From: a virus
Taxonomy: Duplodnaviria > Caudoviricetes
Length of the DNA stretch: 64,000 bases
Virus record (IMG/VR): IMGVR_UViG_3300033066_001917
Location: 128,001 to 192,000 of that record
Strand: one strand, 5' to 3'
Shown: piece after piece, positions 1 to 64,000 of the stretch
Layout of the letters: every line of letters starts with the position of its first letter
Position numbering within the stretch: position 1 is the stretch's first letter
Program-made: the position numbers and the translations under genes
The notes under the pieces: model-generated
Seen by the model: only the letters and a program-made list of their open reading frames with translations
What the model was told of the DNA's origin: nothing
Database searches by the model: none

Positions 1-489
1 TTTCAGAAAATTAAGGTCCGATTAAAAGAAATCGGAACCGTTACTGCCAGCTATCCCCCTCAGTTTCAGGAAGTGTGTCGGCATGGGGGAGTTAACCTAA
101 CGGACCCCATGTGTGACGCTCTTTACGATCATTTTCGAGCGAAATATCGTAAGTTCTATCTATGGTGGGTCATAGATCCGGAGAACCCCAGTGCCAGCAG
201 ACTTCACGTGGCTCACGTAAGTGACTTTGATCGATGGGCTAACTCGCGGGTTTATTATGGCCCAATCCCGGAGACTTTTGCGGATCTCAATCGACTCCTA
301 ACCCGATTAGAGGGTGGGAGGGTGCGCGGTCGGGCCATGTACACAGCCCACTACGATGACAAGGGATGGTTCAATATTTATGATAACAACTATAATGTTT
401 TACGCCGCACTCGCTGCTACCCTTATGGCAACACTAGCCGTTGTCCTGTACAACACGGCCCTCACAAAAGAGTCAACTGCACACCTTGA
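1..489 (+). CDS. hypothetical protein (5'-partial, frame open from window start)
   Basis: Frame 1 is open from nt 1 to the stop at 489; no recognisable domain. Confidence 0.4.
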   Translation, partial: FQKIKVRLKEIGTVTASYPPQFQEVCRHGGVNLTDPMCDALYDHFRAKYRKFYLWWVIDPENPSASRLHVAHVSDFDRWANSRVYYGPIPETFADLNRLLTRLEGGRVRGRAMYTAHYDDKGWFNIYDNNYNVLRRTRCYPYGNTSRCPVQHGPHKRVNCTP

Positions 490-889
490 CCTTGTCCAAG
501 AATGGAAGGTTGTTGTTCAACACTCCATGGGTGGGTCCCATGAGGTATACACTGTTCGGGTGTACCCTTATGGGAAAAGCTACAAAGCTACCTATGGAGA
601 CACGACGGTTTCTGGAACCACACCGCATCTAGCGGTCCTCAGATTGGCTTGTAAGCTTGAATGGAACCTGGAATCCGTTCAATATCCTTACCAAACAGGC
701 ATTGTGGAAGAAGTTATGGTTTACTGTGAGGATCAGTGTGATTCCGTTCAGAAGGAGTATGAGGACCTAGCTGATGCCGGTGGTGGGAAAGGGTACACAG
801 CCGATGAATGTGACCTTATTGGTCACGGTGCAAGGTTGGTCAAAAGAAGAATCCGAGAGGGTTCGGAACCGGACGAGGATCGTGAATGA
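314..889 (+). CDS. hypothetical membrane-anchored protein (true start probably ~380)
   Basis: Hydrophobic segment MITTIMFYAALAATLMATLAVVLY; stop overlaps next start. Confidence 0.5.
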   Translation: MGGCAVGPCTQPTTMTRDGSIFMITTIMFYAALAATLMATLAVVLYNTALTKESTAHLDLVQEWKVVVQHSMGGSHEVYTVRVYPYGKSYKATYGDTTVSGTTPHLAVLRLACKLEWNLESVQYPYQTGIVEEVMVYCEDQCDSVQKEYEDLADAGGGKGYTADECDLIGHGARLVKRRIREGSEPDEDRE

Positions 890-1287
890 TGGGTGTTGAC
901 CTATATATTGGGGAAGCTGTTTTGTCTTCCCCTACAGATTGCTTGAAGTATCCGGACGAGTCTCACAAAATAGAGGTTCGGGTTCTGGAGCTACCTGACG
1001 GAAGTAATCATTGGAAATTCTCGTATTCAGGGTTCCGTGACTTTTTACTCAATGCGGGTCTATACGACCTTATGTGGGCGGATGGTACCGCCATTATGTC
1101 CGATCATCCGGGCTGTGACCTGATTACACCAGAGATGCTTAGTAGATTCCAGCAAGCTAAAAAATGCTTGGAAGGGCAAGACCCAGCCCTCAAATTACGG
1201 TCTCATATTGAGGCCATCAACTGGTTTGTATCCCAGTCAGAAAGGGCGCTGGGTGCCTGTAAAATCCCGGCGATCATGAACCGATGA
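886..1287 (+). CDS. hypothetical protein
   Basis: ATGA-coupled to neighbours. Confidence 0.6.
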   Translation: MMGVDLYIGEAVLSSPTDCLKYPDESHKIEVRVLELPDGSNHWKFSYSGFRDFLLNAGLYDLMWADGTAIMSDHPGCDLITPEMLSRFQQAKKCLEGQDPALKLRSHIEAINWFVSQSERALGACKIPAIMNR

Positions 1288-1577
1288 TAACCTTAGAATA
1301 CGACCCATCGTCCGATGTTTTGTACGTTAAAATAGGTGGATCCAACCCCACCACTTCTAGGACCCCTGATGATGACGCTAATTTTATCCTCAATCTGGAT
1401 GAATATGGTTCCATCGTTGGTGTGCAATGGATCTCACCCCATCAAACTCCGGAGCATTCGGAATGGATGACTTTGCCAGAAGGGATTCGTAATATCATTG
1501 AAAACTGGTTTTCATCCCAGGACAAATTCTACCCCTGGACAACACTCCAAATTCAAACGGCCAAATTGTTCTTATGA
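1284..1577 (+). CDS. DUF2283-like protein
   Basis: ITLEYDPSSDVLYVKI...ILNLDEYGSIVGV pattern typical of DUF2283. Confidence 0.6.
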   Translation: MITLEYDPSSDVLYVKIGGSNPTTSRTPDDDANFILNLDEYGSIVGVQWISPHQTPEHSEWMTLPEGIRNIIENWFSSQDKFYPWTTLQIQTAKLFL

Positions 1578-1774
1578 CATTAGAATCAAAAATACAAGAT
1601 GGAGTAACTGTCAGCGTTGGTTCACTTGTGTGCCAACTTTGCAGTGAGCGCAAAACGGTTGCCTTTATGCTTCCCGGGAACCGGGCCATTTCAGAAGAGG
1701 AGATTGACGCTCTGGGGGCCGGATGGGTTTGTGACCAGTGCAGACACCACCACTTTTTACAAACCCCCAATTGA
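1574..1774 (+). CDS. small Zn-ribbon protein
   Basis: Two CxxC pairs; translationally coupled. Confidence 0.5.
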   Translation: MTLESKIQDGVTVSVGSLVCQLCSERKTVAFMLPGNRAISEEEIDALGAGWVCDQCRHHHFLQTPN

Positions 1775-1775
1775 C

Positions 1776-2201
1776 TTAGCGGGCAATCAAAGCACATCCT
1801 AGAGCTATTAGGATAGATCCTACGATTGTGTTTTGATTGGTGGGTATTTTGTATACCAAGACGCTAATGAGAATCGCCACCAAGGGGTAAGCGCTGGTCA
1901 TCGGAATAACTTTTGTGGGTGGGAGCCGCGTGAAAGCTTCGTGGTAAGTTGTGGTGCCGAGGATGCCGCAGAGAATAGAAACAATCCCCCATCCGATCGC
2001 GGGATAAAACTCCCCCTGCCGATGTACCCTCGCAATGTGGCAGAGAATGGGGATCTCCGCAATAGCCATAATCACCGCCACGATGGCCATGGCCAATTGA
2101 GCACCATAAGGACCAGCAAGGTGTGTGGCCCTATCGTGTGCGACCGCTTGTAACCCCCACAATAAAGCTGTAACCCCTACTAAACCGTAGGCTAACCACA
2201 T
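1776..2201 (-). CDS. EamA/DMT-family small membrane protein
   Basis: About 5 TM segments; KVIPMTSAYPLVAILISVLV...GSILIALG pattern. Confidence 0.7.
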   Translation of the reverse strand: MWLAYGLVGVTALLWGLQAVAHDRATHLAGPYGAQLAMAIVAVIMAIAEIPILCHIARVHRQGEFYPAIGWGIVSILCGILGTTTYHEAFTRLPPTKVIPMTSAYPLVAILISVLVYKIPTNQNTIVGSILIALGCALIAR

Positions 2202-2497
2202 TAAAAACCTTTGGCCCCTATTGAGCTCAAAGCAACGGTTAGAAGACCCACCACCTGATCTATTGAAGCTCTGGCCTCTTTGTCCCCTACTTTCTGCGAT
2301 AGTCGTAGTTGGGTCAATTTCTGGATTGCTTCTTTAATGGCATCAACAGCTTCCGGGTGTGGTAGTCTGGACCCGAGTATATCAATTGCTCGCTTCAGGG
2401 GTTCATCATCATAGGGTTTGTAAGGGTCACCAGGACCAGCGAATGGGGCGGCCCCGTACATCATCACGCTCATCGTTGTTGGTTGTTTTTTGGGCAT
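2201..2497 (-). CDS. hypothetical protein
   Basis: ORF coupled to downstream gene. Confidence 0.5.
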   Translation of the reverse strand: MPKKQPTTMSVMMYGAAPFAGPGDPYKPYDDEPLKRAIDILGSRLPHPEAVDAIKEAIQKLTQLRLSQKVGDKEARASIDQVVGLLTVALSSIGAKGF

Positions 2498-2549
2498 GGG
2501 TTATTTTACCTTTCAAAATGGGGAGAGGCACCCTCGGGTGCCTCTCCCC

Positions 2550-2849
2550 TTAAATGCGATTTTGAAACATGGACAGGAAGGTTTTTTCCTCCTGATCTAT
2601 CAGGGCCTTGGACCATCCATAGAAGGTGTCAACATTCTTGTGGGTGACTCCGGCTTCGTCCTCTATGGTGGCCGAGCTATCCAAACCGGCTTCTATAAAT
2701 GCCTCTCTAATGCTAAGTTCGTCCTTGAATTTCAACTCATCATAGCAACAGCCACATCCCCTGCGGACATAAAAAGTTTCGAGCTTAGGGTTGATAGGGC
2801 CATACTTGCCATTGATGATGGTAAGACCGTTTTCATCAACCTTTATCAT
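2550..2849 (-). CDS. hypothetical protein
   Basis: ORF directly after tRNA-Gln. Confidence 0.5.
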   Translation of the reverse strand: MIKVDENGLTIINGKYGPINPKLETFYVRRGCGCCYDELKFKDELSIREAFIEAGLDSSATIEDEAGVTHKNVDTFYGWSKALIDQEEKTFLSMFQNRI

Positions 2850-2850
2850 A

Positions 2851-2924
2851 TGGTTCGGGGTGAGGGAATCGAACCCCCATTAGCGGAGTCAAAGGCCGCA
2901 GTCCTAACCGTTGGACGAACCCCA
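2851..2924 (-). tRNA. tRNA-Gln(TTG)
   Basis: Cloverleaf, loop CT-TTG-AC, GTTCGATTC T-loop, encoded CCA. Confidence 0.9.
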
Positions 2925-2928
2925 AAGA

Positions 2929-2997
2929 CGCGGAGCCACAGATTTGCACTGGTTACCAGGGTTATGGGCCCTGTAGGATACTAAACCCCCCGCCCGC
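2929..2997 (-). tRNA. tRNA-Met(CAT), atypical, initiator-like anticodon stem
   Basis: CAGGG-CCCATAA-CCCTG arm, TGCAAAT T-loop, weak T stem. Confidence 0.6.
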
Positions 2998-3003
2998 AGT
3001 ATT

Positions 3004-3303
3004 TTAATTGATCTCGGTTACACGATTGATTGGTGACAGTCTTTGGTAGCCATCCTTTCCCTGGGCATACACCTTCCCGTCAATAATACTGGGTCCACCA
3101 CCTAGGAGATACAGAGTGTAGTCTATAGCTTTCTTCTCGTCTACACCCGCTGACAGTCGAACTGTTTGACCATTGTAAACAGTCATCGTCGTCACGATTG
3201 GGAGTGGGCTAGGATCACCCGCTACCCCAAGTGTGGTATGCTGACCATATATTTCAAGAATCTTACCATCCTTGAGCTCTACATTGCAAAGATGTTTCAA
3301 CAT
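3004..3303 (-). CDS. hypothetical protein
   Basis: ORF between tRNAs with AAGG upstream of ATG. Confidence 0.55.
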   Translation of the reverse strand: MLKHLCNVELKDGKILEIYGQHTTLGVAGDPSPLPIVTTMTVYNGQTVRLSAGVDEKKAIDYTLYLLGGGPSIIDGKVYAQGKDGYQRLSPINRVTEIN

Positions 3304-3314
3304 AACCTTAATTT

Positions 3315-3400
3315 TGGTGCGAAAGAGGGGACTTGAACCCCTAATGGTTATTAACCCTCGGATTTTAAATCCGCCGCGTCTGCCGTTCCGCCACTCTCGC
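3315..3400 (-). tRNA. tRNA-Leu(TAA)
   Basis: Loop TT-TAA-AA, long variable arm, CCA. Confidence 0.92.
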
Positions 3401-3599
3401 CTGAATAGTCCTTACCGCATCGGGGGCATCTCTGGACGGTAAGATAGTAAGTAAATCCACAGGAACATTCTGTTTTCCCAGCCTTGATCGCATTCTCTTT
3501 TGCTTTCGCCCACACGTCCTTACCAAACAAATCTTCAGGGGTGGCAGAGCAGAGTTTGCATCCAATTCTCGGATTACGGTGATTCGAGCAGATTCCCAT
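3351..3599 (-). CDS. small Cys-rich protein (3' end overlaps tRNA-Leu)
   Basis: MGICSNH... with CxxC pairs, starts right after tRNA-Gln. Confidence 0.4.
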   Translation of the reverse strand: MGICSNHRNPRIGCKLCSATPEDLFGKDVWAKAKENAIKAGKTECSCGFTYYLTVQRCPRCGKDYSGESGGTADAADLKSEG

Positions 3600-3600
3600 A

Positions 3601-3673
3601 GTTCCCGCAGATGGAATCGAACCATCATTCCCAGAGTCAGAGGCTGGTGTCCTAACCGTTGGACGATGCGGAA
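3601..3673 (-). tRNA. tRNA-Gln(CTG)
   Basis: Loop CT-CTG-AC, GTTCGATTC. Confidence 0.9.
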
Positions 3674-3684
3674 TCAAATACGTA

Positions 3685-3760
3685 GTGCCACAGGTTGGAA
3701 TTGAACCAACTTCTCCGGGGCTTCAACCCAGCGCTTGTGTGCCTCTTCAGCTTCTGTGGC
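3685..3760 (-). tRNA. tRNA-Phe(GAA)
   Basis: Loop TT-GAA-GC, GTTCAATTC. Confidence 0.85.
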
Positions 3761-3768
3761 ATTGTTGA

Positions 3769-3836
3769 CAGGCGGACTGGGAGTCGAACCCAGCTCAAAC
3801 GGTTTTGGAGACCATCTGGATCCCGGACCTCCGCCT
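3769..3836 (-). tRNA. tRNA-Trp(CCA), reduced D arm
   Basis: ATGGT-CTCCAAA-ACCGT arm, GTTCGACTC. Confidence 0.8.
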
Positions 3837-3877
3837 AAATTGGCGAAAAGGTTGGGGTCGCCATAAAGGACCTAAGT

Positions 3878-3953
3878 TGGTGTGGGGAGGGGGATTTGAA
3901 CCCCCGACCAACCGGATATCAACCGGGTGCACTAACCACCGTGCTACCCCCAC
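3878..3953 (-). tRNA. tRNA-Ile(GAT)
   Basis: Loop TT-GAT-AT, CCA. Confidence 0.88.
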
Positions 3954-4140
3954 ATTCGAATCAAACGCCGTGGTCGGTTCCACGGCGTTGATAATGTTGA
4001 TTGTGAGGGTTGGGGTCATTGAAGTACTCGATTGGTTTGGGTTATAGAAAACTTACCGTCAGAGTTGTTACGCATCTGATTTAGTTCTGGTCGTTCGTCA
4101 GGATGATTCCCTAGCTATAGGAACGACACCATGAGTACCC

Positions 4141-5727
4141 ATGGCCCTCAAAACAGTCGAAATCTCTGTCGCCCAAGCAATTGAAGCTAGCAGTACCTAC
4201 ACCAACGAGCAAATTGCTTTCCATGCCAGTGACCTCTACCTAGGGTCAATGGAGGGGCTGGCTATTCTGGATAACACCGCCGCCCTATCCTGGGATTACA
4301 ATTCTGTCACAAAAAAACTCAGTGGTCTTGCAGTAGGGAGTCTCAACTCTTCCAATATTGCAACGGCGTCCGGTGTTTCTAGTTACGTTGTTGGAAGCAA
4401 AATATTCCTTATTTTCACCAGACAGACGACCACCAGTAGTGGTGTTCCATGGTCGGCCCAAAGCGGCCCCTATCTAGTGAATGTGGTCGGGAATGGGTCC
4501 ACGGTTGCCGAGCTTATTCGAGCCCCGGAATTCTATACCCTTGCCGATGTCAATCTGGGGGCCTTTGCGAACGTCACTGCTGGGACCTATGCCGCTACGG
4601 CTACTTTCTTGAGCAGTAAGGGTGGGGGGTCTTTTGACGCCACCCCCCTGGTTTTCTCGATGGTAGGAACAGGAACCCCGGGGAACCTACCCTCAGCCAC
4701 GGGGGCTGGTGCCTATCCGCGATCCACGGGTGTGGGCACAACTTACACTGCTGTTTTTCCAGTGCTCCAAGGATTGTTGGCGGCGAGACCGGCGGCCAGC
4801 GCTAGTCTGCAGGGTACCTCTTATCTAGCTACGGATCTCACCCCTCCCCTTTTATATCAGTGTATATCAACGGGTCCTAGTACCTATGGGTGGTACCTGC
4901 AAGCCGCTGGGATAAGTGCCGCTGAGGCCAGAGATTCGATCGGGGCCGGTACAAGCAGTGTCGCTCTGGCATCAACCGCTCCGGCTGCATTGGGGGTGAC
5001 CAACGTTGGGATTGGAACCACGGCCGCTCGGAGTGACCACGTTCATCCCCTACCCACAGCGGCAACAATCGGGGCTATTGCCACATCCAGTCTTTCCAAT
5101 TCAACTCCCGCAGCCCCAGGGTCAGCAAGTCCAGGAGTGGCTACCTCGGTTTCCAGAAGCGATCACGTTCATGCACCGACAACTGCCACACAAGTTGGAC
5201 TCGGGGCTGTAACGGCAACGGGTGCAGATGCGGCGACGGCTAGAGCCGTGATCTCGGCAGTTGCTACAACTAGATCAATTGGTACCACTGCCGGATTGTC
5301 CGGTGGGGGTACCTTATCTGGTGACCTCACTCTTTCAGCAACGAATGCCGCCGTAGGTCCAAGACATATCCCACTAGGCGGATATGCAACGGTTTCGGCT
5401 GTTGATGGGACAATGGTGATTGGTGGAAGCCCGGAAGCTTTAGGGCCTTCAGACTTTTCTATCACTGGGAAGACAACGGTTTGGACTCTGCGGCTTGTAG
5501 CCAGTGTGGTGTCACCGGAGACTTTGACCGTGGTTCTTTACAATCTAACGGATTCCACGACTGCGGCAACCATCACTGTCACAGAAACTACACCTACGGC
5601 GAAAAGTGCCTCGGTGACGGTTCCCGGTGGGGCCAAGTTGTTTGAGCTTCGGGCATCCTGCTCGGGTTCAACAAACGCCGAGTATGGTGTTATCAATTCC
5701 TCTTCTTTGAAAGTGCACTGGACATAA
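4141..5727 (+). CDS. tail fiber-like virion protein
   Basis: Ala/Thr/Gly/Ser-rich; two (A/S)RSDHVH motifs and GLSGGGTLSGDLTLS, both common in phage fibers. Confidence 0.75.
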   Translation: MALKTVEISVAQAIEASSTYTNEQIAFHASDLYLGSMEGLAILDNTAALSWDYNSVTKKLSGLAVGSLNSSNIATASGVSSYVVGSKIFLIFTRQTTTSSGVPWSAQSGPYLVNVVGNGSTVAELIRAPEFYTLADVNLGAFANVTAGTYAATATFLSSKGGGSFDATPLVFSMVGTGTPGNLPSATGAGAYPRSTGVGTTYTAVFPVLQGLLAARPAASASLQGTSYLATDLTPPLLYQCISTGPSTYGWYLQAAGISAAEARDSIGAGTSSVALASTAPAALGVTNVGIGTTAARSDHVHPLPTAATIGAIATSSLSNSTPAAPGSASPGVATSVSRSDHVHAPTTATQVGLGAVTATGADAATARAVISAVATTRSIGTTAGLSGGGTLSGDLTLSATNAAVGPRHIPLGGYATVSAVDGTMVIGGSPEALGPSDFSITGKTTVWTLRLVASVVSPETLTVVLYNLTDSTTAATITVTETTPTAKSASVTVPGGAKLFELRASCSGSTNAEYGVINSSSLKVHWT

Positions 5728-6689
5728 TGGCAATTCTAACCTCTGCAACCACCCCAGCTACGGGTACGGAAGCAATCTTTGATTTGATAGACATTTTGTG
5801 CCTTGCCGGGTGGGAGATCCCGCAATGGTCCGATGGGTCAACCCTGACAACCCCGGGCTCCCCACTCACGGCAAACCCATATGGTAGTGCAGCCTCAGGT
5901 GCTGGAAACTTAGGGAATACCGGTGCATGGTTCAGAATCACAGCACCAGATGGTAGCCGTGAATGGATGTTCCAAAGAAACTCTACTGACAAGTCCTGGA
6001 AAACATATCGGTCCCGATTAGGTTTCAGTGGTGGTAGCCCATCTGCCACCACTCTTCCCACCGACGCTGTATCCGGCCAATTGATTTGGAACGCCGATAC
6101 ATGGTATCTCCCTCCTGGTAGATGGCTTGTAGAAGCCGAAGACAGTGCCCCCTATGGTTTCACTGGCTTTACTGTTGTGATTGGTGGTGGGAATGTTCGT
6201 ACTGTGTTGTTTGATGAGCCCCTGGTGTCGGGTAGTTACCCTGCTGCTGACTTAGATCCTGTTTTGTCTGGTGTTTATTACAACAGTTCCGGCTTTGGCC
6301 CCTATGACTTTTATATTTCCCCGGGGGGAGTTCCTGTTGGGTACAAGCGATTTCTCCACGGTAACGTATCAGCCTCTAATGCCCGGTTTTCTTATTTCTT
6401 CCAGAGGAGTCCTGATGGGTCAAGGGTAGCCCCAGCCGAAAATACAAGCTTCTCCCAAATGAGCCCAAGTCCTTACAACAACAGTGAAATTCCAGTCCCG
6501 ATTTTTGTAGCCACAAATGCACCAGCAGCTACTAACACCGGGTGGATCGGAGTGACAAGAACGCACCGATGGACAACGGTTGGTGGACGTAGCAACGGTC
6601 AAACCCTCTATGATTCCACCAACAATAAGTATTGGATATATTGTGGCGGGCTATGGGTTCAGTGGGATAACACCACGCCAACGATCTAA
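5727..6689 (+). CDS. putative virion/tail-associated protein
   Basis: Coupled to the fiber gene; beta-rich, Gly/Trp/Ser-rich. Confidence 0.65.
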   Translation: MAILTSATTPATGTEAIFDLIDILCLAGWEIPQWSDGSTLTTPGSPLTANPYGSAASGAGNLGNTGAWFRITAPDGSREWMFQRNSTDKSWKTYRSRLGFSGGSPSATTLPTDAVSGQLIWNADTWYLPPGRWLVEAEDSAPYGFTGFTVVIGGGNVRTVLFDEPLVSGSYPAADLDPVLSGVYYNSSGFGPYDFYISPGGVPVGYKRFLHGNVSASNARFSYFFQRSPDGSRVAPAENTSFSQMSPSPYNNSEIPVPIFVATNAPAATNTGWIGVTRTHRWTTVGGRSNGQTLYDSTNNKYWIYCGGLWVQWDNTTPTI

Positions 6690-6701
6690 TAGAGGTGGAA
6701 C

Positions 6702-6917
6702 GTGGCTGATTACAACGGGTTTTCAATCTCCAACCCCACTATCCTTTACGGATCGCAGAGATACCCCAGACGGGAGGGACTGATTCTAGATCCTACAACC
6801 GGAGGGGTTAGTGTCACCACCTACTACTATCGAACCACGATTGGCACCCGCGGTTCTACTACAGACCCTGGAACCATTCCTGTAGGTGCTGTAGTAGAGA
6901 GAATTGTAGTATCATGA
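6702..6917 (+). CDS. small putative virion protein
   Basis: GAGGTG RBS before GTG; last gene of plus-strand module. Confidence 0.55.
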   Translation: MADYNGFSISNPTILYGSQRYPRREGLILDPTTGGVSVTTYYYRTTIGTRGSTTDPGTIPVGAVVERIVVS

Positions 6918-6923
6918 ACTTAG

Positions 6924-6997
6924 ACCAACGGGCCGGACTCGCACCGGCTTCAGCTAGGGTTGCAATCTAGCGGCTCGACTACTTCACCATCCGTTGG
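6924..6997 (-). tRNA. tRNA-Cys(GCA)
   Basis: Loop TT-GCA-AC, U73, TGCGAGT T-loop. Confidence 0.85.
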
Positions 6998-7000
6998 ATA

Positions 7001-7071
7001 ATCCCGCTGACGGATTTGAACCGACATCTCCCAGGTACAGGCTGGGAATCCTACCATTGAACGAAACGGGA
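7001..7071 (-). tRNA. atypical tRNA (TGT at anticodon position, Asp/Gln-type body)
   Basis: CCCAG-CCTGTAC-CTGGG arm, GTTCAAATC; C33. Confidence 0.6.
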
Positions 7072-7074
7072 ATA

Positions 7075-7094
7075 GAGCTGTAGGTGAGAATTGA
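7075..7094 (-). pseudogene. tRNA 3' fragment (Thr-like)
   Basis: TCAATTCTCACCTACAGCTC resembles the 3' ends of neighbouring tRNA-Thr genes; rest absent. Confidence 0.45.
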
Positions 7095-7127
7095 TACCTG
7101 ATATTCTCATTATGGCTTACCAACGGT

Positions 7128-8132
7128 GTGAAAACCAGCTATATCTCATTTTCTTGCTCTCGGTGCGGAACTATAAGTCAACGGAATAGGGTCAATTGGC
7201 ACCCTGAACACAAAAACCACTTTTGTAGTAGGGAATGCAGAATACTTTTCCCAAGTGAGCAAACGAAAGTTGATCAACCTTGCGGTCATTGTGGTGATAT
7301 CGTCACTAGGAGAGCCAAAATCCAACAGGAGTCCAAGTCCGGTCACATTTTCTGTAATCATTCATGCGCAGCCAAATACAGAAATGCACACAAAACCACC
7401 GGTACCCGTAGGTCTAAACTGGAGGTTTGGCTAGAGGATAGGCTTCGGGAGCTTTATCCGGATCTTGACATCCATTGTAATCGAACGGACGCAATCAATG
7501 GCGAGCTTGACTTCTACTTCCCAGGGTTGAAACTGGCTTTTGAACTCAACGGGATTTTCCACTATGAACCCATCTATGGGGGGCCTGAAAAGCTGACCCG
7601 AATCCAGAACAACGATGCGCGGAAAATGGCTGCTTGTTTGGAGCGTGGAATTGAGTTGTGTGTGGTTGATACCAGTCAAGCTGATTACTTCAAGTCCAAG
7701 GTGGCGGAAAAATTCCTGGGGATCGTTCGGGGGGTTTTGGACAAGGTGATAGATCAGCGAACCCGGGCGGGGTGGGCCATTCAATCCACGGACCCCACCA
7801 GGGGTCAAACTGCGTCTCCAACAGCACCAGTAGTTGAGTTTCGGCCTCCTTTCTTGGCAACCCATGCCTTAGAGAGATCCCTACAATGGATGGCGGAGAT
7901 AAGGGATGGGAAAATAACCAGAACCGAGTTGGGAACAAGAGAAAACGTCAACCCATCGCGTATAAGCCAACTTCTGAACCTCGTGTATCTTCCAGATGAG
8001 ATGAAAACAAAACTAACCGGTAGAGACCCCTCCGTTGGCTTCCTTACCATTCAACAGGCCACCGAATTGGGGAGAGAGAATCGGGGTTTCAGAGGTAAGC
8101 ATAAATTGTCAAAAAAAGTTGTTACCTCCTAG
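7128..8132 (+). CDS. Zn-ribbon + PD-(D/E)XK (DUF559/Vsr-like) endonuclease + C-terminal HTH, copy 1
   Basis: CxxC/FCxxxC repeats, ELDFYFPGLKLAFELNGIFHY core, ELGTRENVNPSRISQLLNL HTH. Confidence 0.8.
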   Translation: MKTSYISFSCSRCGTISQRNRVNWHPEHKNHFCSRECRILFPSEQTKVDQPCGHCGDIVTRRAKIQQESKSGHIFCNHSCAAKYRNAHKTTGTRRSKLEVWLEDRLRELYPDLDIHCNRTDAINGELDFYFPGLKLAFELNGIFHYEPIYGGPEKLTRIQNNDARKMAACLERGIELCVVDTSQADYFKSKVAEKFLGIVRGVLDKVIDQRTRAGWAIQSTDPTRGQTASPTAPVVEFRPPFLATHALERSLQWMAEIRDGKITRTELGTRENVNPSRISQLLNLVYLPDEMKTKLTGRDPSVGFLTIQQATELGRENRGFRGKHKLSKKVVTS

Positions 8133-8204
8133 AGCCGTAGAACGGTACTGCCCCGTCTACTCCGACGTACGAAATCGGCGCCTCACTATTTTGGCTTCTA
8201 CGGC
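8132..8204 (-). tRNA. tRNA-Thr(CGT)
   Basis: CCGAT-TTCGTAC-GTCGG; non-canonical GGCAGTA T-loop. Confidence 0.8.
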
Positions 8205-8223
8205 GTTTCGGTTCTTGCGAACC

Positions 8224-8296
8224 GGAGCTAGTGCAGAGAATTGAACTCTGATTTCCTGAGTACCGATCAGGTGTACTGCCGTTGTACTACACCAGC
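8224..8296 (-). tRNA. tRNA-Thr(GGT)
   Basis: CCTGA-TCGGTAC-TCAGG; GTTCAATTC. Confidence 0.88.
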
Positions 8297-8415
8297 GAGT
8301 CTACGTTAGCGGGAACAAGGACACGTTGTCCCTGTTCCCACTGACGTAGTCTGTGTGCTGATGAAGAACTGGTACATGGCTTCGTTTGGTATTACGCTGG
8401 TATAGGCAGAGTAGG

Positions 8416-8682
8416 TTAGAGATTCGACCGACCCTGACGGACGGTTGCAATCTCTTCTGGTGTCCGTGGGTAGTACTCGGCTACTCCGATCAGGGGGCAC
8501 CCTGGGGCATGCTGGAGGGCAACGGGTCCACCGTATTCCTCGCGGATCATCCAGCGCAGGCAGGACCGGCACGAACCCCTGGCGCACACGTAGTCAATAT
8601 CGCAGTCCCGGCAACGACCGTCTGGGCATCCTGCGTCAGGATCACCACAATCAATGCATGGATGGTCTTCCGTGTCTTCCAT
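8416..8682 (-). CDS. small Cys-rich protein
   Basis: Starts 3 nt after the methylase stop; several CxxC. Confidence 0.45.
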   Translation of the reverse strand: MEDTEDHPCIDCGDPDAGCPDGRCRDCDIDYVCARGSCRSCLRWMIREEYGGPVALQHAPGCPLIGVAEYYPRTPEEIATVRQGRSNL

Positions 8683-8685
8683 GGG

Positions 8686-9615
8686 TCAGAACATCTCCAG
8701 AACGTTCGTCTTGTTGTTGACGCAGTGGGGAGAGTACCACAAAGACTCCAAACGAGCCCCCTCACCAGGGGCATGATCTGACTGGTTGGCATACCCACCC
8801 TTAGCTTTCCAGTGATGGAGGGTCCATCCGTGGTTCTCGATCTCGGTGTGTTCACCAGGGAGTCCGGCCAGGACAATGCGAATGCGTGGGTTGGCTCCCT
8901 GCTCGATGCACCACTCCCGGACCTGGGCTGATAGGTTGGTTCCGGTGCCCCCCATCGCATACTGCTGGTTGCCAGTGGCATAGGGGGGGTCAAGGAAAAT
9001 TCCCACGGTGGAGTTTCCGTGCAGGGTGTGGTCCGCTGGGAAGAGGGTTGTACGTGACCCACACACCCTCTTCCAGTCACCACAACAGACTCGTACCCTA
9101 GACAGGCGTTTGGACAGGGACACAATGTGTTCCACCTGGGATGCGGGGTCCCTGCCTACGATTCCCCTCCCGAGGTCACTGAGGGAGGGTAGCTGACGTG
9201 AGGGCTTGCTCATCCACCCAGAGCCAATCCAGGAGTTCTGCCCCCAACACCACCACCCTGCCACCTTGGGGTCACACCACTCAGGGTCAGCCAGGAGTTT
9301 CTCTACGAGGCCATCCCTGTTGTCAATGAGCCACTGATGCCGGGCGTGAAGGTCCACCTCGGAGATGGGCCAATCCAGGTGGTGGGCTACCTCCTCCGGT
9401 TTGAGCCTGGAAGCCCGCCAGAAGTTTGCCACCATCCCATCGGCATCGTTGAGGGTCTCCAAACGGTCTTTGTTTGGGCGTGCAAGGAGGACTGCGGCAG
9501 ACCCACAGAAAGGTTCGATGTAGTGGTCCGGGTTTCCAAGGGCTTCCCACACCTGGGAAGCCGCGCGGCTTTTGCCGCCGAAATAATAGAAGGGTGCTCT
9601 GAGAAGGTTCGCCAT
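8686..9615 (-). CDS. DNA adenine methyltransferase (Dam/D12 class)
   Basis: PFYYFGGKS, YIEPFCGSAAV, LND, FLDPPY motifs. Confidence 0.92.
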   Translation of the reverse strand: MANLLRAPFYYFGGKSRAASQVWEALGNPDHYIEPFCGSAAVLLARPNKDRLETLNDADGMVANFWRASRLKPEEVAHHLDWPISEVDLHARHQWLIDNRDGLVEKLLADPEWCDPKVAGWWCWGQNSWIGSGWMSKPSRQLPSLSDLGRGIVGRDPASQVEHIVSLSKRLSRVRVCCGDWKRVCGSRTTLFPADHTLHGNSTVGIFLDPPYATGNQQYAMGGTGTNLSAQVREWCIEQGANPRIRIVLAGLPGEHTEIENHGWTLHHWKAKGGYANQSDHAPGEGARLESLWYSPHCVNNKTNVLEMF

Positions 9616-9791
9616 GTGATCTCCAGTGAGATGATACCGGGACTTACGATCAGATCACTTGCGGCCAATAATAAAGTGGCCCTCCTCGGCGGGGACCACT
9701 ATAAATTTGCTGTCTTCATTGGTGAAACGACCACAAACGTAATTTACGGTTCGTGTCCACCCGTTGGCAATACCTCACGTAAGGATATAAC

Positions 9792-10724
9792 CTAGCTACC
9801 CATCAAAGAGAGAATTGAATCGTCATCCATTTCTTTGAGGCAATGAGGGCTCATCCAAAGTCTCTCCCGACGAGAATTCTCTTTGGATTGATCCGACCTG
9901 CGAATACCACCTGAGACCCAAGCCAGAACATTCCAACCATGCTTTTCTAATTCCTTATGCTCGGTGTCGTAACCAGCTAGAACAATCCGAAGGGTTGGGT
10001 CAGATCCATTTTCCAGACACCACTTCTGAACCTCTTTGCTAAGTTCCTGGTTATCATTGTCACCATAGCAATTCCCATCACGATCCGGATCGCTGTAGGG
10101 GGGATCAAGAAAGACGCCTGCCACCCTCCCCCTACCCAACTCACCCCACAATACGGACGGAGTAAGAACTCTTTTCCAATCGCCGCACAGGACCCTCACT
10201 CTTTTCATCCGGTTATGAAGGGCCGTTAGATCCTCAAAGGCATTGAAGGCCAACCTATGAACACCATGACCAGCTACATGACCAGAGCATTGAGGTTTGA
10301 TGTTATGGAGCTTCCCCTCACACCACCCCCCACCAAACCATGTGCTTTTTCCCCAAGCCCACCAACCAGCTATTTTCGGGTCGCACCACTCCGGGTCAGA
10401 TTTGAGGCTCTCTAGAAGTTCCTTGTTTTGATTCCACAACCATCTGTGCCGACAATGTAGATCAACCTCTGATACGGGGAATTGAATGTGCTGGATAACA
10501 TCTTGCGGTTTGGACGCCACGGAACGCCAGAAGTTGGAAATGAAGCCGTTTACATCATTAACGGTTTCAATCCAGGGTCCTGAACCAGGGCGGGCCAATA
10601 AAACCGCAGCAGATCCACAAAATGGTTCAACGTAGGTATCTACATCCCCTAGGGACTTCCAAATCTCATCTGCTATTCTTGATTTCCCACCAAAATAGGG
10701 GAACGGGGCTTTCAACTCGGTCAT
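9792..10724 (-). CDS. DNA adenine methyltransferase (Dam/D12 class), paralog
   Basis: PFPYFGGKS, YVEPFCGSAAV, FLDPPY motifs. Confidence 0.92.
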   Translation of the reverse strand: MTELKAPFPYFGGKSRIADEIWKSLGDVDTYVEPFCGSAAVLLARPGSGPWIETVNDVNGFISNFWRSVASKPQDVIQHIQFPVSEVDLHCRHRWLWNQNKELLESLKSDPEWCDPKIAGWWAWGKSTWFGGGWCEGKLHNIKPQCSGHVAGHGVHRLAFNAFEDLTALHNRMKRVRVLCGDWKRVLTPSVLWGELGRGRVAGVFLDPPYSDPDRDGNCYGDNDNQELSKEVQKWCLENGSDPTLRIVLAGYDTEHKELEKHGWNVLAWVSGGIRRSDQSKENSRRERLWMSPHCLKEMDDDSILSLMGS

Positions 10725-10755
10725 ACAAGAGGTTACCCCTCTTGTGTGATGGGGA

Positions 10756-10992
10756 TTAAGGATTGATTGATGACACTCTGATTACCCTAATGGGTACCCC
10801 CATATAGTCATCCGGCATAAACCCAAGGGATCGCAATTTACGGACGTAAACAACGAACTCCCAATACCCCTTCTCGTCGCTTACTCCCACACTAACCAGT
10901 GCCCCTCCGACCAACTTTAAGAGAAGGTCATTGAGTTGGAAAGATAAATACTCCATCCGCTCTTTGGTGTATTCTTCCGAGGGGTATCCCAT
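10756..10992 (-). CDS. hypothetical protein
   Basis: ATG just after tRNA 3' end (MGYPSEE...). Confidence 0.5.
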   Translation of the reverse strand: MGYPSEEYTKERMEYLSFQLNDLLLKLVGGALVSVGVSDEKGYWEFVVYVRKLRSLGFMPDDYMGVPIRVIRVSSINP

Positions 10993-10993
10993 A

Positions 10994-11067
10994 GTGTCAC
11001 TGGTGAGACTTGCACTCACACCCTGCGGCTTATGAAACCGCCGCTCCACTACTTGAGCTACAGTGAC
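10994..11067 (-). tRNA. tRNA-Met/Ile2(CAT)
   Basis: GCGGT-TTCATAA-GCCGC; TGCAAGT T-loop. Confidence 0.85.
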
Positions 11068-11069
11068 GT

Positions 11070-11393
11070 TCAAGCCCTTGGGGCTGCTAACAAAACCTTA
11101 ACCCTGTCGCCAAACTTAGGCCCACGGACTGTTACTTTCCCCGTCATAAACTGAATCATTCCGTGGGACTTTTCAACCCTAACTACTTCAGCACCCCATA
11201 GAGCCATAACACCGCCCCGAAGGCTGGACAGATTCCCTTGGAAGTCTATGACTTGGAAATCCTTATCGTTCATGGTGACCTGGGTGACATCGGCCCACTG
11301 CTCCGCATCCTCAAAAGCATCATGGATGTCTTCAATCGACGGAGGCCAGTGGTCAATCGTCAGAGTGATGTCCGGGGATGGGGTTTTAGCCAT
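11070..11393 (-). CDS. hypothetical protein
   Basis: ORF in minus-strand run. Confidence 0.5.
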   Translation of the reverse strand: MAKTPSPDITLTIDHWPPSIEDIHDAFEDAEQWADVTQVTMNDKDFQVIDFQGNLSSLRGGVMALWGAEVVRVEKSHGMIQFMTGKVTVRGPKFGDRVKVLLAAPRA

Positions 11394-11416
11394 GGGGATA
11401 TTACCCCATCTCCTAT

Positions 11417-11779
11417 TTATCGGACATACCAGTGAAGGGCCCATCCAGGATCGCCAAAAGGGATCCGATATTTCTCACAGAAGGATCGGAGGATGGCATC
11501 CATCGAACCTGCGTCCGTACCTTTCGGGAAGTCCCGGAAATAAACGAGATTTCTAGGGTCTATATCCCAATGGTAAGCGATATTTCGTCGGCTTTTCATG
11601 AGATAGAGGAAAAACCTCCGGTCCTTTGTGTCTTCCGGGTTCGGCCTCTCAATGTAAACTTGGGGGTCCTTAGTTCCATCCCACTGTACGGCCTGACGAA
11701 CGGTCATATCCGACCCATAAAGATCAGACTCCTGAATTATGAGACCATAAACAACGTCAACTCCAAGATGCATTCCCAT
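11417..11779 (-). CDS. hypothetical protein
   Basis: ORF in minus-strand run. Confidence 0.55.
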   Translation of the reverse strand: MGMHLGVDVVYGLIIQESDLYGSDMTVRQAVQWDGTKDPQVYIERPNPEDTKDRRFFLYLMKSRRNIAYHWDIDPRNLVYFRDFPKGTDAGSMDAILRSFCEKYRIPFGDPGWALHWYVR

Positions 11780-11784
11780 GAGGA

Positions 11785-12210
11785 CTAACCTTTCAGATGT
11801 TGAATTACCAGTTCCGGGACGTCCTTAGATGTCATCGGATCCAAAATGTGAAATTGGAGATGTTTCCTACTGAGGGATGTCTTCCAGGAGTTGGGTAGGT
11901 CTCCTTTCCACAAAGAGTTGAGTTCCGGGAGGATGGTTAAACCCTCTAGGGGAAACCCACCGTTAACGAAACACACCAATGATTTGAGTCTCTTTGCCCC
12001 ATCTATGATTTCCCAATCTCCGCGGATGTCCTGACGGACATAAATAGGCGGAAGAGGAAAATCGCAGACAATCGATTCAATCAATTTTGACATTTTATCT
12101 GTGGGCCAAATCCCATGGTCCGAAAAATAAATGTCGCTGTGATCAATTCGGTCTAGGGTTTCTCTAACCGTAAGCTGGCGGCTGTGCCAGCGAATATATG
12201 GCTCTACCAT
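11785..12210 (-). CDS. DUF262 (ParB/GmrS-like) domain protein
   Basis: W...SKLIESI...PLPPIY...WEIIDGAKRL. Confidence 0.8.
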   Translation of the reverse strand: MVEPYIRWHSRQLTVRETLDRIDHSDIYFSDHGIWPTDKMSKLIESIVCDFPLPPIYVRQDIRGDWEIIDGAKRLKSLVCFVNGGFPLEGLTILPELNSLWKGDLPNSWKTSLSRKHLQFHILDPMTSKDVPELVIQHLKG

Positions 12211-12213
12211 GAA

Positions 12214-12507
12214 TCAATGGGCCTTTCCGCATGAAGCGCAGGTTGGGGAAATGGGGTATTCATCCCGATCTCGAACGGTACAAGCGTGGTAGGCACCGCA
12301 GTGGGGACATTTCCGCGGGAGCTTGGGATAGGTCACGTCCGCCAGGGCATAGGAAGAGAGCTTCCCGTTGTCCCACTGGATGTCAACCATGAACTCCCAA
12401 TCGCGTTCTCGGCGGTAGTGGCGAACCACCCGACCGACCACACCGGGTTCGTCAGAGATGAGACGGCTGTCCACGGGAAGGTTCCCACGGTGATACTTGG
12501 CATTCAT
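12214..12507 (-). CDS. hypothetical protein with C-terminal Zn ribbon
   Basis: CPHCG...CASCG. Confidence 0.55.
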   Translation of the reverse strand: MNAKYHRGNLPVDSRLISDEPGVVGRVVRHYRRERDWEFMVDIQWDNGKLSSYALADVTYPKLPRKCPHCGAYHACTVRDRDEYPISPTCASCGKAH

Positions 12508-12553
12508 GGTGTTCGTTACCTCTCAACCCTGTATGGGTTGACGGTTGAGGGAA

Positions 12554-12841
12554 TCAAAACGCTTGGTTGATCAGGTCGTCGAATCCCGCTGGGTGAATCC
12601 ACGGCCGCGGGGTAGCCCGATACACATGAGCCTGCCTACCCATGAACTTGACAGTGTAGGAGATCCAATCCTCACCTTTGGATTCACTTTCAACCTCCAC
12701 TGTCTCACCTTCCGTAGCGTAGACACCACAGAAGGGGTCAACACCACGGAAATAGGGTCGACCTATAGTGTGGAGGAAAAACTCCTCCACAGGTAGTGGT
12801 AGCTGAATGATGTCATGATCCGTCAGAGTTAGAGTTGCCAT
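12554..12841 (-). CDS. hypothetical protein
   Basis: ORF after tRNA-Pro. Confidence 0.5.
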   Translation of the reverse strand: MATLTLTDHDIIQLPLPVEEFFLHTIGRPYFRGVDPFCGVYATEGETVEVESESKGEDWISYTVKFMGRQAHVYRATPRPWIHPAGFDDLINQAF

Positions 12842-12859
12842 GACACTGTTACTCGAATA

Positions 12860-12936
12860 GTCGGAGTGAGTGGATTCGAACCACCGATCTCTGCGTTCCG
12901 AACGCAGCGCCTTAGACCAGACTAGACCACACCCCG
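12860..12936 (-). tRNA. tRNA-Pro(CGG)
   Basis: CTGCG-TTCGGAA-CGCAG; GTTCGAATC. Confidence 0.92.
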
Positions 12937-12945
12937 GAGAAAATA

Positions 12946-13021
12946 GTCAGGGTAACAGGATTTGAACCTGCGAACCTCCCGGATCCCGACCGGGCACTCT
13001 TCCAGACTGAGCTATACCCTG
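12946..13021 (-). tRNA. tRNA-Pro(GGG)
   Basis: CCCGG-TCGGGAT-CCGGG; GTTCAAATC. Confidence 0.88.
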
Positions 13022-13047
13022 ATTTGGGGGTCAACCCCCCGAAGCTA

Positions 13048-13581
13048 TCAAATCGAAATCGCCAACATCTGCTGACGAAGCTGCTCGCGACGTTTTCCGT
13101 ACGTCCGAACAACATCATCATGGATACGAGGATCCAAGTAAGAACGAACATCCTCCTCGTTAGCCATCATCTTCCGAACCATCGTTGCAGAAATGTTTGG
13201 TCGACCGGGGCCAGAACGGTCCCACACTTCTGTGGTGTAACCTCGGCTAGAGAAGATATCCAGATCTTCTTTGCACCCACCATAAAACACCGGGCAATCC
13301 GGATATTCCTGGGCCAGACGGACCAAGTCATTCAGGGCATAAAGCCAATCATGATCAGAGTTGAAATCCGGGAGTGGTGCGATCCGGAGCTTGGGGTAGC
13401 ATCGCCGCAACCAAGTACTGCGATCCTCATAGGTGAACAGATTGCGTTCTGTCATGGGGGAATTGGCGCTCCCCAGGACTACGAGATGCTCTTGTCCATG
13501 TCGGCGGAGAAGCTCATCTAGATTCTGCATATGGCCCAGATGAAGTGGACTGAAGCGACCGACGCAAACGCCTAGGGTCAT
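13048..13581 (-). CDS. nicotinamide-nucleotide adenylyltransferase-like (NadM-type cytidylyltransferase fold)
   Basis: GRFSPLHLGH, GSAN, NLFTYEDR, ISATMVR. Confidence 0.85.
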   Translation of the reverse strand: MTLGVCVGRFSPLHLGHMQNLDELLRRHGQEHLVVLGSANSPMTERNLFTYEDRSTWLRRCYPKLRIAPLPDFNSDHDWLYALNDLVRLAQEYPDCPVFYGGCKEDLDIFSSRGYTTEVWDRSGPGRPNISATMVRKMMANEEDVRSYLDPRIHDDVVRTYGKRREQLRQQMLAISI

Positions 13582-13608
13582 GGTGGACTCCTTAGGTTAT
13601 AGGTTGAC

Positions 13609-13854
13609 CTAAACTTCGGCGCCCGTGGATTCCTGGTCCTGGGCCTCGAAGATTGAGATCACATTCCAGGCAGGGTGTGGGTAGGAGGGATTAGACCCAT
13701 CCAGGTAGGATCGGAGGTTGTCGAGATTAAGACCCTTGGCCCATAGAGAGACACGTTCACACCGGAACGTATCACCGGAAAGCTCACCAACACGAACCTT
13801 ATCCGCACACATCAGAATAACACGCTTCATCATTCGTACCTTTGGTTGAACCAT
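13609..13854 (-). CDS. hypothetical protein
   Basis: AAGGA RBS after tRNA-Ser. Confidence 0.5.
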   Translation of the reverse strand: MVQPKVRMMKRVILMCADKVRVGELSGDTFRCERVSLWAKGLNLDNLRSYLDGSNPSYPHPAWNVISIFEAQDQESTGAEV

Positions 13855-13879
13855 TGAAATCCGACGTTCCTTGTTGTCG

Positions 13880-13967
13880 GGCGGCGGGAGGGGGAGTCGA
13901 ACCCTCAAGGGCTTGTGGCCTCGGCGGTTTTCAAGACCGTTTTCGTCACCAATCGATTTGCCCCGCC
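13880..13967 (-). tRNA. tRNA-Ser(TGA)
   Basis: Loop CT-TGA-AA, long variable arm. Confidence 0.9.
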
Positions 13968-14030
13968 ATGTGGGGTCGTTGGATGTTACGCCAACGACCC
14001 CGGATATGATTGATCTTTCTTGTGGGTTTC

Positions 14031-14531
14031 CTAAACGTATGGGGCCCAGGTCGGATGGATCTCAGCCGGGAGGGCGGAATCCACCGAGACCGGACGGGCA
14101 GGTACGGTTCGCAGCACCATCTTTGCCTGCTCCGGTGTACGGTCAGCCTTTTTCGCATTGCAGGGCTGGCACGACGCCACGATATTGGTCCAGTCCGTCT
14201 TCCCACCCTTGGAGCGCGGGAGAACGTGATCCAGGGTGAGCTCTACCCCGGAGAAGGTCTTGCCGCAGTACTGACAGCAGTAACCGTCTCGGCGGTAAAC
14301 GTTCGCACGCGAGAACCGGGCACGACGCTCCTGCCGGGCGTACTTGCGCAGTCTCACGACTGAGGGCATCTGGATCGTGAGAGACGGGGATGAGACAGGG
14401 ATATCGTAGGATTCTAGGACATCCACCTTTCCGAGGAAGTCGAGCGTGACCGCCCGCTCCCAGGGGATGACCCCCATCACTTCATACGAGGCATTGAGGA
14501 GGAGAGCAACGAGGGACATGACGATGACCAT
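14031..14531 (-). CDS. HNH endonuclease (McrA-like)
   Basis: LLLNASYE...RDGYCCQYCG...LTLDHVLPRSKGG...WTNIVASCQPCN. Confidence 0.9.
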   Translation of the reverse strand: MVIVMSLVALLLNASYEVMGVIPWERAVTLDFLGKVDVLESYDIPVSSPSLTIQMPSVVRLRKYARQERRARFSRANVYRRDGYCCQYCGKTFSGVELTLDHVLPRSKGGKTDWTNIVASCQPCNAKKADRTPEQAKMVLRTVPARPVSVDSALPAEIHPTWAPYV

Positions 14532-14563
14532 TTCTGCCCCCGCGTTGTGAGGGGCTAGTGATT

Positions 14564-14652
14564 GCGGAAGGTGAGGGAATTGAACCCACGGACCTTATTA
14601 GGGCCAACCGTTTTCGAAACGGTCCCAACAAACCAGCATTTGGCTACCTTCC
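14564..14652 (-). tRNA. tRNA-Ser(CGA)
   Basis: Loop TT-CGA-AA, long variable arm. Confidence 0.9.
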
Positions 14653-14669
14653 ACGAGTTGAATTTCATA

Positions 14670-14760
14670 GCGGTGAGCAAGAGAATTGAACTCTTGGGCC
14701 CCTTTTGAGGACCATCTGCTTTCCAGGCAGACCCAGCGAACCAACATCTGGCTGCTCACC
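14670..14760 (-). tRNA. tRNA-Ser(GGA)
   Basis: Loop CT-GGA-AA, long variable arm. Confidence 0.9.
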
Positions 14761-14819
14761 TTGATATCGGTTAAGAGATAGAGAAACAAAGGGAAAACCG
14801 ACATTCCCGGGTAATTATT

Positions 14820-15026
14820 TTAGTACGTATCGTCTTCGTACCGCTTGGGTTTGGGCTTGTTGATGATTCTACGGCACTGAGGACAGGTCACATACCTTAC
14901 GTCTTCCCCCTCATCATGATCTCTGAATTCAACAATGTCCCCCGGATGGAAAGCCACCCGATAGCGACAATGTGGGCAAACTTCTTCCCATTCCCCTTCG
15001 GGGCGTTTACTTACGACCCTAGCCAT
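14820..15026 (-). CDS. small Zn-ribbon protein
   Basis: CPHC...CPQC. Confidence 0.6.
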   Translation of the reverse strand: MARVVSKRPEGEWEEVCPHCRYRVAFHPGDIVEFRDHDEGEDVRYVTCPQCRRIINKPKPKRYEDDTY

Positions 15027-15045
15027 TGCTTTCCAACCTACTTAT

Positions 15046-15121
15046 TGGCATCCTCGGCAGGAATCGCACCTGCGACCTTCGGCTTAGGAAGCCGCCGCTC
15101 TATCTCCTGAGCTACGAGGAC
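15046..15121 (-). tRNA. tRNA-Arg(CCT)
   Basis: Loop TT-CCT-AA, CCA. Confidence 0.9.
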
Positions 15122-15128
15122 ATCGAAT

Positions 15129-15206
15129 TGGTGCACACGGTGGGATTCGAACCCACACTGCTCGGCTTCTGAGACCGATGCCTCCTAACCTTTGGGCTAC
15201 GTGTGC
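15129..15206 (-). tRNA. tRNA-Leu(CAG), short variable loop
   Basis: TCGGT-CTCAGAA-GCCGA, CCA. Confidence 0.9.
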
Positions 15207-15209
15207 TCT

Positions 15210-15287
15210 TGGTCCCCGTGATAGGTCTTGCACCTACACTATATCTCAGGTTTGAGCTGAGTGCGACTGCTTTTGCGCCACACGGGG
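15210..15287 (-). tRNA. tRNA-Leu(CAA)
   Basis: CTCAG-CTCAAAC-CTGAG, TGCAAGA T-loop, CCA. Confidence 0.82.
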
Positions 15288-15294
15288 GAACAAT

Positions 15295-15386
15295 GTCCGT
15301 CTCTCCGGACTGTCAAGCACCCAAAAAGACCCCAACAAACACGCTCGCTTTGTTGCATTTGCTGGTGGCCGTCTTTCCGACCTGTC
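15295..15386 (-). ncRNA. two C4-antisense-like hairpins
   Basis: GACA-GGTCGGAAAGACGGCC and GACA-GTCCGGAGAGACGGAC. Confidence 0.5.
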
Positions 15387-15402
15387 TTCTATTAAAGAGC
15401 AT

Positions 15403-15493
15403 GTCCTTACACGAACGGACAATATTCCGACTGGATTGGACTCAAGGGGAAACCTTACACGAACGGGTTAATATTCCGACTGGATTGGTTTCC
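15403..15493 (-). repeat. tandem structured repeat, 2 units
   Basis: CCAATCCAGTCGGAATATT-N2/3-CCGTTCGTGTAAGG twice, with different closing stems. Confidence 0.85.
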
Positions 15494-15494
15494 T

Positions 15495-15569
15495 TGGCAC
15501 TCCCGGTGGGAATCGAACCCACGTTTAGAGATTGAAAGGCTCTGATCCTAACCTTTAGAAGACGGGAGC
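15495..15569 (-). tRNA. tRNA-Glu(TTC)
   Basis: Loop CT-TTC-AA, CCA. Confidence 0.9.
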
Positions 15570-15623
15570 AACATTCACTATTACGATCGGTAGCGATAAC
15601 TGATTTACCAAATCGACACTGTT

Positions 15624-15788
15624 TTAGTTGTGGGCCAACAATCGATCCGTGAGCTGTTCCCACAAGCTCTCCTCCCAAGGGCTAAGATCCTCACCCCGGG
15701 CCTCGGCTTCGTGAAGTTGGAGGGAGAGGGCCTCAGCCTTCACCGGATCAAAGTTTTCCAAGGCTTCTCGCAACTGCTTTAGATACAT
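15624..15788 (-). CDS. 54-aa protein not in the ORF track (MYLKQLREALENFDPVKAEAL...)
   Basis: GAGGTG RBS, ATG...TAA, helical composition. Confidence 0.65.
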   Translation of the reverse strand: MYLKQLREALENFDPVKAEALSLQLHEAEARGEDLSPWEESLWEQLTDRLLAHN

Positions 15789-15819
15789 CACACACCTCAC
15801 TGGAATTAGCGGAAATTAA

Positions 15820-15978
15820 GTGCAGCGTGTCGGGCTCGATCCCGAATCATCAACCCACCGTACTCACCACCCACGAACGTGGCTTTCGGAAAGGTTGGTG
15901 ACGACCCATCCCATCCCCTTAACCCCTGGGTTCGTGACCCCCCAAAGATTAGGCGAAGTGAGATATGTGTCGCGCTGC
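15820..15978 (-). ncRNA. tRNA-ended structured RNA (~160 nt)
   Basis: GCAGCG/CGCTGC-A terminal stem with T-like arm TCGGG-ATCGAG-CCCGA. Confidence 0.55.
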
Positions 15979-15979
15979 T

Positions 15980-16052
15980 TGGCACCCCATACAGGAGTCG
16001 AACCTGTCATGGCTGGTTTAGAAGACCTGCCTCCGCGTCCGGCGGATGGGGC
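15980..16052 (-). tRNA. tRNA-Arg(TCT), reduced D arm
   Basis: Loop CT-TCT-AA, GTTCGACTC, CCA. Confidence 0.82.
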
Positions 16053-16061
16053 ATAGAAACA

Positions 16062-16187
16062 TAGAGATGGTTGGATTTGAACCAACGTCCTGCGCCTGTT
16101 TTATCCGATTAAACTACATCCCCCTTACGGAAGAGGTGGGATTCGAACCCACAATCTGGCACTGTTCCGCCTCAGAACTTCATCTCT
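16062..16187 (-). ncRNA. anticodon-less double-elbow tRNA-like RNA
   Basis: Two D arms and two canonical T arms, no anticodon loop. Confidence 0.8.
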
Positions 16188-16193
16188 TCAATC

Positions 16194-16267
16194 GGTAGGT
16201 CCGTAGGGTAACGATCCCTCTTCTGCGGCTTAAAAGGCCGCGGCTCATCCACTAAAGCTTCGGACCC
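16194..16267 (-). tRNA. tRNA-Lys(TTT)
   Basis: GCGGC-CTTTTAA-GCCGC; ATCGTTA T-loop. Confidence 0.85.
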
Positions 16268-16269
16268 AT

Positions 16270-16411
16270 GTGACGGGTTGGGTACCGTCCCCGATTAGAT
16301 CGGACTATTTTTTTGACCCGGAGTTTCCGGTATTCCCCAGCTAGGGGTCTGCTGCGGGTGCGGCCCCCGATGAGCTGCGATATCATGATCGCAATCGGGA
16401 CTAAGCGTCAC
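16270..16411 (-). ncRNA. multi-stem structured RNA
   Basis: GTGACG/CGTCAC and GTCCCGATT/AATCGGGGAC enclosing several hairpins. Confidence 0.55.
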
Positions 16412-16418
16412 CCTCTCG

Positions 16419-16502
16419 TGTCCGGGGATGGAGTTGAACCACCCCACAAAACCGTACGGCTTTTCACCATCATGTTTTATGGGCGCCCTTCGCGCCAGGG
16501 AC
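16419..16502 (-). ncRNA. tRNA-like RNA with elongated non-canonical anticodon arm
   Basis: GTCC/GGAC-A end, GGTGG-TTCAACT-CCATC T arm, CATAAAAC/GTTTTGTG stem. Confidence 0.55.
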
Positions 16503-16503
16503 C

Positions 16504-16653
16504 TGATTCATTGAATCTAATCAGAGTCGGGGAGTTGAATCCCGCGCAATTCATCCTGCCACCATGGCATCACGGACTCGAACCGTGCGGACTACTTTAC
16601 CGAGGTCTCTCGGTTACGCCAACCGTGGATCTCTGATTAGATTCAATGAATCA
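16504..16653 (-). ncRNA. structured RNA with 23-bp terminal stem and two T-loop hairpins
   Basis: TGATTCATTGAATCTAATCAGAG perfect inverted repeat; TTCGAGT and TTCAACT loops. Confidence 0.7.
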
Positions 16654-16725
16654 TGGTGGAGGTAGAGGGAGTCGAACCCTCTCGTTTCGCGTGCAAGGCG
16701 AAACTCTAGCCCACTAGCTACCCCC
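16654..16725 (-). tRNA. tRNA-Ala(TGC)
   Basis: Loop CT-TGC-AC, G3:U70, CCA. Confidence 0.88.
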
Positions 16726-17266
16726 TTTCGTGATAGGGGACCATTCTTGTTTTCAAGGCATGGCACCAGACACATAAAACTTCAAGATTACTTAGATTAT
16801 TGTTACTCCTGTTACCATCTATATGGTGAACATCAAGCATTCTAATTTCTTTCCCATATCCGCAAAGGGAACAAATCGTACCGTGAAGCCCTAATGCTTT
16901 TGCTCTGTAAGAGGTTTTGCCCGTGGCATAATGATCAGGTTGAACGGCTGTAATTCCACCAATATGTTGGGCTAGTTCTTTGCATTTTCTGTCGCAGAAA
17001 GATAATCCGGATTTTGATACACTTAATTTTGAGGGTATCCGAGCTATGGTTTCACCGCACTGGGCACATTGTGTTGTGACTCTATTTTTTCGATGGAGAG
17101 ACGAACAATGCCGACTGCAAAACACATTGCCCTTCAAAGTATGTTTTGGTCTATATGTGGGTTTCCCACATTGTAAACAGGATACCTGATATAACTTCCT
17201 TACACGGTTGTCATATTCTGACGAAACAATAGCAGTGGGGATCATAATCTTATGTTTGCTATGCAA
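16718..17266 (-). CDS. HNH homing endonuclease with Zn-ribbon repeats
   Basis: CxxC/FCSxxC repeats; LDVHHIDGNRSNNNLSNLEVLCVWCH. Confidence 0.88.
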   Translation of the reverse strand: MHSKHKIMIPTAIVSSEYDNRVRKLYQVSCLQCGKPTYRPKHTLKGNVFCSRHCSSLHRKNRVTTQCAQCGETIARIPSKLSVSKSGLSFCDRKCKELAQHIGGITAVQPDHYATGKTSYRAKALGLHGTICSLCGYGKEIRMLDVHHIDGNRSNNNLSNLEVLCVWCHALKTRMVPYHERG

Positions 17267-17339
17267 GGATTATGATCCCCACTTGGGGGTCATTGGATCT
17301 TACCCTTAATGACCCCCAAGTGATCGAGGAAATCGCCTT

Positions 17340-17588
17340 CTACGTTGCGGGGAGGGTGCGTGCCTCGAAGATGTCTTTTAGACCCATGCCAATCGCGTGG
17401 GCCAAACACGCATCGGCCGGGCTCGCATAGACCGGCTGCGAGGGGTTGCAAGGGGGGCAAGAGTGCCAACCACCACGCCAGGGCCATGCGAAAAAGATCC
17501 GCTTGGTCCCATCGAGGAATGTAATCTCGGCTCGACGTGCAGAACACATAGGTTTCACTCCTTCGGGGTGGTGGAGAGAGGGCCACAC
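17340..17588 (-). CDS. hypothetical protein
   Basis: ORF in minus-strand run; start uncertain. Confidence 0.35.
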   Translation of the reverse strand: MWPSLHHPEGVKPMCSARRAEITFLDGTKRIFFAWPWRGGWHSCPPCNPSQPVYASPADACLAHAIGMGLKDIFEARTLPAT

Positions 17589-17764
17589 AGGAGAGACTCC
17601 AGGCTCAGGTCGTTGCCTGCCTGGAAAGTGAGGTAGGCAAGCTCACGGGGAGACACCCCCTTGGCGAGGGCCGCCTCGAAGATGGGCCGGAGTGCAGAGC
17701 GAATCTCGTTCTCAAGGTGGAGAGCCTCGTTCGTGTAGTGGTGATTGTTGTCGAAGAGTCCCAT
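17555..17764 (-). CDS. hypothetical protein
   Basis: Follows CGATATA promoter motif and RBS. Confidence 0.6.
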   Translation of the reverse strand: MGLFDNNHHYTNEALHLENEIRSALRPIFEAALAKGVSPRELAYLTFQAGNDLSLESLLCGPLSTTPKE

Positions 17765-17784
17765 GATCTGCCTTCCTTCATCTC

Positions 17785-17815
17785 TATATCGACTGGGGGT
17801 GGTGGGAACCAATCG
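17785..17815 (-). promoter_or_regulatory. putative phage promoter, CGATATA class (representative copy)
   Basis: TTGGTTCC-N9-CAGTCGATATA; similar motif before ~9 genes. Confidence 0.65.
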
Positions 17816-17852
17816 AAAACTAACCCAGGATGGTTTTTTTGTGGGGGTGAAA

Positions 17853-18218
17853 TCACCCCCACGTCACCACACCGATGTCCCCCGCACGGAGACCCAGTTC
17901 CCGGAGAAGATTGAGCTTCTCACTGAGATAACCCTTACGCCGACCGCAGTACACGACTTTGGCCCGACCAGGGGTGCAATCCTCTGTGGCCTCGATCGCC
18001 CCATCATCAATCCCGCCGTTGAGTGCCTTGTCGCACTTGGCGACAAGGTCACGACCACGAACCTCTCCGTAAAGGTCTCCATCCTGGCTACCACTCGGAA
18101 GGCCCACCGCGGACAGAACGTCCACCGCATTGGAATTGGACAGGTTGACGATCCGATCCCAGACGTTGGGGTCGTCATAATCGAGCTTCTCACCACGGAT
18201 TCCGAACGTGACGCTCAT
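17853..18218 (-). CDS. hypothetical protein
   Basis: Follows CGATATA motif. Confidence 0.65.
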   Translation of the reverse strand: MSVTFGIRGEKLDYDDPNVWDRIVNLSNSNAVDVLSAVGLPSGSQDGDLYGEVRGRDLVAKCDKALNGGIDDGAIEATEDCTPGRAKVVYCGRRKGYLSEKLNLLRELGLRAGDIGVVTWG

Positions 18219-18337
18219 GATGCTTTCCCTTTACTTTCCGTCCCTATATCGACTGGGATGAGGGGAATCAACCCGAAATCAACAGGAGACGTTCACCCAC
18301 TCCCCTTTTGTATCGAGTGGGGACTCTCAAAACCAAG

Positions 18338-18835
18338 TCAAATGTTAGCGGAAAGAAGATTGCGGAGTTTTTCTGGCGCAAGCGGGATTGTATCGAGAAA
18401 CCCCACCATCTCCTGACGGTACATTGATAAAAGGCGAGGGTTCCCATCACGAAGACAGGACCGAACATTTGCAAGCCGATCCGCTGCCTTTACCGTCTGG
18501 GCATCACAATCACCCACCAGCTTCAGTTTGATACTTGCCTGCTTCTCTTTCCGGTTCCGACCGTAGCCCGAACACTTCTCCACCGTTGGAGCAGCGTGGG
18601 GGAATGCTTCCAGGAGCTCGGCGTAGAGAACAGGCGTGTCCTCCAGGACATCATGTAGATAACCGGCGTCTGAAAGATGACCCATCCCCTCGCTACGAAG
18701 GATACCCACCACTTCATCGAGATGATGAACGTAGGGGTGGGAACCATACATCTGGCCCCGATGTGCATGTTCAGCATAGCTTCGAGCATCCATAGGAATG
18801 CTTACGTTTGAGCCGTCAGTTCCAGGACACGCCAC
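18338..18835 (-). CDS. HD-domain (p)ppGpp hydrolase-like protein (SpoT/Mesh1 type)
   Basis: AHRGQ...PYVHH...LHDVLEDT...VKAADRLAN. Confidence 0.85.
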   Translation of the reverse strand: MACPGTDGSNVSIPMDARSYAEHAHRGQMYGSHPYVHHLDEVVGILRSEGMGHLSDAGYLHDVLEDTPVLYAELLEAFPHAAPTVEKCSGYGRNRKEKQASIKLKLVGDCDAQTVKAADRLANVRSCLRDGNPRLLSMYRQEMVGFLDTIPLAPEKLRNLLSANI

Positions 18836-19248
18836 GAATAGAAATCCGGAAGTTTTTCAGAGATGACCTTTAGAGTATTCCGGTCTCCCAGAATGATCAT
18901 GGGTCCGCGGACAATGCTAGGGAGAACGTCTCGACTCAAATTGAGACTTCCGAGGAGATTCAGCGTAGGGTCTTTCGCGAGGGGCTCAAGACCGTAGAGG
19001 ACAACTCCTGCACGGGCCTCATTTTCAAGGGCCATTCTAACCTGAGCCGTCACGTAGTGGTTCGCGTGAACCCCCACGGGGATCAGAGGAGCAATCGGGT
19101 GATCTCCTCGGAGACTCCGAAGATAGGACACCATATCCTGGTGAGTATTTTCGGGGGCCTCAATAAAGACGATGCCGAAATTATCGGCGAGGTCTTCCAG
19201 AGTTACAAGGAGTGCTTGGCGGTCTTCCTGGGTGAGCATCACATCCAC
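18802..19248 (-). CDS. hypothetical protein
   Basis: ORF in minus-strand run. Confidence 0.55.
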   Translation of the reverse strand: MDVMLTQEDRQALLVTLEDLADNFGIVFIEAPENTHQDMVSYLRSLRGDHPIAPLIPVGVHANHYVTAQVRMALENEARAGVVLYGLEPLAKDPTLNLLGSLNLSRDVLPSIVRGPMIILGDRNTLKVISEKLPDFYSWRVLELTAQT

Positions 19249-19499
19249 CCGTGATGCGTTTCCATATCCATGTATGTGGAACGAAAACGAACACCGGCTT
19301 CCATGCCATCTACCACGTCTCGAAGGAGGTAGGTATCGCCACCAGCGGGATTCGGATGATTGGAAATCTCATCCATAATCCGGCGAAGAGCCTCTGGAAC
19401 CGTAGCCTCGAACTTCTCACGGGTGACACTGGCACCAGGGTTGGACGGGGAAAGGAAAGCGATGACCCAGGAACACTTCATGATGAAACCTCCATCCAT
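19239..19499 (-). CDS. hypothetical protein
   Basis: ORF in minus-strand run. Confidence 0.5.
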   Translation of the reverse strand: MDGGFIMKCSWVIAFLSPSNPGASVTREKFEATVPEALRRIMDEISNHPNPAGGDTYLLRDVVDGMEAGVRFRSTYMDMETHHGWM

Positions 19500-19510
19500 G
19501 TATCGATTGA

Positions 19511-19735
19511 CTAGTCCTCAAACCAACCCCAACCGTGATCAGGGTGGTATCCGACCCTTAAAACGTCTCCAGACTCAATACAAACGGCCGAAAATTGGTC
19601 CCCATCCTCTACCCACGTAGAAGATAGGATGAGGGACTGAAGTTTGGCGATGGTTTCGTCACGGGAACCATCGAAATCCGACCCGCAGTCCCTAACCGGG
19701 GTTAAAGAAGACGTGAATTCGATTCTCCATTTCAC
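19511..19735 (-). CDS. hypothetical protein
   Basis: Coupled ORF. Confidence 0.5.
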   Translation of the reverse strand: MKWRIEFTSSLTPVRDCGSDFDGSRDETIAKLQSLILSSTWVEDGDQFSAVCIESGDVLRVGYHPDHGWGWFED

Positions 19736-19919
19736 AGTGTTTTTACCACGGTACGGAGAATGAGGACACGACTGCTGAGTTCAGCATATCGAACTGCCAC
19801 CTGGAGAATATATTGTGCCTTCTCCGGGGTGATATTTTGGGTAGACTCCCGAAGGCGATTTCCGGCCGCTTCGAGGGCTTCCTCCTGGATTTGGAGGATG
19901 TTCTGGATAACATCAGGGG

Positions 19920-20336
19920 TCATGTGCCACTCCACCGATAACATACCTGAATCTCGGGAGCATACTTTTGAAAGTAAGCCTCCATGGTGGGGGCGTTCCA
20001 GGAGGCGTTGTAATATTCCGTACCCTCCCAATTCGGCAGCGCTCGGCCAAGGCGAGTTCCCAGGATCGTCAGGATCCGGGAGAACTGTTCACCGAAACCA
20101 CCGTCCCCCTGGTTGGCCACACGATAGACCAGACGACCGTTTTTCTCGGCCTCGTCCATTACCCGACGCACGTGGCTCTGGAGCTCGGAATCCCCCCCAA
20201 GGAGACGAGTGAGCTCATCATCGCGATTCTCCCGGGTCACACCGGGGCACCAGATGGTGTTGGTGTCATCTTTGAGAGACCAAAGATCGGGGGACCTACA
20301 GAGACTGCTGACACTGACGAGAAGTCGAAGGTTCAT
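19920..20336 (-). CDS. hypothetical protein
   Basis: ATG follows CGATATA motif and RBS. Confidence 0.6.
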   Translation of the reverse strand: MNLRLLVSVSSLCRSPDLWSLKDDTNTIWCPGVTRENRDDELTRLLGGDSELQSHVRRVMDEAEKNGRLVYRVANQGDGGFGEQFSRILTILGTRLGRALPNWEGTEYYNASWNAPTMEAYFQKYAPEIQVCYRWSGT

Positions 20337-20388
20337 GATTGAGACCCCTTTCCCCCATATATCGATTGGGGGAGATGAAAACCAACCC

Positions 20389-20742
20389 CTAAGCCTCGTA
20401 AATAGCCGAATACCACCCAGTGCAAGGTTCCGCTTGAACGCCGATCTCGCGGAGAGCCCCGTCCATCTCATCCCGCACACTCTGCCACTCGGAGTTGTAG
20501 GAGAGGAAGTTGTAAAGGTCTCCACCATCGTATACAACGATAAGAAGAGACTTGGCCCCATAGGACTCCCCACGTTCCACCCACTCTTTGGGGGAGTAGA
20601 AAGCCCTGCACCCCCCTGTATCCGTCATCCCGTGTTTGGCGAGAACTTTTTTGATCACGGCGGCAGCAGATCGCCCCTTCCGCGAAAGCCCCTTGGGAAT
20701 GTCGAGACCTTTGGGTGATGTATTACTCTGGTCCATCGTCAT
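20389..20742 (-). CDS. hypothetical phage protein
   Basis: Coupled ORF. Confidence 0.65.
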   Translation of the reverse strand: MTMDQSNTSPKGLDIPKGLSRKGRSAAAVIKKVLAKHGMTDTGGCRAFYSPKEWVERGESYGAKSLLIVVYDGGDLYNFLSYNSEWQSVRDEMDGALREIGVQAEPCTGWYSAIYEA

Positions 20743-21059
20743 CTCCGAATCATCTCTAGGGTTTCTACCACACCACTCACTACAACAGTGAGTTTGATGT
20801 GATCAACCATTTTGGCGTCAATCCAACATTCGGCTCGTGTGGAATTCTTAGAGAACTCGTAGGTTTCCCTGACCCTTAGAATCCCATGATACAGAGTCCC
20901 CTGAACCAAGACGTAAGAATCGTCTTCTTCTCGGAAGGTGAAATGTGAGTTCTTCTTGAATTTCACCCCAAGAATTGCTTTGTTAGCGCTGGGGTGAAAG
21001 TTTACCGCCCCATTGAATGCAGACGGTGGAACCGACATCGGGAAACTAGGGTCAGACAT
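20739..21059 (-). CDS. hypothetical protein
   Basis: Starts after tRNA-Arg. Confidence 0.55.
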   Translation of the reverse strand: MSDPSFPMSVPPSAFNGAVNFHPSANKAILGVKFKKNSHFTFREEDDSYVLVQGTLYHGILRVRETYEFSKNSTRAECWIDAKMVDHIKLTVVVSGVVETLEMIRR

Positions 21060-21062
21060 TTA

Positions 21063-21136
21063 GCACTGGCGGAGGGACTCGAACCCCCAACAACCCGGGT
21101 AGAAGCCGGGAACTCTATCCATTGAGCTACGCCAGC
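21063..21136 (-). tRNA. tRNA-Arg(TCT)
   Basis: CCCGG-CTTCTAC-CCGGG; GTTCGAGTC. Confidence 0.92.
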
Positions 21137-21164
21137 ATTGGAGGCGGGGTGGGCCGCCCAGCGA

Positions 21165-21464
21165 TCACCGATTGATCATCGCCCAGAGATCCGAGCGAAC
21201 CTCATCGAATTCACCGTGGAACCGATAACAGACACCCGCCCCATCCAGGCAGGCGACGGGATTCAGGTTGTCGATCTTCTCTACCTCCATCTCGGCGGTC
21301 ATGGTAGAAACGGCAACCCGAACATTACCCCAGACATCGTATCGATACTGGTCACCATCCAAGGTGGACCATGTGTTGGAGCCCTCCCCATGCGAACGAA
21401 CATAAGCACGAACCTGATTGAGAAGCTCAGAATTGGTGATTCCCATGGCGATTTCTCCACCCAT
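21165..21464 (-). CDS. hypothetical protein
   Basis: Follows CGATATA motif. Confidence 0.55.
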   Translation of the reverse strand: MGGEIAMGITNSELLNQVRAYVRSHGEGSNTWSTLDGDQYRYDVWGNVRVAVSTMTAEMEVEKIDNLNPVACLDGAGVCYRFHGEFDEVRSDLWAMINR

Positions 21465-21497
21465 ATATCGATTCGGTTTGAATTACACCAAGAGAAA

Positions 21498-22076
21498 TCA
21501 AACCGATCCGTCTCCTTTTACGATTTGCCAGGGGCTACCGGAGACCGACATCTCGACCAGCATTCCGGAATCCAGAGCGGAGTTCTCTTTGACACTATTC
21601 CGGATTCTCGTGATACCGAAGTATTTCATGGTAGCCAGAGCCACGCGAAGGCTAGCCCGGCTAGCCATCTCCCGAATGTCCGGGTCGTGCCGACGAGGGC
21701 CAAAGTACCCCGCAAGGCATTCGATAGCCTTAGCATAGGCATCGTTCAGGCGCATGGAACGGTCTGTGCGCCACCCGAATTTGGGATTCCGAAGGAATCC
21801 TAGGGTGATCGGGGGGCATTCCGTGACCGTTTTATTGACGGTTGCGTTGTTAGTGTATCGAAATCGAAGAACCGGAACTTCTTCCCCGTTCCGAAAAGCC
21901 CGAGCGGGGTAGGGCGGATCGGTATCGAAAACCGAGAATACCATATCATCCTCGAAGGTACCCACAGCGTGGGGGTCCTTCTCTGTGACAAAAGCCTTCT
22001 TTCCCGTCTTCCGAACGGTGATGTTCTCGATTCGATCCGTACCCTCAAAATGGAGAGTCCACACAGCGGTCTTCAT
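21498..22076 (-). CDS. hypothetical protein
   Basis: Follows CGATATA motif and GAGGG RBS. Confidence 0.65.
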   Translation of the reverse strand: MKTAVWTLHFEGTDRIENITVRKTGKKAFVTEKDPHAVGTFEDDMVFSVFDTDPPYPARAFRNGEEVPVLRFRYTNNATVNKTVTECPPITLGFLRNPKFGWRTDRSMRLNDAYAKAIECLAGYFGPRRHDPDIREMASRASLRVALATMKYFGITRIRNSVKENSALDSGMLVEMSVSGSPWQIVKGDGSV

Positions 22077-22112
22077 AGTTCCCTCTGACGTATATCGACT
22101 GAGAAGTAGGAA

Positions 22113-22940
22113 TTAAAACTCGTATTTTGTGTGGATCAGCTTGTCACTCACAAACCCAGAAGCATGGGGGTGACCACCCCCACTCCCAAATGCCTTAGGG
22201 ACCAACACAGACAGATCAACCCCATCCTTGGCGTTCCGAAAAGAGTAGGCCCACCGACCATCCTCGGTCGGTCTCCACGAGAAGGCAAAGAGGAACCCAA
22301 TCCCAGCTTGATTGAGAACATCGCTTGTAAGGTTACGTGAGCAACTAACACCCGGAACAGGAACATCAATTCCTGGAAAGGTGTAAAGGGCCACCCGTGC
22401 CAACGTAGCCTCCACCTCTTGACGGTGAATCTCTAGGAGGTGGGCCCCTTCTTTCTTAGCAAGCTCTAGTCCACGGCTATAGAAGGAGTCCAGATCCTCA
22501 AGGGTGTAGCACTGAGAAAGAGCCGCCGCTACAGCTCGGGATTCGGGAAGGTTGTGTCGATAAAGATCTAGGGCCTCCGCATAGTTCACGAGCCACGGGC
22601 GCTCTGTACCACAATAGATATCCCACGTAAGGCCCGATCCAGAACGGTTGTCATCATAAAAAACCGTAGCCCCGTCTACTTCGAGAAGTGTAGGGTGGGC
22701 CGTGGAATGATGATCCGCTACTTCCACCTTTCGCGCGCGGGTGATAACATCTCTGTACCGATCCGCGGTAGGCACAATGTCCAGAAAGTAAACATCCTTA
22801 CCCACCACATCCTCATCCAGAAGAGGAGTAGCGTGCGCCAGTGGGACGAAATTGATGTTGTTGCCGAACGCCTCACGAAGCGACCAAGCAGCAACCAGAC
22901 CGTCGGTGCAGGGGTGGTGATAGTAGACTGTCTTTGACAT
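22113..22940 (-). CDS. DHH-family phosphoesterase (nanoRNase-like)
   Basis: YHHPCTDG, FLD, ADHH, GGGHPHASG. Confidence 0.9.
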   Translation of the reverse strand: MSKTVYYHHPCTDGLVAAWSLREAFGNNINFVPLAHATPLLDEDVVGKDVYFLDIVPTADRYRDVITRARKVEVADHHSTAHPTLLEVDGATVFYDDNRSGSGLTWDIYCGTERPWLVNYAEALDLYRHNLPESRAVAAALSQCYTLEDLDSFYSRGLELAKKEGAHLLEIHRQEVEATLARVALYTFPGIDVPVPGVSCSRNLTSDVLNQAGIGFLFAFSWRPTEDGRWAYSFRNAKDGVDLSVLVPKAFGSGGGHPHASGFVSDKLIHTKYEF

Positions 22941-22987
22941 GGTTGGATCCCGTTGGGAAGAAGAATTCGGAAAGCTGCCGCTCTCCG

Positions 22988-23064
22988 TGGCACCCTCAGA
23001 AGGACTTGAACCTTCGACCTTCCGGTTCGTAGCCGGACGCTCTAATCCACTGAGCTATGGGGGC
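22988..23064 (-). tRNA. tRNA-Arg(ACG)
   Basis: TCCGG-CTACGAA-CCGGA, CCA. Confidence 0.93.
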
Positions 23065-23069
23065 ATGAG

Positions 23070-23144
23070 CCCGCCCAACGGGATTTGAACCCGTGATCTC
23101 CGGTGTGACAGACCGGCGGCCACTCCTAGCTGGCCCATGAGCGG
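23070..23144 (-). tRNA. tRNA-Asp(GTC)
   Basis: CCGGT-CTGTCAC-ACCGG. Confidence 0.92.
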
Positions 23145-23145
23145 A

Positions 23146-23673
23146 TTAGTTAACATCAACCTGGAGGGTTACTGCCTCCGGGATCAGTTTTCTCTTACGG
23201 GGTTTTGGATCTTTCTGAACTTTGGTACCTCGATTTTTCCTGCCCCACGTTGGAGTCTGACTGTGGCAGTTGGGGCACAAAAATCGAAGGTTGGAAATTC
23301 GGTTATCATCTCGAATACCATTTTTGTGGTCTAATTGCAGTGTTAATGGCTTACCGTTGTATTCCGGTCCTATTCCACATTCCTCACATTGGTGTTTCTT
23401 GTAGCCACCTTTCAGGAATCTAGACCGAAGAGTGGATCCATCTACCTCGGACCCTAATCGGAATAACATAGTCTCTGCAACTTTTGGGAAACGTCCGTTG
23501 CAAATAGGTTTAATAAAGTGACTTGTATCTAAACCAAGGGCTAGAATAACTCGCCTCAAAGCAGATCGGTTGGCCCCTGTTTTCACAAGGTTCAATTTTT
23601 TCAAGGTTTGTGATAAATTAGAGGACTTGGCAATCGCTAAAATAAGCTGTTCGGTATCCCATTTTCTCTTCAT
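23146..23673 (-). CDS. HNH homing endonuclease
   Basis: CEECG...LQLDHKNGIRDDNRISNLRFLCPNCHSQT. Confidence 0.9.
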   Translation of the reverse strand: MKRKWDTEQLILAIAKSSNLSQTLKKLNLVKTGANRSALRRVILALGLDTSHFIKPICNGRFPKVAETMLFRLGSEVDGSTLRSRFLKGGYKKHQCEECGIGPEYNGKPLTLQLDHKNGIRDDNRISNLRFLCPNCHSQTPTWGRKNRGTKVQKDPKPRKRKLIPEAVTLQVDVN

Positions 23674-23730
23674 CCTGTATATTACGCCCCTTACAATTCG
23701 ACCTGTGATGGTTTGTTTTCCGGGTACACC

Positions 23731-23952
23731 TCAATTGTAATCTTGGGGGACCTCGCAGTATTCCTGCCGGTCGTACCCGGCATCATTGACCCACTGGAGC
23801 TCGTAAACCCGGCCCCATGAACGACCCTCCCCGTCCGGGTCCAGGATGGACTCCATGATGATGGGAGGTACTCCGAAAGTACCCGCCACACGGATAGCTT
23901 CGGCAAGGTTGGAACACTTGATACCACGAACAACGAACAGGTTAGTTTCCAT
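23731..23952 (-). CDS. hypothetical protein
   Basis: Follows CGATAT motif and GAGGA RBS. Confidence 0.55.
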   Translation of the reverse strand: METNLFVVRGIKCSNLAEAIRVAGTFGVPPIIMESILDPDGEGRSWGRVYELQWVNDAGYDRQEYCEVPQDYN

Positions 23953-24068
23953 GATGTCCTCGCTCTAGAACCACGAACCTCTGACGGCTCCAACCCAATA
24001 TCGGTTGAGTTGGTTAGAACTCAACCCGTGGGTCTAGATCCGGATGTGGAAAATCGGACTGGTTGGGG

Positions 24069-24728
24069 TTATAGGTTGCGATACGCAGTGGGAACGATTG
24101 TATCCGGTGCGTGAGTCCGAAGCCATTTTAGCATTTCGATTGCAATGCTATGTGGTGGTGTAGCCCCGGTTGCAGAAGCAGAGAGAGCACTGTTCACGAT
24201 GGCCCTTCCGAATTTCTTGTGCTCCTCGTCCAGATGATACAAGTCGGAGGAGGTGACTCCAGCCTCTGTTGCTGAGGGTAGAACTCCGGTCACCAGATAT
24301 CTAACCCATAAACCAACCCCACCGGCATCCGCTTCTCTTAAGGATCGCCAGTCGGGGTCTGTGTAATCCACCCCAGCCTGGAAAGGTCCGTTCTTATCAA
24401 TTTGCACTTTATGCACCAGTTCGTGAGCCAAAGTGGAAATGTACAGGTCGCCGCTGGAGACAGCATACTCGGAAAGGAGTATCAGGGTCTTTCCAGGGAA
24501 GGGGATCGTCAGGGATACGTTTTTCATCCGGTCCCCAACTAGAGACTTTGCAGAAGTCAAAGGGCCCACTACACCAGGAATAAGGGATAGGGAAGCCTCC
24601 AGGATAGATAGATACTTCCTAGCCTCTTCCGGCTCCAGAACCTTAACGTCGTGGGTGGCTTCAAATTCCTCCGCGCAAAACCGGCCTACGTCAAGTCCGA
24701 TCATGGGTACACCGTCCCTCGAACACAA
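24069..24728 (-). CDS. zincin-like HExxH protein
   Basis: TLAHELVH...EADA. Confidence 0.6.
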   Translation of the reverse strand: MCSRDGVPMIGLDVGRFCAEEFEATHDVKVLEPEEARKYLSILEASLSLIPGVVGPLTSAKSLVGDRMKNVSLTIPFPGKTLILLSEYAVSSGDLYISTLAHELVHKVQIDKNGPFQAGVDYTDPDWRSLREADAGGVGLWVRYLVTGVLPSATEAGVTSSDLYHLDEEHKKFGRAIVNSALSASATGATPPHSIAIEMLKWLRTHAPDTIVPTAYRNL

Positions 24729-24934
24729 GTAGCCTCACCCCTCACCATATGACAATGTTGACCGGGTACCCGATTGCACGGACCATCACCAGTTGGATAC
24801 CATCTGGTTGGGGTGCTTGGGGAGCAAATGTGAGGTTGGTCACCCTCACACTTCCAGGCGTAGGGTTCACAGTTGGCCACTTCTGGCCTATTCACGCAAC
24901 CAAGTAGTAACAGAAGACAGAAAAAGTACCTCAT
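24701..24934 (-). CDS. small Cys-rich lipoprotein
   Basis: LLLLLGC lipobox; 6 further Cys. Confidence 0.6.
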   Translation of the reverse strand: MRYFFCLLLLLGCVNRPEVANCEPYAWKCEGDQPHICSPSTPTRWYPTGDGPCNRVPGQHCHMVRGEATCVRGTVYP

Positions 24935-24981
24935 TGGTTCCTTCCTTCCATGGAGTAAATCCTAGAAGGAAGGAACCGAGG

Positions 24982-25056
24982 TGGTGCCCCAGGGTGGGTT
25001 CGAACCACCATTTCCCCCCTGGTTGGAGGGCGTCCTGTCCATTAGACGACCGGAGC
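24982..25056 (-). tRNA. tRNA-like, anticodon undetermined
   Basis: Glu-type D arm, T arm and CCA intact; loop CAACCAG lacks U33. Confidence 0.65.
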
Positions 25057-25114
25057 AAACGAACACCAGAATGTCACAGACCTTGACTCTTTGTGGAGTC
25101 GGAGGGAAACTTCT

Positions 25115-25189
25115 TGGCGCCGCTAGCGGGAATCGAACCCGCGTTTCCAGAGTGAGAGTCTGATGTCCTAACCATTAGACGATAGCGGC
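25115..25189 (-). tRNA. tRNA-Glu(CTC)
   Basis: TCAGA-CTCTCAC-TCTGG, CCA. Confidence 0.92.
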
Positions 25190-25209
25190 GGTTCCGGATT
25201 CTACATCCG

Positions 25210-25256
25210 GGGGCGCGGCAACCGTCATCTCACTATTTAGACGGTTGCCGCGCCCC
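25210..25256. repeat. 17-bp perfect inverted repeat
   Basis: GGGGCGCGGCAACCGTC-N13-GACGGTTGCCGCGCCCC. Confidence 0.85.
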
Positions 25257-25353
25257 TACGATCCGATAGGGGCGAACTTGAGCGTTCCCGCTCTTTCGCT
25301 CGCTCTTTCAATCGTGAGAGTTTCGGTTTCATCGTCTTACTGCTTTGGTGCTT

Positions 25354-25402
25354 GTTATAGATGGGAAAACGGGGAAGGCGCAACGTCTATTGATTTTTTT
25401 TA
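25354..25402 (-). promoter_or_regulatory. sigma70-like promoter upstream of tRNA-Glu
   Basis: A-tract, TTGCGC-N18-TATAAC. Confidence 0.5.
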
Positions 25403-25442
25403 ACGAAAAAAGTTGAAGGAAGACGTTACATGGCCCCATTAG

Positions 25443-25522
25443 TGGGAAGTGATGGAATTGAACCATCATTACATTGTAGGGTTAACCCCCTACTTTGGTC
25501 CTAGTCTTTGGATGAACTTCCC
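25443..25522 (-). tRNA. atypical tRNA with extended anticodon arm
   Basis: GGGAAGT/ACTTCCC acceptor, T arm intact, GTAGGG-GGTTAA-CCCTAC. Confidence 0.6.
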
Positions 25523-25581
25523 TTATGGTCTACTACCTTACGAATCCGATAGTCTTCTGATTTGAAAAATCGAACTCCGGG

Positions 25582-25971
25582 TCACAACTCTACTTCAGTT
25601 ACCCACAAAGTTGGTGGGGACATGGGGTCATGATGGGGGTATGCCTCGGCCACCCATCGCTCGAAAGGAGACCACAATTCTGTGGCAGATCTAATGCTTT
25701 CTTTGTAACGAGTAGGGATTTTGTCGATTGGGCAATTACCCTCCAAAAAAGCTCCGGATTTGACCCGGCCGACACAACGAGGCAAAGCAACCCAAAACCC
25801 TAAGAGTGTATTTTCAGATGCCTGAGATGGCATCCAGAAATCCCCCCTACCTTGTTTGCGGAGGTGGGCTTCGTACCGTGCCAAGGGCCCAAATTCCGGG
25901 TCCTCGTCATCGTAAGGCCATAAACCCATTGGGAGTTTAGACCCAAACATTATCCCTGAGATATACATCAC
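25582..25971 (-). CDS. hypothetical protein
   Basis: Coupled ORF. Confidence 0.55.
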   Translation of the reverse strand: MMYISGIMFGSKLPMGLWPYDDEDPEFGPLARYEAHLRKQGRGDFWMPSQASENTLLGFWVALPRCVGRVKSGAFLEGNCPIDKIPTRYKESIRSATELWSPFERWVAEAYPHHDPMSPPTLWVTEVEL

Positions 25972-26243
25972 TCACCTTCTAACTCAAAATAATCCAAGGG
26001 ATTGGTACCTGTAGACATCCCGTGCTCGTCGAATGTGGCTACGAATTCTGAACTTTCAGTGAGAAGCCGAAGGTTTGTTTCGGTTAGTACACAAGAAATG
26101 TCCGAATGCTTCCCTAGAACTTCACCGAAATTACATCGTTTGCCAACTATTTTTCTGACATCATAGTCTTCAGCAACAAATATACCGGAAAGTTCACCCA
26201 TACGGCCAAAGTCCTGGTGGAACCTATAGATCCCTAACGTCAT
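25968..26243 (-). CDS. hypothetical phage protein
   Basis: GRMGELSGIFVA...FGEVLGKHS; coupled. Confidence 0.65.
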   Translation of the reverse strand: MTLGIYRFHQDFGRMGELSGIFVAEDYDVRKIVGKRCNFGEVLGKHSDISCVLTETNLRLLTESSEFVATFDEHGMSTGTNPLDYFELEGE

Positions 26244-26821
26244 AGTCCTCTTGTTACCGTCTCTTCTAGAAGATACGCCAAGATAAAGGCATGACCCATT
26301 GTCCGATTGGGATCATTGATGACCCCTTTCAATGTCAGACCTAAGCTGAGATAATCGTACCCATCGAAATCCCATAGGGTGATTGATCCATCTCTCCGAT
26401 ACTGGGCTAGAAGTTGAGCATAAGCATCGGTCTGAACTACTGCCCTGGCATAAAGAGGAAAATAGACTTTTTTCCTGGCATCTAGATAGGTGAGTTTCTC
26501 ACCCCCCCACCAGCAAAAGGCCGGTTTTGCTCCTTTCCCCATGGGGTACCGATCGGCTCTTTTCTTATCCCAACCTGCCGCTGCCCATTGATAATAGTTT
26601 TCGGTGGGGAAGCCATCTCCACCTAGCTGATGGGGGTAAACCTTGGCATACTGCCAAGCGTTTTCCATATTTTGAGAGAACGGACGAGCGGCCCCTGAAT
26701 ATAGGGGCACGGGCCCCAGGTAGAAGGGGGATAACCCCCTACTCCAATTATCCGAATGACTTGTGGTGTTTATGCACCCCGGGATTCTCGGGTCTCTGGG
26801 GCCTATTACTCTAACTGGCAT
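26240..26821 (-). CDS. DUF6939/DarT1-like protein
   Basis: TTSHS...GLSPFYL...ENAWQYAKVY...YLDARKKVYFPLY. Confidence 0.55.
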   Translation of the reverse strand: MPVRVIGPRDPRIPGCINTTSHSDNWSRGLSPFYLGPVPLYSGAARPFSQNMENAWQYAKVYPHQLGGDGFPTENYYQWAAAGWDKKRADRYPMGKGAKPAFCWWGGEKLTYLDARKKVYFPLYARAVVQTDAYAQLLAQYRRDGSITLWDFDGYDYLSLGLTLKGVINDPNRTMGHAFILAYLLEETVTRGL

Positions 26822-27134
26822 TGATGAAATTACCAGATGGACCTAACATAACCCATTCATACCCCAACAAATCTTCGCACTTGCCGCAGTGGGGGGAGCT
26901 CAAAGAAGACCACACCCAGGATCCCGTTTGAGATTGGTATGCCTTGACCAAGGCCAGAAGAACATTTGGACCAAACACCTCTTGCTTTGAGTATTCGGTT
27001 CTACTTCTCTGAGCCGGAGTCATGTCGTACCAGGAACTCGGGGCTTTCTTCCTTCTAAGAAGGAGGTATAGGATTTTTTTCCCTGAGGTAATCTCTTCAA
27101 TTCGATTTTTGGTTAGAACGTCCGATGTCCACAT
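26811..27134 (-). CDS. hypothetical protein
   Basis: Coupled ORF. Confidence 0.5.
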   Translation of the reverse strand: MWTSDVLTKNRIEEITSGKKILYLLLRRKKAPSSWYDMTPAQRSRTEYSKQEVFGPNVLLALVKAYQSQTGSWVWSSLSSPHCGKCEDLLGYEWVMLGPSGNFINAS

Positions 27135-27755
27135 TTAGAGAATTTCCTGCAAGAGTTTTGGGTCGTGCCCGTATCGGGTCTTGACTTTCTCAATCCAAGC
27201 ATGGTTTTTGACTTTGAACATGGTGGGCTGGTACCCCCTCTTAAGGGGCGCCCCCTTACACACAACCCCCTCGAACGTCATACCTTCAAGGGTGCCGTTC
27301 CTAACTGAATCGAGAAAAGGTACCGTAGGATTCCCGGAGTATAGGACTCCAGGTATCTCAACCTTTCCCTCGAACAGCTTTAGGAAATCCCTTGCCAGAG
27401 GCATCCCTTTCTTATAGATGTCAATGTCTATAAGGGTCGTGGTGAGGGTTGGGTCCTCCGGATCATGCATTCCCGCGAAAGATTTACTCCCATGAAACTC
27501 GAAGAAGCAGGTGACCATTTCAAACCGTTGATCCCGAAATATTCTGGATAGGTCTTCACCATATTTTTCGAGTGTCAGGTTGATAGCTCTCCCCATAGTG
27601 CCGTGGTCCTCAGACAGGAGAACTTTTCGACTTCCAAACTTGTGGAGACCGTGTTTCTTATCCCACTGGCATCTGACGTTCTGACCATCAAGTTTGTCAA
27701 AGGCAACGATTGGGATGTCTATGATTTTTCCGTCAAAAGATGGGTAGTGTTTCAT
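27135..27755 (-). CDS. ATP-dependent RNA ligase-like nucleotidyltransferase
   Basis: KLDGQN (motif I), FEFHG, EGVVCK, FKVKN. Confidence 0.8.
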   Translation of the reverse strand: MKHYPSFDGKIIDIPIVAFDKLDGQNVRCQWDKKHGLHKFGSRKVLLSEDHGTMGRAINLTLEKYGEDLSRIFRDQRFEMVTCFFEFHGSKSFAGMHDPEDPTLTTTLIDIDIYKKGMPLARDFLKLFEGKVEIPGVLYSGNPTVPFLDSVRNGTLEGMTFEGVVCKGAPLKRGYQPTMFKVKNHAWIEKVKTRYGHDPKLLQEIL

Positions 27756-27771
27756 TTTTCCAGCTTTCTCT

Positions 27772-28059
27772 TCACTCAGGGCTACCCTCGTACTGATCCA
27801 CCAAAGTAGAACCCTCAATTTCCCACTGAACACCATTCACCGCAAGTTGGTGGCAGACTTTTCCAAACAATCCATCCATGAGAGCCTTTTTGGTCCTGAA
27901 ACCTAAAGCGACCTCTGACCTTCGAATAACAGCTTCGGGTCTCACCCCTTCAGTTGGCATTGTGCTGTAATCTTGAGCAAGTTCCCCAAAAGTCTTCGCT
28001 TCTTTATGGAGATGGCGAGCCAGAAGGATGAGAAATTCCTGATCTGTGATGGTTTTCAT
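27772..28059 (-). CDS. hypothetical protein
   Basis: Coupled ORF. Confidence 0.5.
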   Translation of the reverse strand: MKTITDQEFLILLARHLHKEAKTFGELAQDYSTMPTEGVRPEAVIRRSEVALGFRTKKALMDGLFGKVCHQLAVNGVQWEIEGSTLVDQYEGSPE

Positions 28060-28835
28060 AACTGCTCTTTCCCTACAAGAAGATTCAACAGATGTTTTTT
28101 CAGTTCCGGGTTGTCAGTATTTTCATTTTCCGATGGTAGGGGGAGATTACCCAAAACCTCCCAAGATGAATGCAAGGATTTTGATAGGATAAAGTCAATC
28201 ATCCCTAGACTCAGGTGGTTTTCTCGAAGGATCTCGAATCCCAGAAGTCGGTCATATTCCCTTCTTTGAGGTTCCGTAAACAAAGCTCCGATGCAACCCT
28301 TCTCGCAAAGCCAAGCATGGACTTCCACATCGTAGAAGGTGTCACCAATCCAAGGGGATCGGTAGGACACGGGACGAAAGACTAATGCCCTACCACACTC
28401 GGGACAGGTGGAACCTTGCCCCGCCAAATGAAGGTGGTTTCTGTATTCGGAAGCTTGAGTTTTCAAATACTGAAGGAAAGAAAGGGGATTGTCCGTTAGC
28501 CCTCGAATCCCTCTTTGGGCTAACGCATGAAACAGGGTATGAAGATCGGTCGACATATGACGGATCCTCTTCAAATGGTCCTCGGGTGGTTCGGTGACTG
28601 ACGTACCAAGTTGTCGTCCTATTGCCGAAACGTCGTGCCCGAGGATAATTTGGTGAAGTTGAGCTTTAAGATCTGGGGGGAAGTACGGGTGCTCACCACA
28701 GAGGGATACTTCCTGGACCAATCTTTCTTCTAGCTGAGAGAGGTCTTCGGTAATGTATGGGCTTTCTAGATCAACAGCTCTAAGAATGAGATCGAATTTG
28801 TCGAAGTAGGAACTCACAGAGAGGTTACTGATCAA
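28056..28835 (-). CDS. protein with YgiT/MqsA-type Zn finger
   Basis: CPECG...VEVHAWLCEKGC. Confidence 0.55.
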   Translation of the reverse strand: MISNLSVSSYFDKFDLILRAVDLESPYITEDLSQLEERLVQEVSLCGEHPYFPPDLKAQLHQIILGHDVSAIGRQLGTSVTEPPEDHLKRIRHMSTDLHTLFHALAQRGIRGLTDNPLSFLQYLKTQASEYRNHLHLAGQGSTCPECGRALVFRPVSYRSPWIGDTFYDVEVHAWLCEKGCIGALFTEPQRREYDRLLGFEILRENHLSLGMIDFILSKSLHSSWEVLGNLPLPSENENTDNPELKKHLLNLLVGKEQL

Positions 28836-29650
28836 TCTTTAGGTCTGGTCCACTTAACCCTGTTATTGGGGTTCTTTGCCCAAACCTCTTTGCCCTCATC
28901 TTCAGCCGCAATGGCGGCATCTTCTTCCTCTTCTGTGAGGTTCCTTTCCTCTTTCCCACCAAAAAGAAGAGAAATTCTACCCCCGTGATCAAGATGAATG
29001 CTATCCGGCTCCTCTTCTACCCATTCATAGAATTCGTCCTCTTCTTGACGGAGAACGTTCAACGTCAACATGGGTTGAGCAAAGTCAACCAGGATGACTT
29101 CATATGGACCACCCCAATAACATCCCTCCACAGCCAAAGTACGTTTGCTCGGGCTGGCTGTGTATGCCGCCCAACAGAAATTTGGTGGGGACTTGTAGTC
29201 TTTTGTCTCCCCAGTAGTCAGATTAACTACGGTTTGCGATTGGTAATCCCTACCACACACAAGATAGTCATACCCATCTGGATGACCCTCTACGAAAAGG
29301 TACGGGAAGGATGAGTAGTTTCTGCAGATGGTAACGTTGGCCCCACCAGAGATTACGCCCCGAGTGTAGGACCAGAAGTTAGCCCCTTGCGGGTGTGTGT
29401 GGACAGTAAGGGTGTATTTGCCGCTTGGATTTGTCACTGTTTTTGTTTTAAGTGGGTCCTCGGTTCCTGGTCGGCACCTGAATTCAACGTGGGCTTTGCT
29501 ATAAGCTGCAAACACCCCAGGCTCAATAGCTTCAAACAACTCGGCACGTTTGGTGCTGGGGCATTGACCTTTCGTAGCATCCAAGTAGGTTTGGAGTGCA
29601 GGGGTCATACCGTCAAAATGGAAGTCACTCATTTCCAACATTACTCCCAC
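28832..29650 (-). CDS. hypothetical protein
   Basis: Long coupled ORF. Confidence 0.65.
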   Translation of the reverse strand: MGVMLEMSDFHFDGMTPALQTYLDATKGQCPSTKRAELFEAIEPGVFAAYSKAHVEFRCRPGTEDPLKTKTVTNPSGKYTLTVHTHPQGANFWSYTRGVISGGANVTICRNYSSFPYLFVEGHPDGYDYLVCGRDYQSQTVVNLTTGETKDYKSPPNFCWAAYTASPSKRTLAVEGCYWGGPYEVILVDFAQPMLTLNVLRQEEDEFYEWVEEEPDSIHLDHGGRISLLFGGKEERNLTEEEEDAAIAAEDEGKEVWAKNPNNRVKWTRPKD

Positions 29651-30105
29651 ACACCGATTCTGGCGCTATATCGCTCGAAGGTCTCAAATCGAATAGACTC
29701 TATCCCAGGGATCAAAAATTCAAAAGACACGATCCAGGCCCATGCCTCGTCACAATCTCGACTCTCAAGAATTTTTGCTAGATCCCTTTTGGCTTCGATC
29801 ACATCAATCCACTCATTGTGTTCATTTTTGTAACCCGCCCACTCCATACTAACCGCTTTTCTAGCTACACCTTCGGGCACGTTCTTGGGTCTAACTGATG
29901 GTTGGGATGGTTCAGGGGGTATCGGGGATTTTGCAAATTCCTGGAACCATTTGTGGTTTAGGATCCAGAACACACTGGTATGAAACTCTTCCCAAGTTCC
30001 GGCAGGGAGATATGATGTGCCGTGTCGGGTTGAAACGATAATCACACCGGGGTAAAATACATTATGGGTCACGTTCTCACCGATCCTCTTCACACGTCCA
30101 CCCAT
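29641..30105 (-). CDS. hypothetical protein
   Basis: Coupled ORF. Confidence 0.5.
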   Translation of the reverse strand: MGGRVKRIGENVTHNVFYPGVIIVSTRHGTSYLPAGTWEEFHTSVFWILNHKWFQEFAKSPIPPEPSQPSVRPKNVPEGVARKAVSMEWAGYKNEHNEWIDVIEAKRDLAKILESRDCDEAWAWIVSFEFLIPGIESIRFETFERYSARIGVWE

Positions 30106-31006
30106 AGGACAGTCTCAGGCTGTCTGTAAGAGGGTCGTAATACCAGCCCGTAGATCCAGCACAAATGTCAAATTCTTTCAAACTGTTATTGATAATGACC
30201 GGAAAGAACAGTCTAGACTGACCCGCCCCCAGAAAATCATCGGCTTTGGGGGATTCCTTCCCATCCGAAGAAAAGTGTGGGTTGAGGCTACGACCGGCGT
30301 TAGGGAGTACAGGGTAGAAATCGTTAATCCAACCGGAGATGGTTGGATTCTCCGTGTGGCCAGAAGGTTGATAAAGGTCAGTCGCACCCACAGTTTCAAA
30401 TCCCATTTTGTATCGGTATTCCCGAAATCGGTCCAAATGGAGAAGGATTCTATCCATCCACCCAACAACCCCAAAATCTTCCCAGTCGCAGAAGTTATTG
30501 TAAAGCAACTCCCAATCCCTTCTCTCACCACAAAGCATGATTTTGTCCACCCCTGTTTTCGACCGATTCCTTGTCGGAAATTTAGGCACCCGCCTTCGGT
30601 TCGGCTCTCCATTAAAAGCCACCCCGGCTTGTATGCCCATATCGGCGAATCCAACGGTAGTATTACCTTCAATTTGCTCCGAAAACAAAACGGTTAGGCT
30701 GGGCCTTTCCGGAAGGAAGCCGTTGATAAGATGTGCCTCAAATACATCTCTCGGCCCCAGAACCACAGGGATTTTAGCGGGCTTGGTATCTACGTCCAGG
30801 TCAACGGCGTGCAGCAAAGAAAGCAGATCCTTTGCCGGACCTTTGGTAGTCTTGCAGTGAAGTCCAAATTGACGGACAAGGGTTAACCACACATCGGTGG
30901 GGCTAATCATCGGACAGATGCCCGTCTCATGAGCCATGTCCATCAGACCCACAAGACCCCGCGTATCGTGGAAAACAGTATAACCATTTTGACAGGAGCA
31001 ATTCAT
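30077..31006 (-). CDS. divergent DUF4419-like protein
   Basis: ISPTDVWLTL...IMLCGERRDW...ISGWINDFYP, similar to the 31747 and 46943 proteins. Confidence 0.6.
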   Translation of the reverse strand: MNCSCQNGYTVFHDTRGLVGLMDMAHETGICPMISPTDVWLTLVRQFGLHCKTTKGPAKDLLSLLHAVDLDVDTKPAKIPVVLGPRDVFEAHLINGFLPERPSLTVLFSEQIEGNTTVGFADMGIQAGVAFNGEPNRRRVPKFPTRNRSKTGVDKIMLCGERRDWELLYNNFCDWEDFGVVGWMDRILLHLDRFREYRYKMGFETVGATDLYQPSGHTENPTISGWINDFYPVLPNAGRSLNPHFSSDGKESPKADDFLGAGQSRLFFPVIINNSLKEFDICAGSTGWYYDPLTDSLRLSYGWTCEEDR

Positions 31007-31512
31007 TGGTTTCTCCGAGCCATCATTTGCCGAATGAGAGGAAATCTCATGTCTTCTTCCCCTTCTGACGCTAGACCTAACACTGCCTCCATGAAATCGA
31101 AAATAGTATTTTTGAAAGCGGTTAGTGGCACATCAACCTCCCCAGGAGGCTCACTGAATCGATAGTCCCCCCACGGGTAGGATTCTGGCCTCATGACCCA
31201 CGAGATGTTCATTGCATCCCCTTTTCTCTGGAAAATGACATGAGGAAGACAGAAATAGGATGCCGCAAACTCCAGGTTGTGGATCTCTAGCCAGTCATAG
31301 GCTTCATCCGAGAAACGGGTTTCAATAGATGCCCGTTGAGCGAAAGGCATAGTCGAATCGCCCGGAAGGGACGACGGTGGCTCCATGTGATCCAGGAAAT
31401 AAGGCCAGGAATAAGCTAACCAAGACGCGATATCTCGAAGATCCGCCATCTCTACGGTTCGCCCAACCACACCGGACACGGATGTTCCGGCCGTGAGAGA
31501 TTTACCCCCCAC
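31003..31512 (-). CDS. hypothetical protein
   Basis: Coupled ORF. Confidence 0.55.
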   Translation of the reverse strand: MGGKSLTAGTSVSGVVGRTVEMADLRDIASWLAYSWPYFLDHMEPPSSLPGDSTMPFAQRASIETRFSDEAYDWLEIHNLEFAASYFCLPHVIFQRKGDAMNISWVMRPESYPWGDYRFSEPPGEVDVPLTAFKNTIFDFMEAVLGLASEGEEDMRFPLIRQMMARRNQ

Positions 31513-31539
31513 AACAAGTTCAAAGGGTAGGGTTGTAGT

Positions 31540-31743
31540 ATGCCTACCCTAATTGAATTGGGAGAAATGATCCCGGAAATCCTTGCCAAACTATCGACTC
31601 GATGGGCTTGGTTTCCACATAATATGATTGGCCACCCGCTCTCTGAAATCCTTTTCCAATTGGGAGAGCAGGAATGGTCCAACCGAATCCACGATTGGAC
31701 CATTCCTGCTGGAGGGGCCACCTCAAAGACCGCTAGGGGTTGA
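31540..31743 (+). CDS. small phage protein (HNxIxHP...HD motif)
   Basis: Fills gap between minus-strand genes. Confidence 0.6.
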   Translation: MPTLIELGEMIPEILAKLSTRWAWFPHNMIGHPLSEILFQLGEQEWSNRIHDWTIPAGGATSKTARG

Positions 31744-31746
31744 CTT

Positions 31747-32781
31747 CTATTTGTCCTGTCTATCAACCACCGCCCAACCCATTACAGGGCGAACAGATTT
31801 ATTATCAATGGTTATCCCTAGGTGCCCGGCGTAGAAATTCATAGGGTGCGACGACCCGCACACCCAATCAAAAGGAACTACCGTGTGCCCGCGTGGTACA
31901 TTTGATGTACTGAGCTGGGATTTCGGTACCCCAACATAAGGGCTTTTGAAAAACTGAGTCCCCTTCGACAAATAAGGGAAAAGATTGATAAAAGATCCAC
32001 TGATCGACCCACCACCTGACATTGACCGCTGTTTGTAGATGGTTTCCCAAAAATCCAAATCCACATCACCTTTTGAGGCACGAACGAATTGATCCAGGAT
32101 TGGGGTCAAAGCATCAACCCACCAATCCAAGCCACACACCCGAAAACCTTCTACTCTGGTTCGTATGGATTCCCAGTCACTTGTCTCTCCAAGCAAGGTG
32201 ATTGTGGGGATACCGCAAGCCGTCATCATACCATAGGTGAAATACTTCTGCATGGCACCCATAAGTTGTACATGCCCTACAACTTTCTCCACAGGTCCAG
32301 TCGTGGTGAAGTTATGGGCTGTGATGTCACCCGTTCCGGGAGTTGTGTTTCGATCAATCAACCTTTGAAATTCGGATAAAACCGAATCCCATGGGATTCC
32401 CGGTGATCCTTTTGAAAAAGGTACTACGACGGTAAGGGGTTTCTTACCGTCGTGGGACACAAACTTGTGTCTTAGGCTCTCACTGTTTTCGTTGATGTGG
32501 GCCGAAAGCCCGCCACATAGAACACACCACAAGTCATCTGGGGATAGGGTTAGTGGGATATGACCGTCGTAAGCAATGTGTACGGCCCCCAGAAATGGGT
32601 TGGCTAAAGGCTCCCATATCAAATCTCCGGGTAGGTTGAAAGCGTAGGCATCAGGTGTGACGTCCTTACACTTCTTTTTTACAAACGAGTCTTGAGGCGT
32701 GGGGTGGAACCCAAGGTATGGGTCATCCGATGTAGTACCAGTATTGATTTCAACGTCTGAAACTGGAAATGTGATTGGCAT
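31747..32781 (-). CDS. DUF4419 domain protein
   Basis: H.PLTLSPDDLW...LRHKFVSHDGKK...CGIPTITLLG..DW. Confidence 0.85.
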   Translation of the reverse strand: MPITFPVSDVEINTGTTSDDPYLGFHPTPQDSFVKKKCKDVTPDAYAFNLPGDLIWEPLANPFLGAVHIAYDGHIPLTLSPDDLWCVLCGGLSAHINENSESLRHKFVSHDGKKPLTVVVPFSKGSPGIPWDSVLSEFQRLIDRNTTPGTGDITAHNFTTTGPVEKVVGHVQLMGAMQKYFTYGMMTACGIPTITLLGETSDWESIRTRVEGFRVCGLDWWVDALTPILDQFVRASKGDVDLDFWETIYKQRSMSGGGSISGSFINLFPYLSKGTQFFKSPYVGVPKSQLSTSNVPRGHTVVPFDWVCGSSHPMNFYAGHLGITIDNKSVRPVMGWAVVDRQDK

Positions 32782-32789
32782 ACGGTTTG

Positions 32790-33089
32790 TTACCCCTCAA
32801 AACCATCCAGGACTTCCGATAACCCCAAATCTGGTAGGGCATCGGCTAACTTTGCTAAGGTGTCGCCGTGGCAAGGGCTTGGACTGCACCAACACCCCAG
32901 ACGTTTCCCTTTTAGCTCCCGAAGCCTCGCTATGAGATGTGGCTGTGTCACAACCCATTCGCGGTGTTTGGTAATCACTTCTTCCCGGGTTCCATCTACC
33001 CCACACTTGAACGGATTCCCCCACACGGAAGGTCGACCTACATAGATGTCATGGGGGTCCCTACAATGGACTACGGTAGTTTTAGGCAT
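32790..33089 (-). CDS. DUF4326 domain protein
   Basis: IYVGRPSVWGNPF...LKGKRLGCWC.P.PCHGD. Confidence 0.9.
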   Translation of the reverse strand: MPKTTVVHCRDPHDIYVGRPSVWGNPFKCGVDGTREEVITKHREWVVTQPHLIARLRELKGKRLGCWCSPSPCHGDTLAKLADALPDLGLSEVLDGFEG

Positions 33090-33113
33090 TCTTTTTGTAC
33101 GCCCAGCGGTGGC

Positions 33114-33419
33114 CTATTCCTTTTGGTGAAGGTACTCGTGCAGAGCTCCGGGGAGGGGGACACCGGAAGGGAACCAGTTTTCCCCGTTGTCCCGATGGTA
33201 CTCCTTGTCACTCTCGTGGGGACACGGGACTACATCGAAACAGGGGAGACCGCCGGATTCCCCGTCCAGGGTGACTAGGATGCTGAACGCCAGACCCTCC
33301 AGCTTCTCCTTCACATCGGGAACCCGATCCTCCCGTGCCCAATACTTCACGAGCCCACGAATATAGTCAAGGAACATCGTGCGGACTTCTTCGGGGGTGT
33401 ACTCTCTGGGCTCACTCAT
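33114..33419 (-). CDS. hypothetical phage protein
   Basis: GLAFSILVTLDG...LHE. Confidence 0.65.
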   Translation of the reverse strand: MSEPREYTPEEVRTMFLDYIRGLVKYWAREDRVPDVKEKLEGLAFSILVTLDGESGGLPCFDVVPCPHESDKEYHRDNGENWFPSGVPLPGALHEYLHQKE

Positions 33420-33483
33420 GTTGACTCTTACTTCAACTGAAATCTATTCAGATCACTTACAAGGTAATAGATAGCAACGTTCT

Positions 33484-34689
33484 ATGGATCCAAAAAACGT
33501 TACCTTTCGATACCTTATTGCTTCCAGTGGTTGGGGCAGAACACTGGATATGTTGATTTCAGAACTGGAATCTAAACTCCGTACGGCCAAAGCTGGGCCG
33601 TGGAAGTTCACCCCAACTGTCAATCAGACCCCTCTGGCACTGGGTAGGAAAACTGACTTCTTTGGAAAACGAACCGGACCTCTTGTTTCTGTGCCCCACG
33701 TTGGAGTGTCTCTACGGGCACAACTTAATCCCAACAATCCTTATGGGATCAAACCGGATAGCATCGGTTACTCCATTTTGGTTGCTATCACCGAGGACGG
33801 TGGTGCGATTTACAAACGCATTGGGAGCAAAGTCCAAGCGATCAGTTTGCTGAAACTGGTTGAGGATTCTGTCAAATGGATTCGTGACTTTGAGGATGGA
33901 GAAATAAACCTGATAGCTTTCAAGGCCCAGGTTTCACCACCGACCCCCAAACCCAGTGCCCCAGAGAGGAATGTAGAATCGGAATACAAGAAGTTCTACA
34001 ATACCCTGGAAAATATTGCCCGGGGGATCAGCAAAGACCACCCACTCTCTGGGCCCTATACTGTTGGTAAGGAGCGCCTTTTTGACCACCACAGTAACTC
34101 AGTTACTTTCATACCATTTCTTGAAATGAATCCGGATAAGGGAAAAAAGTACAAGGCTCATTACGTTTACCATAACCACCCCAGTCCTTTCCATACCCTC
34201 AAATTTGACTCTAAAGGGATATGGGAGCAAAAGCAAAAGAGCTTTTTAGCATGGAATTGGGAACCAAGAACGTTTGAGGAGCTTACCCGTGGATATAAAC
34301 AAAGTTGGACCACTTTAGCTGACAAAATAGAGGCCGAAGCAGTTAAAGTGGAGAAAGAGGAATCGGAGCTACGGGCATTACCAGATGATAATAGTGTAGA
34401 CATCCTAGATGTCGTCAAAGGGGCTATCTCCACCGTGTCCCGTCGTTTAGGGTGGGACAAAGATCCCGTAGAGGTTCACGGGAAAACAATCATTGGGTTC
34501 TACCGTAGCAAAAGTCTCCCAAAAGAAATGGAATATTACGATGACTACGAAAGTGAAGTTGGAGCCGAGCTTACTAAAGCCGAAGACATCTTTCGGGGTC
34601 AGGTTGGGACTTGGATCCAGGAAATCCAATCACTAGATGTCGGTTTGGAAGATAAGGACTGGGTTTCCATCACCGTCACCCTCAAATGA
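33484..34689 (+). CDS. hypothetical protein (possible virion-internal protein)
   Basis: 401-aa plus-strand ORF; N-terminal NVTFRYL motif. Confidence 0.7.
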   Translation: MDPKNVTFRYLIASSGWGRTLDMLISELESKLRTAKAGPWKFTPTVNQTPLALGRKTDFFGKRTGPLVSVPHVGVSLRAQLNPNNPYGIKPDSIGYSILVAITEDGGAIYKRIGSKVQAISLLKLVEDSVKWIRDFEDGEINLIAFKAQVSPPTPKPSAPERNVESEYKKFYNTLENIARGISKDHPLSGPYTVGKERLFDHHSNSVTFIPFLEMNPDKGKKYKAHYVYHNHPSPFHTLKFDSKGIWEQKQKSFLAWNWEPRTFEELTRGYKQSWTTLADKIEAEAVKVEKEESELRALPDDNSVDILDVVKGAISTVSRRLGWDKDPVEVHGKTIIGFYRSKSLPKEMEYYDDYESEVGAELTKAEDIFRGQVGTWIQEIQSLDVGLEDKDWVSITVTLK

Positions 34690-34690
34690 G

Positions 34691-35245
34691 TCACCACTGA
34701 TGGTTTTCTAGAGATTTTGCAGTTGACTCAAAGCTAACCCGCATGATTTCTGGGAGCGTCGAATCTCTAGAAAGCTCCTTAGAGATTTGTAGAGCACGAA
34801 GATAATCACCGCTCTTTTTCATCCACACGATCGCCAGTTGGCACATAGCACCTCGCGCCGTGGGAGTCCTGGCTCTCATGGCCAACTGAAGCTGGCGATC
34901 GGCTGCTCGTTGGTACAAACCAGAAGCAATGGTTGGTAGTCCCATACGCTCGGCTAGCCCAGCGGCAGAAATAATGTCCTCAATCTCTCTGTTTAGACTT
35001 TCCATGTTACTCATCTCATCACCCACCCCACGGAACCCACTCGAAAATATGAGTTGGGTCTTCCAAGCAAAAAGCCAACGAAGAATGACTATAATCACAT
35101 TTTGACATGCACCAGGGACAAGGCATCCCCCCTGGCATCGAAGCCATAGCTCCCTCTTCGAGATGATAACGGGGCTCTTGGACCATGTAATAATCGATTT
35201 CCGGGTGGAGATGTCCCATATCAACCGGAAGACCTCGTTTATCAA
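34691..35245 (-). CDS. hypothetical helical protein (true start probably ~35014)
   Basis: MSNMESLNREIE... follows upstream stop. Confidence 0.5.
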   Translation of the reverse strand: MINEVFRLIWDISTRKSIITWSKSPVIISKRELWLRCQGGCLVPGACQNVIIVILRWLFAWKTQLIFSSGFRGVGDEMSNMESLNREIEDIISAAGLAERMGLPTIASGLYQRAADRQLQLAMRARTPTARGAMCQLAIVWMKKSGDYLRALQISKELSRDSTLPEIMRVSFESTAKSLENHQW

Positions 35246-35585
35246 CGATTCTCTTTACAACCCACACACCTGGGACCGCAACGTACCCGGGATCCCATGT
35301 ATTCCCGTAGTGTGGCTCACAGGAATAATGTGGGTAAGGACAAGCCCGTCGGTTTGATGTCGGTCGATAATAGGTATAGGAAATAGGTTTCCCAGAGGGG
35401 TCAGGCGTGCCGCGACCCCCCACCGTTGGTCCCCCGTAAAGACATTTGAAGCAGCCTGGGGGTTTGTGGTAGGTTGGGTCTACGTAATCTTGGGGGGCAG
35501 TGATCCATTGCCATCCCATTCCATACATAGAATCATGGGCTGAAAGCATTCGGATGGGGTAGGTGGGTTTAGCAGTGACGGACAT
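35019..35585 (-). CDS. hypothetical protein
   Basis: Follows CGTAA motif and AGGA RBS. Confidence 0.55.
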   Translation of the reverse strand: MSVTAKPTYPIRMLSAHDSMYGMGWQWITAPQDYVDPTYHKPPGCFKCLYGGPTVGGRGTPDPSGKPISYTYYRPTSNRRACPYPHYSCEPHYGNTWDPGYVAVPGVWVVKRIVDKRGLPVDMGHLHPEIDYYMVQEPRYHLEEGAMASMPGGMPCPWCMSKCDYSHSSLAFCLEDPTHIFEWVPWGG

Positions 35586-35606
35586 GAGTCCTTTTACGGA
35601 TAGTCA

Positions 35607-36285
35607 CTACTTCTGGACCGTGTATCGACCACTCAAATAATCCTTGAGTCGGAATTTCTGGCCCGTTGGATGGTAGGTTACACGATCATTTTGAACTTGA
35701 ACGGTCCAGTTTTTGTCCCCCCGTTGACCCGTTCCGATCTGCGACCTCCTATCCTTAGACCGTTGCTGATGCTCTCGTTCCTGGATGGATTGCCAGATCC
35801 TGGACCGAAGGAATCCCAAAGCTAGAATTTTGTTCTGATTCTGAGATCGTTCGGATTCACAGTGAACTACCACACCAGTAGGGACGTGCTTAAGGTCTAC
35901 CGCGGTTTCAGTTTTGTTTTTGTTCTGACCACCGGGACCAGATCCACGAGAAAACGTCCACTCCAGATCATTCGGGTGGATTGTCAACTGTGTTTGTGTT
36001 GGTTCGGGAAGTACCGACACGGTTACGGTTGACGTTTGAGTCCTCCCCCTTTTTTCATTCGGGGGTACTCTCTGCCACCTGTGGCCACCAATCTCTGGTT
36101 GAAGCAATTCCTCGGCCCTATCACCGATGACCTTGAACGAGATCGAACCCGTTCTAATGTCTAAGACCTCAAGGTCAAAGACCCTCCAGGCCAACCTTCT
36201 TCGCAAGTACAGAAAACTGCTCGTGAACTAAGTCTTTGGCATCATCGCCGCCTTCTGCGGCTCGAATTTCTACGTGTACACTCAT
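35607..36285 (-). CDS. class I peptide chain release factor (RF1-like, lacks domain 1), +1 programmed frameshift at 36180-36174; ~225 aa
   Basis: GGAGG RBS, MSVHVEIRAAEGGDDA...GL, then CTT TGA C; +1 frame gives EIGGHRWQRVPPNEKRGR and GSGPGGQNKNK. Confidence 0.9.
36174..36188 (-). promoter_or_regulatory. prfB-type +1 ribosomal frameshift signal
   Basis: TGGAGG-GT-CTT-TGA-C. Confidence 0.85.
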
Positions 36286-36364
36286 GATGTGAACCTCCAA
36301 AGAAGAGGAGAAAGAGAACGAAAAACAATACCATTACGCTTCCGGTGGGTAGGTGGTAAAGATA

Positions 36365-37135
36365 TTAACCCTTAGAGGTACGAAGAGTTAGGGTTGGTAG
36401 ATATGTTTCTGAGGGTTGACGAATCCACTGGACGAAATTGGGTGGCACGTGATGTGGGTCCACGGATATCATGTGGGCACGCTGACTTCTCGCAATCCCC
36501 ATCACAGCATCAGTCAAGGATACTGAAAACGATGTCCCCACAAACAAAACAGTTTTGGCGTTGTAGACGGCTTCTTGAATTGCGTCGAACTGATACGAAC
36601 AATGATCCTCGTAAAACTCGTCAAACAGCAAAGCATGAGGCCGAAGAATGGAATGACATCTTGGACACTTAGGGAGGTTATCCAAAGTGGGATGGTCAAG
36701 AAATCTATTCCAGTCGCTAGAATGATAGGTCAATAGCCCATTCGGGCTACCAAAAAGGCAACCATAGTCGGAAGAGCATCTAACTCGATCCGCGGATCCA
36801 TGAGCTTTGATGGGCTTAGACCCGGCCTGCTCGTGGAGAGTGTCCACGTTTTGGGTCACTAAGGTGAACTTGAAGGGATAAGACTTCTCCAAATCTGCTA
36901 ATGCAAAATGTGCCGCATTCGGCTCTTTTTCTAGAATGGACCCAAAACGATGGAGGTACCATTGCCAGAACTCAACCGGGTTATTCCGAAAAAATGCATT
37001 TGTGGCCAGATCCGTGACATCTTTTGACCATATTGCATCGGGATCTTTCCCCCGAAACGTAGGTATCCCACTGGCTAGACTAATACCGGCCCCCGTGACA
37101 ACGACGAGGTCCCCTGAGAGTTCAATGCTGTTCAT
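36365..37135 (-). CDS. cobB: Sir2-family NAD-dependent deacylase (CobB-like)
   Basis: TGAGISLASGIPTFRG, TQNVDTLHEQAG, HGS, CxxC, VGTS. Confidence 0.9.
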   Translation of the reverse strand: MNSIELSGDLVVVTGAGISLASGIPTFRGKDPDAIWSKDVTDLATNAFFRNNPVEFWQWYLHRFGSILEKEPNAAHFALADLEKSYPFKFTLVTQNVDTLHEQAGSKPIKAHGSADRVRCSSDYGCLFGSPNGLLTYHSSDWNRFLDHPTLDNLPKCPRCHSILRPHALLFDEFYEDHCSYQFDAIQEAVYNAKTVLFVGTSFSVSLTDAVMGIARSQRAHMISVDPHHVPPNFVQWIRQPSETYLPTLTLRTSKG

Positions 37136-37455
37136 GCGGGGTCAGTTTTCGCTTCGTAGGAGGAAAGTTCGTACCTGTGTTGGTAGGGGCCATCATATGG
37201 AGACGGTAGGGAGTCAAAAGGAACCACGGGGTTGATACTCTCCCAGATGGACTGGCAAATCCACATATCCGGGTCAAGGCGGTGGAAGCACTCGTGACAC
37301 ACAATGACCATTTTCCAGCCCCCACCTCCGGGACTGACCGAACAGTCAAAGGTAATCAAAGGTTCCATCGGATCATCCGTTAGACCATCCGAGGGATACG
37401 GATACACTTCTTTGACGCTTGGATCTTTTTCAACTCCGCATCCGTGACATTTCAT
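37132..37455 (-). CDS. hypothetical Zn-binding protein
   Basis: CxxC pairs; coupled. Confidence 0.55.
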   Translation of the reverse strand: MKCHGCGVEKDPSVKEVYPYPSDGLTDDPMEPLITFDCSVSPGGGGWKMVIVCHECFHRLDPDMWICQSIWESINPVVPFDSLPSPYDGPYQHRYELSSYEAKTDPA

Positions 37456-37820
37456 TTGCTGGTCGCCTTTTCATTGCAAGCATCACAGAGGGTAGAAAGC
37501 CACCCACCAATGGTTCTGCGCTTGGCAGTGCCATCACCGCAAGCCTCGCACGTGGTCTCGGAGATGGTTTCCGCTTGTGCACATCGGTCCTCGCACCGTT
37601 TGCGGATGTCATCCTGACCATCCTCAGGATGATCCAGGTAGATCCTGAGAGCTCCGAACTTCTCTTTCACCTGGACCACGGTTCCGGAGAACCCGTAGCT
37701 GCTCAGGTCCCGGAACGTATCCTGAATGATGCCGTACCACCCATCCCCACACTCAGCATAGGGGGCGTTCTTGAACTCAGGGAACTGACCTACGAGTTCC
37801 TTCCACTTGTCTCGGTTCAT
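37452..37820 (-). CDS. conserved phage protein
   Basis: CGDGWYGII...QVKEKFGALRIY...TCEACG. Confidence 0.75.
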   Translation of the reverse strand: MNRDKWKELVGQFPEFKNAPYAECGDGWYGIIQDTFRDLSSYGFSGTVVQVKEKFGALRIYLDHPEDGQDDIRKRCEDRCAQAETISETTCEACGDGTAKRRTIGGWLSTLCDACNEKATSK

Positions 37821-38221
37821 AGCTTGGGCTTACGCGGTTTCCGCACCGTTTTGAATTGGAAACTCTCGTAGGGATCCTCTCTCCTACCTAACAGAGAAAC
37901 CCAACGCCACTTTCCATCACGGAACCAGTAGACCTTGTCAGACCAATTCTCATTGGCTTCCACCCACACTGATTCCATGGTGTCGTGGGTCCTTGGTGGG
38001 TTCCAGTAAGTCAGGGTGTTGCAGAACTCCGGCCATTGACCCACAGCCGGGTTTTCACCGAGACAGAAGAGATCCCCAAGATCAATGAGGGAGTGAGCGA
38101 GATCCAGGGTCGCATAGTGCTGGCGAAGCACCGGACCCGTTTCATGGGTTGGACCCGTCGCTAGGTAGGAGGAGAGAAACTTGCCGTCCCTCTCTACTAC
38201 AATGGTGGAGCTATCTCCCAT
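37817..38221 (-). CDS. hypothetical phage protein
   Basis: Follows CGTAA motif; coupled. Confidence 0.6.
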   Translation of the reverse strand: MGDSSTIVVERDGKFLSSYLATGPTHETGPVLRQHYATLDLAHSLIDLGDLFCLGENPAVGQWPEFCNTLTYWNPPRTHDTMESVWVEANENWSDKVYWFRDGKWRWVSLLGRREDPYESFQFKTVRKPRKPKL

Positions 38222-38260
38222 GATGATGTCCTGTCTTTACGAATTTCGGTTTCGAGTCGA

Positions 38261-39250
38261 TTGAGTCACAATTGCATGGAAAAGAAGACATGCCCCCACT
38301 GCGGAACGGAATTCGTGAGTAGGTGGAGTAGTCGATTCTGCTCGAAATCGTGTTGGTATGACAGTATCAGACCGAAGGTTAGCGGGATTTGCGGTCATTG
38401 TGGCAATGGTGCTCTAGATCCGTTGCGAACCAGACTAGCAAGGAGGTCCAAGTCGGGTCACATCTTCTGCAACCATTCGTGTGCGGCAAAATACAGCAAC
38501 ACCCACAAAACCACTGGCACCCGTAGGTCCAAACTGGAGGTGTGGCTAGAAGAGAGGCTTCGGGAACGCTACCCGGACCTTGACATCCACTGTAACCGAA
38601 CTGATGCAATCAATGGCGAGCTGGACATCTATTTCCCAGGACTGAAGCTAGCTTTCGAGCTCAACGGGATTTTCCATTACGAACCCATCTACGGGGAGAA
38701 AAACTTGGGGAGGACCCAAACTAACGATGCCAGGAAATTTGCGGCCTGTACCGAACGAGGGATTGAATTGTGTGTGATTGACACGAGCAGGATGCTTTAC
38801 TTCAAAGAGAGGTGGGCTCACGAACACCTGAAGGTGGTTTGTGAGGTTCTTGATGGGGTGATTGCTCAGAGAGTTGGAGATGGGTGGGATATTGGATCAA
38901 CGGATCCCACAAGAGGGAGAGCGAGCACTCCCGAACCGGTCAAACCAAGAGAGTTGCCGTTTGGTGCGGCAAAACTGTTGGAGAGGGCTATGACGTGGGA
39001 TGTTGAGATGAGAGACAATGGATGGAGCCAAGGAGATTTGGCTAAACGGGAGGGGATTCACGTTAGCATTGTAGCTAGAACAATGTCCACTTTGAGGATT
39101 CCAGAGGAAATGAAACAGAAACTGCTGTCCAGAGATCCATCTCTTGGTAAATTGACAACCCGTCAAATTCTCAGTTTAGCTCGGAGTCAACCAAAAAGTG
39201 GGAAATATAACTCTAAATTTGGAGTGAGGAGGGAGACTCGAACTCCCTAG
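38261..39250 (+). CDS. Zn-ribbon + PD-(D/E)XK endonuclease + HTH, copy 2
   Basis: Core nearly identical to 7128..8132 (SKSGHIFCNHSCAAKY...ELDIYFPGLKLAFELNGIFHYEPIYG). Confidence 0.82.
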   Translation: MSHNCMEKKTCPHCGTEFVSRWSSRFCSKSCWYDSIRPKVSGICGHCGNGALDPLRTRLARRSKSGHIFCNHSCAAKYSNTHKTTGTRRSKLEVWLEERLRERYPDLDIHCNRTDAINGELDIYFPGLKLAFELNGIFHYEPIYGEKNLGRTQTNDARKFAACTERGIELCVIDTSRMLYFKERWAHEHLKVVCEVLDGVIAQRVGDGWDIGSTDPTRGRASTPEPVKPRELPFGAAKLLERAMTWDVEMRDNGWSQGDLAKREGIHVSIVARTMSTLRIPEEMKQKLLSRDPSLGKLTTRQILSLARSQPKSGKYNSKFGVRRETRTP

Positions 39251-39309
39251 ATCCCATTACGGGCACAGGGGCCACAACCCTGCCGCTGGACCACTTTGCG
39301 CTTCCTCAC
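39220..39309 (-). tRNA. tRNA-His(GTG) with long variable arm
   Basis: CAGGG-TTGTGGC-CCCTG, 18-nt variable region, CCA. Confidence 0.8.
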
Positions 39310-39321
39310 AAACAAAAACCA

Positions 39322-39406
39322 TGCAGCGTGAGGGAATCGAACCCCCTCTGATCCTAAGACCTCCCGGGTTACGGCCGGGACCCTTCCCATTCAGGCGCAA
39401 CGCTGC
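39322..39406 (-). tRNA. tRNA-Tyr(GTA)
   Basis: CCCGG-CCGTAAC-CCGGG, long variable arm. Confidence 0.82.
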
Positions 39407-39418
39407 GTCAATCATGAG

Positions 39419-39502
39419 TGGAAGTGGTAGGATTTGCACCTACGGGGGTTTTTAGGCCAACGGGTTTACAGCCCATCGCTATCGCTACTCAGCCACACTT
39501 CC
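39419..39502 (-). tRNA. tRNA-Tyr(GTA)
   Basis: ATGGG-CTGTAAA-CCCGT, long variable arm, TGCAAAT T-loop. Confidence 0.88.
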
Positions 39503-39649
39503 ATATTATTGACGTGTCTTGCAGGGGATACCAGACCCCTGGACATTGGGGTCAATAACTATGGTGGTGATGGTGCGTCATGGTGTTGTATCCGTCTTAC
39601 GCTTCTGAAGCTCGTTCGATCTAAAGAACTGACCGATAGGCAAATTATT

Positions 39650-39994
39650 TTAACTTGGTTTTTGTTTCAAACATTCACGGCAAGTTACCCGGCCCCATAC
39701 CCAGGCTCTAATCGAGTGGGGGGGCGCTAAACCACACACGGAATCCCCCCACTCGGTACTAGCGTGGACCCCACATTGTGTGCAACCATGGGTACCACAT
39801 GGGTGACTGACACCAGCACATCCCGTTTTGATGCGGCGGCACTCGGAACACCACCCAGCGCACGTATCATAACAACTCAAATCCGGTGGGGCTGTGAGTT
39901 CACACTCTCTCCCACAAGGGAGAACGTGCCTTACTTTCAAACCATCGGGATCTTGACCACATAGGGTTCCACATCGCTCACAGTTTACGAACAT
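39650..39994 (-). CDS. Cys-rich hypothetical protein
   Basis: Many CxxC. Confidence 0.5.
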   Translation of the reverse strand: MFVNCERCGTLCGQDPDGLKVRHVLPCGRECELTAPPDLSCYDTCAGWCSECRRIKTGCAGVSHPCGTHGCTQCGVHASTEWGDSVCGLAPPHSIRAWVWGRVTCRECLKQKPS

Positions 39995-39997
39995 GAT

Positions 39998-40462
39998 TCA
40001 AAGCTCCAAAATCGTTGGTAGGATGTCAACCATTGGATCGTTGCCAAGAGTATGGCATAGATCTTGCCAAGTTGTGAGCCGTTTCGATAGCTGACCAAAT
40101 CTAACAATGCTTCCGTCTCGCCCGTAGCCATAGAATTGAATGAGAGCTACGCGCCACGTATTGTTCGAGGGGTCAAATACAATGGAACCTCCTACAAGTG
40201 GTTCAAGTTTCCCGTCCTCCCATCTATCCCCTTCTTTCTCAATCCAGCAATCCAACCCCAACCATTTTATGTCCGCGTGGAGAACATGGTATGCATCCCC
40301 AAAGAGAATCTCTCCGGTTTGAAGAACCACAAATCGGGCCAGCTTATGGTTTCCAAGGGGGGTGAGATTGTCGAACCAATCCCTAGTAGGGTCGGATACA
40401 ATTGAAATAGGTGCTTTGGACTCGTATTTTCTCCACGCTGGGATAACTTGACGGATTCTCAT
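39998..40462 (-). CDS. hypothetical protein
   Basis: GAGG RBS. Confidence 0.6.
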   Translation of the reverse strand: MRIRQVIPAWRKYESKAPISIVSDPTRDWFDNLTPLGNHKLARFVVLQTGEILFGDAYHVLHADIKWLGLDCWIEKEGDRWEDGKLEPLVGGSIVFDPSNNTWRVALIQFYGYGRDGSIVRFGQLSKRLTTWQDLCHTLGNDPMVDILPTILEL

Positions 40463-40470
40463 GCCTCACC

Positions 40471-41367
40471 TTAAGTCCGCACCCAATTATAGTCCCCTTG
40501 ATAGGACCAGTTATTCAACCCAGCTCCAGTTGTGATGTCATTACCACCAAGTGGCCGAAGGGTGGCATTTCCATCGCGAGTGATAGTGAGATGCTTCGCC
40601 ATATCCTGAGGATAGGAAACCACCGCATTTCCAGATACATGGACTTTTACACTGGGATCGAAAATAGAAACTTGGGCATTTTCCGATGCTTCGATGAATC
40701 CACCGTAAGCTTTGACTTTCACTTCACCCGAAGCCAGAACTTTCGTGCTGTTGTGGGCATCCACATGACAGGACCCCCGGGCAACAATTTGGGCGCGGTG
40801 TACCGCGTAGATATGAGCATCCCCCTCGGCATTCACCACCGAATCACCGTGTGGGAAGATCATCCCCGACCCGGAGACTTCAAGAATGCTTTGATTATGG
40901 GCGGAAATAGCCCGAAATCGACCAGTTGCTTTCAAACGGGAATTGTCATGGAGGAATACCCCACCGGGGCTGGAAGACATGACACATGCATCACCCTTGA
41001 GAATGAGAGGGAAGTCCGGACTATTCAAATGATGGGTACCCGAAGCAAATACTCCGACAACCGCCAAATCTTCAGTGGTTGCCGGTCTCAAGAGTCTCAC
41101 GGATTCTGCCGCAATATTTGACAAATCCGTTTCTGATTCCCCTCGAATCTCCGCTAAGTAAATATCCAGATCCCAGGCATAAGGACTCAAATGATGCCAA
41201 AAAGTTGGCTGATCCGTTACGTGATACCCAGATTTTCCTAGAGAGACGGGAACGGGTGGCATCCACTCTCCGGGTACCCATGTCCCATTTTCCATCTTGG
41301 GGAGGTTCCACACACAGGATCCAAAGCAAGGAGAAGTTCCCCGCCAAAGAAGTTTGAACAGTGTCAT
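40471..41367 (-). CDS. DUF7666-like protein with beta-helix repeats
   Basis: W.PGEW...GYH...RLLRP N-domain then ~10-aa V.A.G.S.V repeats. Confidence 0.65.
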   Translation of the reverse strand: MTLFKLLWRGTSPCFGSCVWNLPKMENGTWVPGEWMPPVPVSLGKSGYHVTDQPTFWHHLSPYAWDLDIYLAEIRGESETDLSNIAAESVRLLRPATTEDLAVVGVFASGTHHLNSPDFPLILKGDACVMSSSPGGVFLHDNSRLKATGRFRAISAHNQSILEVSGSGMIFPHGDSVVNAEGDAHIYAVHRAQIVARGSCHVDAHNSTKVLASGEVKVKAYGGFIEASENAQVSIFDPSVKVHVSGNAVVSYPQDMAKHLTITRDGNATLRPLGGNDITTGAGLNNWSYQGDYNWVRT

Positions 41368-42287
41368 TTTTTACCCCAAGTGAAACTGCCCTGGTACACC
41401 CACCGACTTTCCCCTTTCTTAACGAGGATGTCCTTTCCTCTCTTGCTCACCACGGCAACCGCGGATTGGCTAAGGGTTAGAATTCGAGGGCTACCTTCGC
41501 ACCTAACGACAGCACTCTCTCCGGCGTGGATCCGGGTTTTGTTGGCACCTTTAGACGTGTCCAACACATAAGCGTTTTCATACGCCTCGACGATTACTTG
41601 CCCCTCGTCGACTTGCACAACGCTGTCACCGTGAGCCAGAATTTTGGTGCTTTCTGACCCCACGACCCTAGCTGTCATACTAGCCTCCACCCTAGAATTG
41701 CCTGAAGCAAGGACGGAAGAGTTACCTTCTGCTAACACATAAGCTTCCTCGCAAACGTCAACTGTTGTGTTACCAAAGGCGTGGATCTCAGCGTGGCCCT
41801 TAGCCTCGCAGTGGGTCCCACCCGTGATTACAACCTCGGCATAATCATCAGCATAAACTGAAGTGCAATCATGCGCTTCAACCCTGGCTTTCCCCCCCAC
41901 AAGAACTCGTCCCACCACCCCTGAGATTTTATGGCTTCCGCTCGTGTAAATATGGAAAGATTTGAGCTCGGATACCGTCAAGGGACGTAGCAACCGGCAA
42001 GAGGCCACGGCAAATTTTGTGCCCTGGGTAGCAGTTTTCCTTCCTCTGTATTGAGTTAGATATGCTACCGGGTTGTCAATCTCCCACCAACATTCCGGAC
42101 GGTGAGTTAGGTGGTATCCACGATGGCAAATAATGGGGGTAATTGACTGGGTCCACTCACCGGGAATCCATTTCCCACCTTTGCGTTTTGGGAGATCCCA
42201 CGTGTAGTCCCCTCCGTGACTAGACTTGTTTCCGGACAGAACTTTGATTGCAGTATTTTTGGGGAATTGCATGGTTAAGTTACCCAC
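41364..42287 (-). CDS. DUF7666-like protein with beta-helix repeats, paralog
   Basis: Same architecture as the adjacent gene. Confidence 0.65.
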   Translation of the reverse strand: MGNLTMQFPKNTAIKVLSGNKSSHGGDYTWDLPKRKGGKWIPGEWTQSITPIICHRGYHLTHRPECWWEIDNPVAYLTQYRGRKTATQGTKFAVASCRLLRPLTVSELKSFHIYTSGSHKISGVVGRVLVGGKARVEAHDCTSVYADDYAEVVITGGTHCEAKGHAEIHAFGNTTVDVCEEAYVLAEGNSSVLASGNSRVEASMTARVVGSESTKILAHGDSVVQVDEGQVIVEAYENAYVLDTSKGANKTRIHAGESAVVRCEGSPRILTLSQSAVAVVSKRGKDILVKKGESRWVYQGSFTWGKK

Positions 42288-43429
42288 CCATTGAAATCAG
42301 TGGTGCTGGTTCTCCACTCCTGATGAAGTTTCCGATACCTAGGGAGTTCCGTAGCCTTACCAAATAGAACTTTGTGACTGGGGAGGAGAGCTACCTGTCC
42401 ATTCTCTAGGGCCATTGCGTGGAGCAGGAGGTTATCATCTACCCAATCCACTGTGAAAAGGTACAGAGCCTGGACCCATCTATTCTGCCGAACGAAAAAG
42501 GCTTTGGCTTTCTCTCCAGTTAGCAGATTATAGGAGTCTACTGAGATTCGACCCTCGGGACACAAAGCATAAGTAAGGTCTTTCTCCTCCAATAGATCAA
42601 CTGACTCTTCGGATCCGGGTTCCATCCAACGAATCATATGAGCAGGAACGTAGCTGAAAACCGCTCCCGTTCCCAACAAAACCTCGAACGTGAGGGAGTG
42701 ACCCTTATAGCTGTTGACGGCGAAAATACGTCCTTTCGTCCACCCTTTAGCTTCCGGATCCATGTCCTGAAGAACGCGATTGTCTACCCAGACGTTGTTG
42801 GGGTAGACGTACCCATGATGTGTTGAACTTTTTCTAGGCATGGGGGAAGCCTTACCCACCCAACCCAGAACATTTTCTATTGCTTCATCCAGATTTCGAC
42901 AAGCAATTGGCATGGGCGTTTCATATCTATCATTAGCGGGTGGATCCACGTCCCCATGAAGACCACCAAGATTGATTTTCAACACCCTGGAAGGATCGAG
43001 GATCCCAGTGGAAGTCATCCATTCCACCGTGTCTCTAATCACCCTAACCCCATGGCGCTCAAAGTCAGACGGGACTATAGGGTTGTTGGGGTAGTTCAAC
43101 AGAATGAGCAGATCCTCATCCGGTCGGAATAGAAGAGTGAAATCCCTTGGGTTACGCAGCCCCTCAATCACCAGGAATCCCTCCTCAACGCAGTGGTGTG
43201 CATGAATGTAATCCACACACACGTTAGGGTTTGAGGCTAACTGGCTACAGGAATAATTCGTGATATCTCGAAGATAATCCGGACTGCCCACCACAACACC
43301 AGGAGGGGGCACATAACGGCTTTTGACCCACGTAGACCCGGAAACAAGTTCGTAGCTAAGTTTTTTGGCTACCCGACCGGCAATCGTGGTTTTGCCAGTT
43401 TTGGTCAACCCCAGGACAAAGATATTCAT
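42275..43429 (-). CDS. P-loop (NMP kinase-like) domain fused to unknown C-terminal domain
   Basis: GLTKTGKTT; VIEGLRN. Confidence 0.7.
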   Translation of the reverse strand: MNIFVLGLTKTGKTTIAGRVAKKLSYELVSGSTWVKSRYVPPPGVVVGSPDYLRDITNYSCSQLASNPNVCVDYIHAHHCVEEGFLVIEGLRNPRDFTLLFRPDEDLLILLNYPNNPIVPSDFERHGVRVIRDTVEWMTSTGILDPSRVLKINLGGLHGDVDPPANDRYETPMPIACRNLDEAIENVLGWVGKASPMPRKSSTHHGYVYPNNVWVDNRVLQDMDPEAKGWTKGRIFAVNSYKGHSLTFEVLLGTGAVFSYVPAHMIRWMEPGSEESVDLLEEKDLTYALCPEGRISVDSYNLLTGEKAKAFFVRQNRWVQALYLFTVDWVDDNLLLHAMALENGQVALLPSHKVLFGKATELPRYRKLHQEWRTSTTDFNGWVT

Positions 43430-43465
43430 GGGTTTTTTACGTTCCAGTTGGGTGTATGGGACGTT

Positions 43466-44002
43466 CTAGCATGGATTGACGGCGGATTTCCACTCGTGGG
43501 TCTTTTGGTCCAATTCCGCAATTAGAGCGAAAACAATATGACCTTGAGGGATCCACGGAACCGAAGTCTTTCGAATCACAACACCAACACCCTCTCGCTT
43601 GACCCCATTGATTTCGACGGTGATATACTTACACTCCATCTCATCTCCGGGGAAGAGGCAAATAGAAGCATATCGTTCTACATGCCAACCGACTTCGGTC
43701 ATCGCTTTCTCATCCGGTTCACTACGCGCCTCACCCCACGTAACGAAACGTTCTGGGCAAGCCTCGAAAGCATATCCGAACTCATAGGCCACGCGCTCAT
43801 GTAAGGCGTGACTCTGCACGTTCATCCCAATAGCGTGGTTTTTACGGAGAGTGCCGGATCCCTTTGTCTCGATGAACTCGGCCATACCCATATTGCGGGT
43901 AGCCACTCGGCGCTCAACCCATGGAGACCTGTCCTCCGGCATAGGAATGATTTCAGTTGCCCTGGATCCACTAACCCGCAAACCAATTGCTGTTGGAATC
44001 AT
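43466..44002 (-). CDS. hypothetical protein
   Basis: Coupled ORF. Confidence 0.6.
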   Translation of the reverse strand: MIPTAIGLRVSGSRATEIIPMPEDRSPWVERRVATRNMGMAEFIETKGSGTLRKNHAIGMNVQSHALHERVAYEFGYAFEACPERFVTWGEARSEPDEKAMTEVGWHVERYASICLFPGDEMECKYITVEINGVKREGVGVVIRKTSVPWIPQGHIVFALIAELDQKTHEWKSAVNPC

Positions 44003-44580
44003 GCCGCGCTCGGGGGTGGCTGAAGTGGGAGGTGGCCCAGGGTGTAGACATCACCTCTTCGCTTACCCTCGGAGAACACAGCTACAGCTCCATGATAGAT
44101 ACCACCCGCCATTTCAATAAGGCGCTTGGTAGCTTCCAGGCTCTCTCCGGTGCTTACAACATCATCCACCACAACTGCCCGACGCCCGCGAATTTTCTCA
44201 GCATCCACTTCAGGGAGGTAAAGCTTTCGTACCTGACCCGAAGCATCCTTAGACCCGGAAGTGATCGAAGACAGATTGGTCTCCAAGCACGGACCCATAT
44301 ATCCCTTTTTTTCTTTGGGGGCAACAATGGTCTTGAGTCCAGACTCTCGTCCCACCACATGGAGAATGCACTCGGCTTTCCCCGCTGGCATAACCAGGAT
44401 CTCAGTACCAGGAGGAAGAATTCGGGCCAGACCTCTCCCAGTACGTTCACACATAAGCCAATCCCCACGTGGATTGAATACAGCCAGATGGATCCCGGGG
44501 GCTACTTCAAGAATAGGTAGCTCCAGTTGGCAAAATTCGTAGATGCCATACCGAATAGAAACTGTGTGTGTTCTTGTCAT
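43999..44580 (-). CDS. apt: adenine phosphoribosyltransferase-like type I PRTase
   Basis: VVVDDVVSTGESL PRPP loop; SITSG. Confidence 0.85.
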   Translation of the reverse strand: MTRTHTVSIRYGIYEFCQLELPILEVAPGIHLAVFNPRGDWLMCERTGRGLARILPPGTEILVMPAGKAECILHVVGRESGLKTIVAPKEKKGYMGPCLETNLSSITSGSKDASGQVRKLYLPEVDAEKIRGRRAVVVDDVVSTGESLEATKRLIEMAGGIYHGAVAVFSEGKRRGDVYTLGHLPLQPPPSAA

Positions 44581-44795
44581 ACTTTGTTTTCCGCAACCGT
44601 TAATGCGTTCGAAATAGCTTCCCGTTGGATGTCTACGGCCTGAAGTTGATCCCTGAGAACCCGAACCCCAAGGGCAGATGCTTCCTTGAGATCCTCTGGT
44701 CTAGTGAGGAGGCCCTGAAGTGAAAGACCGATTAGCCTTAGCTCGGCTTTGGTCAGTTCCACACTGTAGGTTATTCTAGCTGTCATGGATCCCAT
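44577..44795 (-). CDS. hypothetical protein
   Basis: Coupled ORF. Confidence 0.5.
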   Translation of the reverse strand: MGSMTARITYSVELTKAELRLIGLSLQGLLTRPEDLKEASALGVRVLRDQLQAVDIQREAISNALTVAENKV

Positions 44796-44801
44796 GTAAT
44801 G

Positions 44802-45188
44802 CTAACTCCTTGATCGAACGGATCGGGGCCATGTTTTGACCTTTTCCAAACCGTCGTATTCATCAATGTCCCAGTTGTACCCTGGAGCAACATAAAAAAC
44901 ACGTAACCTAGCGCATTCTCCGTTAGCGTCTTTCCCCAATTCTTCGATGCACTCCACCACAAGTGGATCGTCACGATCTACCTCATGGAGGTACCAGTTT
45001 GAAGGATTAGGATCCTGAGCCATCACGGCCAAAGACTGAGGGTGACCCTTGGCAGCAAGCCATTCGATGGCTTGGACGCTTAGACCGAAGCCACCGTATT
45101 CGCTGTTGCCAACTACTTTTGGCACAACTGCATTACGAACTAAGCTGATGATCCGGTACTGACAGATATTGTAAGACAAGGGGTACAA
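44802..45188 (-). CDS. conserved phage protein (true start probably ~45135)
   Basis: YGGFGLS...RDDPLVVECIEELG...IDEYDGLE. Confidence 0.7.
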   Translation of the reverse strand: MYPLSYNICQYRIISLVRNAVVPKVVGNSEYGGFGLSVQAIEWLAAKGHPQSLAVMAQDPNPSNWYLHEVDRDDPLVVECIEELGKDANGECARLRVFYVAPGYNWDIDEYDGLEKVKTWPRSVRSRS

Positions 45189-45672
45189 TCGGACGGATGG
45201 TATCCACCAGAAGTTGAACTCTGGGGGTTCCCGTTAGGTGACTATGTGGATTTTTGGGATCACACCCGTGACGTTCGGCATACACGTCCCCCCATGTCAG
45301 TTTCCTCTCCTTGGATACCCTGTCTTCCCATTCCCGATAAATGGTACCGGGGACTACAACCGAGGGTCCGGTAACCATCAGTTCTTTTTCATTGGGAAAA
45401 ATAATGTGGAAAACCGGAAAGTCCACCACTCTACCATCCAAGTTTTGTTGGATTCCATTCTCTATTGCCGTATAGAAGGCACCATGTACCCTGCATTGAT
45501 CTCTGGCCCCAATACATCGGCTGCGAGCACCCTCAAAAGTTTCTGATCCATAGGGGCCTTCGGGTACAAAAGAGAATACTTTTACACCTCGAATCTCTGG
45601 ATCTAACGCTTCAAAGGCGATTTTATGCGCCCGGATTTTGATGGGGGACTCGGATCCAACGACAAAAATCAT
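45133..45672 (-). CDS. YjjX/DUF84-like non-canonical purine NTPase
   Basis: VGSESPIK...P.GSETFEGARSR...AIENG. Confidence 0.75.
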   Translation of the reverse strand: MIFVVGSESPIKIRAHKIAFEALDPEIRGVKVFSFVPEGPYGSETFEGARSRCIGARDQCRVHGAFYTAIENGIQQNLDGRVVDFPVFHIIFPNEKELMVTGPSVVVPGTIYREWEDRVSKERKLTWGDVYAERHGCDPKNPHSHLTGTPRVQLLVDTIRPIVPLVLQYLSVPDHQLSS

Positions 45673-46394
45673 GATTTGCCCTTGGGGAACTGGACAAAGG
45701 CCCGATCGAAGCTCTTATGGCTTTTGTCCCAAGAGGGAAAGGTGGCTTTCAACTCGACAAGCAGCTTATGGAGGTAGTGGATCTCCGGGGTATCCCTTTC
45801 CTCAACGGGGATGTTCGACAGAGAATCCGTAATTGTCCACAGAAGGGAGGGGATCGCAAAAGGCTTCTGAATGAAAAGCTCTGCTCGATTCCACATAGCC
45901 AAGGGAGCCGTGTAGAAAAACAGATGGATTAGAGCCCCATATTGACTCTGCTCCATGCCAGCCTCTAGTCGGTCGTAGATATACAAAGCCCGTTCGGCAA
46001 TTCCCGGACACTCAACTTTTGCATGGAACATTGCGGACTCGGCTAGGTAAACGCGATGCCAATGTTCTGGTGTCTTTGGAAGATCAAATCCGGATAGCAT
46101 TTCCTTAGCCGTATCCAGTTCGGACTCACGATCCCAAGGACAGAAGCCAGCAACCAGATCTCTTAACTCAATTAGCGTGGGGGACCGAAAGTTGCCCTGG
46201 AACTCTCCAGTTTTGTTCCGAATAAGCAATCCCTCGAAAATGCGAATCCCAGCCGGTGCGTTATCAATTCCGAGACTAGCAAACGACACGGCACCATTGA
46301 ACATGCGGTCAAAAGTGTCACTGTTATGGCACAAAAGATTCGATGTTCTACGTCCACCCCCCACGGAGGTAGCAATTGCAACTAGGAGTGGCAT
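45669..46394 (-). CDS. hypothetical protein
   Basis: Coupled ORF. Confidence 0.6.
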   Translation of the reverse strand: MPLLVAIATSVGGGRRTSNLLCHNSDTFDRMFNGAVSFASLGIDNAPAGIRIFEGLLIRNKTGEFQGNFRSPTLIELRDLVAGFCPWDRESELDTAKEMLSGFDLPKTPEHWHRVYLAESAMFHAKVECPGIAERALYIYDRLEAGMEQSQYGALIHLFFYTAPLAMWNRAELFIQKPFAIPSLLWTITDSLSNIPVEERDTPEIHYLHKLLVELKATFPSWDKSHKSFDRAFVQFPKGKS

Positions 46395-46406
46395 TGAAAA
46401 AATCTT

Positions 46407-46817
46407 TCAGGGAATGCGAACGGTGCAGCTCTTGTAATACCCGCAACACACCAAGACTGTCACGGGAGACCCTGCGGGGTTCGTTGTGTTAACAGTGGCA
46501 CCGTAGGTGTCTCCGGTCCCACACCCATTGGTACGGGCCGTGAATTGGAATTCTTCGGTGATATTGCACCCACTGAACCCGGCGGTGCGAACGGTGCGAC
46601 AGGTTCGCTCGGGACCATTGTCATCACAGCCGAGGGGGAGGAGAAGGAGGGTTAGAAGAATGAGATTTTTCATGGATTCTCTTACTGGAAAGGGGATCAA
46701 ATTGGGCTCAAAATACTTTAGTGGTGTTGGTTTTGAAGACGAAACTACACGGCCCAACAACCCCCAAAATATCCACCATCGATTTTTCAAGGTCGGATCC
46801 GGAAGACAAAAAACCAT
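46407..46817 (-). CDS. small Cys-rich lipoprotein (true start probably MKNLILL, ~46673)
   Basis: LLLLPLGC lipobox; VCCGYYKSCTVR. Confidence 0.6.
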   Translation of the reverse strand: MVFCLPDPTLKNRWWIFWGLLGRVVSSSKPTPLKYFEPNLIPFPVRESMKNLILLTLLLLPLGCDDNGPERTCRTVRTAGFSGCNITEEFQFTARTNGCGTGDTYGATVNTTNPAGSPVTVLVCCGYYKSCTVRIP

Positions 46818-46938
46818 CCCGAACGTGGATGACTACCACGGGGGATCCATCTTCGTCTACTTCGATGTCAAGGCCAGACACGAACGGTAGAACTTCGAGA
46901 ATCTCCCACACCCTATCCGAAACTTCCGATGAAAGCAT
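46708..46938 (-). CDS. hypothetical protein
   Basis: Follows DUF4419 stop. Confidence 0.45.
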   Translation of the reverse strand: MLSSEVSDRVWEILEVLPFVSGLDIEVDEDGSPVVVIHVRDGFLSSGSDLEKSMVDILGVVGPCSFVFKTNTTKVF

Positions 46939-46942
46939 GTAT

Positions 46943-47968
46943 TCACTCTTGAGTTAGAACCGCCCACCCAAGAGCGGGCCGCATTGCCAGTGTGTGAGGG
47001 TCTTGAGAAGTACCAACGAACCCACCCGCGAACTCCATCTTGAATGTCTGGTCAAAATACTTCCAGACGAAAGGAGCAAGGGTCATGCTCGGAGGAAACG
47101 AACTAGAGGTGGGCCCGGACCAAGGATTTGAAGGGTCCTTTAGCGCGGAAAATTCATTTTTCTTGTAGTATTTCCCATTTCTTGACCTTTCCAAGAGATA
47201 AGGGAAAAACGCCGTCACCCACCCGCTGATTCTATCCCCACCACTTGCTTGGTGGAGTTTATAGAGATTCTTCCAGAACCGAGCATCGGCCGAACCCTCT
47301 GACGCCTTGACGAACTGATCCAGGATGGGGAGAAGGTGAGTGGTCCACCACCCAAGATCATACTCGGCTAGGACTTCAGCCTTAGCACGAACCTTCTGCC
47401 AATCTTCTGGGGTACCTAGCAAAGTGATGCTGGGGATTCCGCATTTGGTATGAACCTCGTATGCAAAGTACCCCTGCATTGCTCCCATGAGAACGATCTC
47501 GGATGCTGCCCTCTCTACGAGTCCCGTCGTGGAGAAGTCCGAAACAATGGCGTCTCTTTTCTTCCCAATGTAGCCCGAAATTTGTTCACTGAACTCAGAA
47601 AAGCACCCCGGCCAGTCGTTGAGGTGGCTACCCTTCACGAAATTGTCCCGGCGGACAATGAGCGTAGCCTTCCCATCGTGGGACACGAATTGGTTTCGCA
47701 GAGCTTCGACATTCTGGTTGACATGGGTTGCAAACCCTTGAGCAATCACCGTCCACACATCATCCGGGCTGAGAGTCAGTGGGAAATGGTATGCATAAGC
47801 AAGATGCATAGCTTCCACAAACGGATTGGTGTTGGTTCCCACCAGATTGGGATGGGTAGAGGAAGCTTCTACCCCCTTTAGCCCCATCACCCCCAAAGAT
47901 TGTTGAAGGCCCTCAACGGGGAGGGGGTTTTTACACAAACTGACCTTATCTACGGGGAAGGTTACCAT
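46943..47968 (-). CDS. DUF4419 domain protein
   Basis: AYAYHFPLTLSPDDVW...FVSHDGK...CGIPSITLLGTPEDW. Confidence 0.88.
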   Translation of the reverse strand: MVTFPVDKVSLCKNPLPVEGLQQSLGVMGLKGVEASSTHPNLVGTNTNPFVEAMHLAYAYHFPLTLSPDDVWTVIAQGFATHVNQNVEALRNQFVSHDGKATLIVRRDNFVKGSHLNDWPGCFSEFSEQISGYIGKKRDAIVSDFSTTGLVERAASEIVLMGAMQGYFAYEVHTKCGIPSITLLGTPEDWQKVRAKAEVLAEYDLGWWTTHLLPILDQFVKASEGSADARFWKNLYKLHQASGGDRISGWVTAFFPYLLERSRNGKYYKKNEFSALKDPSNPWSGPTSSSFPPSMTLAPFVWKYFDQTFKMEFAGGFVGTSQDPHTLAMRPALGWAVLTQE

Positions 47969-47989
47969 GCCATGCCTTACTGTTCTGGG

Positions 47990-48577
47990 CTAGTAATATA
48001 GCTTGCGGAAATTTCGATGTTTTTCAGTTCGGGCTCGGTCTACCTTCCAAATCATGAGTGGGTTGGGGGATTTAGACCCACGGTAAACGAAGGTCTCACC
48101 ATTAGCGTTTTTACCCGTCATGAGTACCATTTGTGTGACGCCAATAGAAAGGGCTTTTTCCCCCAGTTTCCGGGCCTCATCTTCTGACCGAACGGTCAGG
48201 GAGAATGGCCACCGAGAACCGGGCAGAAGCATTGTTACCTCCGACCCGTGGGGAAAATGATGGCTTTTCATCTTCTCCAGGGATGTGATGAAGTTCGTCA
48301 CCTCTTGACGAACTTTCCCCGGCTTGGGCTCCATACTAATAGCTTCGTTGGCGAGAGCCACGAGCTCCGAGCTAGGATTATGAACCCGCATGGAGTCAGG
48401 AAGGGTCTCCCAGTTTTTGCGGATAGCCCGACCACGAACGGGTACCCCATATCGGGTTACCTCCCGGAAAGGATATCGAGTGTAGGAGTATCGATGGGAG
48501 GGAGGGTCCTCAAGAGGGGCATCACTGGTCTGTACGAAAACGGACTGCCGGACTTGAAATAGATCGCCTTTTGCCAT
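47990..48577 (-). CDS. hypothetical protein
   Basis: AAGGAG RBS before MAKGDL. Confidence 0.6.
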   Translation of the reverse strand: MAKGDLFQVRQSVFVQTSDAPLEDPPSHRYSYTRYPFREVTRYGVPVRGRAIRKNWETLPDSMRVHNPSSELVALANEAISMEPKPGKVRQEVTNFITSLEKMKSHHFPHGSEVTMLLPGSRWPFSLTVRSEDEARKLGEKALSIGVTQMVLMTGKNANGETFVYRGSKSPNPLMIWKVDRARTEKHRNFRKLYY

Positions 48578-48594
48578 GTTGATACTCTCCTTCC

Positions 48595-48680
48595 GGACGC
48601 AGATGGTGGAGTCGAACCACCACAATACCCCACACACCCTGGCGGGCGACTCACCGGAGTCCTTTTCGTTGGGATCTGCG
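48595..48680 (-). ncRNA. isolated tRNA-like RNA without canonical anticodon arm
   Basis: CGCAGAT/ATCTGCG acceptor, GGTGG-TTCGACT-CCACC T arm. Confidence 0.65.
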
Positions 48681-48690
48681 ATAGGGGCAA

Positions 48691-49086
48691 TCACCCCTGA
48701 TTCATGCAATCACTACAAATGCAAGAGTAAGCGACCCCGGGACAGGGGGCAAGACACCATTCACACTCGTTGATCTCAGGATCCCGAAGGCACTTCGGAC
48801 AAACAGACCAAGGATGGTCCGTCTCTTCACCACAAACGGTACACGGAACAACGATTTCCATGGGATTCATTGTGAGAGCCCGAAGGAGACCCGGGGAAAC
48901 ATCCACATGCTGGCGTGTGAAGGACTCCTCAAGGTCAAGGAAACCGTCACCAAGGTCTTGGCGAATCGTCAAAACCGTGCCCTTGGAGAAAACCTCCCGA
49001 TACACAGCCTTGATTGACCCATTGACCGTCTTCCCACACCACTGGTAGAGAGGATATGTTAGGGTCGTAACGTCTCCCGTGTTCAT
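48691..49086 (-). CDS. hypothetical Cys-rich protein
   Basis: Coupled ORF. Confidence 0.5.
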   Translation of the reverse strand: MNTGDVTTLTYPLYQWCGKTVNGSIKAVYREVFSKGTVLTIRQDLGDGFLDLEESFTRQHVDVSPGLLRALTMNPMEIVVPCTVCGEETDHPWSVCPKCLRDPEINECEWCLAPCPGVAYSCICSDCMNQG

Positions 49087-49325
49087 ACCTCAAACTCCTG
49101 ATGGGGGGCCCAACCGTCGCCCTCGCCCGGATAATAGACCCGGCTATCGAGATACAGAGTCCCGGTGTGACTGATGGCTACACAATTAGCCGTCACAACC
49201 CCTGGGCGAATCAGAGTTGGATTGTGAACAGAAACACCCTTTGACCGAAGATTATCGATCCTGGAACGGATTTCCTTCTTATCCATCTCAGTGATTGACC
49301 GGCCCGTTTCATTGATGAGAACCAT
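49083..49325 (-). CDS. hypothetical protein
   Basis: GAGG RBS; coupled. Confidence 0.55.
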   Translation of the reverse strand: MVLINETGRSITEMDKKEIRSRIDNLRSKGVSVHNPTLIRPGVVTANCVAISHTGTLYLDSRVYYPGEGDGWAPHQEFEV

Positions 49326-49370
49326 AAGTACCTCACAACCTCTTACGGAGCATGGCTTGCTTTTGGTTGG

Positions 49371-49682
49371 TTAGAAATGAAGGCAGAGACCGATCCGGCC
49401 CTCGATCGTTTCGACGAGGTTGTCGCAGTACACATCCTCCACGCACCCCATATCATCCCATTTGGCCGAGCACCGAATTCGGTAGAAGTTGACCGTGTAG
49501 GTATCCAGGGGAGTGAGGGTCACCTTGAAGCAGTTGATCCCATCCTTCCCATGGGCCTTGAACTTGACCCGAACGGAGGACTCATCTCCTGCAAACTGGG
49601 TCACGCCCAGAAGCGCCCCCACGAGACCCTGACCACCCAGTTGACGAAGGATCGTATGCGCGACGGTCATATCAGTAGCCAT
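49371..49682 (-). CDS. conserved phage protein
   Basis: TILRQLGG...DTYTVNF...VYCDNL; AGGAG RBS. Confidence 0.7.
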   Translation of the reverse strand: MATDMTVAHTILRQLGGQGLVGALLGVTQFAGDESSVRVKFKAHGKDGINCFKVTLTPLDTYTVNFYRIRCSAKWDDMGCVEDVYCDNLVETIEGRIGLCLHF

Positions 49683-49698
49683 GGTGAACTCCTACTTT

Positions 49699-50151
49699 TC
49701 AGGGACTGCCAGTGATCTTCGAGAAACTGGTTGCGATTTCCTTGGTGATGCGATCGATCATGCCGGACTTGACAGCGGCATTGAAAACCTTCTCACTCCG
49801 ATTGGCCATCCACCACTGCGTTCGGATGTGGCCCTCAGCCATTTGGGGGAAGGAATCCTTCCACGTAAAATTGGGACCGCGCATCCCGGGCTCGGCTAAA
49901 CGGATTGCATGGCTCTGCGCCACGAGGGTGGCGAACTGTTCGATGTTGAGCATAATCAATCCTCGCCGCGCGAGCGGGTCAGGGACATCTTCGAACCGCC
50001 GCGCTCGGAGCGGCGGTCCTTCATGGGACCACCCTTGCAGTGGTTGAGCATCGCAACGACCATGCCGTTGCGCGGGGCGTGAGACTTCTTGGAGTTCTTC
50101 ATGGCTTCGTTTCCCTTCGACTTTATATCGGTTGACAACCGCGGGAAACAA
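49699..50151 (-). CDS. hypothetical protein (true start probably MLNIEQF, ~49953)
   Basis: GAGGA RBS. Confidence 0.45.
   Translation of the reverse strand: MFPAVVNRYKVEGKRSHEELQEVSRPAQRHGRCDAQPLQGWSHEGPPLRARRFEDVPDPLARRGLIMLNIEQFATLVAQSHAIRLAEPGMRGPNFTWKDSFPQMAEGHIRTQWWMANRSEKVFNAAVKSGMIDRITKEIATSFSKITGSP
49956..50138 (-). CDS. small basic protein
   Basis: Follows CGATATA motif; KGGPMKDRR. Confidence 0.5.
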   Translation of the reverse strand: MSTDIKSKGNEAMKNSKKSHAPRNGMVVAMLNHCKGGPMKDRRSERGGSKMSLTRSRGED

Positions 50152-50185
50152 CCGGATTTGAGATTTTTGTTGGTGTGTGCCCCAG

Positions 50186-50383
50186 TTAGTACCGACCCGA
50201 AAGGAACTCCCGGTATTCGCTCACGGACATCAGGGGATCAGGGCGCAGTCCAGAGATGCGGTTGAGGGGTCGGGAATACATCGCCTCCCGAACTTCGCTT
50301 GGAGAAGCGTATCCCCACCGATCCGAAGCCGGGGATCCCTCATAGTTACGGGCGCTGGGGTAGTCACGGGTCATTGCACTCAC
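50186..50383 (-). CDS. hypothetical protein
   Basis: Follows CAATATA variant motif. Confidence 0.5.
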   Translation of the reverse strand: MSAMTRDYPSARNYEGSPASDRWGYASPSEVREAMYSRPLNRISGLRPDPLMSVSEYREFLSGRY

Positions 50384-50471
50384 CGTTTCCCTTCAACCTT
50401 ATATTGATTGAGACAGACGAAAACCTACTTCTGAGGCCAATTTTTGATGGTGTATTACGGACTGGGAGGTT

Positions 50472-50918
50472 TTATGGTGGTGTTATTTTTGCGAGAAAAC
50501 GAGCCGCTACTTTTTTTTCATCGGCTGAGTCCATTTGCTTTTTGATTTTCTCAGCCCACGCTTTCCCTGGATCCCCACCCCAAATAAGCCATGCCACATT
50601 ACCCTTGTCGTTCCACGGGGCTTTTCTATGCTCCGGCGAAACCCCCTTATTTTTCTCGTGTCTGGAGAAAAATGCTATCATTTGCCGAATAACCTCGGGT
50701 GATATGTTGTCACGATTTTTTAGGTTCACGGCTCTCTGAACCCCACTACCGATGCCCTGCTCTGCTGCTTCGGAAGGGGTTAACCCACCTTTGTTGGAAG
50801 GGGAAGCTTTCGCCCGATATTCCAAACCTTTGGTAGCAGCATCTGCCACGGCTTGGGGGGGTTTGAAATCAATGTGCTTATACTTCTCGGGCACGGAAGC
50901 GGTAAAAGAAAAAGCCAT
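50472..50918 (-). CDS. phage head-morphogenesis-associated domain protein
   Basis: PP..V...A.KGL...GVQRA...FFSRHE...AWLIWGGDPG.AWA. Confidence 0.65.
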   Translation of the reverse strand: MAFSFTASVPEKYKHIDFKPPQAVADAATKGLEYRAKASPSNKGGLTPSEAAEQGIGSGVQRAVNLKNRDNISPEVIRQMIAFFSRHEKNKGVSPEHRKAPWNDKGNVAWLIWGGDPGKAWAEKIKKQMDSADEKKVAARFLAKITPP

Positions 50919-50942
50919 TGATCCAAATCAACAATAAAACGG

Positions 50943-51551
50943 TTAGTGCCATCGTATGGGTTTCAGGTCTCCGGATAGATATAACGGGTGTCCCGGATAC
51001 CCCTCTTTGGTTAGTATGAGATAGTGAAGAGGGTGGTGCTTGAGCATATCGACCACCACCAGTCCTCTCCCCCGATGCGAAGCATGTGCCCCCATGCCGC
51101 ACAGAATGATTCCACCCTCCGATATTATCTCCTCGGCATACTTGAGAATGTACGAATCGGATTCGGAATCATCCCCGGGAGAAGAAGAAGCCTTCATGTC
51201 TTTTGGGCTTGTGGCTTTTATGCTAAAAGCATTAACAACCACAAGACCCCCAAATCCCCACGCTTGAGTGTAGGCAATACACTTACGGAGGGTTGGATCG
51301 TTGCGGCTTTCGTCTGCTGTTGACGGATTGAGCAAAACCCACAGCACCCTTGGTCCTGGTGCCCATCGTCGAAAGAGAGCATACCTACGGGTTCTGTCCG
51401 CATTGTGAATAGCATCACTTTTGTGGTTTGAACCAACGTCAAACAGATCCTCAAGATTCAAAGTGCCACCCCCGAACTCGACAGGCACCATTGACAAATT
51501 GAATTCCCCAACGGTAGTCACCCGTGCCTCCCTCTTCGTGGATGTGACCAA
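50943..51551 (-). CDS. DUF1643 domain protein (start uncertain)
   Basis: RYAL.RRW...LLNPSTAD...DPT...LTKEGYPGHPLY. Confidence 0.88.
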   Translation of the reverse strand: MVTSTKREARVTTVGEFNLSMVPVEFGGGTLNLEDLFDVGSNHKSDAIHNADRTRRYALFRRWAPGPRVLWVLLNPSTADESRNDPTLRKCIAYTQAWGFGGLVVVNAFSIKATSPKDMKASSSPGDDSESDSYILKYAEEIISEGGIILCGMGAHASHRGRGLVVVDMLKHHPLHYLILTKEGYPGHPLYLSGDLKPIRWH

Positions 51552-52086
51552 AGAAATGCATACGAACAGTATGACCCCCGGCCTCTAGTAGCCTACGAGC
51601 ACCCATAAGGCCCCAGGATTGGTTGACACCACATAACACACCTGAAGGCGGAGCATGTGTGACAAGGATCTGAGGTTTAGAAGCCAAAGACCGAACTGTC
51701 ATTTCTTCCAAGCCCATTTGATCCATCTCTAATGGAGTCTCACCAAAACCTGCCCATCTTACCCCCAGAAGATCGAACCCTTTTGGTGTGATAGTGTAGG
51801 TTGGATGGATGTGCTCCATGTACTTGTGTAGGTCCACGCCATCGTGATTCCCCATGCACGTGATCAGAGGAATACCATCCAATTTCCTGAGGATTGCATC
51901 CTTATTCTTGTGGAACCACTGTTTTTGATAGAGCTTCGTTTTCTCACGGGGGGCACTCCCAATATACGGATCCAAGGGGAAATCTGGGAAAAGATCCCCG
52001 GTGTTGAGCCACACATCGGGTTTCCCCTCGAAAGCCAGAAAATGCCTTAGATTCCCGTGTAAATCGGAAAGGTGGGCTATAAGCAT
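51451..52086 (-). CDS. calcineurin-like metallophosphoesterase
   Basis: SDLHG, TGD, GNHD, THAPP, GHIHE. Confidence 0.88.
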   Translation of the reverse strand: MLIAHLSDLHGNLRHFLAFEGKPDVWLNTGDLFPDFPLDPYIGSAPREKTKLYQKQWFHKNKDAILRKLDGIPLITCMGNHDGVDLHKYMEHIHPTYTITPKGFDLLGVRWAGFGETPLEMDQMGLEEMTVRSLASKPQILVTHAPPSGVLCGVNQSWGLMGARRLLEAGGHTVRMHFFGHIHEEGGTGDYRWGIQFVNGACRVRGWHFES

Positions 52087-52121
52087 GATCTTTATTTACA
52101 CCATCCGTTAAGACAGTTCTT

Positions 52122-52673
52122 TCATGGATGGACCAACCCTTTAGTTCGTTGGTAAATTGCGAATTTTACCACCCCATAGTTTGGATCCGTTGAATTATCT
52201 AAATGCAGAATATCCCACTCTTCCGGTGGTAAGATGGGAAAAAATACATCCCCCATCATCTCCCGATCTGCCAACGTCGTGAGGTACACACGACTGACAA
52301 TAGGAAGAGTTTGCTGGTAAATTTGGCCCCCCCCGATTACCATAATCTCTGGGTGCCACCCGGAGTGGACTAATCTAGGAATTGTGTCCCATACGGCTTC
52401 ACCTAGAGATCCAACAACCTCACCATGTTCCGCCACTTTTGCCGATTGGTCAGGATCTCCATCCCAAGTGCTGGATACAACAAGGTGGTATCGGTGAACA
52501 AGAGGGCGAGGCAGAGATTCGTAGGTTGTTCGGCCCATGAGGCAAATTTTGCCCACGGTCAACATTCGAAACCTTTTCATATCCGCGGGTATACTCCACG
52601 GAATACCCCCCTTAGCTCCAATACCTCTCGTTGCGTCCTGAGCGGCGATGGCGGAGAAGGTGTGGATGTTCAC
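52122..52673 (-). CDS. folA: dihydrofolate reductase
   Basis: GIG..G.IPW.IPADM..F...MGRTTYESL...IGGGQIY...GDVFFP. Confidence 0.92.
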   Translation of the reverse strand: MNIHTFSAIAAQDATRGIGAKGGIPWSIPADMKRFRMLTVGKICLMGRTTYESLPRPLVHRYHLVVSSTWDGDPDQSAKVAEHGEVVGSLGEAVWDTIPRLVHSGWHPEIMVIGGGQIYQQTLPIVSRVYLTTLADREMMGDVFFPILPPEEWDILHLDNSTDPNYGVVKFAIYQRTKGLVHP

Positions 52674-53209
52674 CTAAACTCCTTGCAGTCTCTAAGAATG
52701 TCCTGAAAAACGGAATGGAGAATTGGGCTAGCGCGAACCTCTTGCCGATAGAATTCCAGAGAGTCGTAGATGTCTGACTTATATTTAGCCGTCATCAGAC
52801 CATGAGTAGCAAGGATAGCAGCCTTTACTTTTGCACCGCAGGAATAGGCAAACTTCGCCGCCTCCAAATGCAGCCTGGAATTCTCTTCCAGGGTTTCTAG
52901 GGCCTTCTCTCCGGCCATCATACGGAATCGGAAGTTGCCTTTGACAGATGCGTCCTCCCACCAATCTTTCGTCAGCGGCAAAAGATAGAAATGGGGATGC
53001 CTGTAAACAATCAGCTCGGATCCGGAAACGTCACCCACATCTATCGGTGTAAGTGGAGTTATGTAACCCACGTACCGATCTAACTCTGCGACATTAATAC
53101 TACGTCCGTCAAACGTAAACCAACGGTCACTCTCACCATCGGAAAATATAGGAGTGAGGGCACCAAAAGCTCCGGGTACAGGAGTACCATCAAAACCGAC
53201 TAGCAACAT
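52670..53209 (-). CDS. hypothetical protein
   Basis: Coupled ORF. Confidence 0.55.
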   Translation of the reverse strand: MLLVGFDGTPVPGAFGALTPIFSDGESDRWFTFDGRSINVAELDRYVGYITPLTPIDVGDVSGSELIVYRHPHFYLLPLTKDWWEDASVKGNFRFRMMAGEKALETLEENSRLHLEAAKFAYSCGAKVKAAILATHGLMTAKYKSDIYDSLEFYRQEVRASPILHSVFQDILRDCKEFR

Positions 53210-53211
53210 AC

Positions 53212-53631
53212 TTACACCACGACAATCTTACGAGCCTGTGGGCAAGGTGGGTGGACTCTGAGGTCTACCAACTCATTCCGTGGGTGGAGAAGTTCGAAAT
53301 CGGTTTCCTTTTCGTAGAATTGATCGAACACATCCGAACCACCCTTGCCCGTGATGATGACATTACGAAGGTAATGATAGTCTGCCCAGAACATCCTAGA
53401 GTAGTAGACCAGATCCTCTGAGGAAACAGGGGATCCATCTCGAATAGAATGGTGGATGAGAGCCAATCCAAGCTCCGCCGCCTCTCTCTCATGAGAGAGA
53501 AGAAGATACTCCTCCTCTTCGGACATGGATCCGGGCTGACGATATGGGTTTACAACTTCGATGGTGGTCAACGACCCGGGGGTTTCACCCGGACCCAAGC
53601 GCGCGCTGCTTGGATGGAACACGTGCCCCAT
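53212..53631 (-). CDS. hypothetical protein
   Basis: ATG just after tRNA-Leu CCA. Confidence 0.5.
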   Translation of the reverse strand: MGHVFHPSSARLGPGETPGSLTTIEVVNPYRQPGSMSEEEEYLLLSHEREAAELGLALIHHSIRDGSPVSSEDLVYYSRMFWADYHYLRNVIITGKGGSDVFDQFYEKETDFELLHPRNELVDLRVHPPCPQARKIVVV

Positions 53632-53634
53632 CGT

Positions 53635-53711
53635 TGGTGCTTGCAGAGGGACTCGAACCCTCACTGTCCAGATCCTAAGTCTGGTGCCTCCTGCCATTGG
53701 GCTATACAAGC
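53635..53711 (-). tRNA. tRNA-Leu(TAG), short variable loop
   Basis: CCAGA-CTTAGGA-TCTGG, CCA. Confidence 0.9.
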
Positions 53712-53837
53712 GTCGCGGTTTATTAGAGTTACATCACCGCAAGTTTTTTAATCACACTCTAACTTTGTTCCACAATATCAACGAGTAAGGTGTGGACAAG
53801 CCTTTACACTCGAGGTCGGATGATTCTAACCATCCGC

Positions 53838-53914
53838 GGTGCACACGGTGGGATTCGAACCCACACTGTCTAGTACCTCAAACTAGCGCCTCCTAACCTT
53901 TGGGCTACGTGTGC
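53838..53914 (-). tRNA. tRNA-Leu(GAG), short variable loop
   Basis: CTAGT-TTGAGGT-ACTAG. Confidence 0.9.
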
Positions 53915-53962
53915 TTCGTGAAGGTATTACGATTCAGTGAAGAGGGTGGTTCGATAAAACGA

Positions 53963-54574
53963 TTAACGATTCAATTTTCCCCACCATGCATCCGGATATT
54001 GCCACGAAACCTCCCAAATACGGGGGGATGACGCCAGACACCGAGTCTTACATTCCTGGATTTTAGGCTCCAGAACTTCCATCCACCGATCGATCCCCTG
54101 AAGTCTATCCCTCAGGTATCCGCCCAGACCCACCCACTCTAGGCATCTCAGAACCCCCTCCAGTATGTCCCGACGTTCGGCGAGAAAGAAGAGATCCTCT
54201 GGATCCCCATCCCACGAAGCAAGTTCATCCATAAGAGCAAAAGCATCATTAACTGCAAGACCATCGGCACAACTGGAGAAGTCATCAGGAAGATTTTGTA
54301 CCCACTGACGAAGGTAAAAAGAAATATCCGTCCCTTCCATAATATGTTTGAGAGCTAATGCTTTCTCTTTTGGATTGGGAACCCACAGCCGGTACACCGT
54401 TCCGATAACGGAAAAAGTATACAGGGGGCACACGTCATGTTGCACCCTATCCGTGTGGTACTCTTGCGCAATCCACGGCGGGACCGAGAAACCTCCAGTT
54501 AGGGATTCAACCGGAGGGAGGTTGATAAGGGGGGTGGGAGCTGGAACCCAGTTTTTGAGGTCTTGGATGCTCAT
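53963..54574 (-). CDS. hypothetical protein
   Basis: AGGAGG RBS. Confidence 0.65.
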   Translation of the reverse strand: MSIQDLKNWVPAPTPLINLPPVESLTGGFSVPPWIAQEYHTDRVQHDVCPLYTFSVIGTVYRLWVPNPKEKALALKHIMEGTDISFYLRQWVQNLPDDFSSCADGLAVNDAFALMDELASWDGDPEDLFFLAERRDILEGVLRCLEWVGLGGYLRDRLQGIDRWMEVLEPKIQECKTRCLASSPRIWEVSWQYPDAWWGKLNR

Positions 54575-54612
54575 ACCTCCTCTAGACGCTCAGTTACGGA
54601 AGCACATGACAC

Positions 54613-56439
54613 TCAACGGGAGCGAACGCACCTGAATCCGGTACCCCGTTCCATTGTTGTGAGGGGTCTGGAAATTCTACTGGCAGTTCGCAAATTTGCG
54701 GGGACAGTTGTTTCCCAACTACCCCCACGAACTACCCTAGAGGATGTCATCCCACTAAGCTGCCCACACAACGGGTTGACGTTTTCCGGAACTGACCAGC
54801 AACCAGCATAGTTGTAATTCTGGAAACTATCCGCCATCCACTCGTAAACTCCGCCCCCCATATCATGAACCCCATCGGGAGTGGTACCGTCAGGAAACCC
54901 ACCCACCACACAGGCACCCGTACGGGTACTATTTCCTGACCAGCACACCAACCCATCTTCCGGGTTCGTTGACCCCCACGGATATGGGTTGGAATTCCCG
55001 CCCCTCGCCACCCACTCCCATTCAGCTTCAGTTGGGAGCCTCCCACCATCCCAAACACAAAAAGCTTGAGCCGTGGTCCAATTCACACAGTTGATCGGGG
55101 ACGTTAAGGAAGGACCTCTCCATGTACAACCAACACCGGATCCAGGTTCAGTGACACTTCCAGCCGTGGGATAGGATCCCGAGGGGTATAGAACGGAAGA
55201 AGGGGATGGGTGTCCGGCATTCCAGTAGGATCGAAATCTCTCAACAGTTACCTCGTAGGTATCCACATAAAGGGGGGAAATGGTCACTCGACGTTGGATG
55301 GGGGTGGAGTTAACACCCAAAACATCACCCATCTCAAACATACCCCCCCTCACAGTCGTAATACCACAGGAGGATGAGGCCATGCAGGAAATGGGGACCA
55401 TGCACTCACCTGAAACACATGGGAAACCAGTTCGGCAAGCTCTACCGCAAGCACCACAATGGCTAACGTCATCGGTAAGCCTACGGCATACTCCACCACA
55501 CGAAACAAGATCCCCGGAGCAAGTGCCCCCACCACATGCCCTCAACCCTATCGTCCCACAGGGAACGCAAGAGTTACCATCCCTAATATAGCCCGGATTG
55601 CACAAGAATTCGCACACCCCAAGGATACAAGAAGTTGACGCATTAGGTGTGGTGGGGCAAGGTGAACACCCGCCACAGTGAGCTGGATCCGTCAAATGTG
55701 GGGTGCAAACCCCTGCGCACACCGTAGTACCCGAAGGGCAGGAACACACACCGGCAGAGCATGTAGATCCCCGGGGGCACACAAATCCACATCTGCCACA
55801 GTGAGAGGGATTGGTTGACGTATCAATTTCGCACCCCGTAAGTGAGTCCGAGTCACAATCCTGAAGGGATCCGCGGCACAATCGAATTGCGCAAGATCCC
55901 ATTGAGCATTCATTCTCGGCACCCGGAAGGTTGCAAATGACCCCACAACCCCCACAATGGGAGGGGTCCGAACGAGTGTCTACACAACGGGATCCACACA
56001 GAGTTAATCCGTGGCATGGATCTGCATCGGGAGGAGCACTAACTTCCCTGTCTACCATAACATCCACACCCATCTCAGGTGTGATATCCACCGAGGCATC
56101 GGGGGATGGTTCTGGAGAATGCTCTACTGCCGATTCAAAAGATGGTTCCTGAATCTCCACTGGTGGTGAGTCCACTACGGGAGACAGCTCATCCGGAGTC
56201 TCTTCCAAAGCATCGGGTGTGTCCCACGAATCACCGGGAGAGTCATCCATAGACAGATCCGGAGTAGTGTCGGGTAAAGCATCCGGTGGGGGGGTATCCA
56301 CCACCACTTCTTCCCGTGTAACTATCTCCGAGGGTGAATCCACCACCTCTACCAACGATCCATCAAAGTTCACAATGATGGTGTCGGGAGTACAAGCACC
56401 CAGGAGCAACAAGCAAGCACTTAAGTTTCGAAGATTCAT
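54613..56439 (-). CDS. lipoprotein with Cys-rich repeats and C-terminal FGE-sulfatase (SUMF1/CLec) domain
   Basis: LLLGAC lipobox, Asp/Pro linker, DPxHCGxCG repeats, YEVT, RLPTEAEWE, RGGSW, GFRC. Confidence 0.9.
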   Translation of the reverse strand: MNLRNLSACLLLLGACTPDTIIVNFDGSLVEVVDSPSEIVTREEVVVDTPPPDALPDTTPDLSMDDSPGDSWDTPDALEETPDELSPVVDSPPVEIQEPSFESAVEHSPEPSPDASVDITPEMGVDVMVDREVSAPPDADPCHGLTLCGSRCVDTRSDPSHCGGCGVICNLPGAENECSMGSCAIRLCRGSLQDCDSDSLTGCEIDTSTNPSHCGRCGFVCPRGSTCSAGVCSCPSGTTVCAGVCTPHLTDPAHCGGCSPCPTTPNASTSCILGVCEFLCNPGYIRDGNSCVPCGTIGLRACGGGTCSGDLVSCGGVCRRLTDDVSHCGACGRACRTGFPCVSGECMVPISCMASSSCGITTVRGGMFEMGDVLGVNSTPIQRRVTISPLYVDTYEVTVERFRSYWNAGHPSPSSVLYPSGSYPTAGSVTEPGSGVGCTWRGPSLTSPINCVNWTTAQAFCVWDGGRLPTEAEWEWVARGGNSNPYPWGSTNPEDGLVCWSGNSTRTGACVVGGFPDGTTPDGVHDMGGGVYEWMADSFQNYNYAGCWSVPENVNPLCGQLSGMTSSRVVRGGSWETTVPANLRTASRISRPLTTMERGTGFRCVRSR

Positions 56440-56541
56440 TGTGCCTCAATGGCACAGGGTAATAAATCAGAACTGAAACTGTGCCAACATTTTACCTTTA
56501 CCCTTATAGGGTGGCCTTAAACATAAAAAATGCGAAACTCG

Positions 56542-56919
56542 TCAGGAATACGTGAGAACACCCATCACGTTCCCGGAGTTTGTATAGACCACACGACGGA
56601 CGCCAGCCTTCCGAATGGCACGGTCGCAAGAAGAACAGGGACGACTGTCCCCCCACTTCCCCCCACAGGAACGAGCCACATAAAGCGTGGCACCGTGCAG
56701 CGCCGAAGGGGGAACCTTCTTCATCGCCCGAACCTCGGCGTGATGGTCCGGAAGACGGCGATCCTGCGTAGTCACATTGACCGCTACAGCCGTGGAGTCC
56801 TTCGTAACCACGATGGCCCCGTGGTAGGACTCCCGCTTGACACCCAGAGCCTTGCCTTTGATCTCCTCGGCCGCGGCAACCGTGTGCGCTTCCTGAAGAC
56901 GGCGATAGCTGTTAGCCAT
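56542..56919 (-). CDS. cytidine/deoxycytidylate deaminase-family protein
   Basis: HAE...SRPCSSC. Confidence 0.85.
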   Translation of the reverse strand: MANSYRRLQEAHTVAAAEEIKGKALGVKRESYHGAIVVTKDSTAVAVNVTTQDRRLPDHHAEVRAMKKVPPSALHGATLYVARSCGGKWGDSRPCSSCDRAIRKAGVRRVVYTNSGNVMGVLTYS

Positions 56920-56960
56920 GGTGATCCTCCAAACCTATATCGGATGAGGAGGGTGAAAAC

Positions 56961-57329
56961 CTACCTGTAAATAAGGTTTTCGGTATTTCTCAGTTTGGCC
57001 GCACAATCCCGAAGAAGAAATCTATCCCGAGGGTTGAGAACCTCCCTCAGGTTATCCGTTTCAACGTGGCCAACTTTTTCGCGGGGGACAAAAAACAGGG
57101 GTTCAAGACTCATCCGCCAAGAGCGAACGGGTTTAAGTTCTCTTAGGGCTTCTAGACAAACGCAGACGACACTATCAACGGGCCAGTGAAAAGAGAGGAT
57201 ATCTTTCGGTGTGCAAAGGAGGTACCATTTCCGATTACTTTCGTAGAGGGTTCCTTCAGGATCTACAACATCTCCAGGTACCAATTCCCCCGTTAACCAA
57301 GTGGGTTTCCATAAATCTTTAGCAAACAA
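56961..57329 (-). CDS. hypothetical protein
   Basis: ORF in run. Confidence 0.45.
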   Translation of the reverse strand: MFAKDLWKPTWLTGELVPGDVVDPEGTLYESNRKWYLLCTPKDILSFHWPVDSVVCVCLEALRELKPVRSWRMSLEPLFFVPREKVGHVETDNLREVLNPRDRFLLRDCAAKLRNTENLIYR

Positions 57330-57330
57330 T

Positions 57331-58275
57331 TCAGAAACCCAATTCCATGAAAGTTAGATCAGCGCAAGTCAAGTAACCCTCCACCATATCGGTGTCGACC
57401 TCTGTGTTAGATCCGTAAATGATATAAGTGAGGAGGGAATTTGGATCCACAGGGGTGATTCGAACAGGAACGCCAAAATTGGTTTCTTGACCAACCTCTA
57501 CGAAGATATCACCGTAAATGGAAATCCCTTCCTCTCCCATCGTCACACGAAGTGTGGGACGAGTGGAACCTTTTTCTGCCGCTAGAACATATCGATTTTG
57601 GTAGGTCATGTTTGTGTTACCCCTGGATCTCCCTAAGGATCCACCCAAAAATGATTCAAGTTGGAACTTGACCCCATACCCAAAACACATCAAAAGAGCC
57701 AATCCGTAGAATTGAGCTTCCGTTGGGTTTTTTCGATAAGATTGAATTAAGGAGGGGAGAAAAAGAAGGGCGGAGACTATGGTTTCCATGTCTCCTATTC
57801 GATCGGGGAGTGGTTTCGTTACTGTCGACGAAAGGCGCCAGGACGGTATGTTGGAGTGGTGCCTCCGAACAAGGAAAGTAACCACGGAATCTGAGTCGTA
57901 CATGGCAATATCCTCTTGGGCGCCAGTGGGGACACCGTCTATCCGTTCCCAATCCCAATAGGTAAAAGATCCCTCACGGTAAATGCGATATGTGGCAACA
58001 TTACCATTTTCCAGGACTAAGACCCAAATCTGAGATTCCGGATTTTCTCTATCACCACCACTTAAGGTAGATGCTGTATGTGGCATCCACTCTGTGACCA
58101 CATACCAATCGTCCTTATCTCCGTATGTAAGAGTGCCATCCCTAGTGCATTCTTTGAGGGAATCCAGGATCCCCTCCATATCATAGCCTTCCGAAAGAAG
58201 GCTAGCCACTAGAGTTTGATGGCAAGATCCCTTATCCACATGGAAGGTTACGGATTTTTTATCTGGCTTCTTCAT
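57331..58275 (-). CDS. hypothetical protein
   Basis: 314-aa ORF. Confidence 0.65.
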   Translation of the reverse strand: MKKPDKKSVTFHVDKGSCHQTLVASLLSEGYDMEGILDSLKECTRDGTLTYGDKDDWYVVTEWMPHTASTLSGGDRENPESQIWVLVLENGNVATYRIYREGSFTYWDWERIDGVPTGAQEDIAMYDSDSVVTFLVRRHHSNIPSWRLSSTVTKPLPDRIGDMETIVSALLFLPSLIQSYRKNPTEAQFYGLALLMCFGYGVKFQLESFLGGSLGRSRGNTNMTYQNRYVLAAEKGSTRPTLRVTMGEEGISIYGDIFVEVGQETNFGVPVRITPVDPNSLLTYIIYGSNTEVDTDMVEGYLTCADLTFMELGF

Positions 58276-58277
58276 AA

Positions 58278-58314
58278 GAGCGTGTGATGGGGGTCGAACC
58301 CATGACCTTTAGTT
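58278..58314 (-). pseudogene. 3' half of a tRNA-Gly-like gene
   Basis: AACTAAAGGTCATGGGTTCGACCCCCATCACACGCTC; 5' half absent. Confidence 0.7.
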
Positions 58315-58357
58315 TAGTTGGACTTTAATTGTTGGGTTTGGCTGGTACTGTGGGAGT

Positions 58358-59041
58358 ATGCGATATTCTCTACGATGCGATGATGAGACTTTCAGGTCTC
58401 TAGTCAAAAAACACACCAATCGAGCCTCGATTCTGCGTGAGTTGGGTTACGCCCCTGGCAACGGTTCCACCAACAGGATTTTGAACAAAAGGGTATCTGC
58501 CCTCGGTTTAGATACATCGCACTGGAAATTGGGCAGTGGTGGGAAAAAAAGAACACCCACAGCCCAATTATGTTTGCCGGACATCGAATACTCTTCCAGT
58601 AGATTAAAAGAGAGATTGTGGAGAGAGGGTCTGCTTTTACGGATGTGTGCGCTCTGTGGTTTGGGTGAGTTGTGGCAAGGGAAATTTCTCTGCCTTCATA
58701 TGGACCACATCGACGGAAATCGAAAAAACAACACCCTGGAAAATCTGCGCATCCTGTGTCCCAATTGCCATCAACAGACTGAGACCCACGGGACAAAATC
58801 CCTGAAAGGGACGGGCAAAAAATGGTTTTGCAATTCGTGCGGGAGGAAAACATCCTATGGGGCCAAAAAATGCAACCCGTGCAATTCCAAAGAGAGAAAT
58901 AACCCCACCAAAATAACGTGGCCATCCCAGGATGAATTGATTGATAGAATACGCCAGAAATCGATAACTTCAGTGGCTCTTGAATTGGGGGTATCCAATA
59001 CCGCCGTCCGTAAAAGGTTGAAGGCCGCTAGGAATTCCTAG
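58358..59041 (+). CDS. HNH homing endonuclease with C-terminal HTH
   Basis: LHMDHIDGNRKNNTLENLRILCPNCHQQT; VALELGVSNTAVRKR. Confidence 0.9.
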   Translation: MRYSLRCDDETFRSLVKKHTNRASILRELGYAPGNGSTNRILNKRVSALGLDTSHWKLGSGGKKRTPTAQLCLPDIEYSSSRLKERLWREGLLLRMCALCGLGELWQGKFLCLHMDHIDGNRKNNTLENLRILCPNCHQQTETHGTKSLKGTGKKWFCNSCGRKTSYGAKKCNPCNSKERNNPTKITWPSQDELIDRIRQKSITSVALELGVSNTAVRKRLKAARNS

Positions 59042-59050
59042 CGGCCTTCG

Positions 59051-59124
59051 TGGAGCAGGCGGCGGGAATCAAACCCGCCCCAAGAGAGTGGAAGTCTCGT
59101 ATGCGATCAATACACCACGCCTGC
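59051..59124 (-). tRNA. tRNA-Gly(TCC)
   Basis: GAGA-CTTCCAC-TCTC, U73, CCA. Confidence 0.88.
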
Positions 59125-59269
59125 GATTGACCGTTATGGGATAGGCGACGGTCACGCCGGGATAACAAGTCCCACTCTTACTTTAGTTCATTCCAGAGTT
59201 GTACCAACTCCCTGGAATATACCCACCTTACCGTGGTAGGTGGCGAATCATATTACTCACCTGAAGTCG

Positions 59270-59620
59270 TCATCGGTTCGAAGAACTCATCTCCCGGACC
59301 AGATTTCCATTGATGTAGGTGAACTGGTCAGCCTTCCGGTAGTTTTCAGCCCCCGGATCGCTTCTTTTCCACAGACACAACAGGTAAGAGCTCTCCTCGC
59401 TTTCCGCATAGAACGGGTCTTTGCGTAGAATTCGAAAAACCACGCGATGTGATGGGTTTTCCGCGAGGTATCGTTTCACCTGTCGTTTTAGTGACCAGAA
59501 AGAATCCGCTCTGCGAACGATCGTACCCTCGGTCCAAAGGTAAGGCCGATTCGATTTTTGATCAAGAAAAGTTCGATTGCTGTTGAACTTACGTGGGGAA
59601 CACACAAAAACAACGGTCAT
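59270..59620 (-). CDS. hypothetical protein
   Basis: GAGG RBS. Confidence 0.5.
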   Translation of the reverse strand: MTVVFVCSPRKFNSNRTFLDQKSNRPYLWTEGTIVRRADSFWSLKRQVKRYLAENPSHRVVFRILRKDPFYAESEESSYLLCLWKRSDPGAENYRKADQFTYINGNLVREMSSSNR

Positions 59621-59684
59621 AATGCCTCATTTGTGATGTTGTAGGTGGACACCCAACAGGGTGTCCACCTACAAACCATTCCGA

Positions 59685-60467
59685 TTACTTGGAGACTTTG
59701 GCAGGAATCCGTCCGAATCGAGCCATCATCAGGCTGCGAGCCTTTCGGAGATACTTGAACACGGAAGGAAGGTCATCCTGGGTGACGATCTTGACTGTCA
59801 CCCCACGGGAACAACCCTTTCGGGGGTGGAGGAACCAGAGAACAAGCTCCATGTGGGGGGCTTCCTCTGTGAAAACGTGACCATGACCACCGCACTCGGG
59901 ACAAGTCGTCGGAATCCCCCGACGATCACACCGGGCACGAATCAGGATGCTACGGTTGATAGCATCGTGGTGGTAATCCCCAAGCCCACCGTGCGCGTTG
60001 GTATTGTTGACCTTGTTCAGGAAATCCTGGTCAACGACCGGCTTAACTCGCTCCCCCCTCTGAGAACCCCAACACCGACCGGCATCCACAAGAGCCTGAA
60101 GCTCATCCAGGGTGATATTGGAGCCCCACCCACCGTAGAAGGAGTCCACGATGCTTCGTGCCATTGGATGATAACCACTTCCATCACACTCTGAACAGGT
60201 GGTGGAATTCCGAACGATCTCGAAGTGGAAATTGGCGACCACATTGAGATCATCCTGGCCCCACTCGAACTCGGCCCAGGATGGAATATCAATTCCGGCG
60301 TCCCATCCACCATGGCCCTCTTTGGCAGGACCCTTCATGTAATCCTCCCCCGGACCCCACGAATTGTAGTCAGGATTCAGAGCGAGGGTCGAAAGCATCC
60401 AAGGAAGGGCACCAAGCCGGGCCGCCTCCTCAACATCATACTTGTCATCGGCTTTGTAGTTCCGCAT
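59685..60467 (-). CDS. protein with DnaJ-type CxxCxGxG motifs
   Basis: CSECDGSG and CPECGGHG. Confidence 0.7.
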   Translation of the reverse strand: MRNYKADDKYDVEEAARLGALPWMLSTLALNPDYNSWGPGEDYMKGPAKEGHGGWDAGIDIPSWAEFEWGQDDLNVVANFHFEIVRNSTTCSECDGSGYHPMARSIVDSFYGGWGSNITLDELQALVDAGRCWGSQRGERVKPVVDQDFLNKVNNTNAHGGLGDYHHDAINRSILIRARCDRRGIPTTCPECGGHGHVFTEEAPHMELVLWFLHPRKGCSRGVTVKIVTQDDLPSVFKYLRKARSLMMARFGRIPAKVSK

Positions 60468-60524
60468 CGTTTCCTCTTTCCTTGCTTCTTACGCTAAAGA
60501 CTTGGGAACGGTTGAAGAAAAGTA

Positions 60525-60923
60525 TCAGAAATGATCGGCTCCCCAGAACACATCGTCCCAGTCGCGGCGGATAACACCGCCTACCTCCAAGTACCCACCC
60601 ATGATCTTCATGACTTGTTCAGATGGGACTTTCTCTCCCATTCGGGCGGTCCCCACATCCACGTTATACAATCCACCCCCAACTTCAGTAACTTTGAGGG
60701 AGTTCATGGTGCCATAAGCGGGACGTGTTTCCACGATAACACCCTCTTCCATTGGTTTACGGAAAAGAGTACCCAGGAACTGGATTGTTTCTACGGCGGA
60801 AACGGGAGTGGGGAAAACCCTGACATTGTCCAGAAGGACAATGTGATCGTGATCGTCTGTCCGACGAACTATCAAATTTCGAGTGGGGGATCGTAGTAGG
60901 ATATCCAAGAGGACTTCTGACAT
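60525..60923 (-). CDS. hypothetical two-repeat protein
   Basis: GAGGA RBS; resembles adjacent gene. Confidence 0.55.
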   Translation of the reverse strand: MSEVLLDILLRSPTRNLIVRRTDDHDHIVLLDNVRVFPTPVSAVETIQFLGTLFRKPMEEGVIVETRPAYGTMNSLKVTEVGGGLYNVDVGTARMGEKVPSEQVMKIMGGYLEVGGVIRRDWDDVFWGADHF

Positions 60924-60945
60924 AGTCCTCTTTTACGTTGGGGAT

Positions 60946-61326
60946 CTACGTTGCGGAAGCGAAAACCCCATCAAACGAAATGGAAAAATTCGCCACCATG
61001 AGGTAATTCCCCAAAGCTCTTAGAACACCCTCTCCGGAACACCCTGGATGGCGTAGAACCCCGTCCACGGAAACGTCGTAACGGTCGCCCTCCTTCCGAA
61101 CAACAATAGCCCGTTCGGTTTGACCGGAGAAACCAATGTACTCTCCGAGAATATACATCGTCTCCAAGAGAGTGCGGTGGTAATAGTGGAAGAAATTACC
61201 TACACGAACGTCGTACCAACCACCGTCCAACCGTTCCACGGTTAAGGTCATCTCCGGATTCGCCTGAATTTCTGTCTCAACAATTACCACACTAAGCGTT
61301 ACGCACGGTTGCTTGTTTGCGGTCAA
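60946..61326 (-). CDS. hypothetical two-repeat protein
   Basis: YDVRVG...ILGEYI / YDVSVDG...ALGNYL. Confidence 0.55.
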   Translation of the reverse strand: MTANKQPCVTLSVVIVETEIQANPEMTLTVERLDGGWYDVRVGNFFHYYHRTLLETMYILGEYIGFSGQTERAIVVRKEGDRYDVSVDGVLRHPGCSGEGVLRALGNYLMVANFSISFDGVFASAT

Positions 61327-62058
61327 TTGTTTCTTGTTCTAGAAGAACAATCAAAACTACGACAGTCTTACCCGAACCTGACCCTTCACTGTAATCGGAG
61401 GGATGCGGTCAATGCCGAGCTTGATTTCTACTTTCCCGATTTGAGATTGGCTTTTGAACTCAACGGCATCTGCCACTATGAACCGATCTATGGCCCTGAA
61501 AAACTGTTGAACGTTCGGACCAACGATTGCCGAAAATGGGCGGCATGTTTGGAAAAAGGAATAGAGCTATGTGTGTTGGACTCAAGCACTATGATTCATT
61601 TCAAACCCCAGAAAGCTGAGGCGTTCCTGAGCCTTATCCAGGGTGTGGTTGATAGAGTTGTAGGGGATAGGCTCCAGAGTGGAATCAACGTTCAATCCAC
61701 GGATCCAACGAGAGGGAAAGCCGAAGTAGCAACAACCCAAAGCCCAATGCCACCTTTCGCCGTGTCCACGATGTTGGAAGAAGTCCTCCAATGGCAGAGG
61801 GAAATTCAACAGGGGGCCACGAAACGGTCTCAGATTGCTAAAAGAGAGGGGATCACGGGTGCAGCCGTTACCCAGAGGATGTACCTCTTGCTGCTTCCGC
61901 CCGAAGTTCGCCAGAAGATTTTGGATAGGGACCCGTCTTATGGTTGGGTCACACCGACCGAAGCTATTCGGTCGGCAATGGCTTTTAGGGGTGGTGATGA
62001 GAAGAGAGGTAGAAACAGGTGGGTCAGGCGGAAGTCGAATCCGCAACTTCCAGATTAA
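61309..62058 (+). CDS. PD-(D/E)XK endonuclease + HTH, copy 3 (N-terminally truncated)
   Basis: ELDFYFPDLRLAFELNGICHYEPIYG, STDPTRG, HTH; Zn ribbons missing. Confidence 0.75.
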   Translation: MLVCGQLFLVLEEQSKLRQSYPNLTLHCNRRDAVNAELDFYFPDLRLAFELNGICHYEPIYGPEKLLNVRTNDCRKWAACLEKGIELCVLDSSTMIHFKPQKAEAFLSLIQGVVDRVVGDRLQSGINVQSTDPTRGKAEVATTQSPMPPFAVSTMLEEVLQWQREIQQGATKRSQIAKREGITGAAVTQRMYLLLLPPEVRQKILDRDPSYGWVTPTEAIRSAMAFRGGDEKRGRNRWVRRKSNPQLPD

Positions 62059-62092
62059 GAATCTGATACTCTGCCGATTGAGTTACTGACCC
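62018..62092 (-). tRNA. tRNA-Lys(CTT)
   Basis: TCAGA-TTCTTAA-TCTGG. Confidence 0.9.
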
Positions 62093-62097
62093 GAAGA

Positions 62098-62175
62098 TGG
62101 CGGGACCGGAAAGATTTGAACTTTCAACCGTCGATTTAACAAAACGCCGCTCTAACCAGTTGGAGCTACGGTCCC
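62098..62175 (-). tRNA. tRNA-Asn(GTT)
   Basis: Loop TT-GTT-AA, G73, CCA; weak anticodon stem. Confidence 0.82.
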
Positions 62176-62182
62176 GAATGCG

Positions 62183-62290
62183 ATCCATAGGCTGCGGTCG
62201 AATCCGCAGCCGTTCTATTCTGGATGTTCATCTGGGGGGTCATGGTTTGAGCCTTCGGACTACTTTACTCTACTGAAGAGGACTATGGGT
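62183..62290 (-). ncRNA. structured RNA related to 16504..16653
   Basis: CCATAG/CTATGG closing stem, GTAAAGTAGTCCG, GGCTGCGG-ATTCGA-CCGCAGCC. Confidence 0.55.
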
Positions 62291-62578
62291 GGAAAAACGA
62301 CCACTGAACCGGAAATAATTTTTCAGTAGACCAGGATTCCTTTTTCACTCACAAAAACAAACATCTCGGGGGGCTTGGGGTTTACTCTGGAGACAAGAGG
62401 AAATACCCAAAAACCGCCACTAGAAAAACCTTCACCATGGATAAGGTGCGGGTAGTGAAAATAGCAAAATCCCCACGCCGCTTTGAAAGAGGTTTCTTTG
62501 TCCCCTTGACCAGAAATGATACGGCTAAATTTGGAGTTACATCTGGATAGGTGGTTATCCCTGGTTTCTACCAAGGAT

Positions 62579-62908
62579 TCACTTCCACGCATGGTTTTCC
62601 ACCGTAGCCATTTCGTCGTCTGAACCGTACGAAATCTCTGCCCACTCAAGGGAAGTGGACCCATCATCATATCGCTTACTGTTCAAGTAAGCAATAAACT
62701 CAGCCCTCTGCCTGTCTCCCCGGTGACTCTCGGCCCATCCTTCCTTACTCCCATCCGGACACACCATCATTGATGCAAAACCGTTAATGAGAGGGGCAGA
62801 AGGACCCAAAACTGCGCACCCAAGCTTACGGGCTTGATCCGCTGCATCTTGAATGAGTTTATCATTATGACTGGTAACAACGATTGTGTGATGAAGCATG
62901 TACCCCAT
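62579..62908 (-). CDS. conserved phage protein
   Basis: HHTIVVT...PDGSKEGWAES..GD..R. Confidence 0.75.
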   Translation of the reverse strand: MGYMLHHTIVVTSHNDKLIQDAADQARKLGCAVLGPSAPLINGFASMMVCPDGSKEGWAESHRGDRQRAEFIAYLNSKRYDDGSTSLEWAEISYGSDDEMATVENHAWK

Positions 62909-62915
62909 ATAAACC

Positions 62916-63191
62916 TCAGAGTTTTGTGGTCATCCACCGAAGTGCGGTAGAAACATTGGGCTCATTACCCTCTGGCTCCCAACCGTGCGCCATTCGATGG
63001 ACACGGTAGACCATTCTTGGTTGCTCACCGGAGATGGTCTCCATGAGCCGAATGGCCTCCTTTTCTTTCGTTGACGCAAGGGTGGGAAGCGTGAGCCAAC
63101 CACCCCGATTGAAGCATCCTTGAACGGCGTAGTATCTAGCACTCATGGGGGGTTTACGCCGGGGAAATGAAATTGATTTCACCAATCCCAC
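62916..63191 (-). CDS. hypothetical protein
   Basis: ORF in run. Confidence 0.45.
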   Translation of the reverse strand: MGLVKSISFPRRKPPMSARYYAVQGCFNRGGWLTLPTLASTKEKEAIRLMETISGEQPRMVYRVHRMAHGWEPEGNEPNVSTALRWMTTKL

Positions 63192-63529
63192 TCGTCCCCA
63201 ACTAAATGATAAACGCCATTATCCCCGGCATACACCCACTGGAGGATGGGGTCATCATCATGTTGCACCGAGTCTCCTGAATAGGAGACGGAAAAAATCC
63301 AACCCCCGGATACACGAAACATAGTGTGTGGCATCGCATCAAAAAGACGGCCCTTGTCGTCGCTGAAGTGATGAAAAAGGTAGGCTCTTGTACGTCGATA
63401 AGCCTCCCAGGCCCCTTCTTTGGAATCCCAGAATCCTCCGGACGAAGATCCTTTGGCCGTGTAGAAACGGCGGATAAGACACGACTTGGGGCCGTGACCA
63501 CCGCAATCGGGGCAAATGTTAGGCAGCAT
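63179..63529 (-). CDS. hypothetical protein
   Basis: Coupled ORF. Confidence 0.5.
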   Translation of the reverse strand: MLPNICPDCGGHGPKSCLIRRFYTAKGSSSGGFWDSKEGAWEAYRRTRAYLFHHFSDDKGRLFDAMPHTMFRVSGGWIFSVSYSGDSVQHDDDPILQWVYAGDNGVYHLVGDEWDW

Positions 63530-63989
63530 CGGTCCAAGAAGGGTTCAGATGACGCATAAGGGTGTTAGCGTATCTTACGGCCTCCTCCCGCAGATAGAAT
63601 GACTCCTGGTCAACAAGATCGTTCCAAGTGAGGGTGTTCCACACTTTGCCCCCGAACCGATGAGACACGACATAGGGGCGACGGTCCCACGGTTGGTGAT
63701 GAATTTGGAACACACCAACCACCTCGGGAAGATCGCTCTGGCGCTCCCAGTCCGGAAAATTGGGGCGGATAGGCAGTGCTGCGGGGTCATCAAGGAAAAT
63801 GAATTCCGGCTCATCCGCCGGGCGAAGGTAACCCATGTCTTCGAGGGCCTCCTCCTCTTCCTCGGGATCTTCGTCCGGTTCGGGAAACCAGGAGATTACC
63901 TCTGTCTCCATCTGTTCCCCGGCAAGGTACCGCTCCTTCAGACTCTCAGCCTCCTCGGGGTCATGGGGGGATGTCCCATAGGGCATCAC
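63519..63989 (-). CDS. acidic hypothetical protein (may extend past window)
   Basis: ORF at window end. Confidence 0.55.
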   Translation of the reverse strand: MMPYGTSPHDPEEAESLKERYLAGEQMETEVISWFPEPDEDPEEEEEALEDMGYLRPADEPEFIFLDDPAALPIRPNFPDWERQSDLPEVVGVFQIHHQPWDRRPYVVSHRFGGKVWNTLTWNDLVDQESFYLREEAVRYANTLMRHLNPSWTDAA

Positions 63990-64000
63990 TGAGGGGATGT

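Follow-up and report, generated by a model that had tools for sequence, protein, structure and literature searches.

Conserved structured RNAs, several of tRNA origin, lie between the tRNA genes of a phage array

Annotations of phage tRNA clusters usually show tRNAs separated by empty spacers. The tRNA cluster of phage T4, however, reportedly also encodes two small stable RNAs, species 1 and 2 (rnaC/rnaD), which are not tRNAs, are co-transcribed with the tRNA genes and are released through the tRNA pathway; to our knowledge, their function is still unknown. A tRNA-like RNA of another kind, YrlA, is encoded beside the gene for Ro60/Rsr (TROVE) and is a substrate of tRNA enzymes. It combines a long stem formed by its paired ends with a tRNA-like domain arranged as V, T, closed acceptor, D, and its terminal stem contains the Ro60-binding motif GNCGAAN0-1G (PMC4201824). 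Phages also encode GOLLD and ROOL, single structured RNAs of 500-800 nt that are typically found in or beside tRNA islands and whose function is unknown (PMC12286853).

We analyzed a 64,000-nucleotide window (positions 128,001 to 192,000 of IMG/VR virus record IMGVR_UViG_3300033066_001917, Caudoviricetes) in which the spacers of a tRNA array of this huge environmental phage are occupied by at least six distinct, conserved, structured RNAs. An earlier note had seen a self-closed structure in each of seven intervals between tRNA-Ala and tRNA-Leu, several of them starting 0-2 nt from a tRNA end. All seven intervals fold on the minus strand, which is also the strand of the 29 tRNAs, and the close abutment holds for tRNA-Ala and E1, E3 and tRNA-Lys, and tRNA-Arg and E6. 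The features of the array are as follows.

16654-16725, minus strand: tRNA-Ala(UGC), CCA encoded; the next base is the start of E1
16504-16653, minus strand: E1, a stalk-closed tRNA-like core
16412-16503, minus strand: E2, a cloverleaf-shaped tRNA-like RNA
16400-16420, minus strand: E2/E3 junction block CACGAGAGGGUGACGCUUAGU, 21 nt, same letters in the window and in the related contig L067
16268-16411, minus strand: E3, a multi-hairpin RNA, not tRNA-like
16194-16267, minus strand: tRNA-Lys(UUU)
16124-16187, minus strand: E4, an acceptor-like stem and a T arm
16062-16123, minus strand: E5, a tRNA body lacking the anticodon arm
15980-16052, minus strand: tRNA-Arg(UCU), CCA encoded; E6 starts one base on
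15820-15979, minus strand: E6, a "giant cloverleaf"
15624-15788, minus strand: orf54, a 54-aa protein gene within the array
15570-15623, minus strand: E7, a spacer with a conserved block and no stable fold
15498-15569, minus strand: tRNA-Glu(UUC), CCA encoded, Rfam score 49 bits
15403-15495, minus strand: E8, tandem hairpins
15288-15402, minus strand: E9, three hairpins
15210-15287, minus strand: tRNA-Leu(CAA), 99% identical to the L067 copy

Two parts of the original reading needed amendment. The interval 16062-16187 had been described as one structure; it is folded, but as two adjacent tRNA-like units, E4 and E5. In the 15498-15800 region, tRNA-Glu(UUC) and the 54-aa gene had been overlooked. 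The tRNA-Glu is missed by ARAGORN at its default setting and found at a relaxed threshold, as well as by Rfam. The orf54 gene belongs to a wide family whose members are mostly 55-70 aa long and have no Pfam match; those on L073, L074, L076 and L077 lie outside tRNA arrays, and word-indexed protein searches with orf54 and with a 115-aa gene of L067 returned the queries alone. On the minus strand, no intrinsic terminator was found from 16725 to 15046, and a sigma-70 promoter scan found no promoter, a TTGACA in E9 having no acceptable -10 element. Genes for HNH homing endonucleases flank the array (16718-17266 and 14031-14531), and the cassette lies 1.6 kb downstream of a gene for an HD-domain protein of the alarmone-hydrolase type. 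Further odd tRNAs and an amber suppressor tRNA are encoded by the phage, whose real tmRNA is located at genome positions 39905-40278.

The array is kept, with its order unchanged, in three Logan metagenome contigs that represent two related lineages. L067 carries all elements and the whole array at about 70% identity, while L071 and L072 carry E6 to E9, from E6 through tRNA-Arg(CCU). Between the window and L067, identity is 61-76% in the spacers (49% in E4), 53% in the embedded ORF, and 77-99% in the tRNAs. A lack of spacer conservation in relatives, named beforehand as fatal to the idea of a set of phage RNAs, was thus looked for and not found, and the synteny check gave the same block order in three lineages. 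The Rfam check placed no element in a known family, save E5 as a truncated tRNA. Both E1 and E6 are single-copy in the 200-kb fragment of the phage genome; the segment 62183-62290 was considered as a second copy of E1 on account of a shared 13-mer and a GATGAA, and was rejected since the E1 covariance model (R1) gave no match there at E up to 10.

Searches further afield returned little. Models R1 and R3 had no match in five other huge-phage records. Exact-pattern scans of IMG/VR (E8 core, gapped E1 core, E1 20-mer, and tRNA-Leu(CAA) anchor) yielded chance matches in coding sequence or nothing, and matches in the phage GenBank collection were limited to tRNAs. In the JGI metagenomes, the E1 20-mer had no match, and the tRNA-Leu anchor hit one unrelated dense tRNA array (L075) without such spacers. 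No IMG/VR relative detected with the HD protein exceeds 46% identity; in L020 and L021, a tRNA array is again accompanied by an HD gene, with no spacer homology, and extending L070 and L071 upstream revealed nothing new.

In folding tests, E1 had a minimum free energy z-score of -6.8 (its L067 homolog, -8.3) and E6 one of -4.0, with none of 200 shuffled sequences folding as well in either case. The remaining intervals gave z-scores of -1.2 to -2.3, barely beyond the shuffles and singly not above chance; they were accepted as structured because they are conserved and covary among relatives. With two to four sequences per element, and statistics that rest on few independent events, changes on both sides of a pair were seen in 17 of the 50 pairs of E1 (12 of the 23 stalk pairs; 98% of cells paired), 15 of the 54 pairs of E6 (three lineages; 95.7% paired), 6 of 21 in E2, and 4 of 31 in E3 (100% paired in both). 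No shuffle out of 500 scored as high for E1 or E6, and controls in which the partners were slid gave at most 1 for E1 and 0-4 across elements. Covariation was also observed in the closing stem of E8 and in the hairpins of E9. These helices are under selection. Invariant U.G pairs on the minus-strand reading, such as E6 columns 15-73 and 34-55, would be A.C mismatches on the opposite strand, and the RNA is therefore read from the minus strand. Among strain variants (run X10), there were few differing positions, and two of the three stem changes led to U.G, about the chance expectation for transitions.

Five of the elements carry tRNA features. E2, E4, and E5 combine a stacked acceptor-like stem with an exact UUCRANY T arm, E6 has a variant T loop, and E1 contains two T-arm hairpins; exact T arms lie at 16070, 16136, 16427, and 16571. 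E1 is closed by a stalk of 22-23 bp (a perfect 23-bp terminal stem in the window) that includes a G.U pair, which exists only at the RNA level, and it encloses a 104-nt tRNA-like core. This core consists of a 4-bp helix, a long arm with a CCGAG/CUCGG hairpin, a canonical T arm (CACGG-UUCGAGU-CCGUG) followed by a short closed hairpin, the invariant GGAUGAAUUGC, and a second T-arm-like hairpin. In L067, a 115-aa gene lies between tRNA-Ala and E1, and E1 is fully conserved regardless. In E2, a stem of 4 bp closes the cloverleaf, a hairpin occupies the D position, a long 8-bp arm contains an inner hairpin, and the T arm reads GGUGG-UUCAACU-CCAUC; E2 lacks both a 7-nt anticodon loop and a CCA, and the tip loop of its long arm is UGAAAAG in the window and a 6-nt AAAAGA in L067. 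In E4, a 6-bp acceptor-like stem is stacked directly on a canonical T arm (GUGGG-UUCGAAU-CCCAC), and a D arm is absent. No other element is so poorly conserved: the L067 copy of E4 lacks the T arm and carries an insertion of 59 nt, so the units are not all under the same constraint.

E5 comprises a 7-bp acceptor stem, one arm, and a T arm around a three-way junction that is kept in L067. It scored 47.5 bits with the Rfam tRNA model (RF00005; gathering threshold 29 bits), 5 nt taking the place of 17 anticodon-arm model positions; its structure was taken by hand, as RNAalifold on the MAFFT alignment was uninformative due to a register shift. The same tRNA model found no match in E1, E2, E3, E4, E6, E8, or E9 at E up to 10. 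E6 is built on a 6-bp acceptor-like stem. Its arm at the D position spans 70 nt, the one at the anticodon position spans 55 nt and is tipped by an 8-nt loop, and a T-like arm of 6 bp carries the invariant loop AUCGAGC. Its apical loops, CACGAA(C) and GUUCGUG, complement each other, and a loop-loop contact (CACGAA/UUCGUG) is predicted. E6 was also considered as a tmRNA (RF00023), an RNA that joins a tRNA-like domain to a tag reading frame and pseudoknots; it has an acceptor stem and a T arm, but its length is 160 nt and neither Rfam nor ARAGORN called it. No anticodon arm with a conserved 7-nt loop was found in E2, E5, or E6, and none of the tRNA-like units encodes a CCA, in contrast to tRNA-Ala, tRNA-Arg, and tRNA-Glu of the same array. 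Judged by their arms and loops, four or five elements (E2, E4, E5, E6, and partly E1) are of tRNA origin, and the remodelled tRNAs cannot decode because the anticodon arm and the encoded CCA are lost.

The other elements do not resemble tRNAs. The 5' two-thirds of E3 is conserved, with covarying hairpins, and its 3' third is variable, with indels. E8 immediately follows the 3' end of tRNA-Glu in each of the four sequences. It consists of two tandem copies of a 40-46-nt hairpin, where the relatives have one copy and a small UUCG hairpin; the strands of the internal loop, CAGU and (U/G)UCGUGUA, do not vary. In E9, a hairpin with the invariant loop ACAACAAAGCGA sits between two GACAG-stem-GARAGA hairpins, and the stretch UUGGGUGCUUGACAG is invariant in four sequences. 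As E3, E8, and E9 are without tRNA features, a single mechanism may not fit all units. E7, upstream of tRNA-Glu, has a conserved 21-nt block, GAUUUGGUAAAUCAGUUAUCG, which may be a promoter or a processing signal; an internal promoter there, if present, would split the array into two transcription units.

The locus occurs in 12 studies and in the wastewater metatranscriptomes of runs X15 and X16. In two metatranscriptome runs, low-depth contigs span tRNA/element junctions (15925-16246, 15199-15691, and 16423-16802), weak evidence of transcription since DNA carry-over is possible. None covers the HNH gene at 16850-17225 and coverage of E3 is patchy, such gaps being uninformative. It is likely that the elements are co-transcribed with the tRNAs and released by tRNA-processing enzymes. 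The acceptor/T-arm stack of a tRNA is measured by RNase P, RNase Z, the CCA-adding enzyme, and tRNA-modifying enzymes, and the coaxial stack of acceptor-like stem and T arm in the remodelled tRNAs is about 11-12 bp long. In such a precursor, RNase P would presumably cut on the 5' side of every tRNA and every tRNA-like unit, the stalk of E1, which has the length and kind of an RNase III substrate, would be cleaved by that enzyme, and neighbors 0-2 nt apart would thereby be separated. The freed tRNA-shaped RNAs would be stable and may accumulate, acting in trans on factors that read the shape of a tRNA and not its anticodon. On balance, we favor this reading as the probable one, namely a conserved cassette of at least six lineage-specific structured RNA genes, most of them remodelled tRNAs, whose products are co-transcribed with the tRNAs, released by tRNA-processing enzymes, and act in trans. 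The further step, that they are a new class of phage tRNA mimics, non-decoding RNAs of tRNA shape and one stalk-closed tRNA-like RNA, excised by tRNA-processing enzymes of the host and binding or titrating host shape-reading factors as an RNA-only counter-defense or take-over module, is offered tentatively and with a low probability. Tentative targets of such mimics would be tRNA-targeting immune nucleases, toxins that modify CCA ends, and tRNA-modifying or stress-sensing proteins. No match to the Ro60/TROVE, RtcB, or PolyA_pol/CCA-adding families turned up in the 200-kb fragment, which makes up an estimated 38% of the genome; as this fragment is incomplete, missing partner genes are not evidence of absence.

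Several other explanations were weighed against this one. The elements may serve only in cis, as processing stalks, folding insulators, or protective 3' or 5' hairpins for the maturation of the neighboring tRNAs, and be degraded afterwards. The position of elements 0-2 nt from tRNA ends would agree with this, as would the occurrence of E8 solely next to tRNA-Glu, the CCA of a tRNA that always precedes E6, and the resemblance of the E1 stalk to rRNA leader-trailer helices. Cores of 150-160 nt with invariant single-stranded blocks and at least four covarying helices would, however, be superfluous for such a task, E1 is conserved in L067 even where a gene parts it from tRNA-Ala, and dense arrays such as L075 do without such spacers; we thus hold a purely cis role to be rather unlikely. 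That we are looking at tRNA pseudogenes in decay, together with neutral spacer DNA, is very improbable, even though several units are truncated tRNAs and E4 is strongly diverged (49% identity, with an insertion and its T arm gone in L067), because the spacers exceed the adjacent coding sequence in conservation, 95-100% of cells remain paired despite many double-side changes, and the order is identical in three lineages. Decay is contradicted for E1, E2, E3, E5, E6, E8, and E9, and is possible for E4 alone. There is still less to commend unusual but decoding tRNAs, with expanded arms or introns: ARAGORN, when introns were allowed, read 16062-16187 as a tRNA-Phe(AAA) with a 54-nt intron, and odd tRNAs and an amber suppressor do occur elsewhere in the phage, but a conserved anticodon loop of 7 nt is absent from every unit, the E2 candidate for such a loop varies in length, none encodes a CCA, and the intron call is not conserved in L067.

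Two further explanations concern E1. It consists of an end-formed long stem followed by an arm of the variable type, a T arm, an acceptor-like hairpin that is closed, and one more hairpin, an order that resembles the topology of YrlA, and E1 could be the Y-RNA partner of an Ro60/Rsr-like protein whose gene lies in the unsequenced part of the genome. This seems improbable to us, as the 200 kb available, 38% of the genome by estimate, gave no TROVE match, the Rfam YrlA model (RF02553) did not match E1 at E up to 10, and the hairpin at the D position is T-arm-like, not D-arm-like. Nor does E1 have a conserved bulged Ro60-binding motif of the GNCGAA type, because its stalk is perfect and 12 of its 23 pairs differ between relatives. 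Matches of the YrlA model elsewhere reached 25-26 bits (gathering threshold, 69 bits) and fell on tRNAs or tRNA-like units. The perfect 23-bp terminal inverted repeats and the HNH genes on both sides of the array might instead suggest a DNA-level element, either a miniature transposable element or a cruciform or nuclease target tied to these genes. We give this hardly any credence: E1 is single-copy in 200 kb and is present in L067 without any HNH gene, 12 pairs of its arms have changed and yet remain complementary, its G.U pair has meaning only in RNA, and its core has covarying hairpins as well.

These results show that the spacers are clearly selected as folded RNAs. The earlier suggestion of a set of phage non-coding RNAs stands, in that they are real, distinct, and conserved; it had overlooked that most of them are remodelled tRNAs. 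In several elements, a tRNA gene has been rebuilt as a non-decoding RNA that keeps its handle for the processing enzymes. At least six new RNA families (E1, E2, E3, E5, E6, and E8/E9) are described here with structural and covariance models (R1, R2, and R3). They provide a concrete system in which to address the role of the long-unexplained "extra" RNAs of phage tRNA clusters, and are relevant to the tRNA-centered conflicts between phages and bacterial immunity.

Like species 1 and 2 of T4, the elements are non-tRNA RNAs among phage tRNA genes, probably stable and probably co-transcribed with and released alongside the tRNAs. They have no sequence relation to the T4 species, and the cassette comprises at least six RNAs, several clearly derived from tRNAs, one with a 23-bp stalk and one a 160-nt giant cloverleaf. 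The leader-trailer stalks of rRNAs are cut by RNase III; E1 likewise has a helix of about 22 bp flanking a structured RNA, within what would be a polycistronic precursor, and its sequence varies while pairing is kept, but it encloses a 104-nt tRNA-like core instead of an rRNA, and its cleavage is a prediction. In MALAT1 mascRNA and in the tRNA-miRNA transcripts of murine gammaherpesvirus 68, a tRNA-shaped module recruits RNase P or RNase Z, so that a non-decoding RNA is excised precisely. Those systems are eukaryotic or from an animal virus and have no homology to the cassette, whose apparent product is the tRNA-shaped RNA itself. With YrlA, E1 shares a long end-formed stem around a tRNA-like module that comprises a T arm and a closed acceptor-like hairpin; it differs by lacking an Rfam match, the conserved bulged Ro60-binding helix, a D-arm-like hairpin, and a TROVE gene in 200 kb. 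The GOLLD and ROOL models of Rfam had no match in the window at the gathering threshold, nor in 14500-16800 at E up to 10, and the present elements are 45-160 nt long and mostly derived from tRNAs. Finally, in armless and in 8/4 or 9/3 non-canonical tRNAs, an arm is lost or pairs are shifted while the stack stays near 12 bp (PMC5389517). Such tRNAs keep the anticodon arm and decode, whereas E2, E4, E5, and E6 do not; a comparable shift is nevertheless seen in E5, whose stacked stems are 7+5 bp in the window and 8+3 bp in L067.

The 200-kb IMG/VR virus record from which the window comes (record positions 128001-192000) has an estimated completeness of 38% and thus belongs to a huge phage, and DNA nearly identical to that of this phage is present in the wastewater and river samples of 12 metagenome studies. 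All 29 tRNAs called by ARAGORN in the window are on the minus strand. Outside the window, a CUA (amber-suppressor type) tRNA (C1:94376-94449, minus strand) and a tmRNA whose tag is ANDNDVPAFAAAA (C1:39905-40278, plus strand) were also called in this record (C1). Between tRNA-Ala and tRNA-Leu(CAA), the earlier note had described spacers filled by self-closed structures. The seven intervals that it listed are all real, but 16062-16187 contains two units rather than one, and a tRNA-Glu(UUC) and a small gene (orf54) had been overlooked among the structured RNAs.

Layout of the array in 5' to 3' order, with identity between the window and L067, a contig of a related phage (tRNAs: 77-99%). E1 to E9: units between the tRNA genes.
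16725-16654, minus strand: tRNA-Ala, CCA encoded
16653-16504, minus strand: E1, 64%
16503-16412, minus strand: E2, 62%
16411-16268, minus strand: E3, 61%
between E3 and E4, minus strand: tRNA-Lys
16187-16124, minus strand: E4, 49%
16123-16062, minus strand: E5, 61%
between E5 and E6, minus strand: tRNA-Arg, CCA encoded
15979-15820, minus strand: E6, 76%
15788-15624, minus strand: orf54 (54 aa), 53%
15623-15570, minus strand: E7, 69%
15569-15498, minus strand: tRNA-Glu(UUC), CCA encoded, Rfam 49 bits, missed by ARAGORN default settings; C31.U39 mismatch in the anticodon stem, 90% identity to the L067 copy
15495-15403, minus strand: E8, two tandem units, 64%
15402-15288, minus strand: E9, 75%
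after E9, minus strand: tRNA-Leu(CAA), last in the array

Searches of the phage GenBank collection and of IMG/VR for relatives of the array returned nothing useful. Homologs of a nearby HD-domain protein in a collection of 5.8 billion proteins included three (73-78% identity) on Logan/ENA contigs; on L067 (6.2 kb), the array is complete and its order unchanged. A profile built from orf54 and its counterpart in L067 retrieved a broad family of short proteins, with 144 representatives at E up to 1e-3, one member of which led to contigs L071 and L072, a third lineage containing E6, the ORF, E7, tRNA-Glu, E8, E9, two tRNA-Leu, and tRNA-Arg(CCU). The proteins of this family are mostly 55-70 aa long, have no Pfam match, and are mostly encoded among small phage genes outside tRNA arrays. 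The earlier note had staked its reading on the conservation of the spacers in relatives, and they are conserved (61-76%, with E4 at 49%). Since all spacers but E4 exceed the neighboring coding sequence in conservation, neutral spacer DNA is ruled out. E1, E6, and E8 each occupy one locus in the 200-kb fragment and are missing from the further loci retrieved and from the records of five other huge phages; the elements are thus distinct, lineage-restricted RNA families. A putative second E1 copy near 62183-62290 was rejected, as it shares only a 13-mer and GATGAA with E1 and is undetected by the E1 model.

That the array is a set of real RNA genes is well supported. Folded as single sequences, E1 (MFE z -6.8) and E6 (z -4.0) were matched by none of 200 shuffles each; E2, E3, E4, E5, E8, and E9 gave z values between -0.9 and -2.3, which on their own prove nothing. 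Covariation was analyzed with two to four sequences per element, giving few independent events. In E1, whose sequences were realigned to a covariance model (R1) of the proposed structure, so that the alignment was fitted to it, 98% of cells are paired, and both partners have changed in 17 of 50 pairs, 12 of these in a 23-bp stalk; slid partners gave 0-1, and 0/500 shuffles reached the observed value. The L067 E1 folded alone forms the same stalk (22-bp, z -8.3). In E6, aligned by plain MAFFT over three lineages, a four-helix cloverleaf was found in which both partners differ in 15/54 pairs and 95.7% of cells are paired (controls 0-4; observed value reached by none of 500 shuffles). Both-side changes were also observed in 6 of the 21 pairs of the E2 cloverleaf (100% paired), in 4 of 31 pairs in E3, all within its 5' domain, and three times in the hairpins of E9, which also contains long invariant single-stranded blocks. 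The closing stem of E8 covaries over five copies, with the internal-loop strands CAGU and (U/G)UCGUGUA fixed. Invariant U.G pairs appear on the minus-strand reading only, indicating that the elements are transcribed from the same strand as the tRNAs.

Several units are tRNA-derived, as is directly apparent from their sequence. A scan for T arms (5-bp stem and UUCRANY loop) found exact matches, besides those of called tRNAs, at 16070 (E5), 16136 (E4), 16427 (E2), and 16571 (E1), each with the 3' side of a closing stem directly after it. E5 scores 47.5 bits as a tRNA in Rfam, with 5 nt replacing the 17-nt anticodon arm; otherwise, at E up to 10, no meaningful family match was obtained for the elements, and none convincing to YrlA, GOLLD, ROOL, RNase P, or tmRNA. 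Encoded CCA is present in tRNA-Ala, tRNA-Arg, and tRNA-Glu and in none of the tRNA-like units. E5 comprises an acceptor stem and a T arm with a single arm between them, which is D-like in the window and a different GC hairpin in L067. In the window, E4 has no D arm and is made up of an acceptor stem and a T arm; in L067 it is rebuilt, with 59 nt inserted and the T arm missing, and it may be the sole unit that is drifting. The loops ending the long arm of E2 differ in length between the window and L067, and are therefore not anticodon loops. In E1, the stalk leads to a 4-bp helix that encloses three parts: a long arm, a canonical T arm, and a closed hairpin of short length. After it come the invariant GGAUGAAUUGC and another hairpin resembling a T arm. 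In the strain of one river metagenome (run X10), positions 16440 and 16567, near the E2 and E1 T arms, are joined in one contig, and a second contig diverges at 16601, reflecting either a strain-level E1/E2 rearrangement or a break in the assembly at the 23-bp inverted repeat.

E6 forms a giant cloverleaf in which an acceptor-like stem and a T-like arm, of 6 bp each, together make 12 stacked pairs; two further arms are 70 and 55 nt long. In all three lineages, 5-6 nt in the apical loops of these two arms are complementary (CACGAA/UUCGUG), which suggests a loop-loop contact, at positions that barely vary. The 8-mer CGUUCGUG is found in one of these loops and, in each E8 unit, in the conserved internal loop, and its complement CACGAAC in the other E6 loop (sites at 15871-15877 and 15930-15936 in E6, 15411-15418 and 15457-15464 in E8), so that contacts are possible within E6 and between E6 and E8.

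The reading proposed in the earlier note is partly supported: distinct, conserved structured RNAs are borne out by covariation, and co-transcription with the tRNAs is likely. No intrinsic terminator was found on the minus strand from 16725 to 15046, and the neighboring genes are co-oriented. E7 has no stable fold; a 21-nt block in it, GAUUUGGUAAAUCAGUUAUCG, is conserved across three lineages and may be a phage-specific promoter or processing signal. With an internal promoter here, the array would consist of two transcription units. A CGUAAnA motif, within E7 just upstream of tRNA-Glu, is also kept in three lineages. Units abut within 0-2 nt at Ala/E1, E3/Lys, and Arg/E6, and E6 begins 0-1 nt after a tRNA CCA in all three lineages. 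RNase P requires no more than an acceptor helix stacked on a T helix, and duplexes of about 20 bp or longer are cut by RNase III; these enzymes would thus separate the units. Contigs from two metatranscriptome runs bridge tRNA-element junctions, at low depth and possibly from DNA.

HNH endonuclease genes flank the array (16718-17266 and 14031-14531, both minus strand); they are probably mobile homing-endonuclease insertions, as L067 has none at this locus. In L067 (3650-3880) and the related contig L070 (3100-3390), a conserved non-coding stretch (GGCACUAGCCGU ...) follows tRNA-Ala and ends in another GACAG-stem-GAGAG hairpin, before a 115-118-aa gene that the window lacks. Remodeling of tRNAs appears to be a genome-wide habit of the phage. 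Five further elements uncalled by ARAGORN (3757-3868, 25431-25542, 39211-39322, 39310-39421, and 48585-48696, minus strand) each have a perfect acceptor stem and T arm; they include a GUG anticodon loop with a long variable arm, a Tyr-like element with C33, and a GGUUAAC-type anticodon loop. Two more distant phage contigs, L020 (1-6512) and L021 (1-6552), share the layout of a tRNA array followed by an HD gene, with over-long tRNA calls of 86-96 nt (Ile, Gly, Thr, Asn) and spacer T arms uncalled by ARAGORN, suggesting that remodeling may extend past this lineage.

The most economical reading would be that the elements are stable tRNA-shaped RNAs acting on factors that recognize tRNA shape; the main rival is a purely cis role in tRNA maturation. 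Counter-defence would be an attractive candidate role, given the expanded translation and tRNA toolkit and the HD_4 gene of small alarmone-hydrolase type 1.6 kb upstream (18338-18835, minus strand). The nearest bacterial homologs of the HD_4 protein (about 45%) are from Variovorax, Roseateles, and Accumulibacter, and may hint at a betaproteobacterial host.

The topology of E1 resembles that of YrlA Y RNAs (PMC4201824), but the features that define these RNAs are missing: E1 has no Rfam match, its stalk carries no conserved motif for Ro60 binding, and a search of the available 200 kb found no TROVE gene. GOLLD and ROOL occur near phage tRNA islands (PMC12286853), and generic "tRNA-like candidate structured RNAs" were reported from viral metagenomes (PMC10690425). 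A literature search for known counterparts found nothing matching the E elements. The T4 tRNA cluster encodes stable RNAs that are unexplained, and these are the nearest functional analogy. Phage tRNA clusters were already known to contain RNAs other than tRNAs, and tRNA mimics were known as well; the present set is a variant of these.

Follow-up and report, generated by a model that had tools for sequence, protein, structure and literature searches.

A short RF1-type release factor gene of large phages with a conserved prfB-like +1 shift site

Layout of the gene

The analysed window, a stretch of 64 kb, corresponds to bases 128001-192000 of a 200,245-bp phage record from IMG/VR, which is estimated to be about 38% complete. 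The record contains a single gene with release factor domains, located at window positions 36285-35607 on the minus strand; all features of this gene given below are on the same strand. The start codon ATG (36285-36283) is preceded at a distance of 8 nt by a Shine-Dalgarno (SD) sequence GGAGG (36298-36294). The first reading frame, ORF1 (frame 0, 36285-36178), has 36 sense codons from the ATG to a slippery CTT and codes for the start of release factor domain 2 (MSVHVEIRAAEGG...VGLEGL), with the motif EIRAAEGG (36270-36247) in the opening part of that domain. An in-frame stop near 36303, just 5′ of the ATG, excludes a longer N-terminus and with it a domain 1.

ORF1 ends in GGAGG-GT-CTT-TGA-C (36187-36174). 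This cassette consists of an internal SD-like GGAGG (36187-36183), a GT spacer (36182-36181) which places it 2 nt ahead of the slippery P-site codon CTT (36180-36178), the 0-frame stop TGA (36177-36175), and a C directly 3′ of the stop (36174), so that the shift site CTT-TGA-C spans 36180-36174. A motif of the form GGAGG-N1-4-CTTTGAC occurs once in the 64-kb window, while 0.07 matches are expected by chance. The second reading frame, ORF2, lies in the +1 frame (36176-35607) and is open throughout its 189 codons, from GAC at 36176 to the stop TAG (35609-35607). It codes for the rest of domain 2, for domain 3 with the catalytic GGQ, and for domain 4.

When CTT-T is read as one +1 step, the two frames join to a product of 225 aa, for which the junction peptide VGLEGLDLEVLDIR is predicted. 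An earlier note on this DNA had described the start codon with its ribosome binding site, the 36-codon frame with the terminal cassette, and a +1 shift leading into the ORF that ends at 35607. All of these elements are present in the sequence, and the joined product has the expected length and is colinear with RF1.

The joined protein corresponds to domains 2-4 of RF1

In the joined protein, the Pfam PCRF model matches residues 2-89 and covers model positions 101-194 of 194 only, while the Pfam RF-1 model matches residues 98-205. The NCBIfam RF1 model gives one unbroken match over residues 2-219 which runs across the junction. In a phmmer comparison with PDB, the RF1 proteins from Thermotoga maritima and E. 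coli are aligned without a gap at the junction. L36, encoded by the CTT codon, aligns with a conserved Trp of RF1 and D37 with the residue following it. The ORF1 part is itself aligned gap-free to RF1 from T. maritima.

NCBIfam scores are about 190 bits for RF1 (189.8 and 189.3), 130 bits for RF2, 83 bits for PrfH and 51 bits for ArfB. All four fall under the curated equivalog cut-offs, which are 400 and 423 for RF1 (TIGR00019 and NF001859), 167 for PrfH (TIGR03072) and 100 for ArfB (NF006718). The protein is not RF2, as the SPF tripeptide of that factor (TIGR00020) is absent from it and the RF1 model scores higher. PrfH was rejected on its score and because the 200-kb record does not code for RtcB. 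ArfB was rejected because only the GGQ region matches and a domain 2/4 superdomain is present. The protein is not a canonical full-length RF1 (prfA) either, as it lacks domain 1, scores far below the RF1 cut-offs and has PPN rather than PxT in its recognition loop.

For structure prediction, the natural uninterrupted homologue P0013 (62% identical) was used in place of the window protein. Its predicted fold has a pLDDT of 89, and the model superimposes on domains 2-4 of ribosome-bound RF1 with a TM score of 0.93 and an rmsd of 1.5 Å. The corresponding TM scores of the model are about 0.88 for RF2 and 0.68 for PrfH. The shift site maps to the domain 2 loop that connects helix alpha-5 to the strand following it. 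The earlier note had placed it in domain 2 and not in domain 1 as in prfB; this holds, and because of this location the site is not homologous to that of prfB or inherited from it.

The GGQ motif (residues 118-120, 35933-35925) is intact in the joined protein. Together with the partial PCRF match and the RF1 score, this agrees with the description of the product as an RF1-like factor without domain 1. At the place of the RF1 PxT motif the window protein has PPN (residues 74-76, 36065-36057). An RF1-like loop reading PPN had been reported in the note, and for the window this is correct, but PPN is a minority variant, shared with five other homologues, while most members of the family have the RF1-type PPT. 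The Gln and Thr which read the third base are retained in the loop. Family members have GGDD at the tip of alpha-5 where RF1 has GG(D/E)E, and about 40% of them, including the window protein, have GR-x-Q-TS where RF1 has GR-I-H-TS. From its sequence, the RF1-like loop (PPN in the window, PPT in the family) is predicted to recognise UAA and UAG and not UGA.

Domain 1 is the part of class-I release factors that contacts RF3. Mora and co-workers (2003, Mol Microbiol) are reported to have removed the N-terminal domain from E. coli RF1 and to have found that the protein stays active and supports growth, while cooperation with RF3 is lost. If so, a natural RF1 without domain 1 is plausible as a working terminator.

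The shift site is conserved among phage homologues

Among GenBank phages, the best tblastn match was to LR745208, a huge uncultured phage of 485 kb, and it started only at residue 36. Despite a protein identity of only 44%, the DNA of this phage has the arrangement ...CGGAGGGGT-CTT-TGA-CC at the codon where the window has its shift site. In IMG/VR, 80 loci were found by a scan, most of them on contigs between 50 and 470 kb long; in each of them, the motifs EIR..GG and GGQ and their frames were located. When IMG/VR and INPHARED are taken together, a +1 shift is required at the identical codon, exactly the 31st after the E of EIR, in 56 of about 80 classifiable phage loci, with homologues of 31-55% identity. 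These 56 loci represent 49 unique sequence contexts. Of the remaining phage loci, about 20 have an in-frame stop and 4 are uninterrupted.

Over the 49 unique contexts, CTT-T is 98-100% invariant. This includes the third position of CTT, while ordinary third positions are conserved to 35-50%. The consensus of the +1 class is CGGAGGGGT-CTT-TGA-C; 35 contexts have TGA as the 0-frame stop, 12 have TAG and 2 have TAA, and the stop is followed by C in 76%. Up to the shift site, conservation follows the three-base rhythm of frame 0, and after it that of frame +1. In L083 and L085 (60-66% identity) TCTTTGAC is kept within diverged flanks, and their gene calls contain a 37-aa ORF1 which overlaps ORF2. 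Of the motif GGAGG-N2/3-CTTTGAC, the conservation of which the note had suggested to check in phage homologues, CTT-T is kept at the same codon throughout the +1 class, while GGAGG and TGA are found in many of its members.

Of the frameshift genes, 59% have an SD match of 5 nt or more ahead of the site; at the aligned place, this holds for 5% of the phage homologues without a frameshift and for 12% of prfA genes from bacteria. Some of the frameshift homologues have no recognisable SD sequence. In E. coli prfB, the spacer between SD and CUU is 3 nt. The same length is found in 25 of 27 unique GGAGG sites of the family, and the window is one of the two sites with 2 nt. The spacing had been noted as about 1 nt short, and it is; because of this shorter spacer, shift efficiency may be lower in the window.

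Among the 120 nearest metagenome protein clusters, 82 ORF2-type calls extend past the site, and 77 of these carry the signature xF(D/E/S/N) which results from CTT-T(GA/AG/AA); 9 clusters are uninterrupted. In most database entries the gene callers give ORF2 alone. This annotation is what speaks for two separate genes, with ORF2 translated from an internal start (e.g. TTG at 36206) and thus without the alpha-5 helix, and with ORF1 unrelated to it. But in all uninterrupted homologues the ORF2 part is preceded by the RF1 segment for which ORF1 codes. ORF1 is also conserved as a protein in frame 0, and 56 loci share the codon at which it ends. The sequence ahead of the TTG shows no SD. We consider two genes very improbable.

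Even fainter is the chance that the frame break is an assembly indel or belongs to a decaying pseudogene. Assembly errors most often take the form of single-base frame breaks, but here the break recurs at the same codon, with an invariant CTT-T-stop, in 49 unique contexts that stem from independent metagenomes and also on bacterial chromosomes. The frame break is thus not an indel, and a pseudogene is at odds with purifying selection on both halves. Judged from the homologous sequences, the +1 device is deeply conserved, and the homologue pattern cannot be explained by an indel, a pseudogene or two unrelated genes.

Copies on bacterial chromosomes

Through a named protein match, the same short gene was found with CGT-CTT-TGA-C on a contig of a Myxococcaceae MAG. 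This copy (in genome G001) is located 7 kb from rpmE-DUF1385-prfA, and the 9.4-Mb genome also codes for prfA and prfB. The chromosomal short factor occurs in 5 of 121 sampled genomes of this Myxococcales-type order (L249 and L252-L255, in G001, G054, G082, G075 and G117). All five copies have the CTT-TGA-C cassette, at a local GC content of 0.68-0.72. One of them, L255, carries an insertion of about 29 codons ahead of the shift site. The matches listed in an alignment scan of genome contigs were taken up by ordinary full-length prfA genes with at most 43% identity, all of them continuous. The note had spoken of a phage release factor, but the device is not restricted to phages, as the same cassette is found on Myxococcales-type chromosomes.

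The phage record and the surroundings of the gene

TGA ends 55% of the long ORFs of the phage, TAA 25% and TAG 20%. An alternative genetic code finds no support in the phage: reading any one stop as sense lifts the coding density from 0.84 to only 0.86-0.90, and the gain is greatest for TGA, as expected for the commonest stop. Because TGA ends 55% of the ORFs, the TGA at the shift site is a stop and not a sense codon.

There are 29 tRNA genes in the window and 37 in the record. Two of those in the window code for tRNA-Leu(GAG) (53838-53914, minus strand), which would read the slippery CUU, and for tRNA-Leu(UAG) (53635-53711, minus strand). Outside the window, the same record codes for a tRNA with a CUA anticodon, an amber suppressor (L256:77-150, corresponding to G000:C1:94376-94449, minus strand). 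It was called by ARAGORN and scores 42 bits with the Rfam tRNA model, while about 20% of the long ORFs still end in TAG. An RF1-type factor would compete with this tRNA at UAG. A tmRNA with the tag peptide ANDNDVPAFAAAA is also encoded outside the window (L257:106-479, corresponding to G000:C1:39905-40278; Rfam 101 bits).

Directly upstream of the release factor gene is a Sir2-family gene (36365-37135, minus strand; Pfam PF02146, E-value 1e-28), which is not conserved in related loci. Pfam searches gave no match for the other neighbours of the gene. There is no conserved neighbour or partner, since no family is found beside the release factor gene in more than 7 of the about 80 loci. One larger neighbour cluster across loci turned out to be an antisense ORF artefact.

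A possible gauge of termination

We consider it likely that this is one gene, coding for a 225-aa RF1-type factor without domain 1, the synthesis of which passes a prfB-style +1 gate that gauges termination capacity. When the ribosome reaches the cassette, tRNA-Leu would be paired with CUU in the P site while UGA-C, a weak stop, would await a release factor in the A site. The internal GGAGG would pair with 16S rRNA, and this SD:anti-SD pairing would aid the slip, in which the peptidyl-tRNA-Leu re-pairs from CUU to UUU and decoding continues at GAC. Release at UGA would yield only a 36-aa peptide. As the slip would compete with release, output of the factor would go up when termination at UGA is slow, and its yield would be inversely coupled to the efficiency of termination at the shift-site stop. 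While colinearity with RF1, the anatomy of the gene and the deep conservation of the cassette are observed, we infer by analogy with prfB how the slip proceeds, that it depends on release factors and which codons the product recognises.

That gene and product correspond to a domain-1-less RF1-like factor made through a prfB-style +1 frameshift, as the note had proposed, is well in line with the colinearity and with the conservation among homologues. The further proposal, that of a UGA sensor, can be retained in part. TGA is the stop in the window and in 35 of the 49 contexts, but TAG and TAA also occur, in close relatives with identical recognition loops. Because the loop resembles that of RF1 and shows no covariation with the stop, the UGA version, including that of the window, probably gauges the RF2 of the host and not its own product, while the UAG and UAA versions could be truly autoregulatory.

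Several points count against this reading. With an RF1-type product and UGA as the gate, a simple negative feedback loop cannot be closed. The window departs from the common 3-nt spacer, and the SD sequence is not recognisable in all frameshift homologues. Finally, the repeated exchange of TGA and TAG without a change in the loop makes it uncertain which factor is sensed.

Exchange of the stop codon at the shift site

In a maximum-likelihood tree, the frameshift class covers most of the family. On well-supported branches, TGA and TAG have been swapped at least four times, for example between L025 and L034 and between L016 and L011 with L013. The uninterrupted genes L008 and L009 are nested among frameshifted genes, beside L012. 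Covariation with the type of stop is limited to one alignment column, the codon that is formed by the last two bases of the stop itself; it codes for D/E after T-GA and for S after T-AG, and simply reflects the stop. At residue 65 there is a weak trend from L/A to T with the type of stop, which is not exclusive. Recognition loops are identical among close relatives which differ in having TGA or TAG/TAA.

In TGA-type loci, 49% of the genes end with TGA and the GC content is higher, while in TAG-type loci 32% end with TGA and 24% with TAG; as the loci are not independent, this can be taken as a trend only. TAA is the commonest stop at gene ends in the lower-GC phages of the set.

The note had also considered an altered codon specificity as explanation for the stop at the shift site. 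The occurrence of TAG and TAA in close relatives with identical loops speaks against this and fits a general gauge of termination efficiency. A wider variant is a factor of broadened specificity, which also reads UGA, or reads all three stops, so that every cassette would provide negative feedback. It would remove an oddity of the preferred reading, a gauge that cannot be reset by its own product, and the free change of the shift-site stop among relatives with identical loops would be accounted for. The departures from RF1, which are GGDD, GR-x-Q-TS and, in the window, N for T of PxT, could also be seen in this light. But the loop is RF1-like overall, with a PPT consensus and with Gln and Thr kept, the RF1 model scores 190 bits vs 130 bits for RF2, and no residue covaries with the type of stop save in the stop-formed codon. 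We thus regard broadened specificity as rather unlikely. It would make the short factor an omnipotent, or at least a UGA-reading, bacterial-type class-I release factor with self-sensing UGA, UAG and UAA cassettes, and a one-protein, RF3-independent termination system in huge phages and some myxobacteria, for which we see a small chance.

Sister genes L004 (1501-2145, CTA-TGA-CTG) and L005 (1501-2154, TAT-TAG-ATG) have an in-frame stop at the shift codon, so that no frameshift is needed. Their flanks use TGA and TAG, respectively, as ordinary stops. The two may represent a readthrough-gated variant of the same gauge.

These sister genes bear on another explanation, which is that the frameshift occurs at a fixed ratio without sensing anything. 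The yield of the factor would then be low and constant, or the 36-aa peptide would be a second product, and the stop would act as a slow codon. Toleration of all three stops at the site agrees with this, as does the origin of the uninterrupted L008 and L009 within the frameshift clade without a visible compensating change. However, L004 and L005, by having a stop at the same codon, keep a stop-dependent gate and drop the slip. TAA is the stop which is read by both RF1 and RF2; it is rare at the site (2 of 49), even though it ends more genes than either of the other stops in the lower-GC phages. The C which follows the stop in 76% of the contexts provides a weak termination context. A fixed ratio is in our view doubtful, and we prefer a gate that responds to termination.

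Several other variants were encountered. In a low-GC subclade (L060, L066, L072-L075, L079 and L080), an in-frame TGA takes the place of the Trp conserved in RF1, about 90 nt after EIR and one codon ahead of the shift position, and L002, L052 and L053 have TGA at Trp or other aromatic positions. In L136 and L137, none of 17 ORFs ends with TGA. Most likely, the in-frame TGA of the low-GC genes reflects phages in which TGA is recoded to Trp and which carry an RF1-type factor. In L001 (1392-2049), L082 and L010, four residues of the recognition loop are lost (RT----SNGR or HAPT----GK compared to RVPPTEKRGR) while the cassette is kept; their codon recognition may differ. The shift site of L038 is TTT-TAG instead of CTT-TAG. 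In L042, otherwise nearly the same as L031, the frame is broken a second time at a site without CTT, probably by an assembly indel. A genuine tandem pair of shift sites does not occur among these loci.

Relation to known systems

The +1 frameshift of prfB is a textbook case of translational autoregulation. The device described here shares with prfB (RF2) the internal SD, the slippery CUU codon, a UGA followed by C and a release factor gene as the carrier; the family consensus, but not the window itself, also shares the 3-nt SD spacer. Differences are that the carrier in the window is of RF1 type and that the site is at codon 36-37 of a protein without domain 1 and not in domain 1. In addition, relatives of the window gene may use TAG or TAA, and the UGA version is probably not self-sensing. 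Among the 8,164 prfB motifs of a 2025 survey, TAG did not occur (PMC12421855). The same survey of more than 12,000 genomes reported no programmed frameshift in prfA, and a 2016 review on recoding refers to an RF1/UAG counterpart of the prfB device as 'unknown' (PMC5009743). Our full-text searches of the literature did not return a description of an RF1-type frameshift device, and a review of release factor evolution does not cover the short RF1-type family.

With prfA (RF1) the family shares fold and sequence of domains 2-4, the GGQ motif and, in its consensus, a PxT-type loop, while the window protein differs in having no domain 1, in its score and in PPN. PrfH (RF-H), which is paired with RtcB, is likewise a short homologue of class-I release factors without domain 1. 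Unlike PrfH, the window protein keeps an RF1-type stop-recognition loop; it also differs in its low PrfH score, in its structural distance and in the lack of RtcB.

The release factor gene of a giant virus for which readthrough and frameshifting are invoked is reportedly of the eukaryotic type. According to a citation in the recoding review, it is a gene of a giant amoeba virus that needs both processes (cited in PMC5009743). Huge phages code for RF1 and RF2 (PMC7162821), and RF1 is found in the TGA-recoded Jade phages (bioRxiv 10.1101/2021.08.26.457843). Those phage papers mention neither a frameshift nor a missing domain 1 for the release factor genes. Jade phages are TGA-recoded, whereas in the phage of the window the code is standard and TGA is the main stop.

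Taken as proposed here, the short RF1-type family would be the RF1 counterpart of the prfB device, at an independent site and with interchangeable UGA, UAG and UAA sensors. The interchangeable stops represent a natural experiment on what is sensed by the stop at the shift site, and a release factor without domain 1 provides a test of how such a factor works without RF3. The family also provides an entry point for studying how termination is managed by huge phages during infection. For annotation, it offers a correction to hundreds of database entries of the family which are annotated as truncated ORF2 products. The myxobacterial copies may open the system to genetics if a culturable carrier is found.
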